Below are positions 1 to 64,000 of a DNA stretch of 64,000 nt, piece after piece. The number at the start of each line of letters is the position of its first letter. The first letter of the stretch is position 1. A program made the position numbers and the translations under genes. The notes under the pieces were generated by a model, which was not told where the DNA came from, did not search any database, and worked only from the letters and a program-made list of their open reading frames with translations. Source of the DNA: Helicobacteraceae bacterium. Its GTDB lineage: Bacteria > Campylobacterota > Campylobacteria > Campylobacterales > SZUA-545. The DNA is taken from contig JAIRNH010000056.1 in NCBI GenBank assembly GCA_031258155.1, positions 4,872 to 68,871 of the forward strand, written 5' to 3'.

Positions 1-23
1 ACTTACGCTCGATAGAAGAGTTT

Positions 24-596
24 ATGAAGGTGATGGGTATTGAATACGAGCGCGATTTTGAACTCTCTGCGAAAGGCGTTCAGGCGGTTTTGGACAATAG
101 CGGCTCTCTCAAAATCAACGATAAAATATCGCTTGAACTGACCGAGCTAAGAACCGTTTTGCGTTTTATGCCGTTGCGCGGCGGCAAAAAAGATCGTTTT
201 GTTTTCGATCACCCGCTCGGCGCGATGAAACAGATAGACGGGCGCTACGACGTTTTCATAGGCAATAAGCGCATAAGCTCTTTTTATCCTCAATTTTTCA
301 ACGATAATTGCCAACTGGATAAAGCGACGATCGCGATCGACGGCGCGAGCGCCGTAACGGCGATCGGCGATACGTTCGAGGTCAAAAACAGCTTTAATAT
401 CGCGCCGATCGAAGGCGTTCGCGTAAACGTGATAGGTTTTAGCGCCAAAAACGCGCGAAACGAAAGCGGAATCGTAATCGAGAGAAAAAATATGATCGGA
501 CGTTTTAGCGAAGACGTTAGGGAGCGAATCTACCGCGTGGAGTTTTATCGCGGCGACAATTTTTGCGGGACGATTAACGCCAAATTCGCTAAGTAG
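24..596 (+). CDS. hypothetical protein, no domain recognised; possibly 5'-truncated by the window edge
   Basis: 190-aa ORF; frame stays open from nt 3 to the ATG at 24; 3' end overlaps the convergent polymerase gene by 8 nt. Confidence 0.5.
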   Translation: MKVMGIEYERDFELSAKGVQAVLDNSGSLKINDKISLELTELRTVLRFMPLRGGKKDRFVFDHPLGAMKQIDGRYDVFIGNKRISSFYPQFFNDNCQLDKATIAIDGASAVTAIGDTFEVKNSFNIAPIEGVRVNVIGFSAKNARNESGIVIERKNMIGRFSEDVRERIYRVEFYRGDNFCGTINAKFAK

Positions 597-1842
597 CTTT
601 CGCGTAAGTCAACGCGGCGTATCCGTATTTGGATCGCGCTTTGAGCGCCGCGTCGTCAATGCGGCGGTTTTTGCGATCCTCTTGATAGGAAAACAGACCA
701 TAAACGACGGGTTTATCGTTGAAATCGCCGGCGCTAACGGCTAAATAGTTTATGGCGTCGCTTGGATTTTTGTCGATCGTTTTGAAAGCCTCTTTGGCGA
801 TCTGCCGCAATAGCTTCTCGCTAAACGGGCGATCGGCTCTAATTTTGACGCGCTCGTTCGGAAAAATCTCATAGCCCGCGATAAAGGTAAAACTAAGCGG
901 TTCCTTGTTGCTCCGCGCGATATTATAGGCTAGACGACCGCATAGGATATACAGCCTTCGTAGCGCTTCGGCGCGATCGAAGATCGGATCGAAAACGCGC
1001 GATATGCCTATCTGTTTGCGCTCGCTCGCGTCGGTTTCTAGCGCAATCCGCTCTCCTTGCAGCTCGCGAAGCAGATCGCGCCCGTTTTTGCCGAGCGCGG
1101 TTAGCAGGCTTGGCGATCTGAGCGCGTCGCCCAGCGTTCTTACGCCGTATCGCTCTAAATACGCGCCCGTCTTTTGCCCGATTCCGGCGAGCGCTTTGAT
1201 TGGTTTGTCGTTTATAAAGCCGTTTATATCGCCGTCTTTAACGATCAAAACGCCAAACGGCTTGGCGCTTTTTGACGCCAGCTTAGCGATCGATCTGTTT
1301 GCTCCCGCGCCAATAGAGGCCGGCAGACGCAACTCTTTGTAAAGATCGGCTTGCATATTGCGCAGATACCGCTCGATTTCGTGTTCTTTGATAAATCCCT
1401 CTAGCGATCCAAAAAATTCGTCTATGCTATAGCGCTCCAAAACGGGAACGCGCGCCTCTAAAAACTCGGCGGCGGCGTTGGATAACGACGTATAAAAAGG
1501 TAGATCGGCGCCCAAAACTCGCAGTTTCGGGCAGCGGCGCAACGCCTCGCAAAGCGTAGTCCCCGTTTTAACGTCGAAACTGCGCGCCTCGTAACTCGCG
1601 GCGATCACCACTCCGCGCGCGCGAGAGCCTTCCAAAAAATGTGATCGCCAATCGCCGCCGTCAAATTTACCGCTAGACGCGCAAGGAGGCTTTTGGGCGC
1701 TCGCGTTTGTTTTGATCGTCTCGCCGCCAAAGATCGCCGCGTCGTTTCTCTTTACCACCGCAGCCGCCGCGCCGCGAAACGGAGCGTAGCGCGTCCTCTC
1801 GGCGCTAACGAAAAAGCAATCAAAATCAAGATGAATAATCAT
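589..1842 (-). CDS. Y-family (DinB/UmuC-like) translesion DNA polymerase
   Basis: 417 aa; N-terminal IIHLDFDCFFVSAE catalytic Asp motif; SIDEFF catalytic Glu motif; roughly 45-aa insertion after the first motif; start overlaps stop of upstream S24 gene (ATGA at 1839-1842). Confidence 0.85.
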   Translation of the reverse strand: MIIHLDFDCFFVSAERTRYAPFRGAAAAVVKRNDAAIFGGETIKTNASAQKPPCASSGKFDGGDWRSHFLEGSRARGVVIAASYEARSFDVKTGTTLCEALRRCPKLRVLGADLPFYTSLSNAAAEFLEARVPVLERYSIDEFFGSLEGFIKEHEIERYLRNMQADLYKELRLPASIGAGANRSIAKLASKSAKPFGVLIVKDGDINGFINDKPIKALAGIGQKTGAYLERYGVRTLGDALRSPSLLTALGKNGRDLLRELQGERIALETDASERKQIGISRVFDPIFDRAEALRRLYILCGRLAYNIARSNKEPLSFTFIAGYEIFPNERVKIRADRPFSEKLLRQIAKEAFKTIDKNPSDAINYLAVSAGDFNDKPVVYGLFSYQEDRKNRRIDDAALKARSKYGYAALTYAKAT

Positions 1843-2492
1843 CGCAAATCGGCGCTAAAAACGCCCGTTACTCTGCCGATTATCCGCGCTTCGTCGGGGG
1901 AGACCTCGATATTCGGATAAGCCGCGTTGTCCGAAACCAGCGTTAAAGAGCCGATCGCGGCGCGGCGGATACGTTTGACAAACAATCCCAGCGGCGCGGC
2001 GATCGCGTAAATAGCGCCGTCCTTGATCCTATCTTCGCCGCGATCGATAAAGATAAGATCGCCGTTTTTTATCGTCGGCTCCATCGAGTCGCCCTCGACC
2101 TTAACTATGTCGATCGCGCTTCGATCGCCGCGCGAGGCAAAGGCAAAACAAGGCGCCAACGCCGCCGTTTCATACTCCTCGCCCAGATCGAACGTTCCGC
2201 CGCCGGCTGAAAGTTTAGCCTCGCCGAAATACCTAGCGAACGAGTAACGCTCCGTGTTTTCCACAAGCGAAGCGGCGCTTTGGTTGAACAACACCCAATT
2301 GATGCTGACGCGCCGCTTAGCGCAGAAGGCGGCGATCTCCTCTAAAGGAAGGCGATCGCGGCTTTTGAGCGTCGCCAAAGCGCCCGCGCCGACGCCAAGC
2401 GCCCGCGCTACGTCCGCGTCTTTTACCTTTCCCTCGAACTCGCTTGAAAGTATCTCTTTGATCCGATCTAACGCCTCTTGCGCTCGCGCCAT
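1839..2492 (-). CDS. HTH + S24 peptidase repressor (LexA/CI/HdiR/UmuD-like)
   Basis: 217 aa; N-terminal HTH-like segment (VARALGVGAGALATLKSRDRLPLEEIAAFC); Ala-Gly candidate self-cleavage site (LSAGGG); GDSMEPT Ser motif and FVKRI Lys motif of S24 peptidases. Confidence 0.85.
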   Translation of the reverse strand: MARAQEALDRIKEILSSEFEGKVKDADVARALGVGAGALATLKSRDRLPLEEIAAFCAKRRVSINWVLFNQSAASLVENTERYSFARYFGEAKLSAGGGTFDLGEEYETAALAPCFAFASRGDRSAIDIVKVEGDSMEPTIKNGDLIFIDRGEDRIKDGAIYAIAAPLGLFVKRIRRAAIGSLTLVSDNAAYPNIEVSPDEARIIGRVTGVFSADLR

Positions 2493-2679
2493 CTTTCGCT
2501 CCTTTTTTTGGACAATATAACACGTTGCAATTAAAATACCGTAAAAGATTACATAATGTGATGTTAGCTACGATCGCGATTTAAATAAATCAAGATTTGA
2601 TCGGCGCGATTTTCCGCTCGACTAGCCCGCTTTTACCGCAAGATCGCTAAAATATAGTTTTAACACGTGTCGGAGTCGT

Positions 2680-3312
2680 ATGAAACAAAGAATAGGCGTT
2701 ATTTTGGCGCTTGGCGCGTTGGCGCTTGGTTGCTCGCAAAAAGAGGTCTCCAATCAAAGCGCGGAGTATTGGTATCGTCAGGTTTCGGAACAGATCGTAA
2801 GAGGCAATATAGAGCTGGCGGGCGATCGGTATTCGGGGTTGGCGGGAGAGCATTTCGGATCGCCTCTTTTAGCGGAGGCGACGCTTATGATGGCGATCGC
2901 GCATTTGGAAGCCGAAGAGTATCTGCTCGCCAATTTCTATCTCGACGAATACGCAAAGCGTTTCGGCGCGCGTCAAAACGCGGATCGCATCGCGTATCTT
3001 AAATTGCTTTCGGATTACCGCGGAATTACGCGCCCCTTGCGCGATCAGAAATTAGCGCTAGACGCGATCGAGCGATCGGAGGCTTTTGTATCGCGTTTTG
3101 GCGAAAGCCGATTTAAACCGTTCGCGGCGACAATCGGCGTCAAAGCGAAGTTGTTTAGTCGCGAGCTTAGCCTGAAGATAGCCGATCTCTATAGACGGCT
3201 CGATAAGGAGGAGGCGGCGAAATACTACGAGGCGTTCGGCGAGTTCAAACCCGCCAACGACGGCAAATGGGAACCGTCTTACAGCTGGTTTCCAAAAAGC
3301 CTGTTTGAGTAA
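2680..3312 (+). CDS. bamD: outer-membrane lipoprotein, BamD/ComL-like
   Basis: 210 aa; signal peptide with lipobox LALGC; helical TPR-like repeats; size typical of BamD. Confidence 0.6.
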   Translation: MKQRIGVILALGALALGCSQKEVSNQSAEYWYRQVSEQIVRGNIELAGDRYSGLAGEHFGSPLLAEATLMMAIAHLEAEEYLLANFYLDEYAKRFGARQNADRIAYLKLLSDYRGITRPLRDQKLALDAIERSEAFVSRFGESRFKPFAATIGVKAKLFSRELSLKIADLYRRLDKEEAAKYYEAFGEFKPANDGKWEPSYSWFPKSLFE

Positions 3313-3318
3313 AGGCGT

Positions 3319-5733
3319 TTGATGGAAACCGCGCATAACTCTAATTTGCCGACGACAATGCCGCTGATTATCGAAAGCGATCTGTTTTTATACCCTTTTA
3401 TGATTTCGCCGCTGTTTTTGAGCGACGAAAGAAATATAGCCGCCGTCAACGAGGCGCTTGCGAACCGCGCTCCCGTTATGGTCGCCGCCGCCAAAGAAAA
3501 CGGCGACGGTTTTTACGACGCGGGAACGGTGGGCATAATTATGCGAAAACAGGTTTTGCCGGATAAGCGCGTTAAGGCGCTCTTTCAGGGATTTTCGCGC
3601 GGTAGAATAACCGGCGTAGTCGAGAACGCCGCCGGTCGCGCTATATTTGTCAACGTTTCCGAGATAGAGAGCGGGATATACGACAAAACGCGCATAGGAG
3701 CGCTGCTTGAGAGCTTAAAAGAGAGCGCCCGCGCGTTTTCGTCCGTAAACGCGCATTTCCCCAACGATATTTTAGGCGCGATCGAGGATTTTAGCGATCC
3801 AAACCGCGCGATCGATTTTATAGCCAGCGCGTTAAGGCTAAGGCACAGCGAGTCTTACGAGCTGTTAATCGAAGCCGATCTTGAAAAGCGGTTAATAAAG
3901 CTGCTGGAGATTATCGCTCGGCTTATTGAAAACGCCAAGTTGCAGCGCGAGATCAAAAGCAAAGTGCATAGCAAGATCGATCAGATTAACCGCGAATACT
4001 TTCTAAAAGAGCAGCTAAAGCAGATTAGAAAAGAGCTTGGCGAGGAGACGCAACGCGACGAGGAGATCGAGGAGTATCGCAAAAAACTTGAAAAGAAAAA
4101 AGACTCTATAGGCGAGGAGGGCTACAAAGAGGTCAGAAAACAGCTCGATCGGCTTGGGCGAATGCATCCCGATAGCGCGGACGCAAATCTGTTGCAAACC
4201 TACATAGAGTGGGCGCTAGAAACGCCGTTTGGCGAGTTTTCCAAAAGTAAATTGAGCGTATCCGCCGTCGAGAAAAGACTAGAGCTTGATCACTACGGGT
4301 TAAAAAGACCAAAAGAGCGGATTGTGGAGTTTTTTGCCGTTAGGGAGCTTTTAGAGCGGCGCGAGGCGAACGCCAAAGAGCTACGCGGAACGATTTTGTG
4401 TTTCGTAGGACCGCCCGGCGTCGGCAAAACGAGCCTCGCAAACTCGATCGCCAAAGCGTTAAAACGCGAGTTGGCGCGAATCGCGTTAGGCGGCATGGAG
4501 GACGTAAACGAGCTGCGCGGACACCGCCGAACCTATATCGGCGCGATGCCCGGTCGCATTGTGCAGGGGCTTATCAACGCCAAAACTATGAATCCCGTGA
4601 TGATATTAGACGAGATCGACAAAGTGGGGCGCAATATGCGCGGCGATCCGACCGCCGCGCTTTTAGAGATACTCGATCCGGAGCAAAACGATCACTTTCG
4701 CGACTACTATCTGAACTTCTCCATAGACCTTAGTCGCGTCGTTTTTATCGCTACGGCTAACGATCTAGGCGCCGTCCCCGCGCCGCTTCGCGATCGGCTG
4801 GAGGTTATCAATATCAGCAGTTATACTCCGCAGGAGAAGATCGAGATCGCCAAACGCTATTTGATTCCGCAGGAGCTAAAAAAGCACGGGCTAGACAAGG
4901 AGGAGCTAAAAATATCCTCCGCCGCCCTGCGCGATATGGCGGAAAAATACACCAAAGAGGCGGGCGTTCGCAACCTGCGCCGCGCGATCGCGCAGATTTG
5001 CAGAAAGGCGGCGAAAACGCTTCTAGCGGGCAAAAGCGGGGGGGTCGCCGTCGGATCGGACAACCTCAAAGAGTATCTGGAAAAAATTATCTACGAGGTG
5101 GAACGCGTCGGCAAGAAAAATATCGTGGGCGTGATTAACGGGCTGGCTTGGACTCCCGTCGGCGGCGACGTGCTGAAAATCGAAGCCGTTAAAATCCGCG
5201 CGAATAGCGGCGGTTTGCAATTAACGGGCAGTCTTGGCGACGTAATGAAAGAGTCGGCGCAGATCGCCTACAGCGTGGTAAAAACGCTGATAGACGAGGG
5301 TAAAATAAAGATCGATCTAGCCTCGATTCCTAAAACTACGGACGCGAACGGCAAGGAGACGCCGATTACCGCGAGCGACATATATAACCGCCACCTGATC
5401 CATCTGCACGCGCCGGAGGGCGCCACGCCAAAAGACGGACCAAGCGCGGGCGCGGCGATGGCGTGCGCGATCGCGTCGATTCTTAGCTCCAAAGCCGCTA
5501 GAAGCGATCTGGCTATGACGGGCGAATTGACGCTCACGGGCAGGATTTTGCCGATCGGCGGGCTGAAAGAAAAACTGATCGCGGCGCACCGAGCCAAAAT
5601 AAAAACCGCCCTGATTCCGCAAAAAAACTACGAGAGCGATCTAGACGAGATTCCCGACGAGGTGAAAAATAGCCTAGAGATTATCCCCGTTTGTAAAATC
5701 GACGAGGCGATCAAGCTCGCGTTGGAATCTTGA
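3319..5733 (+). CDS. lon: ATP-dependent Lon protease
   Basis: 804 aa; Walker [10 protein letters not shown]; proteolytic-site motif PKDGPSAG; N-terminal LON domain. Confidence 0.95.
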
Positions 5734-7104
5734 ATGATCGATTATGAAAAGCTCGCCAAATACTCGGCGCCCGTTCCGCGCTACACAAGCTATCCGACCG
5801 CGCCGGAGTTTAGAGACGATTGGACGCGGCGCGATCTGAGCGAATGTATAGCGCGATCCAATCAAAGCTCCAGAGCGCTTAGCCTATATTTTCATCTGCC
5901 TTTTTGCCGATCGGCGTGTTATTTTTGCGGCTGTAACGTAATATACACAAGTAAAGAGGAGCTAAAAGATCGCTATATCGATTATCTATCGCGCGAGATC
6001 GCGATAATCGGCGATATGCTAGACGTAAAACGCGAGGTTCGGCAGATTCACTTTGGCGGCGGCACCCCGACCTTTTTCAGCGCGGCGCAACTTGCCAAAA
6101 TTATCGGGGTTATCAAATCCGCCTTTCCCAATATAGCAAAGGACGCGGAGTTTGGCGTTGAGATCGATCCTAGATTTTTTACGATCGAGCAGATGGACGT
6201 TTTTGCCCAAAACGGCGTTAATCGCGTCAGCTTCGGCGTTCAGGATTTCGATCCTAGCGTGCAGGAGGCGGTGCATAGAGTTCAGCCTTTCGAGATCGCC
6301 CAAAACGCCGTTGAAATCGCGCGATCGCGCGGCGTTAAAAGCGTTAATATCGATCTGATGTATGGTCTGCCCCGCCAAAACGCGGCGACGTTCGAGCGAA
6401 CCCTAGAGCTAACTTTGCGACTTGCGCCCGATCGCCTCGCGCTATTTAACTACGCGCACGTCCCGTGGCTAAAAAAAACTATGCGCAAGATCGACGAGAG
6501 CGCTATCCCGCCGAGCGCCGAAAAACTAAAGATGTTTCAAATCGCCGCAAAACTATTTGGCGAGAGCGGTTTTGAGATGATCGGTATGGATCACTTCGCA
6601 AAGCCGGACGACGAGCTGTGCGTCGCGCTGAAAGAGGGCAAGCTGCATCGCAACTTTCAGGGCTACACGACGCATAGCGAATGCGATCTGTTTGGTTTCG
6701 GCGTTACGAGCATAAGCGAGGGCGAGGATTTTTACTCGCAGAACGTTCGCGATCTAAGCGGTTACGAAAAGGCTATCGACGGCGGTTTGCCGCCGACGCT
6801 TAGAGGCGTCAGGCTAACCGAAGACGATCGGTTGAGAAAACGGGTTATATTCTCGCTGATGGGTTCGTTTTCGCTTGATTTTGCCGCGATCGAGGCGGAA
6901 TTTGGGATCAATTTTGAACGGTATTTCGCCTCCGATCTAGAGGCGTTAGCGCGGTTAGAGGCGGACGAGTTATTGTCGATCGCAAATCGCCGCATAACCG
7001 TCGGCGATACGGGAAGATTGTTGATCCGCAATATCGTTATGCACTTTGACGATTATCTAAGAAAAACAAGCCCGCAAAATCGCCGTTTTAGTAAAAGCGT
7101 TTAA
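5734..7104 (+). CDS. hemN: oxygen-independent coproporphyrinogen III oxidase / HemN-family radical SAM enzyme
   Basis: 456 aa; PRYTSYPTA N-terminus; CRSACYFCGC radical-SAM CxxxCxxC cluster motif. Confidence 0.9.
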   Translation: MIDYEKLAKYSAPVPRYTSYPTAPEFRDDWTRRDLSECIARSNQSSRALSLYFHLPFCRSACYFCGCNVIYTSKEELKDRYIDYLSREIAIIGDMLDVKREVRQIHFGGGTPTFFSAAQLAKIIGVIKSAFPNIAKDAEFGVEIDPRFFTIEQMDVFAQNGVNRVSFGVQDFDPSVQEAVHRVQPFEIAQNAVEIARSRGVKSVNIDLMYGLPRQNAATFERTLELTLRLAPDRLALFNYAHVPWLKKTMRKIDESAIPPSAEKLKMFQIAAKLFGESGFEMIGMDHFAKPDDELCVALKEGKLHRNFQGYTTHSECDLFGFGVTSISEGEDFYSQNVRDLSGYEKAIDGGLPPTLRGVRLTEDDRLRKRVIFSLMGSFSLDFAAIEAEFGINFERYFASDLEALARLEADELLSIANRRITVGDTGRLLIRNIVMHFDDYLRKTSPQNRRFSKSV

Positions 7105-7153
7105 TAATCGCGCTACAATATCTAGTAAAAAATATAACCGAAAGGATTGTCAA

Positions 7154-8380
7154 ATGATTTCCGCTAAAAGATACTTTGAGGGCAAAAGCGATTTGCGAGC
7201 CGATCAGACGACCTTGAAGGGCGAGCGAGAAAAAAAAACGAGCGGCTATTACGAATTGCCCGATACGCAGAGCGCCCTCTTAGGCGATCTTGAAATCTTC
7301 GCAAAAAGAACGGCGGGCTTTGATTCGATAATAGTCGTTGGCATAGGCGGATCGTCGCTGGGCGTAAAAGCCGCCGATCGTTTCTTGCGCCACTTACCTC
7401 AACGTAACAACAAAAAAATACTATTTCTGGAAAACGGCGATCCTATAGAGTTATCCGTTGCGCTAGAGTCGATCAACCTGCACAGATCGTTTATCCTAAT
7501 CGTTTCTAAAAGCGGCGGCACAATCGAAACAATCTCTATTTTTAAGCTACTGCTATCCAAACTAGGCAAGAGCGAAACGGACGGCTCTTGCGCCGAGCAG
7601 TTCGCCTTTATCACCGACGAGGGTTCGCCGCTAGACAAGCTCGCCCAAAACAACGCGATCAGCCGTTTTCATCTGCCCAAAAACGTCGGCGGGCGTTTCT
7701 CGGTTTTAAGCGCCGTCGGGCTTGCGCCGCTTAAGACGCTAGGTTACGACGTGGAGCGACTTCTGGAAGGCGCGAAAGCTACGCGCGACGATTTTTTCAA
7801 GGACGATCCTTTGGGTTTAAGCGTCAAATCTTCGTTTATCGTGGAAAACGGCGCGCGAATAAACGCGATTTTCGCCTATTCAAACAGCTTTGAAGAGTTT
7901 GTCAAATGGTATGTCCAACTCTGGGGCGAGAGCTTAGGCAAGCTGGACAAAAATAAAAAGCGCGTAGGTTTTACGCCTGTCGGCTTGATCGGCTCGGTGG
8001 ATCAACATTCGTTTTTGCAACTGATTATGGAGGGTCCGCTGGATAAAACCGTAACCTTTATTAAAGTTCGCGATTTTAGGCGTAGCGTCGCAGTGCCGCC
8101 GATTAGCCTCGCGGGATTAGAGAAAAACGATTTCGCTAACAACCAAACCTTTGAAAACCTGATCAACGCGCAAGCGGACGCGACGCTAGAGGCGCTAAAC
8201 AGCGTAGGCGTTCCGACCGACGAGCTGGTAGTCGATCGTCTCGACGAGTATTACTTGGGCGCGCTATTTATGTATTACGAGCTTTTAACCTCTTTGGTTG
8301 GCGCGAAACTTGGCGTCAATACCTACGATCAGCCGGGCGTGGAGCTTGGCAAACAGATTCTTGAGAAAAAATTTAAATAG
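7154..8380 (+). CDS. pgi: glucose-6-phosphate isomerase (short form)
   Basis: 408 aa; GIGGSSLG, SKSGGTIET and GGRFS signatures. Confidence 0.9.
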   Translation: MISAKRYFEGKSDLRADQTTLKGEREKKTSGYYELPDTQSALLGDLEIFAKRTAGFDSIIVVGIGGSSLGVKAADRFLRHLPQRNNKKILFLENGDPIELSVALESINLHRSFILIVSKSGGTIETISIFKLLLSKLGKSETDGSCAEQFAFITDEGSPLDKLAQNNAISRFHLPKNVGGRFSVLSAVGLAPLKTLGYDVERLLEGAKATRDDFFKDDPLGLSVKSSFIVENGARINAIFAYSNSFEEFVKWYVQLWGESLGKLDKNKKRVGFTPVGLIGSVDQHSFLQLIMEGPLDKTVTFIKVRDFRRSVAVPPISLAGLEKNDFANNQTFENLINAQADATLEALNSVGVPTDELVVDRLDEYYLGALFMYYELLTSLVGAKLGVNTYDQPGVELGKQILEKKFK

Positions 8381-8389
8381 GATATTACA

Positions 8390-9352
8390 ATGAGCGCGAT
8401 TGCGGTTATGACAAGCGGCGGAGACAGCGCCGGAATGAATCCGGGCATCAAGCAGTTTGTCGAGCATAGTTTAGAAAGAGGACTGAAACCATATTTGATT
8501 TACGACGGGCTAGAGGGCATGATCGACAACAGGATCAAGCCCGCCGCGCATAGAGACGTTTCGGGCATTATCTATAAGGGCGGCACGATCATACGATCGT
8601 CGCGCTCTAAGCGGTTTTTTGAAAAACAGTGGCGCCAACGCGCCTATGATAATCTGCGCGCGCACGATATAAATAAACTCGTCGTTTTTGGCGGCGACGG
8701 CTCTTTTCGCGCGCTCGACGTTTTTTACCGCGACTTTGGCGTGCCGTTTATCGGCATACCGGCGACGATCGACAACGATATTTTTGGCACCGATTACTGC
8801 CTTGGCGCGGATACGGCGTTAAATATTATCCGTCAAGCGATCGACGACGTGCGCGACACGGCGAGCAGTTTTAAGCGCGCCTTCGTAATCGAAACAATGG
8901 GGCGCGACTGCGGCTATCTCGCTCTCGTTAGCGCGCTTACTAGCGGCGCGGAGATCTGCCTTATCCCCGAACTCTCCTACGATCTGGAAAGTCTCGGTCG
9001 GCGCTTTAAGCGCGAGGTGCAAGCCGGTCGCACCTATATTATCGCGATCGTAGCCGAAGGGGTAAAATTCGCCGCGCAGCTAACCGAATGGCTAGAAGAC
9101 GAGATCGGAATGGAGTCGCGGCTGACGACGCTGGGGCATATTCAGCGCGGCGGCAGTCCGACGGTTCATGATCGGTTGATGGGCTTTGAGTTTGCCACGC
9201 TTGCGATCGACGGCTTGCTTGAAGGGCGAAGCGGCGAGGTAGTCTGCTACAAAGCGTCCAAAATGGTCTATAAATCCATCGGCGAAATCGCTGGCGGAGA
9301 ATACAAGATCAATCCGCTCCATTTGGAAGCCGGTAAAAAACTGACGAAATGA
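8390..9352 (+). CDS. pfkA: ATP-dependent 6-phosphofructokinase
   Basis: 320 aa; TSGGDSAGMN, GGDGS, PATIDND and TMGRDCGYLAL motifs. Confidence 0.9.
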   Translation: MSAIAVMTSGGDSAGMNPGIKQFVEHSLERGLKPYLIYDGLEGMIDNRIKPAAHRDVSGIIYKGGTIIRSSRSKRFFEKQWRQRAYDNLRAHDINKLVVFGGDGSFRALDVFYRDFGVPFIGIPATIDNDIFGTDYCLGADTALNIIRQAIDDVRDTASSFKRAFVIETMGRDCGYLALVSALTSGAEICLIPELSYDLESLGRRFKREVQAGRTYIIAIVAEGVKFAAQLTEWLEDEIGMESRLTTLGHIQRGGSPTVHDRLMGFEFATLAIDGLLEGRSGEVVCYKASKMVYKSIGEIAGGEYKINPLHLEAGKKLTK

Positions 9353-10116
9353 TCGACTGGCTTAATACGAGCGCGGCGATCTGGCGCGGCGACGGTTTTA
9401 AGGCGGTTAAACGTCTTGATCCGATCGCTCTTGGCGATCTACTGGGAATAGATCGCCAAAAGGAGCTACTGCTTGCCAACACGCGCCAATTTCTAAGCGC
9501 CAATCCATGCAACCACGCGCTATTGTGGGGACAGCGCGGCTGCGGCAAATCTAGCCTAATCAAAGCGGTTTTCAACGAGCTAAAAAGCGAGGGGTTGCGC
9601 CTAATCGAGGTTGATCGCGACGAGCTTGCGAATTTGCCGTTAATCGCCGATTTGGTAGATAACGAGCCGTTCAGGTTTATCCTCTTTTGCGACGATCTGA
9701 GTTTTGAAAACGACGAGCGCGGTTATAAGGGGCTAAAGCGGATTTTGGAAGGCTCTATCGAGCTGCCGCCGGATAATATCAAGATTTACGCCACCAGCAA
9801 CCGCCGCCATCTGGTAAGCGAGAGCCTAAGCGATAACGACGGGGCGATCGTAGCGGGAACAAGGGGCGAGCTACACTACGCCGACGTTGTGGAAGAAAAA
9901 CTTTCTCTATCCGATCGCTTCGGCTTGACGCTCTCGTTTTACGCGGGCGGCGAAGAGGAGTATTTGGCGCTGATCGACGCGTATTTTAGAGATTACGGGG
10001 GCGATCGCGCAAAGCTGATGTCGGAGGCAAAGCGTTTCGCGCAACTTCGCGCCGGCAGAAGCCCCCGCGTCGCGAAGCAGTTTATAGGCTACTACGAAAC
10101 CGCCCTAAAACGCTAA
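9349..10116 (+). CDS. DUF815-type AAA ATPase
   Basis: 255 aa; Walker A GQRGCGKSS; Walker B FILFCDDLSF; ATGA overlap with pfkA. Confidence 0.7.
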   Translation: MIDWLNTSAAIWRGDGFKAVKRLDPIALGDLLGIDRQKELLLANTRQFLSANPCNHALLWGQRGCGKSSLIKAVFNELKSEGLRLIEVDRDELANLPLIADLVDNEPFRFILFCDDLSFENDERGYKGLKRILEGSIELPPDNIKIYATSNRRHLVSESLSDNDGAIVAGTRGELHYADVVEEKLSLSDRFGLTLSFYAGGEEEYLALIDAYFRDYGGDRAKLMSEAKRFAQLRAGRSPRVAKQFIGYYETALKR

Positions 10117-10121
10117 TTTCC

Positions 10122-10144
10122 CGCGCGAAACCAAGCGCGTTTAT
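10122..10144 (+). terminator. weak stem-loop (CGCGC-N8-GCGCG) followed by TTTAT after the DUF815 gene
   Basis: inverted repeat read directly at 10122-10139, then a T-rich run. Confidence 0.3.
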
Positions 10145-10490
10145 CCCAAAACGCCCGCGCGATCCTTTACCAACAAAGAACGCGGAATCCTACGAATGGC
10201 GATCGCCGGCGTTAGGCGAACTTTTGTCTCTCGCAAAGAATACGGATCGCGGTTAGCGCGTTTCGTTGCGCGAAATAACAATCCGCGCGTCATTTTATGG
10301 GACTTGGGCTCGATCTAATCCGTTAAAAAACAATGTCGATCAGCTGACTTTCGTTTTACGGATCGATATTTTCGCGCCCTCTTTGTCACCCGCGCGGAGC
10401 GATAGAAACGCGATCGCTTCATAGTCGCGAAAGAATGCGGGTATCCACTCCCCCTCGATCGCGCGAAGTATCGCAATTAACCCTCCTCCC

Positions 10491-10523
10491 TCCATCATTC
10501 CCGCGAAGGCGGGAATCCATCCC
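10491..10523. repeat. hairpin repeat unit with core ATTCCC-GCGAAGGC-GGGAAT (10497-10516)
   Basis: perfect 6-bp arms with 8-nt spacer; same unit recurs at 11511-11537 (inverted) and 53756-53782; degenerate half-units in 10430-10640 (GCGGGTATCC at 10437-10446; GGATACCCGC at 10621-10630). Confidence 0.8.
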
Positions 10524-10634
10524 CTCTCTCCTTCATTCTAGCGAAGCGCCCGCTTTGGTAGGAGCGCAAGGCGCGTAGGATTGCGGGAATATATCTCTCT
10601 CTCTCGCCTTCGGCGTATCTGGATACCCGCTTTC

Positions 10635-11218
10635 CTACGCGATTACTGGATCGCTTAAAGCGCCAACTTCTACAAAAATATTGCGATTGGCGGTATCGCC
10701 TAAATCAAGCCGATCGTTGTTAGGTTCCGTAGCATAAACCTCGCCGTTTTTTGATAGCGCGAGGGAGTGATTGTCGCCGGTAATTCAGCGATAATGTTTT
10801 TGCCGCTTAAACTTGTAACTTCGGTAAAGGTTTTGCGGTTGGTTCCATAACCGCTATCGCCTAAACCAAGCTGACCATTGTTGTTGCGTCCCGCAGCATA
10901 AACCTTGTCGTCTTTTGATAGCGCAAGGAAGCGCTTGGAGCCGGCGGATATAGCGATAATTTCGGATTTAGTTTCGCCTTTGGCGCTGCTTTCGTTTTCC
11001 GAACCTTCGCTGTAGCCGCTTGAAGCAAACGAAATAAACGCGATCGTTAATAGTTTAATAGAAATAGAAAACAGTTTTTCAATCGGCGCTAAAACCGCCC
11101 GTTTAGTCAAAAGCGATTGTCCGCTATCATTTTTGTTAGCGGTTGGCGATAACAATCCGCGATCGCCAATTGATTTAGATCGCGTTAAACCGATCTTTCG
11201 CAAAAAAGACGATAACAC
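10635..11218 (-). pseudogene. RCC1-repeat (beta-propeller blade) lipoprotein-like gene, frameshifted and truncated
   Basis: ORF 10700-11218 has blades SKDDKVYAAGRNNNGQLGLGD. Near 10776-10790 the frame breaks. The next blade (GDNHSLALSKNGEVYATEPNNDRLDLGD...) continues in another frame to TAG at 10635-10637, which abuts a hairpin repeat. Lipobox Cys is replaced (FASSGY versus FALIGC in the paralogue at 54 kb). Confidence 0.7.
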
Positions 11219-11433
11219 GAAAACTCCTTCTATAACTAAAGATAAGGCTCTCGATAATGGCTATCTCTGACTTAAAGCGTTTAACAAAACCAAATTAGCG
11301 ACTGCTTTTTGTCGGATTGGCGTTTCGCGTGAATTACAGAGAAGCGGAAACGACAATTCGCGCGATCAAGCGCGATAAAACGGCGAACCAACCACTGCCA
11401 ACGTTTTAATGCGCGTTATACCGCGTATTTCTC

Positions 11434-11487
11434 GTCATACCCGCACGAAGCAAGCGCAAGCGCTTAGTAATCGAAGGCGTGTATCCA
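11434..11487. repeat. split hairpin repeat unit (GTCATACCCGC ... GCGTGTATCCA) with about 30 nt inserted in the loop
   Basis: arms match the ATACCC/GGGTAT variant seen at 53873-53899; loop contains AAGCGCTT palindrome. Confidence 0.5.
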
Positions 11488-11510
11488 GAAACGCAGAAGA
11501 ATAGAGAGAG

Positions 11511-11537
11511 ATGGATTCCCGCTTGCGCGGGAATGAC
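11511..11537. repeat. hairpin repeat unit, inverted orientation (ATGGATTCCC-GCTTGCGC-GGGAATGAC)
   Basis: ATTCCC-N8-GGGAAT at 11515-11534; reverse-complement arrangement of the 10491-10523 unit. Confidence 0.8.
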
Positions 11538-11771
11538 GGAAGCGCGGTTTCCGCTTTTCGGCGCGTTCTTGGTTTGTTATCGGCGCGCGGCGACGCTAAA
11601 GGACGCGCCTTTTTATTATCGCGGTTAATCGCGCAAGAGCTTCATATATGGCGACAATGCGCAACTATCCAACTCGCGCGCTTTTTAGATCGCCTAATAT
11701 CTCGTAAGCAAGTTTGCGATTGCGGGGTTTGGATTGGCTATGCGGCGGCGTAGATACGGCGCTAGGGCGTT

Positions 11772-13100
11772 CTAGGCGGCGTTGAACGTAAGGATAAACG
11801 ACGCGCCTTCGCCCTCTTTGCTTTTTAGCCTGATTTCGCCGTTATGAACCATAACGATATGTTTGACTATGGCAAGTCCAAGCCCCGTGCCGCCGGTTTT
11901 TTTGGATCGGGATTTATCCACGCGGTAGAAGCGCTCGAAAACGCGGCTTTGCGCCTCTTTGGGAATGCCTATGCCATTGTCGGCGATCGTTACAAAAATC
12001 TTGCCGTCGTTTTGCGTTATTTCAATCTCAATTAAGCCGTTTGGTTTGTTATATTTAACGGCGTTGTCGATCAGGTTGTAGAACGTTTCAAAGATCATCG
12101 ATCGCGCGCCGAGAATAACGCCGCCGCCTTTTAGCGTTACGCGCACTCCGCGCTCAAGCGACTTTAGCGCCAGCGCGTTTATCGCGTCGCTCGCAATCGC
12201 GTTTAGCTCGATCGGCGCGAACGACTCGGAGCGCTCGCCCTCGTCAAGCTCCGAAATTTTAATAATATCCTCGATCAGCGCGATCAGCCGCGCCGCCTCG
12301 TCTTTGATCTTTGCGTAAATCTCTCGTTTATCGCCCTTTTTTACCATATCGCCGCTAAGCATCTCCGCGTAGCCGTAAATGCTGGTCAGCGGCGTTTTCA
12401 GTTCGTGAGAGACGTTAGCGGAAAACTCGCGGCGCATCTCCACAAGTTTTGTCTTTTCAGCCAACTCCGTCTCGATCTGCTCGCGTTGCGCGGCGATGGT
12501 TTTGGCAAACGGCTCGAACTCTTTGTAGGGCGCCTCGAATTTGGCGTTTATATCCGCTTTGTTAATTGGGTCGATTATCTTTTGCGTAAGCCTGCTAGCC
12601 ATCGCGAAGGAGAGGACGATCATAACCGCCACCACGCCTATTATCGTTGGTATGGCGCTCGCAAACGCGCCAAAAACGCTGGAGGTCGTTATAGCCGCCC
12701 GCAGTATCGCGCCGTCGCTTAGTCTGATCGCGTAGTAGTAGGTCTCCTCTTTGATCGTATCGGAAAATCGTTTGGATTCGCCCGCGCCGTTTTTAAGCGC
12801 GGCGATAACCTCCTCGCGATCGGCGTGATTTGCGAGATCGACGGCGCTTACGAAGGCGTCGAACGCGACCGTTCCGTTTTGCTCTATTAAGCTAATTCGG
12901 ACGCGATCTTTGCCAACCAAGATCGCCTTTTGCGCCGCCGTTTTGGAGTTAGCGCCCACAAACGGCGCCAAGCGCTCTTTAAGCGTCGCGCGCGCCTCGT
13001 TCGCGACATGCGCGTAAAACGCGAGGCAAAGCGCCAACGCGCTCAATGTCAGCGTAACGGCGACCAACGCCGTCATATAGACGTATATCTGTCTTCTCAA
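11772..13100 (-). CDS. phoR: phosphate-regulon sensor histidine kinase
   Basis: 442 aa; two TM segments; H-box SHELKTPLTS; N-box IDNAVKY; G-box GTGLGLAIVK; last gene of the pst-phoU-phoB cluster. Confidence 0.85.
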   Translation of the reverse strand: MRRQIYVYMTALVAVTLTLSALALCLAFYAHVANEARATLKERLAPFVGANSKTAAQKAILVGKDRVRISLIEQNGTVAFDAFVSAVDLANHADREEVIAALKNGAGESKRFSDTIKEETYYYAIRLSDGAILRAAITTSSVFGAFASAIPTIIGVVAVMIVLSFAMASRLTQKIIDPINKADINAKFEAPYKEFEPFAKTIAAQREQIETELAEKTKLVEMRREFSANVSHELKTPLTSIYGYAEMLSGDMVKKGDKREIYAKIKDEAARLIALIEDIIKISELDEGERSESFAPIELNAIASDAINALALKSLERGVRVTLKGGGVILGARSMIFETFYNLIDNAVKYNKPNGLIEIEITQNDGKIFVTIADNGIGIPKEAQSRVFERFYRVDKSRSKKTGGTGLGLAIVKHIVMVHNGEIRLKSKEGEGASFILTFNAA

Positions 13101-13148
13101 TAGTTAGTCTTTGGCGTCTTTGCGACGCGATAGCCTCAAAATTATACG

Positions 13149-13832
13149 CTAATCTTTGATCGTATAGCCTACGTTTCGGACGGTTTTTATCAGATCGCCC
13201 GCGCCCGCGAGCTTATGGCGCAACGATTTAATATGCATATCCACCGTGCGGCTTTCGCCTAGATAATCAAACCCCCACACCTGTTCAAGCAGCATATTTC
13301 GCGTGAGGACGACGCCTTTGGCGCTCATCATATATTTAAGCAGCTCAAACTCCTTGTAGGTTAGCGCGATCTCTTTTTGATTGACGAACACCGCGCGGCG
13401 ATCCGCGCGCAAGGTAATCGCGCCGATTACGACCTCGTCCGCTTTTTCCTCGCCGCATCTTCGTAAAACCGCTTTGATTCGCGCGATCACCTCCAAAACC
13501 GAAAACGGCTTTGCCACATAGTCGTCCGCGCCTAGATCAAGCCCTTTGATCCTGTCCATCTCCGAGCCTCTAGCGGTGAGCATAATAACGGGCGTGGTTT
13601 TGGTCTGTTCGTTAAGTTTTAGTTTTTTCAAAATAGAAATGCCGTCCTCGTCGGGCAGCATAATATCCAGCAAAATCAACGATGGCGTTTGCGTTTCCAG
13701 CGCCCTGCGAAAGGCGATCGCGTCGGCGAAGCCTTCGGCTTTGAAACCTGCGGAGTTCAGCGCGTATAACGCCATTTCGCGGATATTGTCGTCGTCCTCC
13801 ACCATAAAAACGCTTCGCGTTTTTTTGCTCAC
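13149..13832 (-). CDS. phoB: phosphate-regulon response regulator (OmpR/PhoB family)
   Basis: 227 aa; receiver domain (LLDIMLPDEDG); winged-helix output (TVDMHIKSLRHKL...VRNVGYT). Confidence 0.9.
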   Translation of the reverse strand: MSKKTRSVFMVEDDDNIREMALYALNSAGFKAEGFADAIAFRRALETQTPSLILLDIMLPDEDGISILKKLKLNEQTKTTPVIMLTARGSEMDRIKGLDLGADDYVAKPFSVLEVIARIKAVLRRCGEEKADEVVIGAITLRADRRAVFVNQKEIALTYKEFELLKYMMSAKGVVLTRNMLLEQVWGFDYLGESRTVDMHIKSLRHKLAGAGDLIKTVRNVGYTIKD

Positions 13833-13834
13833 GC

Positions 13835-14494
13835 CTAAAAAACCCGCCTGTTTTTATGCGTTCCGTCGATCGAAAATATAACCCACTCGGCTATATTTAC
13901 GGCGTGATCGCCGATACGCTCGTAATATTTAGCGATCTGTAACAAATCTATAATCTCCTCTCCCCGATCGGGGTCCTTATGCACAAGAGCGATTGTATCC
14001 TTTTTTGCCGTTAAGTATAGGTTATCCACTATATCGTCGTTCGCTATCACCGCCTGCGCCAGCGCCATATCTTTTTTTACATACGCTTTAACGCTGTTCG
14101 TTACCATCATAATCGTGTTATCAGCCATCTGAGATACCAGCGCGAGGTTTTTGGAGCGCTCCCGATCGGAGAGATAGACGCTTAGCTCGGCTATATCCGC
14201 CGCCTGATCGGCTATGCGCTCCATATCGGTGATCATCTTGAGCGCGGCGGAGACCTGCCGCAGATCGCCCGCCACAGGTTGCTGTTTTAGCAGCAGTTTC
14301 AGGCAGAGGCTTTCGATCTCGCGCTCTTTGTCGTCGATCGCGTCGTCGCCCTCGATCACGGCTCGCGCCGCTTCCAGATCGCGCGTTTGGAGCGCTTTTG
14401 TCGCTTTGGTTATAGCGCGCTCTATCAGCGCGCCCATCTCGATCATGCTTACGTTTAGCCGCGATAGTTGTTCGTCGAAGTTCTTGCGCATCAT
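13835..14494 (-). CDS. phoU: phosphate signalling complex protein PhoU
   Basis: 219 aa; duplicated PhoU helical repeats; located between pstB and phoB. Confidence 0.9.
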
Positions 14495-15249
14495 CCAAAT
14501 CTCCCCGTAATGTAATCTTCCGTGCGCTTATCCTTAGGCGTGGCGAAGATCGTTTCGGTTTTATCGTATTCAATCGCCTCGCCCAAAAGAAAAAACGCCG
14601 TTTTGTCGCTTATTCTCGCCGCCTGTTGCATATTGTGCGTTACGATCGCGATCGTATATTTTTCGCATAGCTGGATCAGCAAATCCTCGATTTTGCCCGT
14701 GGAGATCGGATCGAGCGCGCTTGTCGGCTCGTCGAGTAGCAGCGCCTCTGGCTGAACGGCTAGAGCGCGCGCTATGCAAAGACGCTGCTGCTGACCGCCC
14801 GATAGTCCTAGCGCGGGCTTTTTGAGGCGATCTTTCGCCTCCTCCCACATCGCGGCGTTTCGTAGCGAAGTCTCCACGATCTCGTCTAACGCGCGGCGCG
14901 ATCTAACGCCGTGCGTGCGCGCTCCAAAAGCGATATTGTCATAAACGCTCATAGGGAACGGATTTGGTTTTTGGAAAACCATTCCGACCCGTTTTCGCAG
15001 CAGATTTACGTCCATATTGTCGTATATGTTCTCTCCGAATAGCTTCGTCTCGCCCGTTATAACGCACCCGTCGATCAGATCGTTCATACGATTGAGCGTC
15101 CTTAGCAACGTCGATTTTCCGCAACCGGAGGGTCCGATAAACGCCGTTATCTCGTTCTTTTCTATCGTCATATTCACCGATTTGAGCGCGTGAAAATCGC
15201 CGTAGTAAAGATTCACGTCGTTGATTTCAAAACAGTCGTTCATGCTCAT
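14491..15249 (-). CDS. pstB: phosphate ABC transporter ATP-binding protein
   Basis: 252 aa; Walker [10 protein letters not shown]; signature LSGGQQQRL; Walker [12 protein letters not shown]. Confidence 0.95.
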
Positions 15250-16076
15250 GCCGCGCCGCCTCCCGCCTTTTTTGCTATATACGCCGAAATCGCGTTGATT
15301 ACGATTACAATCGCAAGCAACGCCGCCGCGGTGGCGTAACCCTCGTCGATATGCAGCCCCTCGCTAGAGAGCGCGTACATATGCACCGAAAGCGTCCGCG
15401 CCGATTCCATCGGGCTTGCGGGTATCTGCGCCACCGTCCCCGCCGTATAGACTAGCGCCGCCGTTTCGCCGACGATTCGCCCGATCGCGAGCGTAATACC
15501 CGCGAATATGCCGCCCATCGCCGTTGGAAGCGCGATCTTCACAATCATTCGCAACTTGCCTGCGCCAAGCCCAAACGCGCCCTCGCGGTAAGCGTCGGGG
15601 ACCGCCTTGAGCGCCTCTTCGCTCGCTCGCATAATCAACGGCAGGATCATAATCGCCAGCGTAAAAGCGCCTGAAAGCAACGAAAACCCCCACCCAAGAA
15701 AAACGACGAAAAAGAGCAGTCCGAACAACCCGTGAATAATCGACGGAATGCCCGAAAGCGTTTCGGCGGTCGTCCGCGCTATTTTTGAGGCGATACTATC
15801 GCGTCTAGCGTATTCCGAAAGGTAGATCGCCGCGCTTACGCCAAACGGAACGGAGATAACTAAAGCAAGCGCCATCATCATCGCCGTAGAGATTATCGCG
15901 GGCGTCATCGAAGCGTTTTCGCTCGTGTATTCCAACGCAAAGATCGAAGGTTGCAGGTGCGGAACGCCTTTGAACAGAATAAATCCGACGATAAAAACCA
16001 ACGCCGCGATCGTAGTCAGCGCCGCGCTCCACACGACAAACGCCGTAACGCGCTCGAAAAATTTGTCGCTTTTCAT
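15246..16076 (-). CDS. pstA: phosphate ABC transporter permease PstA
   Basis: 276 aa; multi-TM BPD-type permease; overlaps pstB and pstC by 4 nt. Confidence 0.9.
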
Positions 16077-16927
16077 CTAACGCTCCTATTGGCGAGCGCC
16101 GAAAAACTAAGGTTGATTATTAGGATAAAAACGAACAAAACAACCCCCGTAGCTATCAGCGCCTCGCGGTGAAGATCGGCGGCGTATCCCATCTCGATCA
16201 CGATATTCGCCGTTAGCGTGCGAACCCCGTCCATAATGGAACCCGGCATTCTAGCTTGGTTGCCCGCCACCATAATTACCGCCATCGTTTCGCCGATCGC
16301 GCGTCCGATACCTAGCGCGACGGCGGCTAACACGCCCGATTTAGCCGCGGGCAACAGCACAAAGAAAATAGCTCTGTAACGTCCCGCGCCTAAAGCCAGC
16401 GCGCCTTCGTAGTAGTTGTCGGGAACGGCGCGAACGGCGCTTTCGGAGATCTCTATAATGGTCGGCAGTATCATCACGCCGAGCAGAATGCTCGCGGATA
16501 GTATGCTAGCGCCCGTTACGGGTATAAGAATTATCATCGCGACAAAGCCATAAACCACCGACGGAATGCCCGCCAGCAACTGCACGACGGGTTTTACGAT
16601 TCTGTAGGGTTTGCGCGGACAGATTCGCGCTAGAAAAACCGCCGTAAGCGTCCCGATCGGCGCTCCGATAATAATCGCCCCCGCGGTTACATAGAGACTT
16701 CCGACTATCATCGGAAACACGCCAAACAGCGGCGGTTCGTCCGTAGGCGACCACTCCTCGCCGAAGATAAAGTTGAAAAACCCTATCTCGGCTATAGCGG
16801 GAACGCCGTTGAAAAACAGGAAGAAACAGATCAGCAGAACCGCCAACACCGACGCGAGCGCCGAACACAGAAAGACGACGCTCGCGATTTTCTCCTTTAA
16901 GCCGCTCATTTGAGCGCTTCGTTCCAC
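16073..16927 (-). CDS. pstC: phosphate ABC transporter permease PstC
   Basis: 284 aa; multi-TM BPD-type permease. Confidence 0.9.
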   Translation of the reverse strand: MERSAQMSGLKEKIASVVFLCSALASVLAVLLICFFLFFNGVPAIAEIGFFNFIFGEEWSPTDEPPLFGVFPMIVGSLYVTAGAIIIGAPIGTLTAVFLARICPRKPYRIVKPVVQLLAGIPSVVYGFVAMIILIPVTGASILSASILLGVMILPTIIEISESAVRAVPDNYYEGALALGAGRYRAIFFVLLPAAKSGVLAAVALGIGRAIGETMAVIMVAGNQARMPGSIMDGVRTLTANIVIEMGYAADLHREALIATGVVLFVFILIINLSFSALANRSVR

Positions 16928-17772
16928 TTAGTCGTTTTGCCTGAGAAGATGGATTTAACCTGATCTTTCGTCAGGTTGTCCAGCGGGTTTTCCTTATTGA
17001 CGATCACCACCACGCCGTCAAGCGCGATCTGCGTCGCCGCCAGTTTTTGCAACTCGCTCGCTTTGAGTTCGCGGCTTGCCATGCCTATATCGCACGTCCC
17101 CTCGATCGCCGCGTTTATACCCGCCGACGAATCGCTCATCTGAATCTCGATCTTGGCGTTTTTATTGACAAGCAGATACGCCTCGCGCAGTTTTTCCATC
17201 ACGGGCGTAACCGACGAGGAGCCGGCGACTACGATCTTGCCGCTTAGCGTCGAGCCGCCGAAAGGCTTGGCGTCGTCGTTGATCGCTATGTAGTTTTTGG
17301 CGATTACGGCTTGCCCCTCTTTGGAGAGGATAAAGTCGATGAAGCTTTGCGCGAGCGGCGAAATCCCGCTTTTGACCGCGATGTTGAACGGGCGCGCGAT
17401 CTTATACGAGCCGTTTTTGATATTCGCGCTCGATGGCGACACGCCGTCGATCTTGACCGGTTTGATCGTGGAGTTTAGCGAGCCTAGCGAAATATAACCG
17501 ATCGCGTATCGATCGGACGCGATATTGGTCATCATCACGTCGGTTTGCTTGGCGATGATCGCCTCTTTGGTGGTCGTGTCTTTTTTCTTGCCGTCGGCGG
17601 TTTTCTCCTCCACGCCGAAAAGCTCCACAAACGCGCCTCTGGTGCCTGAACCGCTCTCGCGCGAAACGACATTCACGCCCTTTGCCGCGTCAAACGCCGC
17701 CGCTTGGACGCTTGTTTGCCATACGCCGCTTAGCAGACAGACTGCCGCCAGCGATTTTAGTGCCTTGTTCAT
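16906..17772 (-). CDS. pstS: phosphate ABC transporter substrate-binding protein
   Basis: 288 aa; signal peptide; SGSGTRGAF phosphate-binding loop; first gene of the operon. Confidence 0.9.
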   Translation of the reverse strand: MNKALKSLAAVCLLSGVWQTSVQAAAFDAAKGVNVVSRESGSGTRGAFVELFGVEEKTADGKKKDTTTKEAIIAKQTDVMMTNIASDRYAIGYISLGSLNSTIKPVKIDGVSPSSANIKNGSYKIARPFNIAVKSGISPLAQSFIDFILSKEGQAVIAKNYIAINDDAKPFGGSTLSGKIVVAGSSSVTPVMEKLREAYLLVNKNAKIEIQMSDSSAGINAAIEGTCDIGMASRELKASELQKLAATQIALDGVVVIVNKENPLDNLTKDQVKSIFSGKTTKWNEALK

Positions 17773-17840
17773 CTATAGCCTCCTTTTTGATTTGCGAAAA
17801 AATCATAGACGCGCAATATATAGGGCGTAAGAGGCTGCAA

Positions 17841-17861
17841 GTAAAAATTAGGTAAAAAAAA
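17841..17861 (-). promoter_or_regulatory. candidate Pho box: direct repeat TTTTTAC-N4-TTTTTAC (minus strand), 11-bp register
   Basis: read on the minus strand 69-89 nt upstream of the pstS ATG; about 20 nt upstream of a TATATT -10-like hexamer (17815-17820). Confidence 0.35.
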
Positions 17862-18010
17862 CGAAACGCGGCTTAGGTTATCGGCGCGGTTTGCGAAAGA
17901 TCGCCTCTTTTCGGGCGATAATTTTGCCGATATGTATCGCGCGGAGAGTCAAAATCGGCGCTTTGGCGAGTTTTTTGCTTTTATCCGCTACGCCACAAAA
18001 GGAGTGTGTT

Positions 18011-18256
18011 ATGAGTTCGCTATCGTTTTTCGATCCGATAAAGGTCGCGCTGGACTTTCTAGCCATTCAAGCCGACAATATGAGCGGCAAGAGGCTTGAA
18101 ATAGGCTTTCTGCACTCGAATGAAAAACTGCTGATCGCCAAGCTGATCGTAGATAAGAAGGCGCTCAAAGCCTTCTACGCGCAAAGCGAAAACGAGCCTC
18201 TGCAAGAGTTTTCGCCTAGCAAACTGCTTGACGTGGGCGGCGTTAAAATTATCTGA
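18011..18256 (+). CDS. small hypothetical protein (81 aa)
   Basis: internal ATG of track ORF 17891-18256, preceded by AAGGAG at a 6-nt spacing; divergent from pstS. Confidence 0.5.
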   Translation: MSSLSFFDPIKVALDFLAIQADNMSGKRLEIGFLHSNEKLLIAKLIVDKKALKAFYAQSENEPLQEFSPSKLLDVGGVKII

Positions 18257-18996
18257 ACCGCTTGCGTTCCGATTTGCGCGCTACCGAGCGGATACGTCGG
18301 CTATAACTCGCTTTTCCTTGAAATAGGGTTATTTAAAAGATTAAACGTTATCGTCGCTCAAATAAGCGGGGACGAAACCGTTCTAAATATAGAAATCGTC
18401 GATTATTGCGGAAACCAAACGCTTATGCGCTTGAAATATGGGCTACTACGAAAGATCGTCCGTTAAGCGAAAGGACGTTTTGAATATGGCTACGGCAAAA
18501 CTCCGCGACAAAGGGCGGCTATTCAAGACATGGCTTGTCGGCGCGTTACGGCGTTATCCATAGTCTTGCTTGGTTTAATTATCGCCGTTTGGGACACAAT
18601 ATCAGAAATGGAAAGGGGGGCGCAAATACGCAAGAGGCTCCCTTAGCGATCGTAACGATCGGATTTATAGCCGCGTTGGAGGCGATAATGGTCTTAACCT
18701 ACAAGCCGTCCTATAGCGGCGATCGCAAACGCGATCAAATCGGCAAGGCGGCTTAGTCCGCATCCGCGCGCTAGTTTATTTATTTTGCCTTCGCGCAAAG
18801 GTAATCGATAAGCCGTTGTTTTTAGTATCTCTCGGCGAATGTTACGGCTTTTCTACGCAAGAGCAAGAGTCGATTGCTTTGTTTAATCGCGGACGCTCCA
18901 AAAACGCGTTCGCAAAGCAGCCGAGCCAATCGCGTTTTATTTAGTTTTAAGCCGTTTTCTGGCATAGTGACCCATATTTCACAAAAGGAGTCGCTT

Positions 18997-19065
18997 ATGC
19001 AGACCGCGCCAATTTCAACTTTCGTCGTTTTCGTCTTTTCGCTCCTACTACTACCCGTTCTATAA
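18997..19065 (+). CDS. candidate 22-aa mini-ORF / leader peptide MQTAPISTFVVFVFSLLLLPVL
   Basis: ATG preceded by AAGGAG at a 6-nt spacing; four consecutive Leu codons plus Val/Phe-rich stretch; ends 85 nt upstream of the LeuA-like gene. Confidence 0.35.
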   Translation: MQTAPISTFVVFVFSLLLLPVL

Positions 19066-19150
19066 CCCTTTTTTAACCCGTTTCAAGTTCAAACCGAGCT
19101 TTAACTAGCTCTTCGCCTATCGGCGTTTATCATTTATTAAGGATCAAAAA

Positions 19151-20317
19151 ATGCAAAAAGAAAGAATTATTATTTTCGATACCACGTTGCGCGACGGCGA
19201 GCAGGCGCCTGGGGCGGCTATGAACGTTCGCGAGAAGATCGCGATCGCGAAATCGTTGGAGCGGTTGGGCGCGGATGTGATCGAGGCGGGCTTTCCAATC
19301 TCGTCGCGCGTAGATTTTGACGCGGTTTATCAGATTGGAGCGTCGGTTAAAACTTGCGCGGTTTCGGCGCTCGCGCGCGCCAAAGAGAGCGACATAAAAG
19401 CGGCGATCGACGCTTTAAGCAAGGCGAAGCGAGGGCGCGTTCATATTTTTCTGGCGACAAGCGACGCGCACTTGAAATATAAGCTCAAGATGAGTCGGGA
19501 GCAGGTCAAAGAGATAGCCTTCCAAGCCGTTAAATTCGCTAGAAATTTTGCGGGGGAGGTGCAGTTTAGCTTTGAGGACGCGTGCCGAACGGATCACGAT
19601 TTTTTGCGCGAGATGACCCAAATCGCGATCAGAGCCGGCGCGTCGATTATCAACGCGCCCGACACCGTCGGGGCGTTGCTGCCGGAAGAAACCGCGTCGA
19701 TGATTAAAGCGGTCGTAAGCGCGGCGGAAGGCAGAGCGATAATCTCCGCGCACGCTCACGACGATCTGGGGTTGGCGGTCGCGAACACGCTCGCGGCGAT
19801 CGAGGCTGGCGCTAGGCAGGTTGAATGCACGATCAACGGCATAGGCGAACGCGCCGGCAACGCGGCGTTAGAGGAGATCGCGGTAATTTTGACCGCCCGT
19901 TTAAGCGGGCGTTACGAAACCAATATCAACGCTAAGTTTATATCGGTTGTTAGCGACGAGACGGCAAGATATAGCGGCATGCCAAAAGCGCCGAACAAGG
20001 CGATCGTGGGCGCGAACGCGTTTAGCCACGGAAGCGGCGTTCATCAAGACGGAATGATGAAAAACGCCGCGACTTACGAGCTGTTTTCGCCTGAGTTGGT
20101 TGGAGCCAAGCGCGCCAAGATCGTGCTTACGCGCCACTCCGGAAGCGCGGCGGCGATCGCGGCGGCAAGAGAGGTCGGCTTTGCCGTGGAAGCGGATCAA
20201 GCCGACCGATTTTTCGCCGCGTATAAACAGTCCGCCGAAAAAACCAAGATCGTCTCAAACGAAACGATCGCGCGCATAGCGCAAAGTTTAGGTTTAAGGG
20301 CATATAATCTGTCGTAA
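19151..20317 (+). CDS. 2-isopropylmalate / homocitrate / citramalate synthase family enzyme, short form without the C-terminal LeuA regulatory domain
   Basis: 388 aa; FDTTLRDGEQ and HAHDDLGLAVANTLAAIEAGA HMGL-like motifs; ends after the linker subdomains (canonical LeuA is about 500+ aa). Confidence 0.8.
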   Translation: MQKERIIIFDTTLRDGEQAPGAAMNVREKIAIAKSLERLGADVIEAGFPISSRVDFDAVYQIGASVKTCAVSALARAKESDIKAAIDALSKAKRGRVHIFLATSDAHLKYKLKMSREQVKEIAFQAVKFARNFAGEVQFSFEDACRTDHDFLREMTQIAIRAGASIINAPDTVGALLPEETASMIKAVVSAAEGRAIISAHAHDDLGLAVANTLAAIEAGARQVECTINGIGERAGNAALEEIAVILTARLSGRYETNINAKFISVVSDETARYSGMPKAPNKAIVGANAFSHGSGVHQDGMMKNAATYELFSPELVGAKRAKIVLTRHSGSAAAIAAAREVGFAVEADQADRFFAAYKQSAEKTKIVSNETIARIAQSLGLRAYNLS

Positions 20318-20337
20318 AATACATAGAAAGGTTTCTG

Positions 20338-20895
20338 ATGAGGCGATTATTGATTGCGCTTGCGTGCGTTTTGATTGGAGCGGTCGGTATGAGCGCGTTT
20401 AGCGCCGAACGTTTCAAAGCCGGCGAAGATCTATTTAAGAGGTGTATTCCCTGTCATGGTCGATACGCGAACGAAAAGCCGATGGGCAAGGACAAAGATA
20501 TTTCAAGGCTTAGCGAAACGGAGATCGCTTCGAAGCTTAACGCTTATGTCGCGGGGAAATCGGAAGGCGCTATGGCGGCGCAAGCCTCGTTGCTTGATCA
20601 AGACAAGATCGCCTCGCTATCCGTCTATATCGCGAATATGCATACCAAATACGGCGAAGAGCTTTTTGCGCTTAGGTGTTCGGGCTGTCATGGCAAGGAC
20701 GCGACAAAAAGCGCGTTCGGCAAATCGGGCATAGTCGCGAAACTAGACGAAAAAGAGGCGCTTCAAATATTGCGCAATTATCAAAACGGCTCTTACGCGC
20801 ACGGATCGACGGCAAACACAATGAAAGGTCGCGCTATCGCCCTAAGCGATCAAGAGGTTTTGGAGTTGGCGCGCTATATCAATTCGCTGAAATAG
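20338..20895 (+). CDS. periplasmic dihaem c-type cytochrome
   Basis: 185 aa; signal peptide; two CxxCH motifs (CIPCH, CSGCH) in a duplicated domain. Confidence 0.8.
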   Translation: MRRLLIALACVLIGAVGMSAFSAERFKAGEDLFKRCIPCHGRYANEKPMGKDKDISRLSETEIASKLNAYVAGKSEGAMAAQASLLDQDKIASLSVYIANMHTKYGEELFALRCSGCHGKDATKSAFGKSGIVAKLDEKEALQILRNYQNGSYAHGSTANTMKGRAIALSDQEVLELARYINSLK

Positions 20896-20999
20896 CCGAG
20901 ACTCGCCGCCCCCGCTTTATAACGGAAAATAGCGCGGCGATCAAAAGCGCAAGCTAAAAGCGTCCAAGAGCGGCGCGCGAAGCAAACGGATATAACGCG

Positions 21000-21211
21000 C
21001 TCTCGCCGCGACCTCCGCATAAAGAAAACTTGTTTCGCGCGAGCGCAAACCGTTTAGCGACTTTTTCGCTTAGCTCCTCGTCTTTAATCCCGTCCGACGC
21101 GGTAAATTGCGTATCGACGCCGATCGAAACGGGTTCGCCGCGCCGATCGCGTAGCCAATCTGCGCTAGCGCTTTTTTCGCCAGTCCAGCCGCGACGATAT
21201 TTTTAGCGATC
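21000..21211 (-). pseudogene. non-functional partial copy of the metK 3' region
   Basis: 212 nt nearly identical to metK nt 21303-21556, with one 43-nt internal deletion and a few substitutions; same orientation; lies 17 nt beyond the metK stop. Confidence 0.85.
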
Positions 21212-21228
21212 TCAAGCGGTCGCAAAAA

Positions 21229-22434
21229 TTATCGTCTCAACGATTCAAACCAGCCGCTACGGTCGATCTGCTCCCACGGATAGCTCGCGATACCCACCTG
21301 CCCTCTCGCCGCGACCTCCGCATAAAGAAAACTTGTTTCGCTTGGCTTGTCGAGGTTAAAGGTTTTAGCGATCCAATTTGGCGTGAGCGCAAACCGTTTA
21401 GCGACTTCCGCGCTTAGCTCCTCGTCTTTAATCCCGTCCGACGCGGTAAATTGCGTATCGACGCTGATCGAAACGGGTTTTGCCACGCCGATCGCGTAGC
21501 CAATCTGCACCAGCGCTTTTTTCGCCAGTCCAGCCGCGACGATATTTTTAGCGATCCAGCGCGCCGCGTATAGCCCGCTACGATCGACTTTCGTGTAATC
21601 TTTCGAGCTTTGCGCGCCGCCGCCGATCGGAGCGTATCCGCCAAAACTATCGACAATCAGCTTCCGTCCCGTAAGCCCCGAATCGTGAAGCGGTCCGTGA
21701 TTGACGTATCTGCCCGTAGGGTTGATATGAATAACGCAATCGTCTGGATCGTATAGCTCTTTGGGCAACGCGGGGCAAGCGTCGATCAATCCTTTGATTA
21801 GCTTGCGAACCTCGTCGATATGCAAGCGCTCCACGCTAGGCGCGGAAACGACAATCGTATGAATCTTTTGCGGTTTGGCGGCGATAAAGTTATCTTTTGT
21901 TCCGTAGTCGATCGTAACCTGCGTTTTTATATCGATTCCGAGCTTGTCGTTATGGCTAAGCGCGTAACGATACACAAAATCGCACAAACCGCGCGCGAAG
22001 CTGATCGCGGCGGGCATATACTCGGCGGCTTCCGCGCTGGCAAAACCGAACATAATGCCCTGATCGCCCGCCCCCACTTCGCCGCCGCTCTGATCTACGC
22101 CCTGCGAAATATCGGGCGATTGTTTATTAACGTAAACCTCGATATTTAGATCGTCCGGGTGCAACGTTTGATCGCGCTTAAAGCCGTTTTTACCGTTGTA
22201 GCCGATCTTTTCGATCGCGGCTTTGGCTATGCTTTTGTAATCGTCGGCGCTTATATGCGCGGAGGTTTTGACCTCTCCGCCGATCACGAGATTTTTCCCC
22301 GCGATAAACACTTCGGCGGCGACGCGAGAGGCGCTATCGCGTTGCAAAAGATAATCGACGACGCTATCGGCGACTATATCGGCGCACTTATCGGGGTGTC
22401 CGGGGCTTACCGCTTCAGATGTGAATAGATACAT
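21229..22434 (-). CDS. metK: S-adenosylmethionine synthetase
   Basis: 401 aa; GHPDKCAD, GAGDQGIMFGFA and GGGAQSSKD motifs. Confidence 0.95.
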   Translation of the reverse strand: MYLFTSEAVSPGHPDKCADIVADSVVDYLLQRDSASRVAAEVFIAGKNLVIGGEVKTSAHISADDYKSIAKAAIEKIGYNGKNGFKRDQTLHPDDLNIEVYVNKQSPDISQGVDQSGGEVGAGDQGIMFGFASAEAAEYMPAAISFARGLCDFVYRYALSHNDKLGIDIKTQVTIDYGTKDNFIAAKPQKIHTIVVSAPSVERLHIDEVRKLIKGLIDACPALPKELYDPDDCVIHINPTGRYVNHGPLHDSGLTGRKLIVDSFGGYAPIGGGAQSSKDYTKVDRSGLYAARWIAKNIVAAGLAKKALVQIGYAIGVAKPVSISVDTQFTASDGIKDEELSAEVAKRFALTPNWIAKTFNLDKPSETSFLYAEVAARGQVGIASYPWEQIDRSGWFESLRR

Positions 22435-22988
22435 TATTTTCCTTTTTTCGCGACGGTTTTCTTACTTGCGATAGGCGTCTTTCTTTTCGCTCTCTTTGGC
22501 GCTTTTTTATCGAGGCTAATCGATTCGTTGTCCATAATGCCGATACCCTTTTCAAGCGTAAGCGCGGCGACCTTCTTCGCGCCTTTGAGCGAATGCGCTT
22601 TGTAAGAGCCGCACTGATATTCGTTAAGCTCGGGTATATCGCTTTTAGACTCGACGCGAAGTATGTCGGACATACTTTTCCCCCACGCCTCGACGATCAG
22701 GCTCTCTTTAGGATCGCCAATCACGCTCATATAAAAGCCCGTCCGACAACCCATAGGCGAAATATCGATAACCTCTACGGAGGGCAATCGCTCGCGCATA
22801 AAGCCGGCGAACAGGTGTTCTAGCGTGTGAATGGCTTTGCTTTTTATTTTATCCTTGTTAGGAACGCAAAAACGCAGGTCAAAAATCGTGATTACGTCGC
22901 CTTTGGGCGTTACAAGCGTTTTTGCCTTGCGAACCGCCGGCGCGATCATTTTGGTGTGATCGACTTTGAAGCTATCCAGTAAAGGCAT
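22434..22988 (-). CDS. luxS: S-ribosylhomocysteine lyase with C-terminal polybasic extension
   Basis: 184 aa; HTLEHLFAG metal-binding motif and [10 protein letters not shown]; 1-nt TAATG overlap with metK start; extra Lys/Arg-rich tail of about 22-25 aa. Confidence 0.9.
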
Positions 22989-23066
22989 TTCAATCTCCTA
23001 ATGTCAACAAAGTTTCGTGATTTTACTTGTTTTACGCTTTATGTTAGCTCGAAGTTCGCCGTTTAG

Positions 23067-23675
23067 TTAAGAAAGCCCGTCGATAAATTCGGGAACAAAC
23101 GCTCTGGCTCGTTGAATCGACGTCGGTTTGCCGTGTCCGGCATACATAGGACGATCGTCCTTGTCGCCGTAAAACGCCATAAACCGCTCTAGCGATCGTT
23201 TCATATCGGTCGGGCTTGAACCGGGAAAATCGTATCGCCCCACGCAACCGTCGAAGATAAAATCGCCGCTAAAGAGGCGATCGCTAAACTCGATCATAGA
23301 GCAGCCGGGCGTATGACCCGGAAAATGCCTAAATCTGAAGCAAAAGCCTTCGATCTCGATTGGCTCTTCGTCGGCGATAAGATAATCCGCCTCGCACGGC
23401 TCTTGATCCATACTGAAATAATCGCCTTTGAGCATATAGCCGTCCTCTTGACGAATATAGATAGGTATCTTTAGCTCCCTTTGCAGAGCCGCGTCGCTGA
23501 AAGTATGATCGAAATGTCCGTGCGTGTTAAGCGCGGCGAGCGGATTCGGCGCGTTTTTTATAATCCAACGGATAGCGCCGATTCCCGGATCGATAATAAT
23601 CGAACGGTTGTTTTTTATTAGGATATAGCAGTTGGTTTGATACCCGCGCCCCATCGGTTCTGCTAGCATTTTCAT
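23067..23675 (-). CDS. metallo-beta-lactamase-fold hydrolase (glyoxalase II-like)
   Basis: 202 aa; HGHFDH (HxHxDH) motif. Confidence 0.8.
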   Translation of the reverse strand: MKMLAEPMGRGYQTNCYILIKNNRSIIIDPGIGAIRWIIKNAPNPLAALNTHGHFDHTFSDAALQRELKIPIYIRQEDGYMLKGDYFSMDQEPCEADYLIADEEPIEIEGFCFRFRHFPGHTPGCSMIEFSDRLFSGDFIFDGCVGRYDFPGSSPTDMKRSLERFMAFYGDKDDRPMYAGHGKPTSIQRARAFVPEFIDGLS

Positions 23676-24025
23676 CTTTTAAGCCTCTTTAATAAAACGC
23701 GGCGATTGCCCTCTATGACTATAAACCACGCTATTTTGCGCGATTTTAGCGCTCTATTGGCAAAAAACAACAATTTTCTCTCCTCTTTTCTATCTCTCGG
23801 CATAGAGGGATAATCGAAACCGCCTTTAAAAAGCGGGTTGCAACGCGCCACTCTTAGCGCGATTTGAGCCAACGCGATTGGAAGCGCGCGTTTTTCTAAC
23901 GTTTGCAGCGCGTAATTAGAGCAACTTGGATAAAAACGACAACATCGCCCAAATAACGGCGAAAAAACTATCTGATAAAGCCTGACTAAGAGCCAAAAGG
24001 GACGGTTTAATAGCGGCGTTCGCAT
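23672..24025 (-). CDS. yidD: membrane protein insertion efficiency factor YidD
   Basis: 117 aa; CRFYPSCSNYA motif; basic C-terminal extension. Confidence 0.8.
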   Translation of the reverse strand: MRTPLLNRPFWLLVRLYQIVFSPLFGRCCRFYPSCSNYALQTLEKRALPIALAQIALRVARCNPLFKGGFDYPSMPRDRKEERKLLFFANRALKSRKIAWFIVIEGNRRVLLKRLKR

Positions 24026-24049
24026 ATATTATCTTATCTTTTAACCGCT

Positions 24050-25327
24050 ATGTGGGTAAAATCCGCGAACTATTTTGGAAGCGGGGTGGCAATGTCTAAA
24101 GCTATAGTTGCGTTGATCGCGTGTTGTTTGACGTTAAGCGCGGCGTTATACGAATCAAACGAGGGCAACCGCGATCGATCGGTATTGTTGTCTTTGGACG
24201 TTGACGAGTCGTTTTTGCAAGATCCGGAATTTCAAACCATGAAAAGCAATTTTGTTTTTTATAAACAAGAGGCTTTCTTGCGTATTCTGTCGGACGCTTA
24301 CATCTATCGACCGCTTATCAAGCAGAAGATCGCCGAAGCGGGTCTGCCGCCCGCACTGGTTTATATGGCGATGGCGGAATCTAGTTTCAAGCCCAAGGCT
24401 TACTCGATCGCCAAAGCCGCCGGCATTTGGCAGTTTATCGCGGGAACCGCCAAACGATACGGTCTTAAAGTGGATAACTACGCGGACGAAAGACGCGATC
24501 CGATCAAATCCACCGACGCGGCTATTCGCTATCTGAAGGATTTGCACGCGCAATTTGGCAAATGGTCGCTCGCCATTATGGCGTATAACTGCGGAGAGGG
24601 CAGATTAAAGAAGGCGATTGCGCAAGCCGGCACGGACAACCTAGAAGTGTTGATGAGCGTTAACCCAAAAACCAAAAAGCCGTATCTCCCGTTTGAAACG
24701 CGCCACTACCTAAGAAAGGTGCTTGCTTTAGCCTCGCTCTCCGAAAGCGAAAGCCTAATGGTGGGAACTAGCGCCGAACACCTGCTAAATCGCGGCTCCT
24801 CTTACCCTATGGCAGTCGTAGAGGTCGCGCCCGGAGCCACGTTTCAAGAGATCGCCAGAGCCGCAGGAACCAGCGTCGCGAGCATAAGAGCGCTAAATCC
24901 CTCTTTGCGTTACGAGTTTGTCCCCCCGTATGGCAAAAGCTATTCGATCTATCTTCCCTACGACAGAATGGCGGAATTTAAGCAAAACTACGAGTTTTCC
25001 GAAAACCGCGGTCGCTATATCGTTCATGTCGTGCAAAAGGGCGACAGTCTAAGCGTAATCGCAAATCGATACGGCGTAACAACAAGCATGATCAAGGACT
25101 TTAACCGCCTCTCTAGCTCCACGATCAGAGAAAAGCAGCAGTTGGTGATCCCCGCGATCAGCGCGACAAACAGCGCCGTCTCGAACGAGTATATCGTGCA
25201 AAAGGGAGATTCGCTCGATTCGATCGCCAGACAGTTCAAGATCTCCGTCGCGGAACTAAAAGACGCGAATCGGCTCAGACAAAATACAATCTATGCGGGC
25301 GATCGGCTTATTATTATTGCTCGTTAG
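24050..25327 (+). CDS. membrane-bound lytic murein transglycosylase (MltD-like) with two LysM domains
   Basis: 425 aa; SLT motif MAESSFKPKAYSIAKAAGIWQF; two C-terminal LysM repeats (VQKGDSL...); true start may be the ATG at 24092 (MSKAIVALIACC). Confidence 0.8.
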   Translation: MWVKSANYFGSGVAMSKAIVALIACCLTLSAALYESNEGNRDRSVLLSLDVDESFLQDPEFQTMKSNFVFYKQEAFLRILSDAYIYRPLIKQKIAEAGLPPALVYMAMAESSFKPKAYSIAKAAGIWQFIAGTAKRYGLKVDNYADERRDPIKSTDAAIRYLKDLHAQFGKWSLAIMAYNCGEGRLKKAIAQAGTDNLEVLMSVNPKTKKPYLPFETRHYLRKVLALASLSESESLMVGTSAEHLLNRGSSYPMAVVEVAPGATFQEIARAAGTSVASIRALNPSLRYEFVPPYGKSYSIYLPYDRMAEFKQNYEFSENRGRYIVHVVQKGDSLSVIANRYGVTTSMIKDFNRLSSSTIREKQQLVIPAISATNSAVSNEYIVQKGDSLDSIARQFKISVAELKDANRLRQNTIYAGDRLIIIAR

Positions 25328-26144
25328 CTCGACGTTTTTTGTCGGCTGCGGCGCCAAATATCAACGCGCCGGCGCGACGGTGATCGGATATTACCCCAGC
25401 GAACGATCCAGTCCTTATTCGAGCGGCTATCGCGCTTTGGAGCCTACGCGCGGCGACGGCGCGGCGAACTTGCACGAGGCTACGCTTCGCAGCTACTCCG
25501 CGCTTGGCAAACGCTACTATCCGCAGATTCGCCCGATCGGTTGGAAAGAGTCGGGCGTCGCAAGCTGGTATGGCGCGGAGTTTCACGGCAGAAAGACTTC
25601 AAGCGGCGAAATCTACAATATGTACGCGCCCGGAACCGCCGCGCACAAAACGCTTCCGATGAATACGATCGTGCTTGTTACTCGCGAGGGAAGCGGCGCG
25701 CAAGTAAAAGCGCGAATCAACGATCGAGGACCCTTTGTGGAGGGACGCATAATCGATCTTAGTTACACGGCGGGCAAAGCGCTAGGGCTTGATAAAAGCG
25801 GAACCGCGAGGGTTACGATCGAGGTGTTGGAATACGACGCGCATATATCCGCGCGACTTGGCGATCAACCGCAGGCTAAACAGGCGAGCGCAAACGAAGC
25901 AAAAACTTTGGGCGGCGGCTTTTTTATTCAATTAGGGTCGTTTCGCTCCATTGAAAGCGCCAACCGCCTAAAAAACGAAACGCTAAAAAAGGCGCCGAAC
26001 AGCGCCGTTGTAATCCAAACGGTAGAGTTTGAGGGCGCCGATTTACACCGCGTTCTAATAGGCGGTTTTAATTCCAAAGAAGAGGCGACGCGCTTTAAAG
26101 ACTCGTTTGGTTTCACAAACGCGGTTGTGATGAGCGCCTCGTAA
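25293..26144 (+). CDS. rlpA: septal ring lytic transglycosylase RlpA (DPBB + SPOR)
   Basis: 283 aa; lipobox FFVGC; GVASWYG...FHGRKTSSGEIYNM DPBB motif; C-terminal SPOR-like domain. Confidence 0.85.
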   Translation: MRAIGLLLLLVSSTFFVGCGAKYQRAGATVIGYYPSERSSPYSSGYRALEPTRGDGAANLHEATLRSYSALGKRYYPQIRPIGWKESGVASWYGAEFHGRKTSSGEIYNMYAPGTAAHKTLPMNTIVLVTREGSGAQVKARINDRGPFVEGRIIDLSYTAGKALGLDKSGTARVTIEVLEYDAHISARLGDQPQAKQASANEAKTLGGGFFIQLGSFRSIESANRLKNETLKKAPNSAVVIQTVEFEGADLHRVLIGGFNSKEEATRFKDSFGFTNAVVMSAS

Positions 26145-26153
26145 AGGATTGCG

Positions 26154-26729
26154 ATGATTATCAAAAACAGAAAAACGAACGAAACGGATATTTCGTTGAA
26201 ACTAGAGCTGCTAGGAAGCGGAAAAAGCGTCGTCAAAACGGGCGCGGGATTTTTCGATCATATGCTGCAATCGTTCGCCAAGCACGCGCTCGTCGATCTG
26301 GAGCTTACCTGCGAAGGCGATCTGTTCATAGACGGACACCACACCGTAGAGGACGTAGGAATAGCGCTTGGAAGCGCGTTGAACGAGGCGATCTATCCCG
26401 CCGAAGGGATCGAGCGATTTTCGGATCGCATAGCCGTTTTGGACGAAGCCGCGGTTCAATGCGCGATCGACGTTGGCGGTCGCGCGTTTCTAAGCTGGAA
26501 CGTTCCGCTAGACGGAAAAATCGGAGAGTTCGACGGCGAACTAGCCGAAGAGTTTTTTCGCGCGCTAACGTTAAACGCAAAAATATCCGCGCATATCGAT
26601 CTTGTTCGCGGTTCTAACCGCCACCATATAGCGGAAGCGGCGTTTAAGGCGTTCGCGATCGCGTTGCGCGCGGCGATCGCGCCAAATCCCAGAGTGATCG
26701 GCGCGCCGAGCTTAAAAGGGACGCTTTAA
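26154..26729 (+). CDS. hisB: imidazoleglycerol-phosphate dehydratase
   Basis: 191 aa; DGHHTVEDVGIALG and NRHHIAEAAFKAF motifs. Confidence 0.9.
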   Translation: MIIKNRKTNETDISLKLELLGSGKSVVKTGAGFFDHMLQSFAKHALVDLELTCEGDLFIDGHHTVEDVGIALGSALNEAIYPAEGIERFSDRIAVLDEAAVQCAIDVGGRAFLSWNVPLDGKIGEFDGELAEEFFRALTLNAKISAHIDLVRGSNRHHIAEAAFKAFAIALRAAIAPNPRVIGAPSLKGTL

Positions 26730-27245
26730 TTGAAAATATGGAGCGCCGCGCTACTGCTACTATCGCTTAGCCTGATCGCGTCGTTTGCGCTATCGCCTGA
26801 AAATCGAGAGGGCGGCGAGCTAAAAACGACGGCTCGCCTAGAGTTCGACAACTATCAAATTTACGCGATCGGCGCGGACGGCGTAAGCGCCGTTTTGACG
26901 GCGCAAAGCGGGCGCGTTTTTGAAGATCGCGAGGAGATGGACTATCCGATAGCTTTAAGACAGATAGGAGACGAGCGCGACGGGCTATCCGGCGTATTGG
27001 GAGTGGTAAAGGGCGACGATATACTGATAGAAAAAGAGGTCTATTACTGGAGCGGTTCGGGGCGGACGCTAAAAACGCAAACGGCTCGATACAACGTCAA
27101 AAGCAAGCTGATAACGGGAACGGGCGCTTTCGTAACGACAAGCGCGCAAGGCGTTATGAACGGCGTGGGTTTTACCGCCGACAGCGTTAATAAGACCTTC
27201 TTGGCTAACAAGGTCAAGGCGATTTTTAACGATGAGAACATTTAG
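26730..27245 (+). CDS. LptC-like membrane-anchored periplasmic protein
   Basis: 171 aa; TTG start; single N-terminal anchor; beta-rich; overlaps the downstream LptA-like gene. Confidence 0.45.
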   Translation: MKIWSAALLLLSLSLIASFALSPENREGGELKTTARLEFDNYQIYAIGADGVSAVLTAQSGRVFEDREEMDYPIALRQIGDERDGLSGVLGVVKGDDILIEKEVYYWSGSGRTLKTQTARYNVKSKLITGTGAFVTTSAQGVMNGVGFTADSVNKTFLANKVKAIFNDENI

Positions 27246-27705
27246 CCTATTGATTCTTTTTGCCGCTCTTATCCGCGCCGCGACGATCGAGGCAAACGCC
27301 GATCGCCTTTACGCCGACGAGAAAACGGGGCGAACCGTTCTCGAAGGATCGGTAAAAATCATAAGAGGCGCCGACGTTTTGCGCGGCGATCGCGTAACGG
27401 TTCTGTTTACGCCAGATCGCGAAGTTAGCAGATTTGAATCAAAAGGTTCCTCCTCGTTTAGCGTAACCATAGAGAACGGCGCGCAATATACCGGCGAAGC
27501 GGACGAGATCGTATATGTTCCCGCCGAGGGCGTTTATACCTTAAAAGGGCGCGCGAGCGTCGAGGATCCGATAAATAAGCGCAAAATAATCGGAGAGCAG
27601 ATCGCCTTTAACGAGATAACGCGCATAGCGCGGGTAAGCGGCAAGGAGTCCTCTCCGGTTAGACTTATATTTACGATCAAAGATCGCAATGAAACCAAAC
27701 CTTAA
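27232..27705 (+). CDS. lptA: LptA/OstA-like lipopolysaccharide transport periplasmic protein
   Basis: 157 aa; signal peptide; ANADRLYADEKTGRTVLEGSVKI OstA-N-like repeat pattern. Confidence 0.65.
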   Translation: MRTFSLLILFAALIRAATIEANADRLYADEKTGRTVLEGSVKIIRGADVLRGDRVTVLFTPDREVSRFESKGSSSFSVTIENGAQYTGEADEIVYVPAEGVYTLKGRASVEDPINKRKIIGEQIAFNEITRIARVSGKESSPVRLIFTIKDRNETKP

Positions 27706-28279
27706 CGTTGAAGCGAAATTTTTAACCTCCGCCATAAACGAAGTCGGCGCGCCCGAACCAAGTTTAAGCGAGATCGTTTTTCTGGGGCGATCAAACGCGG
27801 GAAAAAGCTCGTTGCTAAACGCGTTATGCGGAAGAAAAAACCTAGCTAAAACTAGCTCCGCGCCCGGAAAAACCCGTATGATTAACTATTACGAGATCGC
27901 GGTCAAACACAAAGACGAGCAAATTAGGCTTAGGTTTGTAGACCTGCCGGGCTTCGGATACGCGAAAACCTCCAAAACCGAACGCGAGGCGTGGGGTAGG
28001 CGCTTAAGCGCGTTTTTAAGAAACCGTCGAACGATTCGTCTCTTTTTACGCCTGATCGACAGCCGCCATATCGATCTGCCGCAAGATAGCGTTATGAGCG
28101 ATTTTGTCCGCGACGTATTAAATCCCGATCAAACGGATCTGGCGGTCTATACTAAAGTCGATAAGCTAAACCGCCAAGAACGCGACGCTCTGTTGCGCCG
28201 AAAGCCGGAGGCTTTGCTACTCTCGTCCGTTACCGGCGAAGGTTTGGATAAACTTTGGGATCGGATTATCGGAGTTTAA
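27689..28279 (+). CDS. engB: ribosome biogenesis GTPase YihA/EngB
   Basis: 196 aa; G1 GRSNAGKSS; G3 DLPGFGY; TKVDK G4. Confidence 0.85.
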   Translation: MKPNLNVEAKFLTSAINEVGAPEPSLSEIVFLGRSNAGKSSLLNALCGRKNLAKTSSAPGKTRMINYYEIAVKHKDEQIRLRFVDLPGFGYAKTSKTEREAWGRRLSAFLRNRRTIRLFLRLIDSRHIDLPQDSVMSDFVRDVLNPDQTDLAVYTKVDKLNRQERDALLRRKPEALLLSSVTGEGLDKLWDRIIGV

Positions 28280-28280
28280 A

Positions 28281-28736
28281 ATGGAACTGACCAAGGCGAA
28301 ACTATCCGATATAGCCGCTATGCAAGAGCTGGTCAAGCCGTATATCGACGAGGGGTTGGTGCTATCTAGGAGCGACGAAGAGGTCGCCAATATGATCCGA
28401 TCTTATACGATCGCCCGCGAAAACGGCGTTATCGCGGGTTTTGCGGCGCTCTACATCTACACGGCGCGTTTAGGCGAGATTCGATCGCTCGCGGTGGCAA
28501 AAGCGTTTCAGGGTAGAGGTATCGGCGGCGCGATAACGCAAAAGCTGATCGAAGAGGCAAAATCGCTAGGGCTGGAACATATCCTGACGCTTACCTATCG
28601 CCCTTCGTTTTTTGAGCGTCTAGGATTCAAAAGAGCGCCCAAAGAAGAGGTTTGGCATCACAAAGTTTGGGAGGACTGTATTCGGTGCAAGCATTTTCCG
28701 ACGTGCGACGAAACGGCGTTAATCCTCGCGATATAG
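28281..28736 (+). CDS. GNAT family N-acetyltransferase
   Basis: 151 aa; acetyl-CoA loop FQGRGIGGA. Confidence 0.75.
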   Translation: MELTKAKLSDIAAMQELVKPYIDEGLVLSRSDEEVANMIRSYTIARENGVIAGFAALYIYTARLGEIRSLAVAKAFQGRGIGGAITQKLIEEAKSLGLEHILTLTYRPSFFERLGFKRAPKEEVWHHKVWEDCIRCKHFPTCDETALILAI

Positions 28737-29155
28737 TCCGTTACGGCTTTATCCTGCTAGCGCTTGTCGTCTATGAATCGCTTGGGACAATTTACTATCT
28801 TTTGCCGCCGCTGTTTGGTTTCTGGTTCGCTTTCGTCGCGCATAAAAAAGATCAACGCTATATGTGGCTCGCTATGTGTTACATACTTTTTTACGAAGCG
28901 GATCACGGGCTGATCGTCGCGAGCGGCTGCCTATTTTTGTATTTTTTCCTAAAGTTTGTCGTGCCGACAATCGAAGATATTATCGTCAGCCGCTTTGCGA
29001 TCGCCGCCGTCTCGATCGCGAGCGCCTACCTCGTCTATTACGCGCTGGTTAGCCTGATATACTTTCTGTTCGGAATGGAGCCGTTGTCGTTTAGCTGGCT
29101 GCTCGTCTATTATATTTTCGTCGAATTGATTATCGCGGCGGCGGTTTTGAGATAA
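28703..29155 (+). CDS. small multi-TM membrane protein, possibly MreD-like; start uncertain
   Basis: frame open from 28652; the GTG at 28703 limits overlap with the GNAT gene; several hydrophobic helices; TAATG overlap with the mrdA start. Confidence 0.45.
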   Translation: MRRNGVNPRDIVRYGFILLALVVYESLGTIYYLLPPLFGFWFAFVAHKKDQRYMWLAMCYILFYEADHGLIVASGCLFLYFFLKFVVPTIEDIIVSRFAIAAVSIASAYLVYYALVSLIYFLFGMEPLSFSWLLVYYIFVELIIAAAVLR

Positions 29156-30951
29156 TGCGTTTACGAATACTCTCCACGCTGATCATCGCCATATCGCTGA
29201 CTCTGATCGGGCGCGTTTTTTATCTCACGGTCTTGCGCGGGGAGCATTACGGGATTCTGGCGTTAAAAAACACGCTTAAAGTCGAGCCGCTTCTGCCCGT
29301 TCGCGGCGCGATATTTGATCGAAACGGCGCGCCTCTCGCCGTCAATAGATTGGGGTTTTCCGTATCGTTCTCTCCGCACCTAGATCGCGCGAAAGGCAGA
29401 CGACTAGATCAAACGATCGACTATATTTTATCGGTTATTCCAAACAACGGCGAAAGCAAAGAGACGCTTCGCGCTCGTTATATAAAAGCCGATAACGCCT
29501 ATAGCCACGAACCTGTGGAGCTATCGCCGTTCGTGCCGTATGAAACTATGCTGCCCTTTTTTACCAAACTTTCGCTAAATGAAACGATTCATATTTCGCC
29601 GACGACCTTGCGTCATTATCCTAACGGAAGCGTCGCGTCGCACGTTCTTGGCTATGTCTCCAAAGCCGATCGCACCGCCGCCAATATCGATTCGATAAGC
29701 AAGACAATCGGCTATCACGGACGCGACGGGTTGGAGCTTTACTACAACAAGGAGCTACAAGGCGATCTGGGCAGCCGCAGTTATCAGGTAACGGCGCTTA
29801 ATCGCGAGATCGAGGAGATTTCGCGCGTCGAGCCAAGCCAAATGCAGGACATGAAACTGTTTTTAGATATTCGCCTGCAACGGTTTATTCACAATCTGTT
29901 CGTCCGCGAGGAACGATCGGGCGTCGTAATGGTGATGGATTTGGAGACGGGCGGCATAATCGCGGCGGGAAGCTACCCCGAATACGACAACGAAAAGTTT
30001 ATTACGGGCATTAGCTCCGCGGAGTGGCGCGAGATGATAAACGATTTTCGCCACCCGTTCGTCAATAAGCTGGTAAACAGCCTATATCCGCCCGGCAGCA
30101 TCGTCAAACCAAGCGTGGCGCTCTCTTTTCTGGAGTCCGGCAAGATTACGCCCGAAACCGAGTTTAACTGCGCCGGCTCCTTCGCTTTGGCCGATCGCAA
30201 CTATCGTTGCTGGAGATCGTGGGGGCATGGCGACGTGCAGATGCGCCGCGCTATCGCCGAAAGCTGCGACGTCTATTTTTATAGAGGCGGCTTAGTCGCC
30301 GGAATCGACGCGATCTCGCAAAAACTTTTGCGGCACGGTTACGGCGCCAAAAGCGGCGTCGATCTGCCAAACGAGTTTATCGGCGTGGTGCCAAGCCGCG
30401 AACGAAAACTAGAGAAAACCAAACGTAGCTGGTTATACGGAGACACCGTGAACACCTCGATCGGACAGGGCGATTTTTTAATTACGCCTATGCAGGCGTT
30501 AGAAAACGTCGCGCTGATCGCTACGGGAAAGTTGATAAAACCGCGCTTTGCCGAAAGCGTTCGCAACGTTAAAACCGAATACTCGGCTCAAGAGGCGTTC
30601 AGCGAAAGCGATCTGGTTTATATCGAAACAATTAGGGGCGGCATGTTCGACGGGGCAAATCAGACCGGCGGCACCTCCGCTAGAGCGATGGCTAATCTGC
30701 CGTTCAAAGTCGCCGGCAAAACGGGAACGGCTCAAGTAACGAGCATACCGCAAAACGAGCGCAAAATAATGAGCGAAACGGAGCTGGAATTTAATATGCG
30801 ATCGCACGCTTGGTATATCGGTTACGCGCCGTTTGAAAAGCCGCGATACGCGTTTGTAACGCTCGTTGAACACGGTATGAGCGGCGGCGGGGTCGCCGCG
30901 CCGATTACCGCCCGCGTTTTGCGCAAAATGACGGAACTGGGATACTTTTAG
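29155..30951 (+). CDS. mrdA: penicillin-binding protein 2 (elongasome transpeptidase)
   Basis: 598 aa; N-terminal TM; SxxK (GSIVKPS), SxN (NTSIGQG) and KTGTA motifs. Confidence 0.9.
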   Translation: MRLRILSTLIIAISLTLIGRVFYLTVLRGEHYGILALKNTLKVEPLLPVRGAIFDRNGAPLAVNRLGFSVSFSPHLDRAKGRRLDQTIDYILSVIPNNGESKETLRARYIKADNAYSHEPVELSPFVPYETMLPFFTKLSLNETIHISPTTLRHYPNGSVASHVLGYVSKADRTAANIDSISKTIGYHGRDGLELYYNKELQGDLGSRSYQVTALNREIEEISRVEPSQMQDMKLFLDIRLQRFIHNLFVREERSGVVMVMDLETGGIIAAGSYPEYDNEKFITGISSAEWREMINDFRHPFVNKLVNSLYPPGSIVKPSVALSFLESGKITPETEFNCAGSFALADRNYRCWRSWGHGDVQMRRAIAESCDVYFYRGGLVAGIDAISQKLLRHGYGAKSGVDLPNEFIGVVPSRERKLEKTKRSWLYGDTVNTSIGQGDFLITPMQALENVALIATGKLIKPRFAESVRNVKTEYSAQEAFSESDLVYIETIRGGMFDGANQTGGTSARAMANLPFKVAGKTGTAQVTSIPQNERKIMSETELEFNMRSHAWYIGYAPFEKPRYAFVTLVEHGMSGGGVAAPITARVLRKMTELGYF

Positions 30952-30992
30952 GCTTTAGCGGCTCGATAAACCTCGAAGCGAGGGGCGCCCGC

Positions 30993-31232
30993 TTAGCCGA
31001 TCGAATCGCGCCCCGCCGAATACGGGATAAGCGCCATATGCCGCGCGCGTTTAATGGCGACGCGCACAATATCTTGCGCGACTTTGCCGTTGCCGGTTAA
31101 GCGGCGCGGCATAATTTTAAATCTTTCGCTTAACGAATGTTTAAGCAGATGAATATCCTTATAATCGATAAACTCGATTTTTGCCTCGCTGTATTTGCAG
31201 TGGCGCTTAAAAAATTTGCCTTTTTCAGCCAT
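30993..31232 (-). CDS. rpsR: 30S ribosomal protein S18
   Basis: 79 aa; [26 protein letters not shown] motif; rpsF-ssb-rpsR order. Confidence 0.9.
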
Positions 31233-31240
31233 GTTTTTCC

Positions 31241-31747
31241 TTAAAATGGTAGTTCTTCATCGTTAATGTCGATGTTTGGAACAGCGCTAGAAGAGCGTTT
31301 AGCGTCCGTATCCGCGCGTTCTTGCCGCTCCGGTTGCCGAGAATACGAAGGTTGAGCGTTTGACGTTTGGCGCTCCTCCTCATACGAGCCGCTCTGGTTT
31401 TGAGAGTCGCCCTCGTTTTTCGCGCCGCCTAGAAACTGGATATTTTCCGCCGAAATGGAGTGGCGCGATCGTTTCTGTCCGTTTTGATCCGTCCATTGCT
31501 CCAGCACAAGCCGCCCCTCCACGAGCGTCTGCCGCCCTTTAGAGAGGTATTGATGCGCGATCTCGGCGCTTCTGCCAAAAACGTTTATATCGACAAACAG
31601 CGTTTCCTCGCGATCCTCGTTTGTGTTGCGATCCTTCCAGCGCCGATTTACGGCGAGTCCGAACTTCGCGATCGCCAAACCGCCCTGAGAGTAGCGAATC
31701 TCAACGTCGCGAGTTAAATTGCCAATCAATAGAACTTTATTCAGCAA
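31241..31747 (-). CDS. ssb: single-stranded DNA-binding protein
   Basis: 168 aa; OB-fold N-terminus [16 protein letters not shown]; acidic tip DINDEELPF. Confidence 0.9.
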
Positions 31748-32237
31748 CTTTCGTTTCCTTAATTTCTTCCGCGCTCTCTTTCTCTTCGCGGCGCGGCGCG
31801 CGTTCGCGTCTTTCGCCGTCGGCTTCGCCGCGCGGCGCGCGAGGAGTTCTTGGGCGGTATTCGCGGACGGTTTCGCTGAGCTTAAACTCTTTGAAAGGCA
31901 GCCCTTTGGCGCGATTTACCATATTTTCCCACGCCTCGATCTCGACCTTCGTCTCGTATTTAATCGCGATAAACCGCAAAACGTCTTCCGTAATGCCATA
32001 GACGCGCTCAAGCTCTTTATTGACTTGGCCGTCAGAAATAAAATAGATAACGACATAAACGCCGCGCTCAAACTTTTTAATCGCGTAGGCGAGCTTTTTG
32101 ACGCCTAAACGCTCGATCGCGACTATCTCGCCGCCGTTTTTAACGATTATTTCGCTAAAAAAGTTTATCTTGGCGTCAACCTCTTCGTCCGTAAGCGTGG
32201 GTTTAAGAATAAACGCCGTTTCGTATCGTTTGGACAT
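31737..32237 (-). CDS. rpsF: 30S ribosomal protein S6 (with charged C-terminal tail)
   Basis: start set at the internal ATG 32235-32237 (MSKRYETAFILKP), preceded by AAAAGGAG; the 99-aa upstream extension in the track ORF is Arg-rich and unlikely to be real. Confidence 0.85.
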   Translation of the reverse strand: MSKRYETAFILKPTLTDEEVDAKINFFSEIIVKNGGEIVAIERLGVKKLAYAIKKFERGVYVVIYFISDGQVNKELERVYGITEDVLRFIAIKYETKVEIEAWENMVNRAKGLPFKEFKLSETVREYRPRTPRAPRGEADGERRERAPRREEKESAEEIKETKVAE

Positions 32238-32305
32238 ACTGCTCCTTTTGGTCTCGCGCCCCGTTTTCGTCCAAAAACGAGGAAGGCGTAAAATAGGCGC
32301 GGATT

Positions 32306-33283
32306 TTACAATATATTTGTTTGAAGTTTGATTAAAACCGCGTAAAGCAACGATCGTTTCTCGCGCGTATCGCTCTGTTTGAAGCCGAGTTCTAGCTCGC
32401 TTAAAGCCTCGAATATAGCCGCCCACTGCGATCTGCGAAATCTGTAGGCGAGTTTTTTGCGCGCCTCGTCTATATCCTTGGGCAAAGCGTAGCCTAGAAA
32501 ATCCTTGCCGTCCTTGCCAAGCCGCGCCGCGCAAAAGAAGGCGAAAAGCTGACGGAAGGCGCGATACAGCTCTAGGAGTATCTCCATTTCGTTATCGGAA
32601 CGCAAAAATAACCGCTCTAGCTCGCCGTAAAACGGGCGCTTATCCGCGAGCGCCGCGATCAAGCGAAACGAGTCGCCGTCGCTATAACCGGCGCCGACGA
32701 GATCGATCAGCGAGGAGCCCGCGTCGCGGTATATCTCCAGCTTGCCAAGATCGGACAAGGCAAACGATAGGTTGTTCTCGTTTATCTTTAGCAGATGCCG
32801 CGCCTGCGCGTCGCTTAATTCCAAGCCTTTTTTAGCCGCCTCGTCGATAAGCGTTTTAGCCGCCTCGTTCGCCCTTGGCGGATAAAATCTGACTACGGCG
32901 TAAAATCCCGCCGCGCCCTCGCCCCTCTCCAAAGAGGCTAATTTGGTTTTAGCGTCGTCGGCTTCGTAAATAAAGAGCATATACGAAGCTGCGTTTTTTC
33001 TGATAGCTTCTAGTAGCGACGAGATAAGTTTTGTTTCGATTTTCTTCTCTATTCGGACGATCAGCAAATTTCCGTCGCCAAATAAACTCGGCGAGGAGAT
33101 ATGCCCTAGCGCCGCGCCAAAATTAACCTCGTCGTAGTAGAGCTTCAAAATATCAAGCCCGCCAGAAAGCGTTTTTAGATACTTTTGGACGTATATCTCG
33201 ACCATAGCCAGATCGCCAAAAAAGATCGCGGCTTTAAGAGGCGGCTTGCGCGCGAGTCTTGAATCAAGCTCCCACTGCTTCAC
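32306..33283 (-). CDS. holA: DNA polymerase III delta subunit
   Basis: 325 aa; helical clamp-loader-like protein; call rests mainly on size and the rpsF-holA-rnr synteny recalled from Helicobacter. Confidence 0.6.
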   Translation of the reverse strand: MKQWELDSRLARKPPLKAAIFFGDLAMVEIYVQKYLKTLSGGLDILKLYYDEVNFGAALGHISSPSLFGDGNLLIVRIEKKIETKLISSLLEAIRKNAASYMLFIYEADDAKTKLASLERGEGAAGFYAVVRFYPPRANEAAKTLIDEAAKKGLELSDAQARHLLKINENNLSFALSDLGKLEIYRDAGSSLIDLVGAGYSDGDSFRLIAALADKRPFYGELERLFLRSDNEMEILLELYRAFRQLFAFFCAARLGKDGKDFLGYALPKDIDEARKKLAYRFRRSQWAAIFEALSELELGFKQSDTREKRSLLYAVLIKLQTNIL

Positions 33284-35238
33284 GCCAAAGCGACCGTTAC
33301 GCGAGCGGTAACTATGCTAACGGAGGCGATAGAGACCTTAACGCGCCCGAATTTTTGCAAAAGATCCGTCCTTTTACGCTCCAGCGGCAGATAGACGCGC
33401 ATGCCCTGAATCAGCGGATCGTCGATAATAATAACCGCCTCTTTGCCTTTGAGCGCCTCGTCCAAAACTTCGCCCTCCAAAGTCAGCCCGATACGCGTCG
33501 AAGCCCATCTAGCGTAAGCGCGATCGGCGTATTGCCGCTCGATCTGCGCGACCTCGGCTTCTAGCAACGTTATAATAGGCGCTAATCGTTGCAGGCTAGA
33601 TAAAATATATCCTCTTTTTTTATCGTCGTTATAGATAATCGTCTTCAAAAGCCTATGCAGCATTAGATCGGAATAGCGGCGAATCGGCGAGGTAAAGTGC
33701 GTATATTTTGCGAATCCAAGCCCAAAATGTCCTATATTGTCGTAGGTGTATTGCGCGCGTTTAAGCGATCTGATCAGCATTCGATCGACCTGTTCGCCCA
33801 CGCCGAGCGCCCTCGCCTCTTTCTGAATCGCCTCGATGGTCGCATGAACGCTTTTGGCTCTTTTTACGACCACGCCGATCTCGCTTAAATCGTCTAATAG
33901 CTCGTCTAAAGAGCGATCGTCGGGCGCCTCGTGCGTGCGAAAAACGCCGAATTGAAAATACTCCGCCGCCGCGCAGTTGGCAAGCAGCATGCACTCCTCG
34001 ATCAACTGGTGCGAGACGGTCTCTTTGGCTTTGATTGTCTTTTGCAGCGACAACTCTTTGTCCAAAACGAGCTTGATTTCGGGATTGGAAAAGCTAAAGC
34101 CCCTTTTAAGCCGTTTCCGTCGAAGCGCGATAATCAGCTCTTTTAGCGGCAAAAGCCACGTTAGTATCTCGCGATCTTGCTCGTCCGCTTTCGCGCCTTC
34201 AAACAGTTCGTCTATGCGATCGTAGTGGTAGCGGCGAATAGACCTTATCACGCTCTCGAATAGCTCGTATTTTTTAACGTTTAAGTTTTCGTCTAGCTCC
34301 AGCTTAAAGGTAAAAGCGAGCCGATCGACACGGGGCTTAAGCGAGCATAGGTTCTCGCTAAGCTCTCTTGGCAACATAGGGATCGATTTGTGCGGCAGAT
34401 AGACGGAAAAACCGCGCTTTCTCGCCTCTTTGTCAATTTCGCCGAACTCCGCCGCATACGCTGAAACGTCGGCGATGGCGACGTATAAAACGCGATTTTT
34501 ATCGTCGTAATAAATCGAATCGTCAAAGTCTTTAGCGTCGATCGGATCGATTGTGATAAACGGCAGATCGCTTAGATCGACGCGGTTTGGGTAGAGCGAT
34601 CTATCTACGCTCTCGCCGTGCGCTTTGGCTTCCATAATTTGCTCGGCGCCGAAGCGATCGGCGCGGTTATAGCGGGATAAAACGATCGCCTCGTCCACCT
34701 TCGGATCGCTTAGAACGCCTAAAACTTCCGCAATCTCGCCGCTTTTGCGATCAAGCGTCAACACCGCGCCCTCTTGAAACTCTTTTAGCGTTCTTTGCTT
34801 AATTCCAATATCTAGCGGCGCGTCGGAGTTAATATCAAATAGCGCGGCTCTATTATGGACGCGCCCGACGTAGGCGATCGGTCTTTCGCCGCTCTCTTCG
34901 GCGATATAGACGATCTTCGCCGCCGCCCTGCCCCGCCTGAAACCGAGCGCTCTCGCGATCGCCAGATCGCGATGAGCGGCGTTTTGGCTGTCGGAGGGTT
35001 GCACGATATAATCGCGCCCTCTTGCCCCTAAAGGGTGGAAATAACCGACGCTTTTGCGCCCTTGTTTTATTAGTTTGGGTTGAAGGTAAAAGCCGACGAG
35101 CAGATCGCTATCAAGCCGTAACAAAGGGCGATCGTCAAGTAGCTTAGCTTTGATTAGCGTATGGGCTAATTTAAGCTCTCGTTTGTCCAGAGCCGAACTA
35201 GGAACTCCCGTTAATAGCTTCTGTAGAAACTCCCTCAT
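33280..35238 (-). CDS. rnr: ribonuclease R (RNB family 3'-5' exoribonuclease)
   Basis: 652 aa; RNB catalytic region (ITIDPIDAKDFDDSIY, HFGLGFAKYTHFTSPIRRYSDL); C-terminal S1-like region. Confidence 0.9.
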   Translation of the reverse strand: MREFLQKLLTGVPSSALDKRELKLAHTLIKAKLLDDRPLLRLDSDLLVGFYLQPKLIKQGRKSVGYFHPLGARGRDYIVQPSDSQNAAHRDLAIARALGFRRGRAAAKIVYIAEESGERPIAYVGRVHNRAALFDINSDAPLDIGIKQRTLKEFQEGAVLTLDRKSGEIAEVLGVLSDPKVDEAIVLSRYNRADRFGAEQIMEAKAHGESVDRSLYPNRVDLSDLPFITIDPIDAKDFDDSIYYDDKNRVLYVAIADVSAYAAEFGEIDKEARKRGFSVYLPHKSIPMLPRELSENLCSLKPRVDRLAFTFKLELDENLNVKKYELFESVIRSIRRYHYDRIDELFEGAKADEQDREILTWLLPLKELIIALRRKRLKRGFSFSNPEIKLVLDKELSLQKTIKAKETVSHQLIEECMLLANCAAAEYFQFGVFRTHEAPDDRSLDELLDDLSEIGVVVKRAKSVHATIEAIQKEARALGVGEQVDRMLIRSLKRAQYTYDNIGHFGLGFAKYTHFTSPIRRYSDLMLHRLLKTIIYNDDKKRGYILSSLQRLAPIITLLEAEVAQIERQYADRAYARWASTRIGLTLEGEVLDEALKGKEAVIIIDDPLIQGMRVYLPLERKRTDLLQKFGRVKVSIASVSIVTARVTVALA

Positions 35239-36035
35239 TTCACAAAGTTGTTGGCGGCTCTTAAAAACGCTTCGCTAGAGCCGCCGTTAAGCGAAACAAG
35301 TTTCGCCGCGGTTTCCGCGCTCGCCGCGGTAATGCCGGAAGGCGTTTCGACCGCCGTTTGCACGACCTGAAGCGCGAAAGCGTAAGGACGCATGGCTTCG
35401 TTCACCGCCGAGGGGTCGATCGATCCGCCAATCGCCTCGACAAGCTCCGACTCGAATAGCCAGTGGCTAAAGACCGCCGCGCTGACCTCTTGATAGCGCG
35501 CGTCCACAAACTCCGTTTCGGCGACGGCGAAACCGTTGATCAACGCTCTATTGGCAAAAGCCTCGCTCTTGCCCGCTTTGACGACCTCCTGCGCTATGAT
35601 GAGCCGTCCCACGCCCGCCAAAAACGACGCGGGGGAGAGTATATCGAGCATATTGCGGCTAACTTGCGAATACCAGCGCACCATAAGCGCGTTTTGAAGC
35701 AACGATAGATCGGCAAATTGCTCCGCCGTGATCCGGTAGGGGGACATATCGATTTTCATCGTGCTTTTAACCGCGCCGGACAGCGCGAAGCCGCGCACCG
35801 TCGCCATGCCAAATAGCGAAACCGCCTGCCCCAACGTTTTGATAGCGCGCGAAAAGCCGTAAAGCGGCGAATTGGCGGCTTTTAGAATGTTTGCCGTGAG
35901 CATAGGATCGTTTTCGATTATCTTCGTTAGGTCAGATATGCTTGAGTTGGGATCGTTGCATATTTGTTGCACTTTGATTACCGACTCCGGCAGAGACGGC
36001 AAGCTCTTAACGCGCGTATAGAGCGCCTCGTTCAT
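35235..36035 (-). CDS. HDOD domain signalling protein
   Basis: 266 aa; LPSLPESVIKVQQICNDP...MLTANILKAANSPLYGF HDOD signature; paralogue of the next gene. Confidence 0.8.
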   Translation of the reverse strand: MNEALYTRVKSLPSLPESVIKVQQICNDPNSSISDLTKIIENDPMLTANILKAANSPLYGFSRAIKTLGQAVSLFGMATVRGFALSGAVKSTMKIDMSPYRITAEQFADLSLLQNALMVRWYSQVSRNMLDILSPASFLAGVGRLIIAQEVVKAGKSEAFANRALINGFAVAETEFVDARYQEVSAAVFSHWLFESELVEAIGGSIDPSAVNEAMRPYAFALQVVQTAVETPSGITAASAETAAKLVSLNGGSSEAFLRAANNFVK

Positions 36036-36090
36036 CGTAGTTCCTTTGCAAAAACGACTATGCGTGAATTATAGCCACTTTATACTATGC

Positions 36091-36109
36091 CGCGCCGCTT
36101 GTCGGCGCG
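36091..36109 (-). other. GC-rich stem-loop (CGCGCCG-N5-CGGCGCG) between the two HDOD genes
   Basis: perfect 7-bp inverted repeat read directly; no U-tract on the transcribed (minus) strand; a TATAAT hexamer follows on the minus strand. Confidence 0.4.
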
Positions 36110-36116
36110 CTAGTTT

Positions 36117-36941
36117 TTAAGATCGCGCGTCGGCGTTATTTCGGTTAGTTAACGTTTTGATCACGTTTTCAAGCGCCTGCGCGCTCATACCGTAATCTTT
36201 CGCGATATTTACCGCGTCCGCCGCGCTTTTCTCGCTTACGCCGTTTGGAAAATCCGCGGCGATCTGCGCCACGCGCAAAACTCTCGCGCGTTCGATAATT
36301 TCGGGAGCGGCGCGCGAAGGATCTTCGGAATGCCTTATTATCTCTACCAGCGCGGGTTCAAAATGCCAATGGGCGAAAATCGCGGCGCTAACCTCCTGAT
36401 AGCTTGATTGCAATATCTCCGCTTCCGCCTTCTCAAGTCCGACCCGCCGCCACAGTTCCTTGAACGGCTCGACCTTGTTTGACTTAACCAGCTCGTTAGC
36501 CATAATAAGCCTACCTATTGGAGAGAGAAACGACGCGGGGGAAAGCTCCTCTAGTTTAGAGCGATCAAATATGCCATACCAGCGGATCGTAAGAGCGTTT
36601 TGTAGTTGGCACAGCTGCACAAACTGATCGGCGTTAATATCGTAAGGAGAAAGATCGGGCGCCAAAGAGTTTCTTACGACGGAGGCGATTGCAAAACCGC
36701 GCACCGTCGCCATGCCAAACAGCGAAACCGCCTGCGAGAGCGTCTTGATCTCTCTTGCGAACCCGTAAAGAGGCGAGTTTGCCGCCTTTAACAGGTTCGC
36801 CGTCAGCATAGGGTCTTCTTCTATAACCTTTGTTAATTCCGCGACGCTTCCAAGCGGGTTGGCGCAGACCTCCTGCACCTTTATCGCCGTCTTTGGAAGC
36901 GGCGGAAGATTTTTAACGCTCTTTACAATTGCATCGTTCAT
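36117..36941 (-). CDS. HDOD domain signalling protein
   Basis: 274 aa; LPPLPKTAIKVQEVCANP...MLTANLLKAANSPLYGF HDOD signature. Confidence 0.8.
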   Translation of the reverse strand: MNDAIVKSVKNLPPLPKTAIKVQEVCANPLGSVAELTKVIEEDPMLTANLLKAANSPLYGFAREIKTLSQAVSLFGMATVRGFAIASVVRNSLAPDLSPYDINADQFVQLCQLQNALTIRWYGIFDRSKLEELSPASFLSPIGRLIMANELVKSNKVEPFKELWRRVGLEKAEAEILQSSYQEVSAAIFAHWHFEPALVEIIRHSEDPSRAAPEIIERARVLRVAQIAADFPNGVSEKSAADAVNIAKDYGMSAQALENVIKTLTNRNNADARS

Positions 36942-37028
36942 TTTGTTCTCCGCGACAACAAATAATTATTAGCGGTAATTGTAGTCAATTTACCTTTTCA
37001 GCCCCTCAAGCGTAAAATCGCAAAATAA

Positions 37029-38072
<1,044 letters not shown>

Positions 38073-38084
38073 GACGTTAATAAA

Positions 38085-38894
38085 GTGGGTCAAGTTCTAA
38101 CGATCACAAGCGGCAAAGGCGGGGTAGGCAAAAGCACCGCCGTAGCTAACATCTCCACCGCGATCGCCGAAGCGGATAAAAAAGTCGTCGCGGTCGATTT
38201 CGACATAGGGCTTCGCAATCTGGATATGATCCTAGGGCTTGAAAACCGTATCGTTTACGATTCGATCGACGTAATGGACGGGCGTTGCAAACTTAATCAA
38301 GCGCTAATCGCCGACAAGCGCGTTAAGTCTCTTTTCTTTTTGCCCGCTTCCCAAACGCGCGATAAAAGCGTTTTGGAGTCAAAAAAAGTCGAGACGCTAA
38401 TTAACGAGTTAAAAAAAGAGTTTGATTATGTGATAATCGACTCGCCGGCGGGCATTGAAAGCGGATTTGAACACTCGATCTATCTCGCGGACACGGCGTT
38501 AATAGTATCGACTCCCGAAGTTTCGGCGGTGCGCGACGCGGATCGCGTTATCGGCATTATCGACGCTAAAAGCAAAAAAGCCAAAGAGGGCGGCGAGGTC
38601 GCGAAAAAACTTATTATAAACCGCATTAAACCGGAGATGATCAAAAAAGGTCAAATGCTAAGCCCCGAAGACGTTTTACAGATACTCGCTATCGATCTGA
38701 TCGGACTCGTTCCGGAGGACGAGCTTGTCGTCGTGGCGACAAATACCGGAGAGGTCGTCGTCCGAAACCCCAAATCGGAAAGCGGCGGCGCGTATCGGCG
38801 CATAGCCAAGCGCGTTATCGGCGAAGAGGTCGCTTTTGCTTCGCTAGAGAGCGCCAAAGGGATCGGCGGCTTTATTAAGGGACTGTTCAAATGA
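38085..38894 (+). CDS. minD: septum site-determining ATPase MinD
   Basis: 269 aa; GTG start; deviant Walker [11 protein letters not shown]; C-terminal amphipathic helix. Confidence 0.95.
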
Positions 38895-39133
38895 GTTTTC
38901 TAAGCGATCTGTTCGGTCAAAAAAAAAGCGCGAGCGTCGCAAAAAACCGCTTAATCATTACGCTGGAAAAAGAACGGGCAAACGCTTCGTTTGATTTTAT
39001 TGATCAAATGAAAGAGGAGATACTTTTCGTAATCAAACGCTATATCAACGCGAGCGATATACGGATACTCGCCAAAAAAAATCAACATATCGATCGTCTG
39101 GAGATTGAAATCGACCTAGAAAACGGCAAATGA
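38891..39133 (+). CDS. minE: cell division topological specificity factor MinE
   Basis: 80 aa; N-terminal [11 protein letters not shown] membrane-targeting sequence; ATGA overlap with minD. Confidence 0.85.
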
Positions 39134-40500
39134 AACTCCCCGCGCGCAATAAATATATTCGCGCCGTTCTCGTATCGGCGCCAATCTCTGTTTTCGTCGC
39201 TTTTACGGTGTGGAGCGTTATCGACTATCTAACCTATTTCAGCGGCGGTTACGAACAGAACGTAAAAGAGGAGATTAACGCTTTTGATCGCACCGTGCGC
39301 GGCATTATAAACGAAAACGCGGCGGCGGGCGAGCCTTTAAGCGTAAAACACGCGCTTGATTACATTCAAATTCCGCCGTCGCTCGATCTGATCGTAAGCG
39401 AAGCGACAAGCAAAAACATCATATATTCGCATAGATATAGCGGACGCTGGTTAGACAGGTGTTGCGAAGGTCTATATTTGCGCTCAATAGTTACAAAGAC
39501 AATAGAGAACTACTCTTTTCAATACAGCTATTATATAATCCCAAAATTTTACGCCTCTTTTCTAAGAGCGATCAGTTTTTCTCTGTTGCCGGACTATATT
39601 ACGGATAAATATTTCAGCTTCTCAAAGTGGGCGGACAGTTTTTTCAGCTACTTCTGGGCGAGAAGCGCGGTATATTACGGAATGTTCCTGATTTCGTTCG
39701 TCGCCTTTTTCGCGTGGTCTATTAGAAATTTAAGCTACGACGAACAACGCCAAATCGCCTACGAGCTATTAAGCGAAGAGAGAGAACGGCTAGAGGCGAG
39801 CGCCAGCGAAGTTGAAAGATATAAAACGTCGCTGCTTGAGATAAACAAAATGATCGCGTTAAAACAACAAGAGTTAGAGATAAAGCACGACATTCTAAAG
39901 CGATCTATGAACAAGCGAAACAGCGCTCAGCTTTCAAAATCGATCGACGACGCAACAAAAGAGACGATCTCTCTCAAAAGCGAACGCGGGCGGCTCGAAC
40001 GAGAACTCGCCGCTATTAGCGACGTCCTGATCGAAGAGAGCAAAAATATACAAGATACGCAGATCAGCGCTAGGATTGCGGATATAAAAGTGGAGTTTTC
40101 GGAGCTTTTCGGCTCTAAAATGCCAAACGCTCTGATCGATCAAATATCAGAAGGTTTTTATCTTTACGAAAGAAGCCCTGAATATATATCGCAGATTATG
40201 CACGCATGGTTTAACGGGTTTGATTATTTGGTAAAAAAACTAGCCGAACCGTTCTGGCAGAGAAACAAAAAACATCTCCTGCTTGGCGAGGCGATTAAAA
40301 TAATCCGCAAAATATACGCTCCGCATCAGATTGACTATTACGAGCTAAAAGCCGTCGTAAATATGCGAAACAAATTTTCGCATTTTGAAACGGACGTATT
40401 AACGATAGATAATCTACGATCGCTTAAATCAAGACTGTTTGGTTACAAAAACACCGACGGGCTTTTCTATAAACTAGTCAATGTAAAAAACAAAAAATAA
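39130..40500 (+). CDS. two-TM, coiled-coil protein with C-terminal HEPN-like domain (RNxxxH); function unknown
   Basis: 456 aa; TM at about residues 11-33 and 178-198; heptad-rich region at about 205-320; NMRNKFSHF (R413-x4-H418, nt 40366-40383); overlaps minE stop (ATGA) and dprA start (TAATG); clearly lower G+C than neighbours. Confidence 0.85.
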   Translation: MKLPARNKYIRAVLVSAPISVFVAFTVWSVIDYLTYFSGGYEQNVKEEINAFDRTVRGIINENAAAGEPLSVKHALDYIQIPPSLDLIVSEATSKNIIYSHRYSGRWLDRCCEGLYLRSIVTKTIENYSFQYSYYIIPKFYASFLRAISFSLLPDYITDKYFSFSKWADSFFSYFWARSAVYYGMFLISFVAFFAWSIRNLSYDEQRQIAYELLSEERERLEASASEVERYKTSLLEINKMIALKQQELEIKHDILKRSMNKRNSAQLSKSIDDATKETISLKSERGRLERELAAISDVLIEESKNIQDTQISARIADIKVEFSELFGSKMPNALIDQISEGFYLYERSPEYISQIMHAWFNGFDYLVKKLAEPFWQRNKKHLLLGEAIKIIRKIYAPHQIDYYELKAVVNMRNKFSHFETDVLTIDNLRSLKSRLFGYKNTDGLFYKLVNVKNKK

Positions 40501-41267
40501 TGACTCGCCTAACAGAGATTCCCGCCGCGCTTCAAGCTATAGACAACCCTCCCAAAGCGCTCTACTACGAAGGCGATCTCTCCTTGCTTTCGCGCCCGCT
40601 TGTCGCGATCGTGGGCGCGAGGATAGCGTCAAACTACGCGAAAACTTGGACGAAACGAATCGCCGCCGCGCTTAAAGAGGCGGGCGCGGTCGTGGTAAGC
40701 GGCGGCGCTAACGGCGTGGATAGCGCCGCGCACGAGGCGGCTTTTCCAAACACGATCGCGATTCTAGCCGGTTCGATCGACAACGATAGGCGAAGGCATA
40801 TCGCGCCCGTCAAGCAAAACGCGCTTGTTTTAAGCGAGTTTGAAAAAGAAACCGCGCCTAGAAACTGGAGCTTCGTTCATCGCAATAGGCTAATTACGGG
40901 CATTGCCGCCGTCGTGTGCGTAACGCAAGCCGATCTAAAAAGCGGTTCTAGCGCTAGCTGCAATTTGGCTCTGCGGCAGAAAAAACCGCTCTTTACGCTG
41001 CCGCACCGCTTAGGAGAAAGCGAGGCGACTAACGCGCTATTAGCGAGCGGTAAAGCCAAAGCGATCTGGAGCGAAGAGACGATCTTAAACGCGCTTGGGC
41101 TTCGCGCCGCGCCCAAAGAGAGCGATCCCGTGCTGCTTTTCGCCGCCGATCGCCCTCTTTTTGAAAGCGCGCTCGATAAGTTCGGCGCGATCGTCTATGA
41201 ATACGAGCTTGCGGGGAAAATCGTCGTAAGAGACGGAAGGATCGAGCTTGCCGACGTTAGCTATTGA
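40500..41267 (+). CDS. dprA: DNA processing protein DprA (short form)
   Basis: 255 aa; GGANGVDSAAHEAA Rossmann-like DprA motif. Confidence 0.85.
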   Translation: MTRLTEIPAALQAIDNPPKALYYEGDLSLLSRPLVAIVGARIASNYAKTWTKRIAAALKEAGAVVVSGGANGVDSAAHEAAFPNTIAILAGSIDNDRRRHIAPVKQNALVLSEFEKETAPRNWSFVHRNRLITGIAAVVCVTQADLKSGSSASCNLALRQKKPLFTLPHRLGESEATNALLASGKAKAIWSEETILNALGLRAAPKESDPVLLFAADRPLFESALDKFGAIVYEYELAGKIVVRDGRIELADVSY

Positions 41268-41643
41268 TCTTGGCTTAAAACGAATCGGTCTCGCCTACTC
41301 GCCAGATAATAAGTTGGCTCTGCCGCTTAACGCGATTATCCGCAAGAACCGAAATCAAGCGGCGTTGGCGGCGTTTAATATCGCCGTCGAATATAATATC
41401 GACAGGATTGTTATAGGCGCGCCGATCGGCTCCGCCAGCGAAAACGAGATGCGCCGTCGCGCGGAACATTTTATAGGACTAACTAAATTGAGCGTCCCGA
41501 TCTTTTTTCAGGACGAGGCGTTTAGCTCGCAAGAGGCGAGCGAGCGCGCTAAAGGTCGTTTGGGCAAAACCAAAGACGGTCGGCTCGATTCGCTTGCGGC
41601 GCTGATAATTTTGGAAAGATTTCTGGAACAAAAACATGCGTAG
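41248..41643 (+). CDS. ruvX: YqgF/RuvX Holliday-junction-resolvase-like pre-16S rRNA nuclease
   Basis: 131 aa; LAIDLGLKRIGLAYS N-terminal motif. Confidence 0.85.
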   Translation: MPTLAIDLGLKRIGLAYSPDNKLALPLNAIIRKNRNQAALAAFNIAVEYNIDRIVIGAPIGSASENEMRRRAEHFIGLTKLSVPIFFQDEAFSSQEASERAKGRLGKTKDGRLDSLAALIILERFLEQKHA

Positions 41644-41743
41644 CTTTATCTGGATAAAGATCGTTGTAACCGTTGCGCTTATCGCCTTCGCGCTATCGCG
41701 GGAAAGTTTTAGAGCGCTTATAAAAAATGCGTTTGGAAGCTAG
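41636..41743 (+). CDS. possible 35-aa single-TM mini-protein
   Basis: ATG overlaps the ruvX stop by 8 nt; MRSFIWIKIVVTVALIAFALSRESFRALIKNAFGS; no independent support. Confidence 0.25.
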   Translation: MRSFIWIKIVVTVALIAFALSRESFRALIKNAFGS

Positions 41744-41801
41744 GCTTATCCGCTTTCGCGTATAGATCGCCGCGTTGAACGATATTTGAGGGATTGAAGT
41801 T

Positions 41802-42593
41802 ATGATTATAGACACGCATATTCACCTAGATCATCGCGACTACGACGACGATCTAATCGAGGTTATAGCGCGAGCGCGAGAAGCGAACGTCGGCGCGTTT
41901 ATTATTCCGGGCGCAGACCCTAGCGATCTAGGCAAAGCCGAGGCGATCGCCAGATCAAACGAAGATATCTTGTTTGCCGTCGGCGCGCACCCATACGATA
42001 TTGATCGTTTCGACGAAGCGGCTATGTCGCCGTTCTTGGTTAATCCAAAATGCGTCGCCGTCGGCGAGTGCGGGCTGGATTATTTTCGCCTGCCAAAAGA
42101 GCCAAATCAAGCCGCCGCGATCAAAGATCGGCAGCGGGCGATCTTTCGGCGACATATTGAAATAGCAAACGATCGCAAACTGCCGCTGATCGTCCATATC
42201 CGCGACGCTTCGAGCGACGCTTTAGAGGCGTTGCAATTCGCCAAAACGGGCGGGGTTTTACACTGCTTTACGGGCGACGAGCGGCTTTTGAGCCTCGCCG
42301 ATCGCGGTTTTTATTTTGGTATCGGCGGCGCGCTAACCTTCGCAAACGCGCAAAAGTTGCGCGACGTTACGGCGAATATTCCGCTCAATCGCGTCGTTCT
42401 TGAAACCGACGCGCCCTATCTCGCGCCCGCTCCGCATAGAGGCAAGCGCAACGAGAGCGCTTTTTTAGAGTTTGTCGTCCAAAAACTAGCGGAAATTAAA
42501 GGGCTGCCGCGCGAGACGATCATCCGCGAAACGACGCGAAACGCGTTCGATTGTTTCTCTCTTAAGCCCTTTTTGGCAAAAATTATCGGTTAA
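41802..42593 (+). CDS. tatD: TatD family metal-dependent hydrolase/DNase
   Basis: 263 aa; IIDTHIHLD; GECGLDYF; VLETDAPYL. Confidence 0.85.
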   Translation: MIIDTHIHLDHRDYDDDLIEVIARAREANVGAFIIPGADPSDLGKAEAIARSNEDILFAVGAHPYDIDRFDEAAMSPFLVNPKCVAVGECGLDYFRLPKEPNQAAAIKDRQRAIFRRHIEIANDRKLPLIVHIRDASSDALEALQFAKTGGVLHCFTGDERLLSLADRGFYFGIGGALTFANAQKLRDVTANIPLNRVVLETDAPYLAPAPHRGKRNESAFLEFVVQKLAEIKGLPRETIIRETTRNAFDCFSLKPFLAKIIG

Positions 42594-42619
42594 ATCAATC
42601 AATTTAGGAGTTAGCGATA

Positions 42620-42943
42620 ATGGGACAAGTTACCGAAACAACAACGGAAACTTTTGACGAGAAGGTCAAAGAGGGCGTAAGTCTAGTTGATTTTTGGGCG
42701 CCTTGGTGCGGTCCGTGCCGAATGATCGCGCCGTTGATCGAAGAGTTGGCGGGGCAATACAAGGACAAGGTTAGCGTAGGCAAAGTGAACGTAGATGAAA
42801 ATCAAGACTTAGCCGCGCGTTTTGGCGTGCGATCCGTTCCTACGATCCTCTTTTTCAAAGACGGCGAGCAGGTCGATAGCATAGTTGGTCTTCAACCGAA
42901 ACAGAAGTTCGCGGAGAAGCTCGACGCTCTTATCGGCGCCTGA
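42620..42943 (+). CDS. trxA: thioredoxin
   Basis: 107 aa; WAPWCGPCRM active site. Confidence 0.9.
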   Translation: MGQVTETTTETFDEKVKEGVSLVDFWAPWCGPCRMIAPLIEELAGQYKDKVSVGKVNVDENQDLAARFGVRSVPTILFFKDGEQVDSIVGLQPKQKFAEKLDALIGA

Positions 42944-42975
42944 TAAAGCCGAAAACTCGGTGAAAGATTAGCGTT

Positions 42976-43425
42976 TTGCGTCGCGGCGCGTTTCGCCTCA
43001 GAGGGGCGATGTTCTCGTCGTTCTTCGTCGCCGCTATGGCGGCGGCGAGTTTTGTTTATTACAACTACAAGTTTTCGCGCTTTAACTTTATCGACTTTGG
43101 TCAGTGGACGTTCTACACGGGCGACGGCGATATATTCGCCCCGACGGAGGAAGCCTATATTCTCATAATTTACAGCGAGATGCAAGAGGACGCGCGGTCG
43201 GTGATAAAGCGCGTCAAAAACGTTAAAAACCTGACGATTCTTGCCGTCGATCTCGCGCAGGGGCGCAAACCTAGCGAAAACGGCGCGATCTATATGACGG
43301 CTGGAATAAACACGCTCTTAAACGTCGTGCATAGATTTCACATAACCAAATCGCCGAGCGTTTTACTGCTTGAAAGGCAAAAAGGCGATCTATATAAACA
43401 AGGAACGCTGATTGAGGTTCTATAG
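42976..43425 (+). CDS. membrane-anchored hypothetical protein, possibly a thioredoxin-like fold without CxxC
   Basis: 149 aa (138 aa from the ATG at 43009); N-terminal TM; beta-alpha pattern with ITKSPSVLLL resembling the Trx cis-Pro strand; no Cys pair. Confidence 0.55.
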   Translation: MRRGAFRLRGAMFSSFFVAAMAAASFVYYNYKFSRFNFIDFGQWTFYTGDGDIFAPTEEAYILIIYSEMQEDARSVIKRVKNVKNLTILAVDLAQGRKPSENGAIYMTAGINTLLNVVHRFHITKSPSVLLLERQKGDLYKQGTLIEVL

Positions 43426-43470
43426 CGGCTCTTTTGCTATGATAATAGTTTAGCAATCAAGGAGAACGTT

Positions 43471-44415
43471 ATGTTAGATTTAGCGATTATAGGCGGCGGT
43501 CCCGCGGGATTAACGGCGGGTTTATACGCCGCGAGAGGCGGCGTGAAAAACGTCGTTTTGTTTGAACCCGCTATGCCGGGCGGACAGATTACCCAATCGA
43601 GCGAAATAGAAAATTATCCGGGTAAATTAGAGGTTATTAGCGGCATGGAGTTTATGCAAAGCTGGTTGCCGCAGGCGCAAAAATTCGGCTTAAAACACGA
43701 GAGCGACGAGATCGCGCGAGTCGCCAAAAGCGATCAGGGGATTTTTATCCTTACGACAAGCGGCGGTAAAACGATCGAAGCCAAAGCGGTAATTTTCGCC
43801 ACAGGCTCCGTCCCGAAAAAGATCGGCTTCGAGGGAGAGGACGAATTTTTTGGTCGAGGCGTGAGCGTATGCGCCACCTGCGACGGCTTTTTTTACAGGG
43901 GCAAAGAGGTCGCGATCATAGGCGGCGGCGACGCGGCTTTGGAGGAGGCGATCTATCTGGCGAAAACCTGCAAAAAGGTCTATATAATCCATCGCAGAGA
44001 GGGCTTTCGCGCCGCGCCTTCGACGGTTGAGAGGGCAAAAGCGGAGCAAAACATAGAGTTTGTTCTTAACGCCAAGCCAATTAAAATTTTAGGCGATTCG
44101 CAAAACGGCGTAACGGGAGTCAAGGTGGCGATCGACTCCAAAGGCGAGATCGATATAAATGTTCCGGGCGTGTTCGTATTTGTCGGCAGAAGCGTAAAAA
44201 ACGAACCGCTTAAAGATCAAAAAGGCGGCTTTATCTGCGCGACCAACGATAAGGGCGAAGTTATAGTCGATCTTAAAATGCGAACTAATTTAGAGGGATT
44301 TTTCGTCGCGGGAGACGTTCGCGCCGACTCGCCAAAACAGGTGGTGTGCGCCGCGTCCGACGGCGCTATATCCGCTCTTAGCGCGATCGAGTATTTAGAG
44401 CGAAAGAGAGGCTAA
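43471..44415 (+). CDS. trxB: thioredoxin-disulfide reductase
   Basis: 314 aa; GGGPAG FAD motif; redox-active CATCDG; GGGDAA NADPH motif. Confidence 0.95.
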   Translation: MLDLAIIGGGPAGLTAGLYAARGGVKNVVLFEPAMPGGQITQSSEIENYPGKLEVISGMEFMQSWLPQAQKFGLKHESDEIARVAKSDQGIFILTTSGGKTIEAKAVIFATGSVPKKIGFEGEDEFFGRGVSVCATCDGFFYRGKEVAIIGGGDAALEEAIYLAKTCKKVYIIHRREGFRAAPSTVERAKAEQNIEFVLNAKPIKILGDSQNGVTGVKVAIDSKGEIDINVPGVFVFVGRSVKNEPLKDQKGGFICATNDKGEVIVDLKMRTNLEGFFVAGDVRADSPKQVVCAASDGAISALSAIEYLERKRG

Positions 44416-44416
44416 A

Positions 44417-45187
44417 ATGGCGCGATTTGGGATATACGGCGCCAACGGACGAATGGGCAAACTGCTTTGCGCTCATCTCGCGGCGCATAACGAGCATAGT
44501 TTGGCGAGCGTCTTCGTTCGAGAAAAACTCGATTTTTCTTTGCCGCCGCAAACGCTTGCGACAAACGATCTACGCGCTTTCCTAAACGAAACGCAAATAG
44601 CGGTGGATTTCACCTCTCCAAGCGGAACCGAAACGCTGCTTGAAGCCGCGCTAAACGGCAAATCGCCCCCGCTTGTTATCGGGACGACGGGGCTTAACTC
44701 GCACCAACAGAACCTGCTTAAACAGGCGGCGGAGAAAACGCCTATACTCTACGCGACCAATATGTCGCTTGGGATCGCGCTGCTAGACAATCTTGTTTAT
44801 GCCGCCGCGAAAGCGTTAAAGGATTTCGACGTAGAGATTACCGACATGCACCACAACCGCAAAAAAGACGCGCCAAGCGGCACCGCGCTTAGCCTCGCGG
44901 CAAGCGTCGCGAAAGCGCGCGAAACGGAGCTTGACAAAGCTATGGTAAGCGGGCGAAACGGCTCGATCGGCGAGCGGGCGAAAGAGGAGATAGGCGTTTT
45001 TAGTTTGCGCGGCGGCGATATTGTCGGCGAACATACCGTCGGCTTTTACGGCGAGGGCGAATATATCCGCTTTACGCACGCCGCCACAAGCCGCTCCACC
45101 TTCGCCGTCGGCGCGATCAAGGCGGGAGCTTGGCTTCTATCTCAGCCAAACGGCTTGTATTCGATCCGGGATTACTTCCAGCTCTAA
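44417..45187 (+). CDS. dapB: 4-hydroxy-tetrahydrodipicolinate reductase
   Basis: 256 aa; EITDMHHNRKKDAPSGTA signature. Confidence 0.9.
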   Translation: MARFGIYGANGRMGKLLCAHLAAHNEHSLASVFVREKLDFSLPPQTLATNDLRAFLNETQIAVDFTSPSGTETLLEAALNGKSPPLVIGTTGLNSHQQNLLKQAAEKTPILYATNMSLGIALLDNLVYAAAKALKDFDVEITDMHHNRKKDAPSGTALSLAASVAKARETELDKAMVSGRNGSIGERAKEEIGVFSLRGGDIVGEHTVGFYGEGEYIRFTHAATSRSTFAVGAIKAGAWLLSQPNGLYSIRDYFQL

Positions 45188-45199
45188 AGGGAGGATTTT

Positions 45200-46546
45200 T
45201 TGCGCGATCTTCAGGAAAAATGCGCGGTAGTCGGCGTTTTCGGCGTTAAGAGCGCCGCCAAAATAGCCTATTTGGGGCTTTACGCTATGCAACATCGCGG
45301 GCAGGAGGCTACGGGCATATCGGTCAGCAACGGCAAAAAAATCTCTACGATAAAAAACCGCGGGCTTGTGTCGATGGTTTATGACGAGCAGATGTTGGGA
45401 AAATTACGCGGCGAAAGCGCGATCGGACACAACCGCTACTCTACGGCGGGAGAGGACTCCATTCTCGACGCGCAACCCGTTTTCGCCCGTTACGCGCTAG
45501 GCGAAATGGCGATCGCGCACAACGGCAACTTTCCAAATTGGCTCCAAGTGCGCGATAAGCTGATCGAAAACGGCGCAATCTTCAGCAGCTCTATGGACAC
45601 GGAAAACCTTATCCACCTGATCGCCCAGAGCAAAGATTCGCGGTTGCGCCTTAGAATCCTCGACGCGCTAAAACAAGTTGACGGCGCTTACTCCCTGCTC
45701 TTTTTAAGCCGCACGAAACTATTTGTCGCGCGCGATCCGCAGGGTTTTCGCCCTCTTTCGTTGGCGCGAATCGGCGACGGATATATGATCGCCAGCGAAA
45801 CCTGCGCCTTTGATCTAGCGGGGGCGACCTATATCCGCGATATAGAACCGGGCGAAATGATCGCGTTTGAAAGAGGCAAGGAACCGGAGTCGATCCGCTT
45901 TGCCAAAAGCGAGCCGAAACACTGTATTTTTGAGCATATCTACTTTGCCAGACCCGATAGTTTTCTCTGCGGCGAAAGCGTATATGCCGTGCGCAAAGAG
46001 CTAGGCAGGTTGTTGTGGCGCGAAGATCCGATCGAGGCGGATATGGTTATCCCCGTTCCGGACTCCAGCATTCCGCACGCGATCGGCTACGCGCAGGAAA
46101 GCTCCATGCCTTTCGAGCTTGGCATTATTCGCAACCACTACGTCGGCAGAACGTTTATCGAGCCGCTTCAGGAGATTCGCGATCTGAAAGTCAAAAGAAA
46201 ACTTAGCCCGATCAAAGAGCTAATTAGCGGCAAACGGCTTGTTATCGTCGATGATAGCATAGTGCGCGGCACGACAAGCCGCAAGATCGTATCGCTATTA
46301 AAAGAGTGCGGCGCAAAAGAGGTGCATATGCGAATCGCCTCGCCCGCCATCGTTTTTCCCTGTTTTTACGGCATAGACACGCCCCACCAAAGCGAGTTAA
46401 TCAGCTACAAAATGCGTTCCGACGAAATATGCGCCTACCTCAAAGCGGACTCTTTGCGCTTTTTGTCGATCGACGCGCTGAAAAAGGCGGTGCACGATCA
46501 CAACGACTTCTGCCTTAGCTGTTTTGACGGGCGGTATTTTCACTGA
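45200..46546 (+). CDS. purF: amidophosphoribosyltransferase
   Basis: 448 aa; TTG start; propeptide then catalytic CAVVGVFG; PRTase motif VIVDDSIVRGTT. Confidence 0.9.
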   Translation: MRDLQEKCAVVGVFGVKSAAKIAYLGLYAMQHRGQEATGISVSNGKKISTIKNRGLVSMVYDEQMLGKLRGESAIGHNRYSTAGEDSILDAQPVFARYALGEMAIAHNGNFPNWLQVRDKLIENGAIFSSSMDTENLIHLIAQSKDSRLRLRILDALKQVDGAYSLLFLSRTKLFVARDPQGFRPLSLARIGDGYMIASETCAFDLAGATYIRDIEPGEMIAFERGKEPESIRFAKSEPKHCIFEHIYFARPDSFLCGESVYAVRKELGRLLWREDPIEADMVIPVPDSSIPHAIGYAQESSMPFELGIIRNHYVGRTFIEPLQEIRDLKVKRKLSPIKELISGKRLVIVDDSIVRGTTSRKIVSLLKECGAKEVHMRIASPAIVFPCFYGIDTPHQSELISYKMRSDEICAYLKADSLRFLSIDALKKAVHDHNDFCLSCFDGRYFH

Positions 46547-46548
46547 CG

Positions 46549-47457
46549 ATGAAAGTTTTGCCCACCTTCGGGCGGTATCTGCGGCGGCGCTTTGGCTTTC
46601 CCGTCGTCAAAATCCCGCTTTCGATCCCAGCCTTCACCTGCCCTAATATAGACGGCAGATACGCTCGCGGCGGTTGCTCCTATTGCGTTAATGAATCGTT
46701 TAGCCCAAATCTCGCGAAAAGCCCCGCGATCGCTACTTTGGATACGCAGTTATCCGCGTTGCGAAAGCAATACCGCGAGAGCGCGAAAACGCTCGGCGCT
46801 CTTGGCTTTAAGGGTTTTTTAGCCTACTTTCAATCCTTTTCTAACACCTACGCGCCGCTTGAGACGCTTAAAGCTCTGCACGCCGCCGCTATGCGGTTAA
46901 AGAAATGCGTCGGGATCAGTATCGGCACGAGAGCCGACTGCATAGACGACGAAATACTAGAGTATATATGCGATCTAAACAGGCGAACCTATCTGTGGAT
47001 CGAAATCGGCGCGCAAAGCTCGCATAACGACGCTCTGGAGGCGATCAACCGCAGCGAAACTTTTGAGGTCGTAGCGCGAACGATCGCTAAATTAAAATCG
47101 CGCGGCGTAAGAGTTTGCGCTCATACGATTTTCGGGTTGCCCGCCGAAACGGACGATATGATTATGCAGACAATCGATCGCGTAGCGGCGCTGAATATCG
47201 ACGCGATAAAAATACACCCGCTATATATCGTTAAAAACGCCGCGATCGCAAAAACAGACGTCGAGCCGCTCTCGATCGAGCGATATTTGAATCTGCTTAC
47301 GGCGGCGATCAAACGGCTCCCTTCAAATATAATCTATCAGCGCGTCAGCGCGGGAACGGACGATAAGAGTCTGATCGCGCCGCTATGGTGCAAAAACAAA
47401 AACCTCGCTATGGGCGCTATCAGAGAGCGCTTGCTTAAAGAAGGCTTTATCTATTAA
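46549..47457 (+). CDS. TIGR01212-type radical SAM protein
   Basis: 302 aa; CPNIDGRYARGGCSYC cluster motif. Confidence 0.8.
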   Translation: MKVLPTFGRYLRRRFGFPVVKIPLSIPAFTCPNIDGRYARGGCSYCVNESFSPNLAKSPAIATLDTQLSALRKQYRESAKTLGALGFKGFLAYFQSFSNTYAPLETLKALHAAAMRLKKCVGISIGTRADCIDDEILEYICDLNRRTYLWIEIGAQSSHNDALEAINRSETFEVVARTIAKLKSRGVRVCAHTIFGLPAETDDMIMQTIDRVAALNIDAIKIHPLYIVKNAAIAKTDVEPLSIERYLNLLTAAIKRLPSNIIYQRVSAGTDDKSLIAPLWCKNKNLAMGAIRERLLKEGFIY

Positions 47458-47684
47458 ACGGGCGCTATTAAAAAAAGCGAATAAACCGCTCTCGCGATCG
47501 CGCGCGGCGGCGTTGGCAAAACCGCCGATCGTTAAAGGTTTATAGACTCGTTTAAGGAGTTTTGCAAGAGGTCTTAAAGAGAATGTTAGACGCTTTATGC
47601 GAGCTGATATTCGGTTCAGCCCAAAACGAGATTTTGGGCGGATAAATAAATTAACGCCGAACTGGCGTTGCAAAGAGTAGATAG

Positions 47685-47864
47685 CTTTTCGGCGCAAGCG
47701 TCTCTTTTTATATGCAAATAAACGGCGTTGAAAGGCTTTATGAAGAGTTAAAAAGTAAAAACCTTCAAGTCTCTGAACTAAAATTGACATGGTATGGGGC
47801 GCAAGAGTTTTACGTTAAAGACGACAACGGCTATATTTTAGGTTTTGCCGAAGATAAATCTTAA
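47685..47864 (+). pseudogene. C-terminal remnant of a VOC (glyoxalase/bleomycin-resistance) family gene
   Basis: 59 codons open after a TAG: ...INGVERLYEELKSKNLQVSELKLTWYGAQEFYVKDDNGYILGFAEDKS*. This matches the last beta-alpha-beta-beta-beta module of VOC proteins. No N-terminal half was recognised upstream. Confidence 0.5.
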
Positions 47865-48219
47865 TCGTTGGCGCGCGCGGCTCGATAAATTGAGGGGCGA
47901 CGTTAAATTGCCTTTGAAATCGGACGCGCTCGTCGATAATGCAAGCGGCGTTAAACGCGTCGTCGCTTAGGCTCGAACGGCGATCAGGCTATCGAGCGCG
48001 ACAACGCCGCGTCTAGGTCGTTTAATACTCTACGAAACAACCTATCTCGTTCCCATAGGGCGCGGATTACGGGAGCGTAGCCGTCGCGAGATCGAGGCTT
48101 GGCGGCGCGCTTATTTTTCAGCCTAAAAGGTAAAATTGACTCGGCTAAGTCTCTTTGACGATTGTTTGCGCTACGCTACTCCTAGTTGGCGAAGTAACTA
48201 CCGCAAGAAAGGATAGACA

Positions 48220-48360
48220 ATGACAGGCGCAATCATAGCTTACGGCGTATATGGCGTTCTATCGGTTTTTGCCGTATTGATGATCATTGGTCAATACCGA
48301 GAGAGCCGTAGAAACAGTAATAGATTTGGACGGCGAAACCGAACTCCAACCGCCGTTTAA
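48220..48360 (+). CDS. candidate 46-aa mini-protein: one TM helix plus a very basic tail
   Basis: MTGAIIAYGVYGVLSVFAVLMIIGQYRESRRNSNRFGRRNRTPTAV; AAAGGA 6 nt upstream of the ATG; sits in a gene-poor region. Confidence 0.35.
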   Translation: MTGAIIAYGVYGVLSVFAVLMIIGQYRESRRNSNRFGRRNRTPTAV

Positions 48361-48798
48361 CCGCGCTGTCTCGCCAAACCATTCGGCAATAGAGCTTGCG
48401 ACGCTTTAACGCAAAGGCTTGCCTTTTGTTGGTTGATCAAACGGCAGTCGGCGCTTTTAGCCGATTGCGCGTAAAGATAGCGTTTGATTTCAACAAAAGC
48501 GATCGTAAGGTTTCAAAAACGCCGCCGCCGCGGGCGATCTGGACAAATCCTTGCGCCATAAAATTGACGGCGCGGCGCAAATAAACCGCCGCTAAAGTAG
48601 CGCGTTGCGATCGGGCTATCTCTCGAAATAACCGCTTAGCTACAACAAATAGCGACGCGGTTTGAAACCAAGCGAAAGATAAAGAGCGCTCTATCGCGCG
48701 GCATAACAAGCGATCGGCGCGTAATCCGTAACGTCGGAGGCTTTTTACGCAAGAGCGGCGATCGCGGCTTTACTTCCTCGCGTCAGCTTTGGTAAATT

Positions 48799-49269
48799 TT
48801 AGAAAGGGGCGTTGATCTTCTCGTGATTTAGTAGCCACGCCTTTTTGCTTGCGCCCCAGCCGTAAGCGCCAACGCCGCCGCTCGCGTGCAATACGCGGTG
48901 GCACGCGATCGCGATCGCGAACGGATTACGGCTAACCGCGCAAGCGGCGGCGCGATAGGCTTTCGGGTTGCCCGCCAGCGCGGCGAGGGAGCCGTATGAG
49001 AGCGTTCGAGCGTATTCCACGCGCAAAAGCGCCAAAAGAACTTTTTTATAAAAAGGTTGCGGCGGCAACTTAAACGGCAAAACCGAAAAATCGGGGCGCT
49101 CGCCTCGAAAATAGTCGTCTAGCAACTCAATCGCTTTGGCGGAAACGGGGTTTGAAACCCGCTTGCCGTCCGGTTTGCGAAAGCCGATCGACAAAAGCCG
49201 CGTCTCGTCGGCTAAAACGAATAACTCGCCGATTGGCGTTTCTAGCGTTTCGTAACTCGCCAAAGACAA
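48799..49269 (-). CDS. ogt: methylated-DNA--protein-cysteine methyltransferase
   Basis: 156 aa; active-site IACHRV; LSYGSLAALAGNPKAYRAA helix-turn-helix region. Confidence 0.85.
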   Translation of the reverse strand: MSLASYETLETPIGELFVLADETRLLSIGFRKPDGKRVSNPVSAKAIELLDDYFRGERPDFSVLPFKLPPQPFYKKVLLALLRVEYARTLSYGSLAALAGNPKAYRAAACAVSRNPFAIAIACHRVLHASGGVGAYGWGASKKAWLLNHEKINAPF

Positions 49270-49391
49270 TTTTGCGCCCTCTTAAATATTTAGCGCGATC
49301 TTATCAATTTTGCGCTGTCGGACGCGCCTTGCAAAATCTCCTTAGATCGGCAAACTTCTAATATTTTTTCGCCGCCAGCCTCCGATCGCGA

Positions 49392-50612
49392 TTAGGCGCT
49401 CGCTAGTTTGCGACGCAAGACGACAGATAGCGTATCCTTGAAGATCAATATATAGCCGATCGTAAATAACCCGCCGCCTACGCGCGAGAGCGGATCGTAT
49501 AAAATCCCAATCGCTAAACAGACGATCGAGGCGATATGAAAAATCATTTGCAAACGCATAGCGTTTTTAGATATAAAACTATCTCTCATAAGCGTATCTA
49601 TCGCGGCGGTTCGCTCAAGATTAAAATGTGAGAAAAACGGCATAACTTTATAAACCGCCGCGTTAATAAACGATAAAACAAATCCGCCAATAAACAGTAT
49701 GGCAAACATTGCGTCGTAACGCTCGCCTTCGATAAACAAAAATGGCGCGGAAGCGATAAGGCAACACATAGAAAACCGCCAAAACGACGGATCCTCGTCG
49801 CCTCGCTCGCGCCGACGCGTCCTTATAAGCGAGATAACGCCGAAGGTTGTTAAAACCGCCGCCGCGCATATTTTAACGACCAAGGCGACATAAAACCGAT
49901 CGATCGATAAGAGGACAAAAAACGACAGAATAATCAACGTAAAATACAGTAGCGGAACGCCAATTTGACAGCATATCTTTGGATACGGCGGCGTAGCGTA
50001 AAGTAGGGGCAAAAACCGCCTTGAAACGCTCATGATCAACAAAGAAATCCACATTACAAAGCCCCAGCTTAAATGCAGATCGGATAATGTTACGCTCGCT
50101 TGATCGGCGGGTTGAAGGCAGCGCTCCAACGATAGATGCGCTCCTAGCAAAACGGTAATCGCTAATCCGATCAGCGCGAGGCGAATCAGCCATATAGAAG
50201 AGTCTGAATCTTGGAGACGATATAGCTTATATATTATAGTAACGGCGAATGGAATCAGCGACAAAAAAAACGCGACGCCGCCCAGCGTAAAACCGATCGG
50301 TTCGGCGGCGATGAATCCGTAACAAAGCGCCAATACGCCAATATTTAACGCAAAAAATACGACGGATGAAAACCGCTTAACCGCAAACGACGCCGCGCTT
50401 GCGGCTAGCGCCAAAAAAAGCGCGCCGATCGCGATCATAGAGATTAAACCGATCGCGACGATATGAGTTAGCGCGTAGGAAAGCGGTTGAAAGCGGTCGA
50501 TAAGCGGCGACGATCCATTAGCGGCGATTATCGCGCCCGCAACGACTCCAAAGAGCGGCGCGGCGAGAAAAAAACGCGAAACCGCCCGCTCTATCGACAA
50601 ATCCTCGCTCAT
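49392..50612 (-). CDS. polytopic membrane protein (about 11-12 TM), possibly NnrS-like
   Basis: 406 aa; hydrophobic throughout; N-terminal SRFFLAAPLF and THIVAIGL segments loosely resemble NnrS; family call is tentative. Confidence 0.7.
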   Translation of the reverse strand: MSEDLSIERAVSRFFLAAPLFGVVAGAIIAANGSSPLIDRFQPLSYALTHIVAIGLISMIAIGALFLALAASAASFAVKRFSSVVFFALNIGVLALCYGFIAAEPIGFTLGGVAFFLSLIPFAVTIIYKLYRLQDSDSSIWLIRLALIGLAITVLLGAHLSLERCLQPADQASVTLSDLHLSWGFVMWISLLIMSVSRRFLPLLYATPPYPKICCQIGVPLLYFTLIILSFFVLLSIDRFYVALVVKICAAAVLTTFGVISLIRTRRRERGDEDPSFWRFSMCCLIASAPFLFIEGERYDAMFAILFIGGFVLSFINAAVYKVMPFFSHFNLERTAAIDTLMRDSFISKNAMRLQMIFHIASIVCLAIGILYDPLSRVGGGLFTIGYILIFKDTLSVVLRRKLASA

Positions 50613-50842
50613 ATCGCCCGCTTCGGCGCCAAAAAGAGGCGCGCGCGTATCGCACGCAAAAAAGCCGCGCTCTTTGCCGTCTGTTTTGATCGCGTTTTTC
50701 GCCCGTTTTGTTTCCGCTCGTCGATCGTAAAACGCCGTTTCAGGCAGGCGGTCGTTATACCGAAAAAATCGACGGCGCTCAAATAAAACTCGATTGGCAT
50801 ATCCGCGTCCTTGCGGCGCAATTGTGCCAAAAAATGGTTCAA
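50609..50842 (-). CDS. small basic hypothetical protein
   Basis: 77-aa ORF that exactly fills the gap between rrc and the membrane protein gene; ATGA overlap with the latter; no domain recognised. Confidence 0.35.
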   Translation of the reverse strand: MNHFLAQLRRKDADMPIEFYLSAVDFFGITTACLKRRFTIDERKQNGRKTRSKQTAKSAAFLRAIRARLFLAPKRAI

Positions 50843-50849
50843 TCTCCGT

Positions 50850-51494
50850 TTATAACCCGATCCGTTTAAAATGTCCTTGCGGCGCTTTGCATACTAGACA
50901 GGCTTTCGGCGCGTTTTTGCCTCTGTGAACGTGTCCGCAAATATCGCATATCCAGATTTCCTCGCTTTCGCTCGCAAAAAAGCCGCGCTCTCTTAATTCG
51001 TTCTCAAGCGCGAGATATTTCGCCTCGTGTTCCACCTCTACCTTGCCAATCGAATTAAACAGCCTAGCTATATCGTCAAACCCCTCTTCTTTGGCGATTT
51101 TCGCGAAATCCGGATACATAGTCGTATGCTCGTATCGCTCTCCCGCCGCGGCGTAAAGTAGATTTGCGGACGTTTTTTCCCAATCGTCGCCTCTAGTTAG
51201 CCTGTTATACGCCGCAAACTCCATTTTGGCGTGGTTATGTTCGTTGAAGGCAAACTCGTCGAAAAAAGCGGCGATCTGATTAAATCCCTCTTTTCTCGCT
51301 ATTTCGGCGAAAAAGTTGTATTTATTGCGCGCCTGCGACTCTCCCGCGAACGCCTTGAGCAAATTAACCGCCGTTACATTCTCGTTGACGACTTGCATTG
51401 GCTCGCCGCAACAGGTTAAAACGCCGCCGCCGACCTTTTGAATCTCCGCTTCGTTGCCGCATTTAGCGCACCTGAACGTTTGATACTGTTTCAT
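50850..51494 (-). CDS. rrc: desulforubrerythrin (desulforedoxin-like + rubrerythrin four-helix bundle + rubredoxin)
   Basis: 214 aa; N-terminal CAKC-x15-CC desulforedoxin pattern; ExxH diiron motifs (EHNH, YEHT, VEHE); C-terminal CDIC...CLVC rubredoxin; same architecture as C. jejuni Rrc. Confidence 0.85.
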   Translation of the reverse strand: MKQYQTFRCAKCGNEAEIQKVGGGVLTCCGEPMQVVNENVTAVNLLKAFAGESQARNKYNFFAEIARKEGFNQIAAFFDEFAFNEHNHAKMEFAAYNRLTRGDDWEKTSANLLYAAAGERYEHTTMYPDFAKIAKEEGFDDIARLFNSIGKVEVEHEAKYLALENELRERGFFASESEEIWICDICGHVHRGKNAPKACLVCKAPQGHFKRIGL

Positions 51495-51544
51495 TTCTCC
51501 ATCCTTTTTATTTTGAATGGCGTAAGCATAACCTTTTTTTAATT

Positions 51545-51560
51545 AAGAATTTTTATTCTT
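51545..51560. promoter_or_regulatory. perfect 16-bp palindrome AAGAAT-TTTT-ATTCTT in the rrc/hypB divergent promoter region
   Basis: read directly; followed by TGATAAT; 51 nt from the rrc start and 98 nt from the hypB start. Confidence 0.4.
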
Positions 51561-51657
51561 TGATAATCGCGCGCGGAGCGCTAAAAGTCGGGCTGTGATA
51601 CCATAAAGCGATTTAGAAACGCGCGCAAGCGGTTTAAAACTATTTTAAGGCGTTTAT

Positions 51658-52344
51658 ATGTCGTCGATTGAAAACGTAGAAAACAACCCTAACCTAAACA
51701 ACGCGAAAACCGTAACGATTATGAGGCGCGTGCTTGAGACCAACGACCAAAACGCCGTCGCCAACCGTCGCGAGTTTGACGCGAAAGGCGTTCTGGCGAT
51801 CAACCTTATGTCAAGCCCCGGTAGCGGCAAAACGACGCTGTTAGAGGCGACGGCGAAAGCGGCGGATTTTAAGTTCGCCGTGATCGAGGGCGATATGGAG
51901 ACCAACCGCGACGCCGAGCGGCTCGCCAAGCTCGGCGTGCAGGCGTATCAGATTACGACGGGGACGGCTTGCCATCTCGAAGCGGATATGGTGCGCGACG
52001 CGATGGGCAAAATGGAGCTAGGCGGCTTGGACGTCGTTTTTATCGAAAACGTGGGCAACCTCGTATGCCCCGCAAGCTACGAGCTTGGATCGCATATCAA
52101 CGTCGCGCTGATCTCTACTCCCGAAGGCGACGATAAGGTGTTGAAGTATCCCGTTATGTTTCGCGCCGTCGATCTGGCGCTGATTACGAAAGTCGAGCTG
52201 GCGGGGCTGTTTGATTTCAGCGTCGATCGGGTGGTAAGCGAAGCGAAGCGGCTAAAGCCCGAAATCGAAACGATCGCTTTGAGCGCCAAAACTGGCGAAG
52301 GCGTAGATCGCTGGCTTAGCTTTATCAAAAGCCGTCTGTCGTGA
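51658..52344 (+). CDS. hypB: hydrogenase nickel incorporation GTPase HypB
   Basis: 228 aa; SSPGSGKTTLLE P-loop; ENVGNLVCP; no His-rich N-terminus. Confidence 0.9.
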   Translation: MSSIENVENNPNLNNAKTVTIMRRVLETNDQNAVANRREFDAKGVLAINLMSSPGSGKTTLLEATAKAADFKFAVIEGDMETNRDAERLAKLGVQAYQITTGTACHLEADMVRDAMGKMELGGLDVVFIENVGNLVCPASYELGSHINVALISTPEGDDKVLKYPVMFRAVDLALITKVELAGLFDFSVDRVVSEAKRLKPEIETIALSAKTGEGVDRWLSFIKSRLS

Positions 52345-53345
52345 GCGGCGTTATCACGCTTGCGCACGGCGCGGGCGGGCTGGAGACCAAAGAGCTGATC
52401 GATCGAGTTTTCGCGCGCGCGCTTGGCAACGACTATCTAAGCGAGGGCGAGGACGCGGCGCTAATCCCCGCGGGCAGATACGCCGTTTCAACCGACGGCT
52501 TTATTGTTTCGCCGCCGATCTTTAACGGCGGCGATATTGGCAAGCTCGCCGTAGCCGGCAGTTGCAACGACGTGGCTATGCGCGGCGCGAAGCCTAAGTT
52601 TTTAACCGCGTCGTTTATTATCGAGGAGGGCGTAAGTTTTGATCTATTGGAGACGATTGTCGCCTCGTTTGCCGCCGAGCTGATAAAAAACGAGGCGAAA
52701 CTGATCGCCGCCGACACAAAGGTAACGCCAAGAGATCAAGCGGGGGGCGGATTGTATATCGCCGCGAGCGCCTTTGGCGAGGTCAAGCTGGAGGGTTTGG
52801 GGGCGAAAAATCTTCGAGAGGGCGACTATATTATCGCAAGCGGAACATGCGGCGATCACGGCGCGGCGATCTTCGCGGCGCGAGAGGGCATAGCGTTAGA
52901 AGGCGATCTCAAAAGCGATTGCGCGTCGCTGTGGGGCTTGGTTTCGCGTTTGATCGACGCAAAATTGCCGATCGTCTGCATGCGCGACGCTACGCGCGGC
53001 GGCTTGGCGGCGGTTACAAACGAGTGGGCGATCGCCGCTAACGTCGCCATAACGCTTAAAGAGGCGTCCATCGGCGTGAAAAACGAGGTCAAAGGCGCGT
53101 GCGAACTGCTGGGCTTCGAGCCTTACGCGCTCGCCAACGAGGGAATGATGATCGTAGCCGCGCGCGGCGAAGCGGCGGCAAAAGAGGCGCTAAACGTTAT
53201 GCGTTCAAATGCGCTTGGGCTTCGCGCCGCGATTATCGGGCATGTCGGCGGCGATCATAAAGGGCGCGTAGTTTTGGAAACGTCGCATAAAACCTCGCGC
53301 TTTTTAGAAACGCCAAGCGGCGAATTGTTACCGCGTATCTGTTAA
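52341..53345 (+). CDS. hypE: hydrogenase maturation carbamoyl dehydratase HypE
   Basis: 334 aa; GTG start overlapping the hypB stop; AIR-synthase-like fold motifs; C-terminal PRIC. Confidence 0.9.
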   Translation: MSGVITLAHGAGGLETKELIDRVFARALGNDYLSEGEDAALIPAGRYAVSTDGFIVSPPIFNGGDIGKLAVAGSCNDVAMRGAKPKFLTASFIIEEGVSFDLLETIVASFAAELIKNEAKLIAADTKVTPRDQAGGGLYIAASAFGEVKLEGLGAKNLREGDYIIASGTCGDHGAAIFAAREGIALEGDLKSDCASLWGLVSRLIDAKLPIVCMRDATRGGLAAVTNEWAIAANVAITLKEASIGVKNEVKGACELLGFEPYALANEGMMIVAARGEAAAKEALNVMRSNALGLRAAIIGHVGGDHKGRVVLETSHKTSRFLETPSGELLPRIC

Positions 53346-53351
53346 ATCGCC

Positions 53352-53693
53352 ATGCACGAGTACTCGGTCGTTCAGGCGCTATTAGATCAGTGCGAGCGCG
53401 AGGCGAAAAAAGCGGGCGCGAGCAGGGTTTTGCGTATCGAGGTAAAAGCGGGCAAACTAAGCGGAATCGAGCCAAAACTGCTAAAAACGGCGTTTGAGTT
53501 TTTTAGCGAGGATAGTTTTTGCAAAGGCGCGAAACTGCGCGTGGTTACTCAAAACGTAGCGATCGAATGCAAAGAGTGCGGAGCTAAAAGCGAACTAACC
53601 GAGTTGGATTTTTGCTGTCCAAAATGCAAGAGCGCGGAAATAACGATTATCGACGGGGAAGACCTGATTTTAACAAGTATCGAGATGGAATAA
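53352..53693 (+). CDS. hypA: hydrogenase nickel insertion protein HypA
   Basis: 113 aa; MHE N-terminus; CKEC...CPKC zinc site. Confidence 0.9.
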   Translation: MHEYSVVQALLDQCEREAKKAGASRVLRIEVKAGKLSGIEPKLLKTAFEFFSEDSFCKGAKLRVVTQNVAIECKECGAKSELTELDFCCPKCKSAEITIIDGEDLILTSIEME

Positions 53694-53697
53694 ACCC

Positions 53698-53717
53698 TCC
53701 GACCAAATCGGACTTTT
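53698..53717 (+). terminator. weak stem-loop TCCGA-N5-TCGGA followed by CTTTT after hypA
   Basis: read directly, 5 nt after the hypA stop. Confidence 0.35.
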
Positions 53718-53755
53718 GCCGTCCCAAACGCGAGAGCGCGTTAAACGCTTCGCCC

Positions 53756-53782
53756 GTCATTCCCGCGAAGGCGGGAATCCAT
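53756..53782. repeat. hairpin repeat unit GTCATTCCC-GCGAAGGC-GGGAATCCAT
   Basis: ATTCCC-N8-GGGAAT at 53759-53778; identical core to 10497-10516. Confidence 0.85.
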
Positions 53783-53838
53783 AAAAAAGGTTAAAACAAC
53801 CTACGCAATACGCTTAATATTACGATTGTCTAAAAGAG

Positions 53839-53865
53839 ATGGATTCCCGCTTTCGCAAGAATGAC
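53839..53865. repeat. hairpin repeat unit, inverted orientation, degenerate right arm (ATGGATTCCC-GCTTTCGC-AAGAATGAC)
   Basis: aligns with 11511-11537. Confidence 0.7.
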
Positions 53866-53872
53866 AATTCGC

Positions 53873-53899
53873 GTCATACCCGCGTAGGCGGGTATCCAT
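53873..53899. repeat. hairpin repeat unit, ATACCC variant (GTCATACCC-GCGTAGGC-GGGTATCCAT)
   Basis: ATACCC-N8-GGGTAT at 53876-53895. Confidence 0.8.
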
Positions 53900-53955
53900 T
53901 TTTTGACGATCGCGGAAATGACAAGAGAAACGGGAACGGCAATGCGCGCGGCGGT

Positions 53956-54521
53956 TTAATCGCTTGCGACGCTAACTTCGGTTAAGGTTTTGCGATAGGG
54001 TATAGAACCGCTATCGCCATCAAACTTATCGCCCACAGAAGCGCCCGTCGCATAAACCTTGCCGTCTTTTGACAACGCGAAGGAGTGATAACTGCCGGTG
54101 GACGCGGCGATAATGTTTTTATCGCTTAAAACGCTAACTTCGGAAAGGTATTGCGGTTGGCATTGTCGCCTAAACCAAGCTGACCGTCGCTGCTATATCC
54201 CGTAACATAGACCTTGCCATCCTTTGATAGCGCGAGGGAGTGATTGTCGGCGGCGGATACGGCGATAATGTTGGATTTAATTTCGCCTTCGCCGCCTTCG
54301 TTTTCCGAGCTTTTCTTACCGCAACCAATCAAAGCGAACGAAATAAACGCGATCGTTAATAGTTTAGTAGAGATAAGAAATAGTTTTTTAAGCGGCGCTA
54401 AAACCGCTAGTTTAGTCAAAAGCGATCGCCGGTTATCCGTCGGCGACGGGTTTAATAACTCGCAATAGCAGATTGATTTAGATTGCGTTAGACTAATTTT
54501 TCTCAAAAAAGACGATAACAC
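53956..54521 (-). pseudogene. RCC1-repeat lipoprotein-like gene, frameshifted (paralogue of 10635-11218)
   Basis: ORF 54126-54521 (MLSSFLRKISLTQSKS..., lipobox FALIGC, blade HSLALSKDGKVYVTGYSSDGQLGLGD) stops after NRNTFPKLAF. The next blade (EVSVLSDKNIIAASTGSYHSFALSKDGKVYATG...) continues in another frame to TAA at 53956-53958. A single-nt indel near 54141-54150 explains this. Confidence 0.7.
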
Positions 54522-54793
54522 GACAAACTTCTTGACGGCTTAAAATAAAGCTCTTTGGGTAACAGCCCTATTTAACTTAAAACGTCGAGCGCCGCAAAAA
54601 CGTTAGATCGCCGCGATAAAAGCAAATAACCTCCGTCGCCTCTTTTGGAGCGCCAACGCGATTTGCCAAAAGAGCTAACATAAGCCCAATATCCCCAAAG
54701 CGATCCGCTTATTTTTAGAGCGCTAACGCGGCGGCTTAGTCGCTTACAACGCGAAGCCTCGATCGCCTTTTGTCGTTAAAGCCGCGTTTGCCC

Positions 54794-54822
54794 TTGACTT
54801 TTAAGCGTCGCGGCGCTAGAAT
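54794..54822 (+). promoter_or_regulatory. sigma70-type promoter TTGACT-N17-TAGAAT for the ArsR/CadC-like gene
   Basis: hexamers at 54794-54799 and 54817-54822 read directly. Confidence 0.5.
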
Positions 54823-54824
54823 GG

Positions 54825-54840
54825 TTGAACAGTTATTCAA
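54825..54840. promoter_or_regulatory. ArsR/SmtB-type operator candidate TTGAACAGTTATTCAA
   Basis: imperfect inverted repeat 2 nt after the -10; core TGAACA-GT-TATTCA matches the SmtB/CzrA/CadC-type operator core as I recall it. Confidence 0.5.
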
Positions 54841-54905
54841 CTATTGTGCGCTGCCGCCAATTGGCAAATCGCGCGGCAAACGCCAATACGCGCAAGGAGA
54901 AGATT

Positions 54906-55343
54906 GTGGGAATAAAAAACGACGCTTTGCTTATTGATAATAGCGCTTCGTCGGGATCAAACGGCGCGACGCATTCAAGAGCGGCAAACAACGGCGCGGC
55001 GGCTATCTGCGATTGCAACGTAATACACAAGGAGGTCGTCAATCGCGTGAGAGCGTCTATGCCAAGCGACGAAGCGCTCTTCGATCTAGCGGAGCTTTTC
55101 AAGGTTTTTGGCGATTCTACGCGGGTAAAGATACTTTGCGCGCTATTCCAAAATCGAATGTGCGTGTGCGATATAGCCGCGTTGCTCGGCATGACAAAAT
55201 CGGCGATTTCGCACCAATTGCGCGTGCTAAAGCAGGCGAAGTTGGCGAAGTATAAAAAAGAGGGCAAGGTGGTCTATTACTCGCTTGAGGACGATCATAT
55301 AAAAAACATATTTGATCAAGGTTTTAGCCATATTATGGAGTAA
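54906..55343 (+). CDS. ArsR/SmtB family metalloregulator, CadC-like
   Basis: 145 aa from the GTG at 54906 (AAGGAG 6 nt upstream); DSTRVKILCAL...CVCDIAALLGMTKSAISHQLRVLK winged HTH with CVC in alpha3; CDC in the N-terminal arm. Confidence 0.8.
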   Translation: MGIKNDALLIDNSASSGSNGATHSRAANNGAAAICDCNVIHKEVVNRVRASMPSDEALFDLAELFKVFGDSTRVKILCALFQNRMCVCDIAALLGMTKSAISHQLRVLKQAKLAKYKKEGKVVYYSLEDDHIKNIFDQGFSHIME

Positions 55344-55433
55344 CGCGGCGGCGTTTATTTTGCGGCGCGATCGCTAGTTTTCGATTAAGGACATAGCGAT
55401 CGCGGGGGGCAAAAGTTACGCTTTATCAATCGG

Positions 55434-55449
55434 TTGAATATATGCTCAA
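55434..55449. promoter_or_regulatory. second ArsR/SmtB-type operator candidate TTGAATATATGCTCAA upstream of the ATPase
   Basis: TGAATA-TA-TGCTCA imperfect inverted repeat 105 nt upstream of the ATPase ATG. Confidence 0.35.
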
Positions 55450-55554
55450 TTGATATATTAAACGCGCCTGATCGCGACCGCTTCAAATGTTCGGCGGACA
55501 AAGCGCGTTAGCGGCGAAAATCGTCAAAAGACGATCGCAAAGGGGAGATTTAAG

Positions 55555-57513
55555 ATGCGCAAAACGATTAAACATAGCGGCGAAATTAACGCGGCGATCG
55601 GCGCTTGCGCCTGCCGCGACGGCGAAGACCGCAAACTATTTGGCAAGAAAGCGATAATCGCGGGCGTTTTGATCTACGCGCTCGGCGCGGCGATTAACTT
55701 GCTGTGCGATTTTAATTTCGCCGTCTTGGGCGACATAGCGGCGAAATTAGCGCCGTATTTTAAGCTGGCGATTTTCCTGATAAGTTACGTTTTAGTCGGC
55801 GGCGATATAGTCAAAAAAGCGCTTTCAAACGTTCGTCGCTCCAAAAACATTTTCGACGAAAATTTTCTTATGAGCGCCGCCTCTATCGGCGCGTTTGCCA
55901 TTGGCGAATATCTTGAAGCCGTCGCGGTTATGGCGCTATATCAAATCGGCGAGGGATTGCAAGAAAGAGCGGCGGCAAACTCGAAAAAGTCTATAACGGC
56001 TCTGTTGGATATTAAGCCGGAATTCGCGAATTTGAAAGTGGGCGATCGGCTTGTCAAAACCGCGCCGCAATCAATCAAAGAGGGCGATATTATCGTGATC
56101 AAAGCCGGCGAGCGAGCGCCGTTAGACGGCGTTGTGCTAAGCGGGCGATCCGCGCTGGATATGTCCGCGCTTAGCGGGGAGTCCGCGCCCAAAGACGCGG
56201 CGGCGGGCGATACGATCTTATCGGGCGCAATCAATAAAAGCGGGGCGCTGACGGTAAAGGTAACGCGCGAGTTTTCCCAATCCGCCGTATCGAAGATCGT
56301 GAAATTCGTAGAGGAGGCGAGCGCCAAGAAAGCGAACGCGGAGCGGTTTATTACTAAATTCGCAAAAATCTATACGCCGATTGTGGTGGCGTGCGCCGCT
56401 ATGCTCGCCGTTTTGCCGCCGCTATTGATAGGAGCGTCGTTTACCGAATGGCTTTATAGGGCGCTGATTTTTCTGGTCGTATCCTGCCCGTGCGCGTTGG
56501 TTATATCGGTGCCGCTTAGCTTTTTTGCCGGACTTGGCGGCGCGTCGAGGCGCGGCATACTGATCAAAGGCGGCAACTATCTGGAGGCGCTAAGCCGCGT
56601 CGATACGGTAGCCTTCGACAAAACGGGAACGCTAACCAAAGGCAAATTTTCGGTAAGCGAAATATCGCCAAGCAACGGATTTAGCGAAGACGACCTGCTT
56701 TTCTACGCCGCCGCCGCCGAATCCGCCTCGCCGCACCCGATCGGCGCGTCAATCGCCGCGGCATACGACAAAAAAATAGACCAAAACGACGTTTCCGATC
56801 GCGAAGAGCTGCTAGGGTTTGGCGCTAGCGCCGTAGCGCGAGGCAGAACGGTTTTGATCGGCGGCGAAAAGCTAATGCGAAGCCGAAACATAGCTTTTCA
56901 AGAGGCAAAAACGAGCGGCGCGGCGTATGTCGCGATCGACGGCGTATATGCGGGATATATCGCAGTAGCCGACGAGATAAAACAAGAGAGCCTGACGATA
57001 GCGCGGGAATTAAAGGCGCTTGGCGTCCGCAACGTCGTTATGCTAACGGGCGATCGCAAAGCCATAGGCGAAGAGGTCGCCGCGAAGCTGGCGATCGACG
57101 AGGTTTATTCGGAGCTGTTGCCGCTGGAAAAGGCGGAGAAGATCGAACTTTTAGCGCGCGAGGCTTCGGCGAACAAAAAATTAGTTTTTGTCGGCGACGG
57201 CATAAACGACGCGCCCTCTTTGGCTAGGGCGGACATAGGAATCGCTATGGGCGCGTTGGGCGGTGATATAGCCGTGCAAGCCGCCGACGCGGCGCTGATG
57301 AACGACAATCCGCAAAGCGTGGCGATCGCGATTAAAATAGGCAAAAAAACGACGGCGATCGCCTCTCAAAATATCGCTCTGGCGCTTGGCGTAAAAGCGC
57401 TGGTATTGGCGCTTAGCGCGTTTGGCGTAAGCGGAATGTGGGCGGCGATTTTCGCGGACGTCGGCGTAACGCTTCTAGCGACGCTAAACGCGACCAGAGC
57501 GTTCAGAATCTAA
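55555..57513 (+). CDS. P1B-type heavy-metal (Cd/Zn/Co-type) translocating ATPase lacking an N-terminal HMA domain
   Basis: 652 aa; SCPCAL transmembrane metal site; DKTGTLT phosphorylation site; GDGINDAP hinge; short N-terminus with CAC only. Confidence 0.9.
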   Translation: MRKTIKHSGEINAAIGACACRDGEDRKLFGKKAIIAGVLIYALGAAINLLCDFNFAVLGDIAAKLAPYFKLAIFLISYVLVGGDIVKKALSNVRRSKNIFDENFLMSAASIGAFAIGEYLEAVAVMALYQIGEGLQERAAANSKKSITALLDIKPEFANLKVGDRLVKTAPQSIKEGDIIVIKAGERAPLDGVVLSGRSALDMSALSGESAPKDAAAGDTILSGAINKSGALTVKVTREFSQSAVSKIVKFVEEASAKKANAERFITKFAKIYTPIVVACAAMLAVLPPLLIGASFTEWLYRALIFLVVSCPCALVISVPLSFFAGLGGASRRGILIKGGNYLEALSRVDTVAFDKTGTLTKGKFSVSEISPSNGFSEDDLLFYAAAAESASPHPIGASIAAAYDKKIDQNDVSDREELLGFGASAVARGRTVLIGGEKLMRSRNIAFQEAKTSGAAYVAIDGVYAGYIAVADEIKQESLTIARELKALGVRNVVMLTGDRKAIGEEVAAKLAIDEVYSELLPLEKAEKIELLAREASANKKLVFVGDGINDAPSLARADIGIAMGALGGDIAVQAADAALMNDNPQSVAIAIKIGKKTTAIASQNIALALGVKALVLALSAFGVSGMWAAIFADVGVTLLATLNATRAFRI

Positions 57514-57812
57514 CCGTAAAGACGCGGATAAAAGCGGCTAAGGCTTATGTTGTCTCCGCTAATAAACGCTAGTTGCGCATGCTTGACGTTTTACTCAAAG
57601 GGCGCTCGATATATAAGCGCGTTAATTGGCGCTATACAAACGCGAGATCGTCAAAAGCGAGCGAAATTTTGGCGGCGTTTGACTTTCTTTTTGCCGACGA
57701 ACCCGCGCTAATTATAACCTTGCCGGTTTTTACGAGCGGATAAAAAGCGGTTTTTGAACGGGGCAAAGCCGCGCCGGCGTTTAAGATTTTTTAGCGTTTA
57801 TAAAAACCGATT

Positions 57813-58541
57813 TTATACCTGCGTTTTGCTCGTCGCCGAAAGCTCTTCCATCTGATTTCTGATCCATCGTTCATATTCTTGATGAATCTGATCGGCGCTC
57901 TTGCCCTCCGTCTCGATCGGCTTTCCGATCCTAAGCGCGATCGTTCCGCTACGCTTTAGAAACTTTCTAGCCGGCCAACAAGCGCCCGCGTTGTGCGCGA
58001 TCGGTAGCGCCGCCGCGCCGGTCTGTTTTGCCAATATCGCCGCGCTTCTTTTAAACTCGACCCTATCTCCTAACGCCACGCGCGTGCCTTCGGGAAAAAT
58101 CAATACCGAGGATCCCGCTCTAAGTTTTTGCGCGCCGACCTTTAACACCCGTTTGGACGCGCCGACGGCGCTTGAGCGATCAATGGCGATCGGACGCAAG
58201 AACGCCAGCGACCAGCCAAAAAACGGAATCCACAATAGCTCGCGTTTCAAAATGGTGCAGATAGGCACGATTAACGTTTGCAACGCGTATGTTTCCCAAG
58301 CGCTCTGATGGTTGGCGACGACTACGACGGCTCTGTCCTTCGGTATATTTTCCAGCCCCTCAAAGCGGTATTTCACCCCGCAGGTAACGCGAAGCCAAAA
58401 CGACGAGCAGCGAAAAACGCCTATCGGCACAAAAAAACGCGCTTTATACGGGATAAATATCCCTAGTAACGCTCCGGTAGCCGTAATAGAAAAAACAATC
58501 AGAAAGTAGCCCGCCGCGAACAAAAAGGAGCGAAAATACAT
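57813..58541 (-). CDS. 1-acyl-sn-glycerol-3-phosphate acyltransferase (PlsC-like)
   Basis: NHQSAWE (HX4D/E) and FPEGTR motifs; start set at the ATG 58539-58541 (GGGAG upstream) rather than the longer 58628 start in the track. Confidence 0.75.
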   Translation of the reverse strand: MYFRSFLFAAGYFLIVFSITATGALLGIFIPYKARFFVPIGVFRCSSFWLRVTCGVKYRFEGLENIPKDRAVVVVANHQSAWETYALQTLIVPICTILKRELLWIPFFGWSLAFLRPIAIDRSSAVGASKRVLKVGAQKLRAGSSVLIFPEGTRVALGDRVEFKRSAAILAKQTGAAALPIAHNAGACWPARKFLKRSGTIALRIGKPIETEGKSADQIHQEYERWIRNQMEELSATSKTQV

Positions 58542-58672
58542 AGCCAAATCTCCCGAATAACGCGCGAATTCTAGCCGATTTTGCCAAAACGCCATAATGC
58601 GTAACGCCCGCGCGAAAAACGGCGGCAAAAAAGCGCGTATTTACCCGCGCGTTCTAACGCGCGATTGTCGCT

Positions 58673-59386
58673 TTATTCAATGTCGAGACTAGAAAAATGT
58701 TCGTCGCGATCTTTTCGTTCGTCTTGACGGCGTTCCGCGCGATTAGCGATCCTGCCGTGCTTTAGCCATACGGCTCGCTCGGCGCGTTTTGCCACCGTTT
58801 TATCGTGGGTAACGACGATAATCGCGCTGCCTTCGGCGTTAAGATTGGCGAAAATATCCATTACGATCTTCTCGTTCTCCTCGTCGAGATTACCCGTCGG
58901 CTCGTCGGCTAGGATCAGCTTGGGGTAGTTGATCAGCGCTCTAGCGATGCAAACCCTTTGACGCTCGCCGCCCGAAAGCTCTTTGGGCAGATGTTTGCCC
59001 CGATCGCCTAGCCCCACGCGCTCTAGCGCCTTTTTCGCCTCCCGCTCGTCCGCCATGCTGTGGTAATACTGCGCCAACATCACATTTTGCAGGGCGTTTA
59101 GATACGGCACAAGGTGAAACTGCTGAAATATCAAGCCGATCTTCTCTCTTCGTATGGCGGTCAGCGTTTTCAGGCTCGCCTTAGATATGTCCTCTCCGTC
59201 GAAAATTGTCGTTCCGCTCGTGGCTCTGTCCAGACAACCGACTATGTTCATCATAGTGGTTTTGCCCGATCCCGAAGGACCCATCACCGCAAGCCACTCG
59301 CCCTCTTTTACCTCCAGATCGACGTTGTTAAGCGCCGCGAGCGAGTCGTATAGCACGGACACGCTTTTAAGTTCTACTATATTCAT
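58673..59386 (-). CDS. ABC transporter ATP-binding protein (MacB/LolD-like), Cj1663-like
   Basis: 237 aa; Walker A GPSGSGKTT; signature LSGGERQRV; Walker B ILADEPTGNLD; charged C-terminal tail. Confidence 0.9.
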   Translation of the reverse strand: MNIVELKSVSVLYDSLAALNNVDLEVKEGEWLAVMGPSGSGKTTMMNIVGCLDRATSGTTIFDGEDISKASLKTLTAIRREKIGLIFQQFHLVPYLNALQNVMLAQYYHSMADEREAKKALERVGLGDRGKHLPKELSGGERQRVCIARALINYPKLILADEPTGNLDEENEKIVMDIFANLNAEGSAIIVVTHDKTVAKRAERAVWLKHGRIANRAERRQDERKDRDEHFSSLDIE

Positions 59387-59388
59387 CG

Positions 59389-60486
59389 TTACTCTCCTCT
59401 TAAAACCGCGATCGGATCGACGCTCGTCGCCTTATAAACGGGGAAGATAGCCGCCGTCGCCGTGAAAGCGACGCAAACCGCGATCGATACGAGCGCCAAG
59501 CCAACGTCAAAATTTATCGAAGCGTCAAACACCGATAAACTTGTAAAGTTCGCGAACGCGAAGCCAAACAGACAGCCAAGAATCCCGCCTAAAAACCCTA
59601 AAATGATCGCTTCGGATAAAAATTCAAATGCTATATCTCGATTTTCCGCTCCGATCGCCTTCTTTAGCCCGATCTCCTTTTGGCGCTCCAAAACGGTCGC
59701 CGCCATAGTGGAAGAAACGCAGATCATCGTGAGCGCGATCGCGGCGATCGTTACAAGCGCCATCAGCGCCCTAAGTTTTGTTAGCACCGCGTTTTCGGAG
59801 TTTGCCACTCTCTTGATCGATTTTGGCGTTATACGCGGCAGCTCGTTTGCCAAAAGCGCTCGCAACTCCTCCAAAGCCTCGCCGGAGAGGCTAACCGACA
59901 GCTCCGCTAGATCAGCCGCGTAGCCGTCGCCGATATTCATATACAAAAAGCCGTCCCCGCCGCCGCCCGTTTTTACGATCGCGCTGATATTTACCTCTCT
60001 AGCCTCAAGCTCCGTTACCGAGCCTATCTCTAGTTTCAGAGCGTTTGCCAGATCGACTCCCGCGATCGCCTCGTTAGCGTTTTTAGGAAGCGTTCCGTTA
60101 AGCTGCCAATACGGATTGATGGCGAAGGCTTGTTCAAGATCGGAATACGCCGTCGTTATAGGTTGCTGATTTAGCCGCATACTTTTATACATATAGGGAG
60201 CGGCGCCCACCAGCGAGCCTTGCGGCGCCAGCTCTTTTATCTTTGATAAATCCTCTTTAGACACGCCGTTCTCGCCGATTAGAATAATGTTCGCCCCGTA
60301 AGCGCGAAAGACTTCGGCTAATCTGCGCGGCATATCGTAATAGATGGCGAGCATGCCAAAAAACGCCGTCGCGCCAAGCGAAACGGCGAGCAGAGCCGTC
60401 GCTATGCGCGATCGCCTGCGGATAAATACTCCTAGCAACGCCGCTAGAAATAGCTTGAGGTTTGCCGCGCGCGCGATCTTAACCAT
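59389..60486 (-). CDS. FtsX-like ABC transporter permease
   Basis: 365 aa; N-terminal TM, periplasmic domain, three C-terminal TM helices (FtsX fold). Confidence 0.85.
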   Translation of the reverse strand: MVKIARAANLKLFLAALLGVFIRRRSRIATALLAVSLGATAFFGMLAIYYDMPRRLAEVFRAYGANIILIGENGVSKEDLSKIKELAPQGSLVGAAPYMYKSMRLNQQPITTAYSDLEQAFAINPYWQLNGTLPKNANEAIAGVDLANALKLEIGSVTELEAREVNISAIVKTGGGGDGFLYMNIGDGYAADLAELSVSLSGEALEELRALLANELPRITPKSIKRVANSENAVLTKLRALMALVTIAAIALTMICVSSTMAATVLERQKEIGLKKAIGAENRDIAFEFLSEAIILGFLGGILGCLFGFAFANFTSLSVFDASINFDVGLALVSIAVCVAFTATAAIFPVYKATSVDPIAVLRGE

Positions 60487-61735
60487 GCAAAGCCTCGGCG
60501 GGACGAGTCGCGCACAATATTTTCATAGCGGGCGCGCTCCCTATAATCGTCGTAGCAAAAACGAGAAGCGCCACTATCGGGATCGCAAGGACGTTTGGCT
60601 CTACCGTCGCGTCAAACACGGCGCGACCGATAAAAGCGGCGAGCTTCAACCCCGCCAGATAGCCTATAAAAGCGCCCGCGAAAGCGGCGATCATCACCTG
60701 AGTTAATACCAGCAGAATAATCTGCGTATCGAGCGCGCCGATCGCTTTGAGCAACCCGATCTCGGCGGTTTTTTCCATAACGTAGGTCGTAACCAAGCTG
60801 GAGATGCCAAGCGCGGAGCAGGCGAGCGTCAAAGCGGTCAAAAGCAGCATAAGCAGTTGAATTTTGTTGAGTATCGCGCCTTCGGATTGCGAAATCTGCA
60901 AAACCGCTTTAGCTCGCGCGTTTGGCAGCGCCTCCTCGATCTGATAGGCGATAGAGCTTATATACGCGGTGCAATACCACGTCTCCCACTCGTCCAAAGA
61001 GAGGTTGCTTGGATCCTGCGCGGCTTTGCGAGCGAGATCGTTCTCCGGAGTGGTCAAGGCGCTTAGATCGACCTGCGAGATTAGCCCCTCTTTGCCCGCG
61101 ATCGCCTGCGCCGAGGCAAGCGGCATAAAGATATAGTCGTCCTCCTCGCCGCCCGCTAAAAAGGCAGCCGTGATCGTAAATTTGCGCCCTTTTATTTCAA
61201 TCTCGTCGCCCGCGCCAAGATTTAGCCTTTTTGCCGCTTCGCTTCCTATCATCGCCTCGTTTGGCGCGTCGTCTTTAGGCCATTCGCCCTCGATATGCCA
61301 CCACGATTTCAGCCCGATAACCCCCGTAACGACGCTTTCGCCCGTAGGCAATTCGGACTCCTTATTGAACCATGTTCCAGCCAGACGAAAGGTTTCGCCG
61401 TTTATCTCTTCGTCCGCGAACAGAAACGGGGCGAGATCGACGATATTATGCGCCCAAAAGATGGTTTTGATCTTTAGCGCGTCTATCTCGCGGAGATATT
61501 CGGAGTTCGCGCTCTCCTCCTCGTTATACATATCGGAGAGGATCGAGGCAAACTTGGGGCGCACGACAATATTCGCGCCGTATGCCTTCAACTCCTTATT
61601 CACCTTGTCGCCTATGTCAAACATTGTGTTGAGCATAGCCGCCGCGATCGCCGCGCCCAACCCCGCGGTGATCGCGAGCGCCAAAAATTTGCCTCTTTGG
61701 CGCGCAAAAGCGCCTTTGATCATCTGTATAAACAT
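60479..61735 (-). CDS. FtsX-like ABC transporter permease
   Basis: 418 aa; same topology as the preceding permease; overlaps it by 8 nt. Confidence 0.85.
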   Translation of the reverse strand: MFIQMIKGAFARQRGKFLALAITAGLGAAIAAAMLNTMFDIGDKVNKELKAYGANIVVRPKFASILSDMYNEEESANSEYLREIDALKIKTIFWAHNIVDLAPFLFADEEINGETFRLAGTWFNKESELPTGESVVTGVIGLKSWWHIEGEWPKDDAPNEAMIGSEAAKRLNLGAGDEIEIKGRKFTITAAFLAGGEEDDYIFMPLASAQAIAGKEGLISQVDLSALTTPENDLARKAAQDPSNLSLDEWETWYCTAYISSIAYQIEEALPNARAKAVLQISQSEGAILNKIQLLMLLLTALTLACSALGISSLVTTYVMEKTAEIGLLKAIGALDTQIILLVLTQVMIAAFAGAFIGYLAGLKLAAFIGRAVFDATVEPNVLAIPIVALLVFATTIIGSAPAMKILCATRPAEALHG

Positions 61736-63033
61736 TATCTAAACCTATCTTCCTCGTCCTCTAACGCTTTAACGTAAATGCGCAAAGTCGAATTTGTTAC
61801 CTCGTATGGGAAGGGAATGGGGTTGCATCCGCCGCGAAAACCGATCGTCGCTTTGTTGATCGCCACGCCGCAACGCGAGCAGATCACCTTGCCCTTCTCC
61901 TCGTAGTATCCGCTTACGCCGCATATCTCGCACGCGTCCAGCCCCACTCCGTAACCGCCGCGATCTTTTTTAATGATGATAAACCTAATCTCGGTTCCGT
62001 TGGCGCTCTTATAGGCGTATCGTTTCAGCCGCCCGTCGTCGAACTCCTCCAGCGCGAAGACAATCACGCCGTTTTCGGCGCTTACGCTAACGGCGGGGGA
62101 GATTTCGACCTCTCTTTCGGCGAGATACGATCCGCCTTTGGCGAAGAGGGCGGCGGCGAAAAGCGAAAGCGTCGTTAAGACGTAAAAACGCCGTTTGCTC
62201 TTTGACTGCGCGAATAATTTACGCCTGATCGCGGGATTTGGAGCGGAGATCACGTTGAGTTTGTTTGCCGCGTAGAGCAGATCGCGGTTTGTGCCGCCGT
62301 TTTGCGACACGACGAATATCTTGCGGTTTTCTACCGCGTAGAGCGTCGCGGCTACGGAGACGGTTGCGGCGCAAGCGGCGTAAAACAGCCAACTAAGATG
62401 TTCAGAGATCAAGAAAACCGCGTCTATAAGCCAACGCGGGATTACGCCTCTTGGATAGAGCGCGTATATCACGCTTAGCGCCTCGTGAATAACGACAAGC
62501 AGAAGTATCGCGCCGCCAAGCGATAAAAAAATCTTTTTCGACGAGCTAAGCGCCGCTTGATAGACCGAGTAGTATAAGATTAGCAACGTCGCCAGAGCCA
62601 GCGCGTAGCCGAACCATTTAAGAGCAAACTCCTCGTTGTAGATGTTGTCCATTCCGACGGAAAACTCGGAAGGATAGAGAAATATATCGACAAGCCCGTA
62701 GGCAAGCAAAAGAAATAGTATAAGCGGGATAAAAAACCTAACGATCGCCGCCGAAGAGCGAAAACGCGGCGCGAAAAAGAGAAAAAACGCGAAAATAAGT
62801 TGCGCGATAATCAACGGAATCAGGATAATCAGATTGTAATACTCGCGGTTGATCCATCTGGTGTTAGCATACAAAATAGCGATTATTAGGGCGGTTAAAA
62901 ACCCAAGAGCGGAAGCGACGACGACGCTTTTAGCGCGAATCTTCTCCCCGTCGGAAAGAGCGCCAAGCAAAACGCCCAGCAAAACAAGAGTAAAAAAGAG
63001 CGTGTTTATAACATTTACTAAATAGTGAAGCAT
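61735..63033 (-). CDS. polytopic membrane protein with C-terminal Cys-rich DUF2318-like domain (Cj1660-like)
   Basis: 432 aa; about 7 TM helices, then CEICGVSGYYEEKGKVICSRCG...GGCNPIP. Confidence 0.8.
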   Translation of the reverse strand: MLHYLVNVINTLFFTLVLLGVLLGALSDGEKIRAKSVVVASALGFLTALIIAILYANTRWINREYYNLIILIPLIIAQLIFAFFLFFAPRFRSSAAIVRFFIPLILFLLLAYGLVDIFLYPSEFSVGMDNIYNEEFALKWFGYALALATLLILYYSVYQAALSSSKKIFLSLGGAILLLVVIHEALSVIYALYPRGVIPRWLIDAVFLISEHLSWLFYAACAATVSVAATLYAVENRKIFVVSQNGGTNRDLLYAANKLNVISAPNPAIRRKLFAQSKSKRRFYVLTTLSLFAAALFAKGGSYLAEREVEISPAVSVSAENGVIVFALEEFDDGRLKRYAYKSANGTEIRFIIIKKDRGGYGVGLDACEICGVSGYYEEKGKVICSRCGVAINKATIGFRGGCNPIPFPYEVTNSTLRIYVKALEDEEDRFR

Positions 63034-63137
63034 TTTTCTTGACCTTCGTTTTAGATAATCGCTCTAAAAATCAAACGCCCCGATTCGGAAAGTCCCGATC
63101 GAGGCGTTTTAGCGAGTCGAATTATACGATCAGCTTC

Positions 63138-63701
63138 TTACCACTTGCGCGGAACGAAATTGAAATCCCAGCTTACCTCGATCGGCTTCGCCCAGAATCT
63201 GCCTTCTACGCCCGTTTCTTTATCAACGTGGAGCAGATAGCCCGTTCTTTCCGGATTTTCTACGATAAAGGTAATTTTGTATTTACCAGCGCCGTCAAGT
63301 TTGATGTTGTTGCCATAGTGCGGTCCGTCGCTCGCGTTCATCGGCATAAAAGTGCCTTCTTGAACCTTGGAGCTGCCTTGCTTTTGGATCTTATACTTCA
63401 CCGTCAGATAAGGCACGAAATCACCCGCGCCGTAGCCGAGATTGTTGCCTTCGCGCGCGGAAATATCCGCTTCGAGGTGCATATCCGCTTTGGACGGAGG
63501 CAGGTTGCCCGCGAGCGCTTTAGGTTCCATCAGCACCGGTTGAAAATAGACCCCCGCGATATGCAAGGGTCCTACGTCGAACTCGTCGCCAAGAGGGAAC
63601 TCCTCGAAGCCCGCCGCCTCTTCGGGAGCGGGAGCCGCAAAAATCGCGCTAGGCAGGAACGCCAGCGCCGCCGCTAAGAAAACTTTAGAAACGCGAACCA
63701 T
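63138..63701 (-). CDS. p19: periplasmic iron/copper-binding protein P19
   Basis: 187 aa; signal peptide; HLEADI, MPMNASDGPHYG and HVDKETG motifs align with C. jejuni P19 as recalled. Confidence 0.9.
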   Translation of the reverse strand: MVRVSKVFLAAALAFLPSAIFAAPAPEEAAGFEEFPLGDEFDVGPLHIAGVYFQPVLMEPKALAGNLPPSKADMHLEADISAREGNNLGYGAGDFVPYLTVKYKIQKQGSSKVQEGTFMPMNASDGPHYGNNIKLDGAGKYKITFIVENPERTGYLLHVDKETGVEGRFWAKPIEVSWDFNFVPRKW

Positions 63702-63809
63702 TGTAAATCCTCCACAATGTTTAATAATCCCTTATACGCAAGAGATACGATTAAGGCTTGATTGAAGCCAAACTAGCCCGCTTACGCGGACGACTAAAAA
63801 CGCCAAAAA

Positions 63810-63834
63810 GCCCGCGCCAAATTATGGCGGGCGG
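63810..63834 (-). other. imperfect GC-rich stem-loop flanked by A/T runs between ftr1 and p19
   Basis: GCCCGCGCC-N7-GGCGGGCGG pairs only with bulges; minus strand reads hairpin then TTTTTGGCGTTTTT. Confidence 0.3.
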
Positions 63835-63856
63835 ACTTTTGCTAACAGAACGGACA

Positions 63857-64000
63857 TTACGCGCTCCTTGTTTTTCTCATGTAATATAGAAACGAGCCGA
63901 TCGCCAAAATCAGCAGCGCGATCTGCGGCGCAAGCGTTTCGATCGTGGGATAGACGCCCAGCAGATCGATCGTGGGAACATAATCGACGCTAGTAACGCT
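63857..64000 (-). CDS. FTR1-family iron permease, 3' end only (gene continues beyond the window)
   Basis: 47 C-terminal codons (...LLGVYPTIETLAPQIALLILAIGSFLYYMRKTRSA*); call rests mainly on position directly upstream of p19. Confidence 0.6.
   Translation of the reverse strand, partial: SVTSVDYVPTIDLLGVYPTIETLAPQIALLILAIGSFLYYMRKTRSA

Follow-up and report, generated by a model that had tools for sequence, protein, structure and literature searches.

A predicted two-helix membrane protein with a probable HEPN domain, encoded between minE and dprA in uncultured Helicobacteraceae

Gene X and the architecture of its product

The window (the whole 64-kb stretch of DNA analyzed here) carries a gene, here called gene X, within a series of genes whose Pfam names are MinD, MinE, DprA, and RuvX (Table 1). 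The initial annotation had described an ORF of 456 aa with an ATGA overlap at its start and a TAATG overlap at its end, and we confirmed it at exactly these coordinates. Its product is a 100% match to P0001, which is deposited at NCBI as [quoted passage not shown]. Conservation does not extend to the dprA overlap, which is replaced by a gap of 5 nt in the related locus L003 and of 2 nt in L005. Neither tRNA genes nor Rfam matches are present anywhere in the window.

Among the 51 long ORFs of the window, gene X ranks lowest both in GC (0.427 compared to a mean of 0.525, sd 0.028, z = -3.45) and in GC3 (0.499 compared to a mean of 0.614, sd 0.045, z = -2.56). The earlier statement that the gene is more A+T-rich than its neighbors therefore holds against these ORFs but not against the short minE, which is equally A+T-rich (GC 0.395). 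The hand counts of G+C given in support of that statement were reproduced in three cases (25, 18, and 36), whereas the fourth was 37 rather than 38. Low G+C is kept in all gene X orthologs. Since it is found in every ortholog and likewise in minE, composition neither dates nor proves a transfer, and we rejected it as evidence of horizontal acquisition.

Table 1. Features of gene X, its product, and the adjoining genes (residue numbers refer to protein X; pLDDT and pTM values are from AlphaFold models)
Feature	Coordinates	Strand	Remarks
minE, 5' operon neighbor	38891..39133	+	PF03776, E = 1.6e-12
Gene X ORF	39130..40500	+	456 aa; between minE and dprA
ATGA, overlap of gene X start and minE stop	39130..39133	+	ATGA also in L001, L003, L005, L010, L011
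TM helix 1, residues 13-31	39166..39222	+	Kyte-Doolittle maximum 2.19; helical in model
Predicted periplasmic alpha/beta segment, residues 32-179 (~145 aa)	39223..39666	+	Model: helices then 4 strands, pLDDT 41-83
Vicinal cysteine pair C111-C112, periplasmic segment	39460..39465	+	In 8/9 family members; absent from P0006
S151-x-L-P-D155 motif, shortly N-terminal of TM2	39580..39594	+	Invariant 9/9; pLDDT 41-48
TM helix 2, residues 180-198	39667..39723	+	Kyte-Doolittle maximum 1.80
Two long cytoplasmic helices, 203-258 and 262-330	39736..40119	+	Heptad character; stalk or hairpin
C-terminal all-helical HEPN-like domain, residues ~333-456	40126..40497	+	pLDDT 90.8, pTM 0.86
D365, candidate HEPN "Ex3[KR]" acidic residue	40222..40224	+	D/E in 7/7 members; K369 in 5/7
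G386-E387-A388	40285..40293	+	Aligned by hhalign to invariant IGEA of HepT/DUF86; acidic in 5/7
R413-N414-K-F-S-H418 (Rx4H, polar residue next to R)	40366..40383	+	Invariant 9/9 members
TAATG, overlap of gene X stop and dprA start	40498..40502	+	
dprA, 3' operon neighbor	40500..41267	+	PF02481, E = 4e-48

Hydropathy analysis supported the previous proposal of two TM helices enclosing an extracytoplasmic segment, with Kyte-Doolittle peaks at residues 13-31 and 180-198. The 12 residues at the N terminus include four K/R and no acidic residue, giving a charge of +4, and together with the two peaks this fits an N-in/C-in topology. The predicted periplasmic segment evolves faster than the rest of the protein (dN/dS 0.19-0.34). 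Its profile returned nothing consistent from Pfam and no recognizable sensor fold, and a weak PDB match to a nicotinic receptor (E = 0.02) was not convincing. The most conserved N-terminal patch, consisting of the SxLPD motif plus R146, F162, and W167, falls in a region that was modeled with low confidence.

The initial annotation had placed a coiled coil of about 110 aa after the second TM helix. Long helices of heptad type are indeed predicted here, but the model gives two helices, not a single continuous coil. Indels in the family cluster at the break between them, and thus a hairpin is as likely as one continuous coil. Searches with full-length protein X against Pfam, NCBIfam, PADLOC, and PDB sequences gave either nothing or coiled-coil noise, and Foldseek results obtained with the full-length model were dominated by coiled-coil matches.

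The C-terminal domain and its similarity to HEPN proteins

The C-terminal domain was modeled with AlphaFold as a fragment spanning residues 300-456. The RNxxxH motif, which had been assigned to the start of the last helix, is found in this model at the end of helix 403-417, which runs into a loop that leads to helix 426-437. As modeled, this location at a helix end running into a loop corresponds to the canonical HEPN position. HEPN domains are recognized by an Rx4-6H motif with a polar residue (N/D/H) after the arginine and by an acidic residue in helix 2 that is often part of an Ex3[KR] sequence (PMC3710099). Loss of R413 or H418 among homologs had been named beforehand as a result that would speak against the assignment; instead, R413, N414, and H418 are unchanged in all nine family members, down to 25-30% identity. 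Of the 157 alignment columns, 18 are invariant, and all three residues would land among these by chance with p = 0.0013. E387 and K369 are lost in two distant members. An RNxxxH sequence arises in ∼4% of shuffles of protein X and is present in 4 of 53 window ORFs, and as a sequence pattern taken by itself the motif is weak evidence for HEPN.

Similarity searches with the domain repeatedly led to HEPN families. PF18737 (HEPN_MAE_28990) was the only Pfam family matched repeatedly, by five of seven members in one register across the motif, with scores of 13.8-20.5 bits that lie below the gathering threshold of 26.8 (best E = 5.8e-4); P0004 aligns to profile positions 71-194 of 211. The Foldseek PDB list was led by the HEPN proteins HepT, Las1, and AF0298, with a best E-value of 0.49, which is not significant. 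The HEPN entries in this list (8xdj, 5yep, 6m6w/6m6u, 7bxo, Las1 [6of3, 8puw], 2hsb, and 1wwp) gave TM-scores of 0.36-0.60, the best ones being 0.48-0.60, and no match was obtained in the viral BFVD library. In hhalign comparisons with a profile built from eight real HepT/DUF86 sequences, RNxxxH aligned to RNxxxH and LGEA to IGEA with matching spacing (P = 0.0036, probability 9%), and none of 600 column shuffles reached the score. However, this target was picked because of its motif, so the test is partly circular. An hhalign comparison with a single Csm6 sequence gave nothing. A PDB profile match to the phage TP901-1 CI repressor (E = 0.004) covered a short W-x-x-GFD stretch on which the other tools were silent, and we judged it to be due to chance.

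No single measure of HEPN similarity is significant (sub-threshold scores in Pfam, an E-value of 0.49 in Foldseek, and a probability of 9% in hhalign). The alignments are also shallow, comprising 7-9 sequences from a single environment, and all structures used are predicted ones. The initial proposal of a HEPN-type domain thus retains an invariant motif and the weak agreement of Pfam, Foldseek, and hhalign, but not a significant structural match to HEPN folds. The convergence of these weak signals with the fold model argues that the C-terminal domain of protein X is probably HEPN.

Insertion at the minE–dprA junction and the wider family

The gene X family is tiny, with three representatives in 1.84 billion proteins, and is known solely from uncultured genomes of one MAG project. 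No family in Pfam, NCBIfam, PADLOC, or PDB matched it at the thresholds used. The gene is under purifying selection (dN/dS about 0.1-0.2), and the HEPN-like domain is the most constrained part of the protein, with a dN/dS of 0.04-0.10.

Gene X is located at the minE–dprA junction in all six related species-level MAGs. In L013, the closest outgroup recovered, it is absent and minE and dprA lie 8 nt apart. Thus gene X is an insertion into ilvC-minD-minE-dprA-ruvX, as the initial annotation had suggested. Of the Helicobacter pylori gene order given in that annotation (HP0330-0334), the identity of HP0333 as dprA was confirmed from the title of a cited paper. In an unsaturated pair, gene X has a dS of 0.233 and a dN/dS of 0.195, compared to 0.206 and 0.193 for dprA and 0.233 and 0.184 for ruvX; its values also equal those of tatD. 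Protein identity across the six species is 45-75%, in step with MinE and DprA, and neither an integrase nor a transposase is present on the ORF maps of the seven loci. Judged from the junction shared by six species and from dS and dN/dS values like those of its neighbors, the insertion is old and neither a recent nor a mobile acquisition. The suggested link to dprA and DNA uptake also finds no specific support, as minE and dprA are just as tightly spaced without gene X and the dprA overlap gives way to gaps of 2-5 nt. The reported lack of an MNT-type antitoxin gene nearby was borne out, because minE and dprA flank gene X in all seven loci. In a Nautiliaceae genome, the same junction is occupied by a different protein, which combines a TM segment and a coiled coil with a divergent polysaccharide deacetylase domain.

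The distant standalone paralogs of gene X, P0006 and P0007, do not adjoin min genes. They directly adjoin DUF488 genes that match, with E-values of 1e-38 to 1e-59, the components PDC-M45B and PDC-M45C of the candidate defense system PDC-M45. A low-GC island forms the L007 locus. On plasmids, PDC-M45 cassettes adjoin CBASS, type III CRISPR, and SNF2 genes. From the low-GC, defense-type neighborhoods of these distant relatives, the family probably originated as a conflict or defense effector. The contextual hint of a defense role comes from the distant paralogs alone and not from gene X, which has no DUF488 or DuOB partner within the 64-kb window. PADLOC-DB 2.0 gave no match for protein X or P0005. 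LmuB matches of P0006 and P0007 (E about 1e-3 to 1e-2) fell in the coiled-coil stalk region and were read as noise. We also rejected the idea that P0006 and P0007 substitute for the A component of PDC-M45, since M45A is a DuOB protein unrelated to protein X and L007 keeps a DuOB remnant. A literature search on DUF488/DuOB function and PDC-M45 yielded nothing useful.

Proposed function, alternatives, and comparison with known systems

Given the anatomy, conservation, selection, phyletic pattern, and synteny described above and the weak, convergent similarity to HEPN proteins, we lean toward the view that protein X is a signal-gated, metal-independent endoribonuclease of the inner membrane that was inserted once and has since been inherited vertically; its RNase activity, its gating by dimerization, the signal, and its role are what we infer here. 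A single insertion between minE and dprA would have taken place in the ancestor of a small uncultured Helicobacteraceae clade, after which the gene would have been passed on vertically as a promoter-less member of the operon. All elements of the catalytic signature, R-N-x3-H and an acidic residue upstream of it, appear to be kept in the HEPN-fold domain. In canonical HEPN RNases, the active site is formed by face-to-face HEPN dimers (Csx28 preprint), and a 2013 study (PMC3710099) predicted HEPN proteins that associate with membranes and may carry external sensor domains. In the resting state, the stalk of protein X would keep the HEPN domains of an oligomer separated or misaligned. A cue from the periplasm or the membrane would then pass through TM2 to the stalk and join two HEPN domains face to face, completing the composite active site, so that membrane-proximal RNA would be cut and growth slowed or gene expression reshaped. 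It would be unusual for a toxic RNase to be cotranslated with housekeeping genes and retained stably when nothing guards it, and this counts against the mechanism, as do the loss of E387 and K369 in the two distant members, the lack of a PADLOC match and of a DUF488 partner in the window, and a periplasmic domain in which no sensor fold is recognizable.

Protein X may instead be a housekeeping-type membrane RNase that carries out localized RNA processing or decay and is no conflict system, a reading that we consider unlikely but worth weighing. RNase Y, of which protein X would be an analog, is a membrane-anchored endoribonuclease with a TM and coiled-coil architecture. Stable vertical inheritance in a core operon, constraint like that of dprA, ruvX, and tatD, the lack of an antitoxin, and the strong conservation of the catalytic domain all agree with such a role. 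However, the family is extremely narrow (3 in 1.84 billion), a close outgroup does without the gene, the regions around the paralogs are variable and low in GC, the periplasmic domain changes quickly, and the composition is atypical for the genome. It is quite unlikely, in our estimation, that the C-terminal domain is not HEPN, its RNxxxH coincidental, and the protein a lineage-specific envelope or cell-division protein. Every HEPN similarity is sub-threshold, the motif turns up in ∼4% of shuffles, the gene follows minDE, and the Nautiliaceae junction carries a different TM plus coiled-coil protein. Division proteins commonly combine a TM helix with a coiled coil. Against this stand the invariance of the motif, its canonical position in the model, and the fact that Pfam, Foldseek, and hhalign all name HEPN families; moreover, the paralogs are located away from min genes and the outgroup lives without the protein.

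The other two alternatives accept the HEPN domain. It is very unlikely, we think, that protein X is a non-nuclease membrane HEPN protein of the Csx28 kind, forming a face-to-back pore or scaffold in which R413 and H418 would serve oligomer contacts or bind RNA or a ligand. There is precedent in Csx28, a membrane-anchored HEPN-like octamer that depolarizes cells and whose motif arginine faces away from the interface (Csx28 preprint), and in protein X the two TM helices are accompanied by a highly conserved juxtamembrane patch (R146, SxLPD, F162, and W167) that is unplaced in the model. But the signature of protein X is canonical, with an asparagine next to R413 and an acidic residue further upstream, where the Csx28 motif is divergent; it has a long stalk between membrane and HEPN domain that Csx28 does not; no Cas13b gene is found near gene X; and Csx28 is not among the Foldseek matches. 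We give still less credence to a recently acquired, mobile single-gene abortive-infection module; a horizontally acquired module of this type was one of the possibilities raised at the outset. Such a module would account for the lowest GC among the long window ORFs, the outgroup without the gene, a HEPN signature typical of Abi and toxin systems (PMC3710099), and the candidate defense cassette next to distant paralogs. Its recent acquisition is contradicted by the junction that six species share at 45-75% identity and by dS and dN/dS equal to those of the neighbors; ORF maps of seven loci with no integrase or transposase, the lack of a PADLOC match, and the low GC of all orthologs and of minE also speak against it.

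A more far-reaching version of the signal-gated RNase, which we regard as speculative and quite doubtful, holds that protein X is a bacterial sensor working on the Ire1 principle, domesticated from a defense island, that couples an envelope or phage cue to the expression of MinDE, DprA, and RuvX or to RNA fate; its standalone relatives would then work with the DUF488 proteins of the PDC-M45 candidate, perhaps on RNA ends made by HEPN.

Bacterial membrane HEPN RNases gated by a signal have been a prediction since 2013; we found none that has been characterized, and Csx28, the only membrane HEPN protein studied, proved to be a pore. The gene X family, in which a surface sensor may switch on RNA cleavage, offers a compact test case, in which a single gene combines an apparently complete catalytic signature with clearly separated sensor, stalk, and effector parts. 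Its members are very rare and come solely from the uncultured genomes of a single MAG project, and all functional statements about them are inferred. Two natural contexts are represented, a housekeeping operon in which the gene has been domesticated and a standalone setting next to a candidate defense cassette, and in gene X a conflict-type domain became fixed in a conserved operon and then evolved like its neighbors.

Of the known systems, HepT (DUF86) of HepT-MntA, for example Shewanella SO_3166 (PDB 5YEP, 6M6W, and 8XDJ), provides the best Foldseek matches (TM 0.48-0.60). HepT and the protein X domain are both all-helical and of similar size, and hhalign aligns their RNxxxH and GEA elements at equal spacing. 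However, protein X has no Pfam match to DUF86 (PF01934), its domain is fused to a module of two TM helices, a periplasmic segment, and a stalk, and no MNT antitoxin gene adjoins it in the seven loci. The HepT tyrosine two residues past the histidine (Y104) has no counterpart at this position of protein X, which has H418-F-E; PDB 6m6w is a HepT Y104A mutant and 8xdj an AMPylated HEPN toxin. The described members of PF18737 differ from protein X in that they sit with ParB/methylase or ParA genes or carry soluble N-terminal domains rather than TM helices (PMC3710099). The PDC-M45 candidate (DuOB >> DUF488 >> DUF488) is linked to the family by the M45B/C-type DUF488 genes next to P0006 and P0007, but protein X and its relatives match none of its three components.

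Csx28, the type VI-B2 CRISPR accessory protein, is the one experimentally studied bacterial membrane-anchored HEPN-like protein. It is small, assembles from four-helix bundles into an octameric pore, needs Cas13b, and has a divergent, noncatalytic motif, whereas the motif of protein X is canonical and is accompanied by two TM helices, a periplasmic domain, and a stalk, and there are no type VI cas genes in the seven junction loci. With Ire1 and RNase L, protein X has in common the proposed principle that sensor-driven oligomerization would create a composite HEPN site, and Ire1 is also a membrane protein; but protein X has no kinase or pseudokinase domain in Pfam and no KEN domain was among the Foldseek matches, so that the Ire1-like sensor of the initial annotation is an analogy only, and the idea of such membrane HEPN sensors in bacteria had already been proposed in 2013 (PMC3710099).

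The membrane HEPN groups of Anantharaman et al. 2013 comprise DUF4145 with WP-TM, Abi2/Swt1 with TM plus an external helical domain, and HEPN-2TM-Zn-ribbon; we found no experimental characterization of these groups in the literature. Protein X differs from them in having no DUF4145 or Abi_2 match and in its order of TM helix, alpha/beta periplasmic segment, TM helix, long helical stalk, and HEPN domain. Like protein X, however, these groups combine a cytoplasmic HEPN domain at the inner membrane with a possible external sensor, and stimulus-dependent RNA cleavage has been proposed for them.

Position and history of X at the minE–dprA junction

The 456-aa ORF described in the initial annotation between minE and dprA (here X, a candidate membrane-anchored HEPN-type RNase) was recovered together with both proposed overlaps, of its ATG with the minE stop (ATGA) and of its stop with the dprA start (TAATG), and with its RNxxxH motif (R413-N414-x3-H418). 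Pfam confirmed the neighboring products as MinD, MinE, DprA, and RuvX. X ranks last of the 51 long window ORFs in both GC content (0.427; mean, 0.525; z = −3.45) and GC3 (0.499; mean, 0.614; z = −2.56); of the four earlier hand counts of G+C, three were exact and one was off by one. The 6-kb operon region contains seven σ70-like promoter matches versus 5.2 expected from shuffles, i.e., no excess, the best of which (TTGAAA-17-GATAAT, 10/12) lies 87 nt before dprA, inside the 3′-terminal part of X.

Each of the six related species-level MAGs has X between minE and dprA. In the nearest outgroup recovered, a Campylobacterales MAG with a 76% identical MinD and the order ilvC-minD-minE-dprA-ruvX-tatD, minE and dprA are 8 nt apart and X is absent. 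X is therefore an insertion into a conserved operon, as had been proposed, and it was inserted in the ancestor of the related species, which contradicts the timing of a recent acquisition. Its A+T-richness also does not serve as the sign of acquisition it was taken for: low GC is retained in all X orthologues, the short minE is as A+T-rich as X, and so are dprA and ruvX of the most divergent species (GC 0.39 to 0.40 versus 0.52 to 0.54 for ilvC and minD). Thus, low GC is not X-specific in this part of the operon and is uninformative on when X arrived. Of the two overlaps, relatives keep the one with the minE stop; the one with dprA, although present in the window, is not conserved.

Selection on X was assessed in the sole unsaturated pair of loci (L011 versus L005), in which X has a dS of 0.233 and a dN/dS of 0.195, compared to 0.206 and 0.193 for dprA, 0.233 and 0.184 for ruvX, and 0.324 and 0.149 for tatD. 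By domain, dN/dS is 0.10 for the HEPN domain and 0.34 for the periplasmic segment; more distant pairs give 0.04 to 0.06 for the HEPN domain.

In a Nautiliaceae MAG a different gene occupies the same junction. Its 328-aa product combines a TM helix at the N terminus and a coiled coil with a divergent polysaccharide deacetylase domain (PF04748, E = 1.8e-57); the junction has taken up membrane-protein genes more than once. Elsewhere around the operon, one relative (L001) has a dprA called at only 183 aa, with homology to the window DprA beginning ∼200 nt further upstream, where there is no ATG, and its start codon or the local assembly is doubtful. Upstream of ilvC and divergent to it is a tandem pair of paralogous genes; their orthologues in L003, L004, and L005 carry an HDOD domain (PF08668) and are followed there by an RNase R-like gene (RNB). 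One species (Iy174_bin57) has cas1 and cas2 ∼4.5 kb downstream of X, neither adjoining X nor kept in other loci.

Coordinates of X and of features discussed in the text (L numbers are loci of related MAGs)
Feature	Location	Strand
X ORF	window 39130-40500	+
Segment encoding RNKFSH	window 40366-40383	
Periplasmic profile region	window 39223-39663	
Best σ70-like match	window 40385-40413	+
Tandem genes upstream of ilvC	window 35235-36035 and 36117-36941	−
X orthologue P0005, extended	L002:5911-7248	
A+T-rich dprA and ruvX	L002:7245-8382	
Different junction protein	L014:6324-7310	
Short dprA	L001:3421-4179	
cas1, cas2	L004/L005:11805-13230	
P0006 neighborhood, paralogue beside DUF488	L007:6557-7577 and L007:8001-9395	
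DuOB remnant	L007:5971-6066	
P0007 neighborhood, paralogue beside DUF488	L006:409-1707 and L006:1839-2222	

The X family and its C-terminal domain

X had no match in Pfam, NCBIfam, PADLOC, or PDB sequences. A word-indexed search of 5.8 billion proteins returned only five proteins, counting the query, each named as a MAG protein of a "Helicobacteraceae bacterium." Exhaustive HMMER searching of 1.84 billion representatives with a C-terminal profile returned three, the junction copy P0004 and, new to the family, the distant P0006 and P0007, and a genome survey added two orthologues (in L010 and L011). One architecture is common to all nine members, whose invariant residues include R146, S151, L153, P154, D155, F162, and W167 before TM2 and R413, N414, H418, D427, and R430 in the C-terminal domain. 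The public gene call of P0005 (415 aa, ATG at 6001) lacks TM1 only because of that call; an in-frame TTG at 5911, overlapping the minE end, gives 445 aa and brings back TM1 and the conserved N terminus.

As a sequence pattern, the RNxxxH motif alone is weak evidence for HEPN, occurring in ∼4% of X shuffles and in 4 of 53 window ORFs. In a seven-sequence alignment, 18 of 157 columns are invariant and include all three motif positions (P = 0.0013), and R413 and H418, the residues first singled out, hold down to 25 to 30% identity. The AlphaFold model of residues 300 to 456 (pLDDT 90.8, pTM 0.86) has the motif ending helix 403-417 and entering the loop that precedes helix 426-437. This is exactly the position defined for HEPN by Anantharaman et al. 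(2013; PMC3710099), who described a motif at a helix end running into a loop, with the R followed by a polar residue and helix 2 carrying an acidic one; residue 365 is acidic (D/E) in all seven members. HEPN_MAE_28990 is the sole Pfam family matched repeatedly (five of seven members, divergent P0006 among them, in one register), with a best E-value of 5.8e-4 and all scores below the gathering threshold. HEPN proteins head the Foldseek ranking against the PDB (HepT 8xdj, 5yep, 6m6w, 6m6u, and 7bxo; Las1 6of3 and 8puw; AF0298 2hsb; and 1wwp), at a best E-value of only 0.49 and TM-scores of about 0.36 to 0.60.

For hhalign, a HepT profile was built from eight real HepT/DUF86 genes from plasmids, a synthetic consensus serving as bait only. 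One local alignment resulted (P = 0.0036, probability 9%), pairing MRNKFSH of X with HepT mRNxlxH and LGEA with the invariant HepT IGEA at matching spacing. Its score of 23.7 was reached by none of 600 column-shuffled controls (mean ∼12, maximum 20.7), in a test that is partly circular since HepT was picked on the motif and the Foldseek result. X falls outside DUF86 and PF18737 by those families' own thresholds. The five observations (invariance, modeled position, Pfam, Foldseek, and hhalign) are mutually consistent, and all lines together make it probable that the C-terminal domain belongs to the HEPN fold, as first proposed, if at individually subthreshold scores.

Topology, proposed mechanism, and rival readings

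Hydropathy places TM helices at residues 13 to 31 and 180 to 198, and an N-in/C-in topology with residues 32 to 179 extracytoplasmic fits the strongly positive N terminus. The periplasmic segment, modeled at moderate to low confidence as helices followed by four strands, has a vicinal Cys pair in eight of nine members and found no convincing match in Pfam or PDB profile searches; the invariant SxLPD patch before TM2 sits in the least confident region of the model. With the profile of residues 32 to 178, alpha subunits of the nicotinic acetylcholine receptor were matched weakly in the PDB (E = 0.02), from the loop-C "CC" to the M1 region; X reads CC...Y...IIP...LLPD there and the receptor pattern is similar, a resemblance that is probably a coincidence. 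The cytoplasmic linker, described earlier as a ∼110-aa coiled coil, is modeled as two long helices (203-258 and 262-330). Because indels of the family concentrate where these helices are interrupted, a hairpin stalk is as likely as one continuous coil.

The best-supported reading, somewhat more likely than not, is that X is a membrane-tethered HEPN endoribonuclease gated by oligomerization. A cue from the periplasm or membrane would pass via TM2 and the stalk and bring two HEPN domains face to face, the arrangement from which canonical HEPN RNases build their active site (PMC3710099; Csx28 preprint). The anatomy, conservation, selection, and history of X are observed, and its catalysis, gating, signal, and biological role are inferred from them. 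A housekeeping-type membrane RNase would have this chemistry in common and differ in role, and we regard it as unlikely. Slightly less likely is a non-HEPN envelope or division protein. A Csx28-like membrane effector, which would be non-catalytic, appears more doubtful still, and least probable is a recently acquired mobile Abi gene, the timing of which is already contradicted by the shared junction.

Distant paralogues and comparison with known systems

P0006 is in the same assembly (JAISOU) as P0004 and is therefore a paralogue, if binning is correct. Its surroundings are low in GC (0.35 to 0.37 versus flanks of 0.45), and it lies there as a standalone gene 423 nt downstream of two DUF488 genes that match PADLOC PDC-M45B (E = 9e-55) and PDC-M45C (E = 2.8e-59). 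The order differs at P0007, which is followed by a single M45B-like DUF488 gene (E = 1.8e-38). These associations may be functional. PDC-M45 is one of 145 candidate phage defense systems from guilt-by-embedding, which are predictions only (bioRxiv 10.1101/2024.01.29.577857). On three plasmids, the cassette reads DuOB >> DUF488 >> DUF488 and adjoins CBASS, type III CRISPR, or SNF2 genes. Upstream of the intact DUF488 pair near P0006, only an N-terminal DuOB remnant of ∼35 aa is present (PDC-M45A, PF22557), and the A gene of this cassette has apparently been lost. The X family is a neighbor of the cassette, not a component, and the gene context does no more than hint at a conflict-system origin. 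Neither DUF488 nor DuOB genes occur in the 64-kb window itself, nor does a second X paralogue.

X is very rare, comes from uncultured genomes only, and is understood through subthreshold similarities. As a candidate sensor-coupled RNase of bacteria it is nonetheless clean and testable, and it shows a way in which a conflict-type domain can become fixed within a core operon. The Ire1-like sensor idea raised for X is not new, since a 2013 paper (PMC3710099) already predicted, for bacteria, membrane-associated HEPN proteins that may carry external sensors and drew the Ire1 analogy. The general kind is thus already described, but X belongs to none of the three membrane HEPN groups predicted there, nor to any curated family. 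Its own architecture, a TM helix, an alpha/beta periplasmic domain, a second TM helix, a helical stalk, and a HepT/MAE_28990-like HEPN domain, is distinct from those groups.
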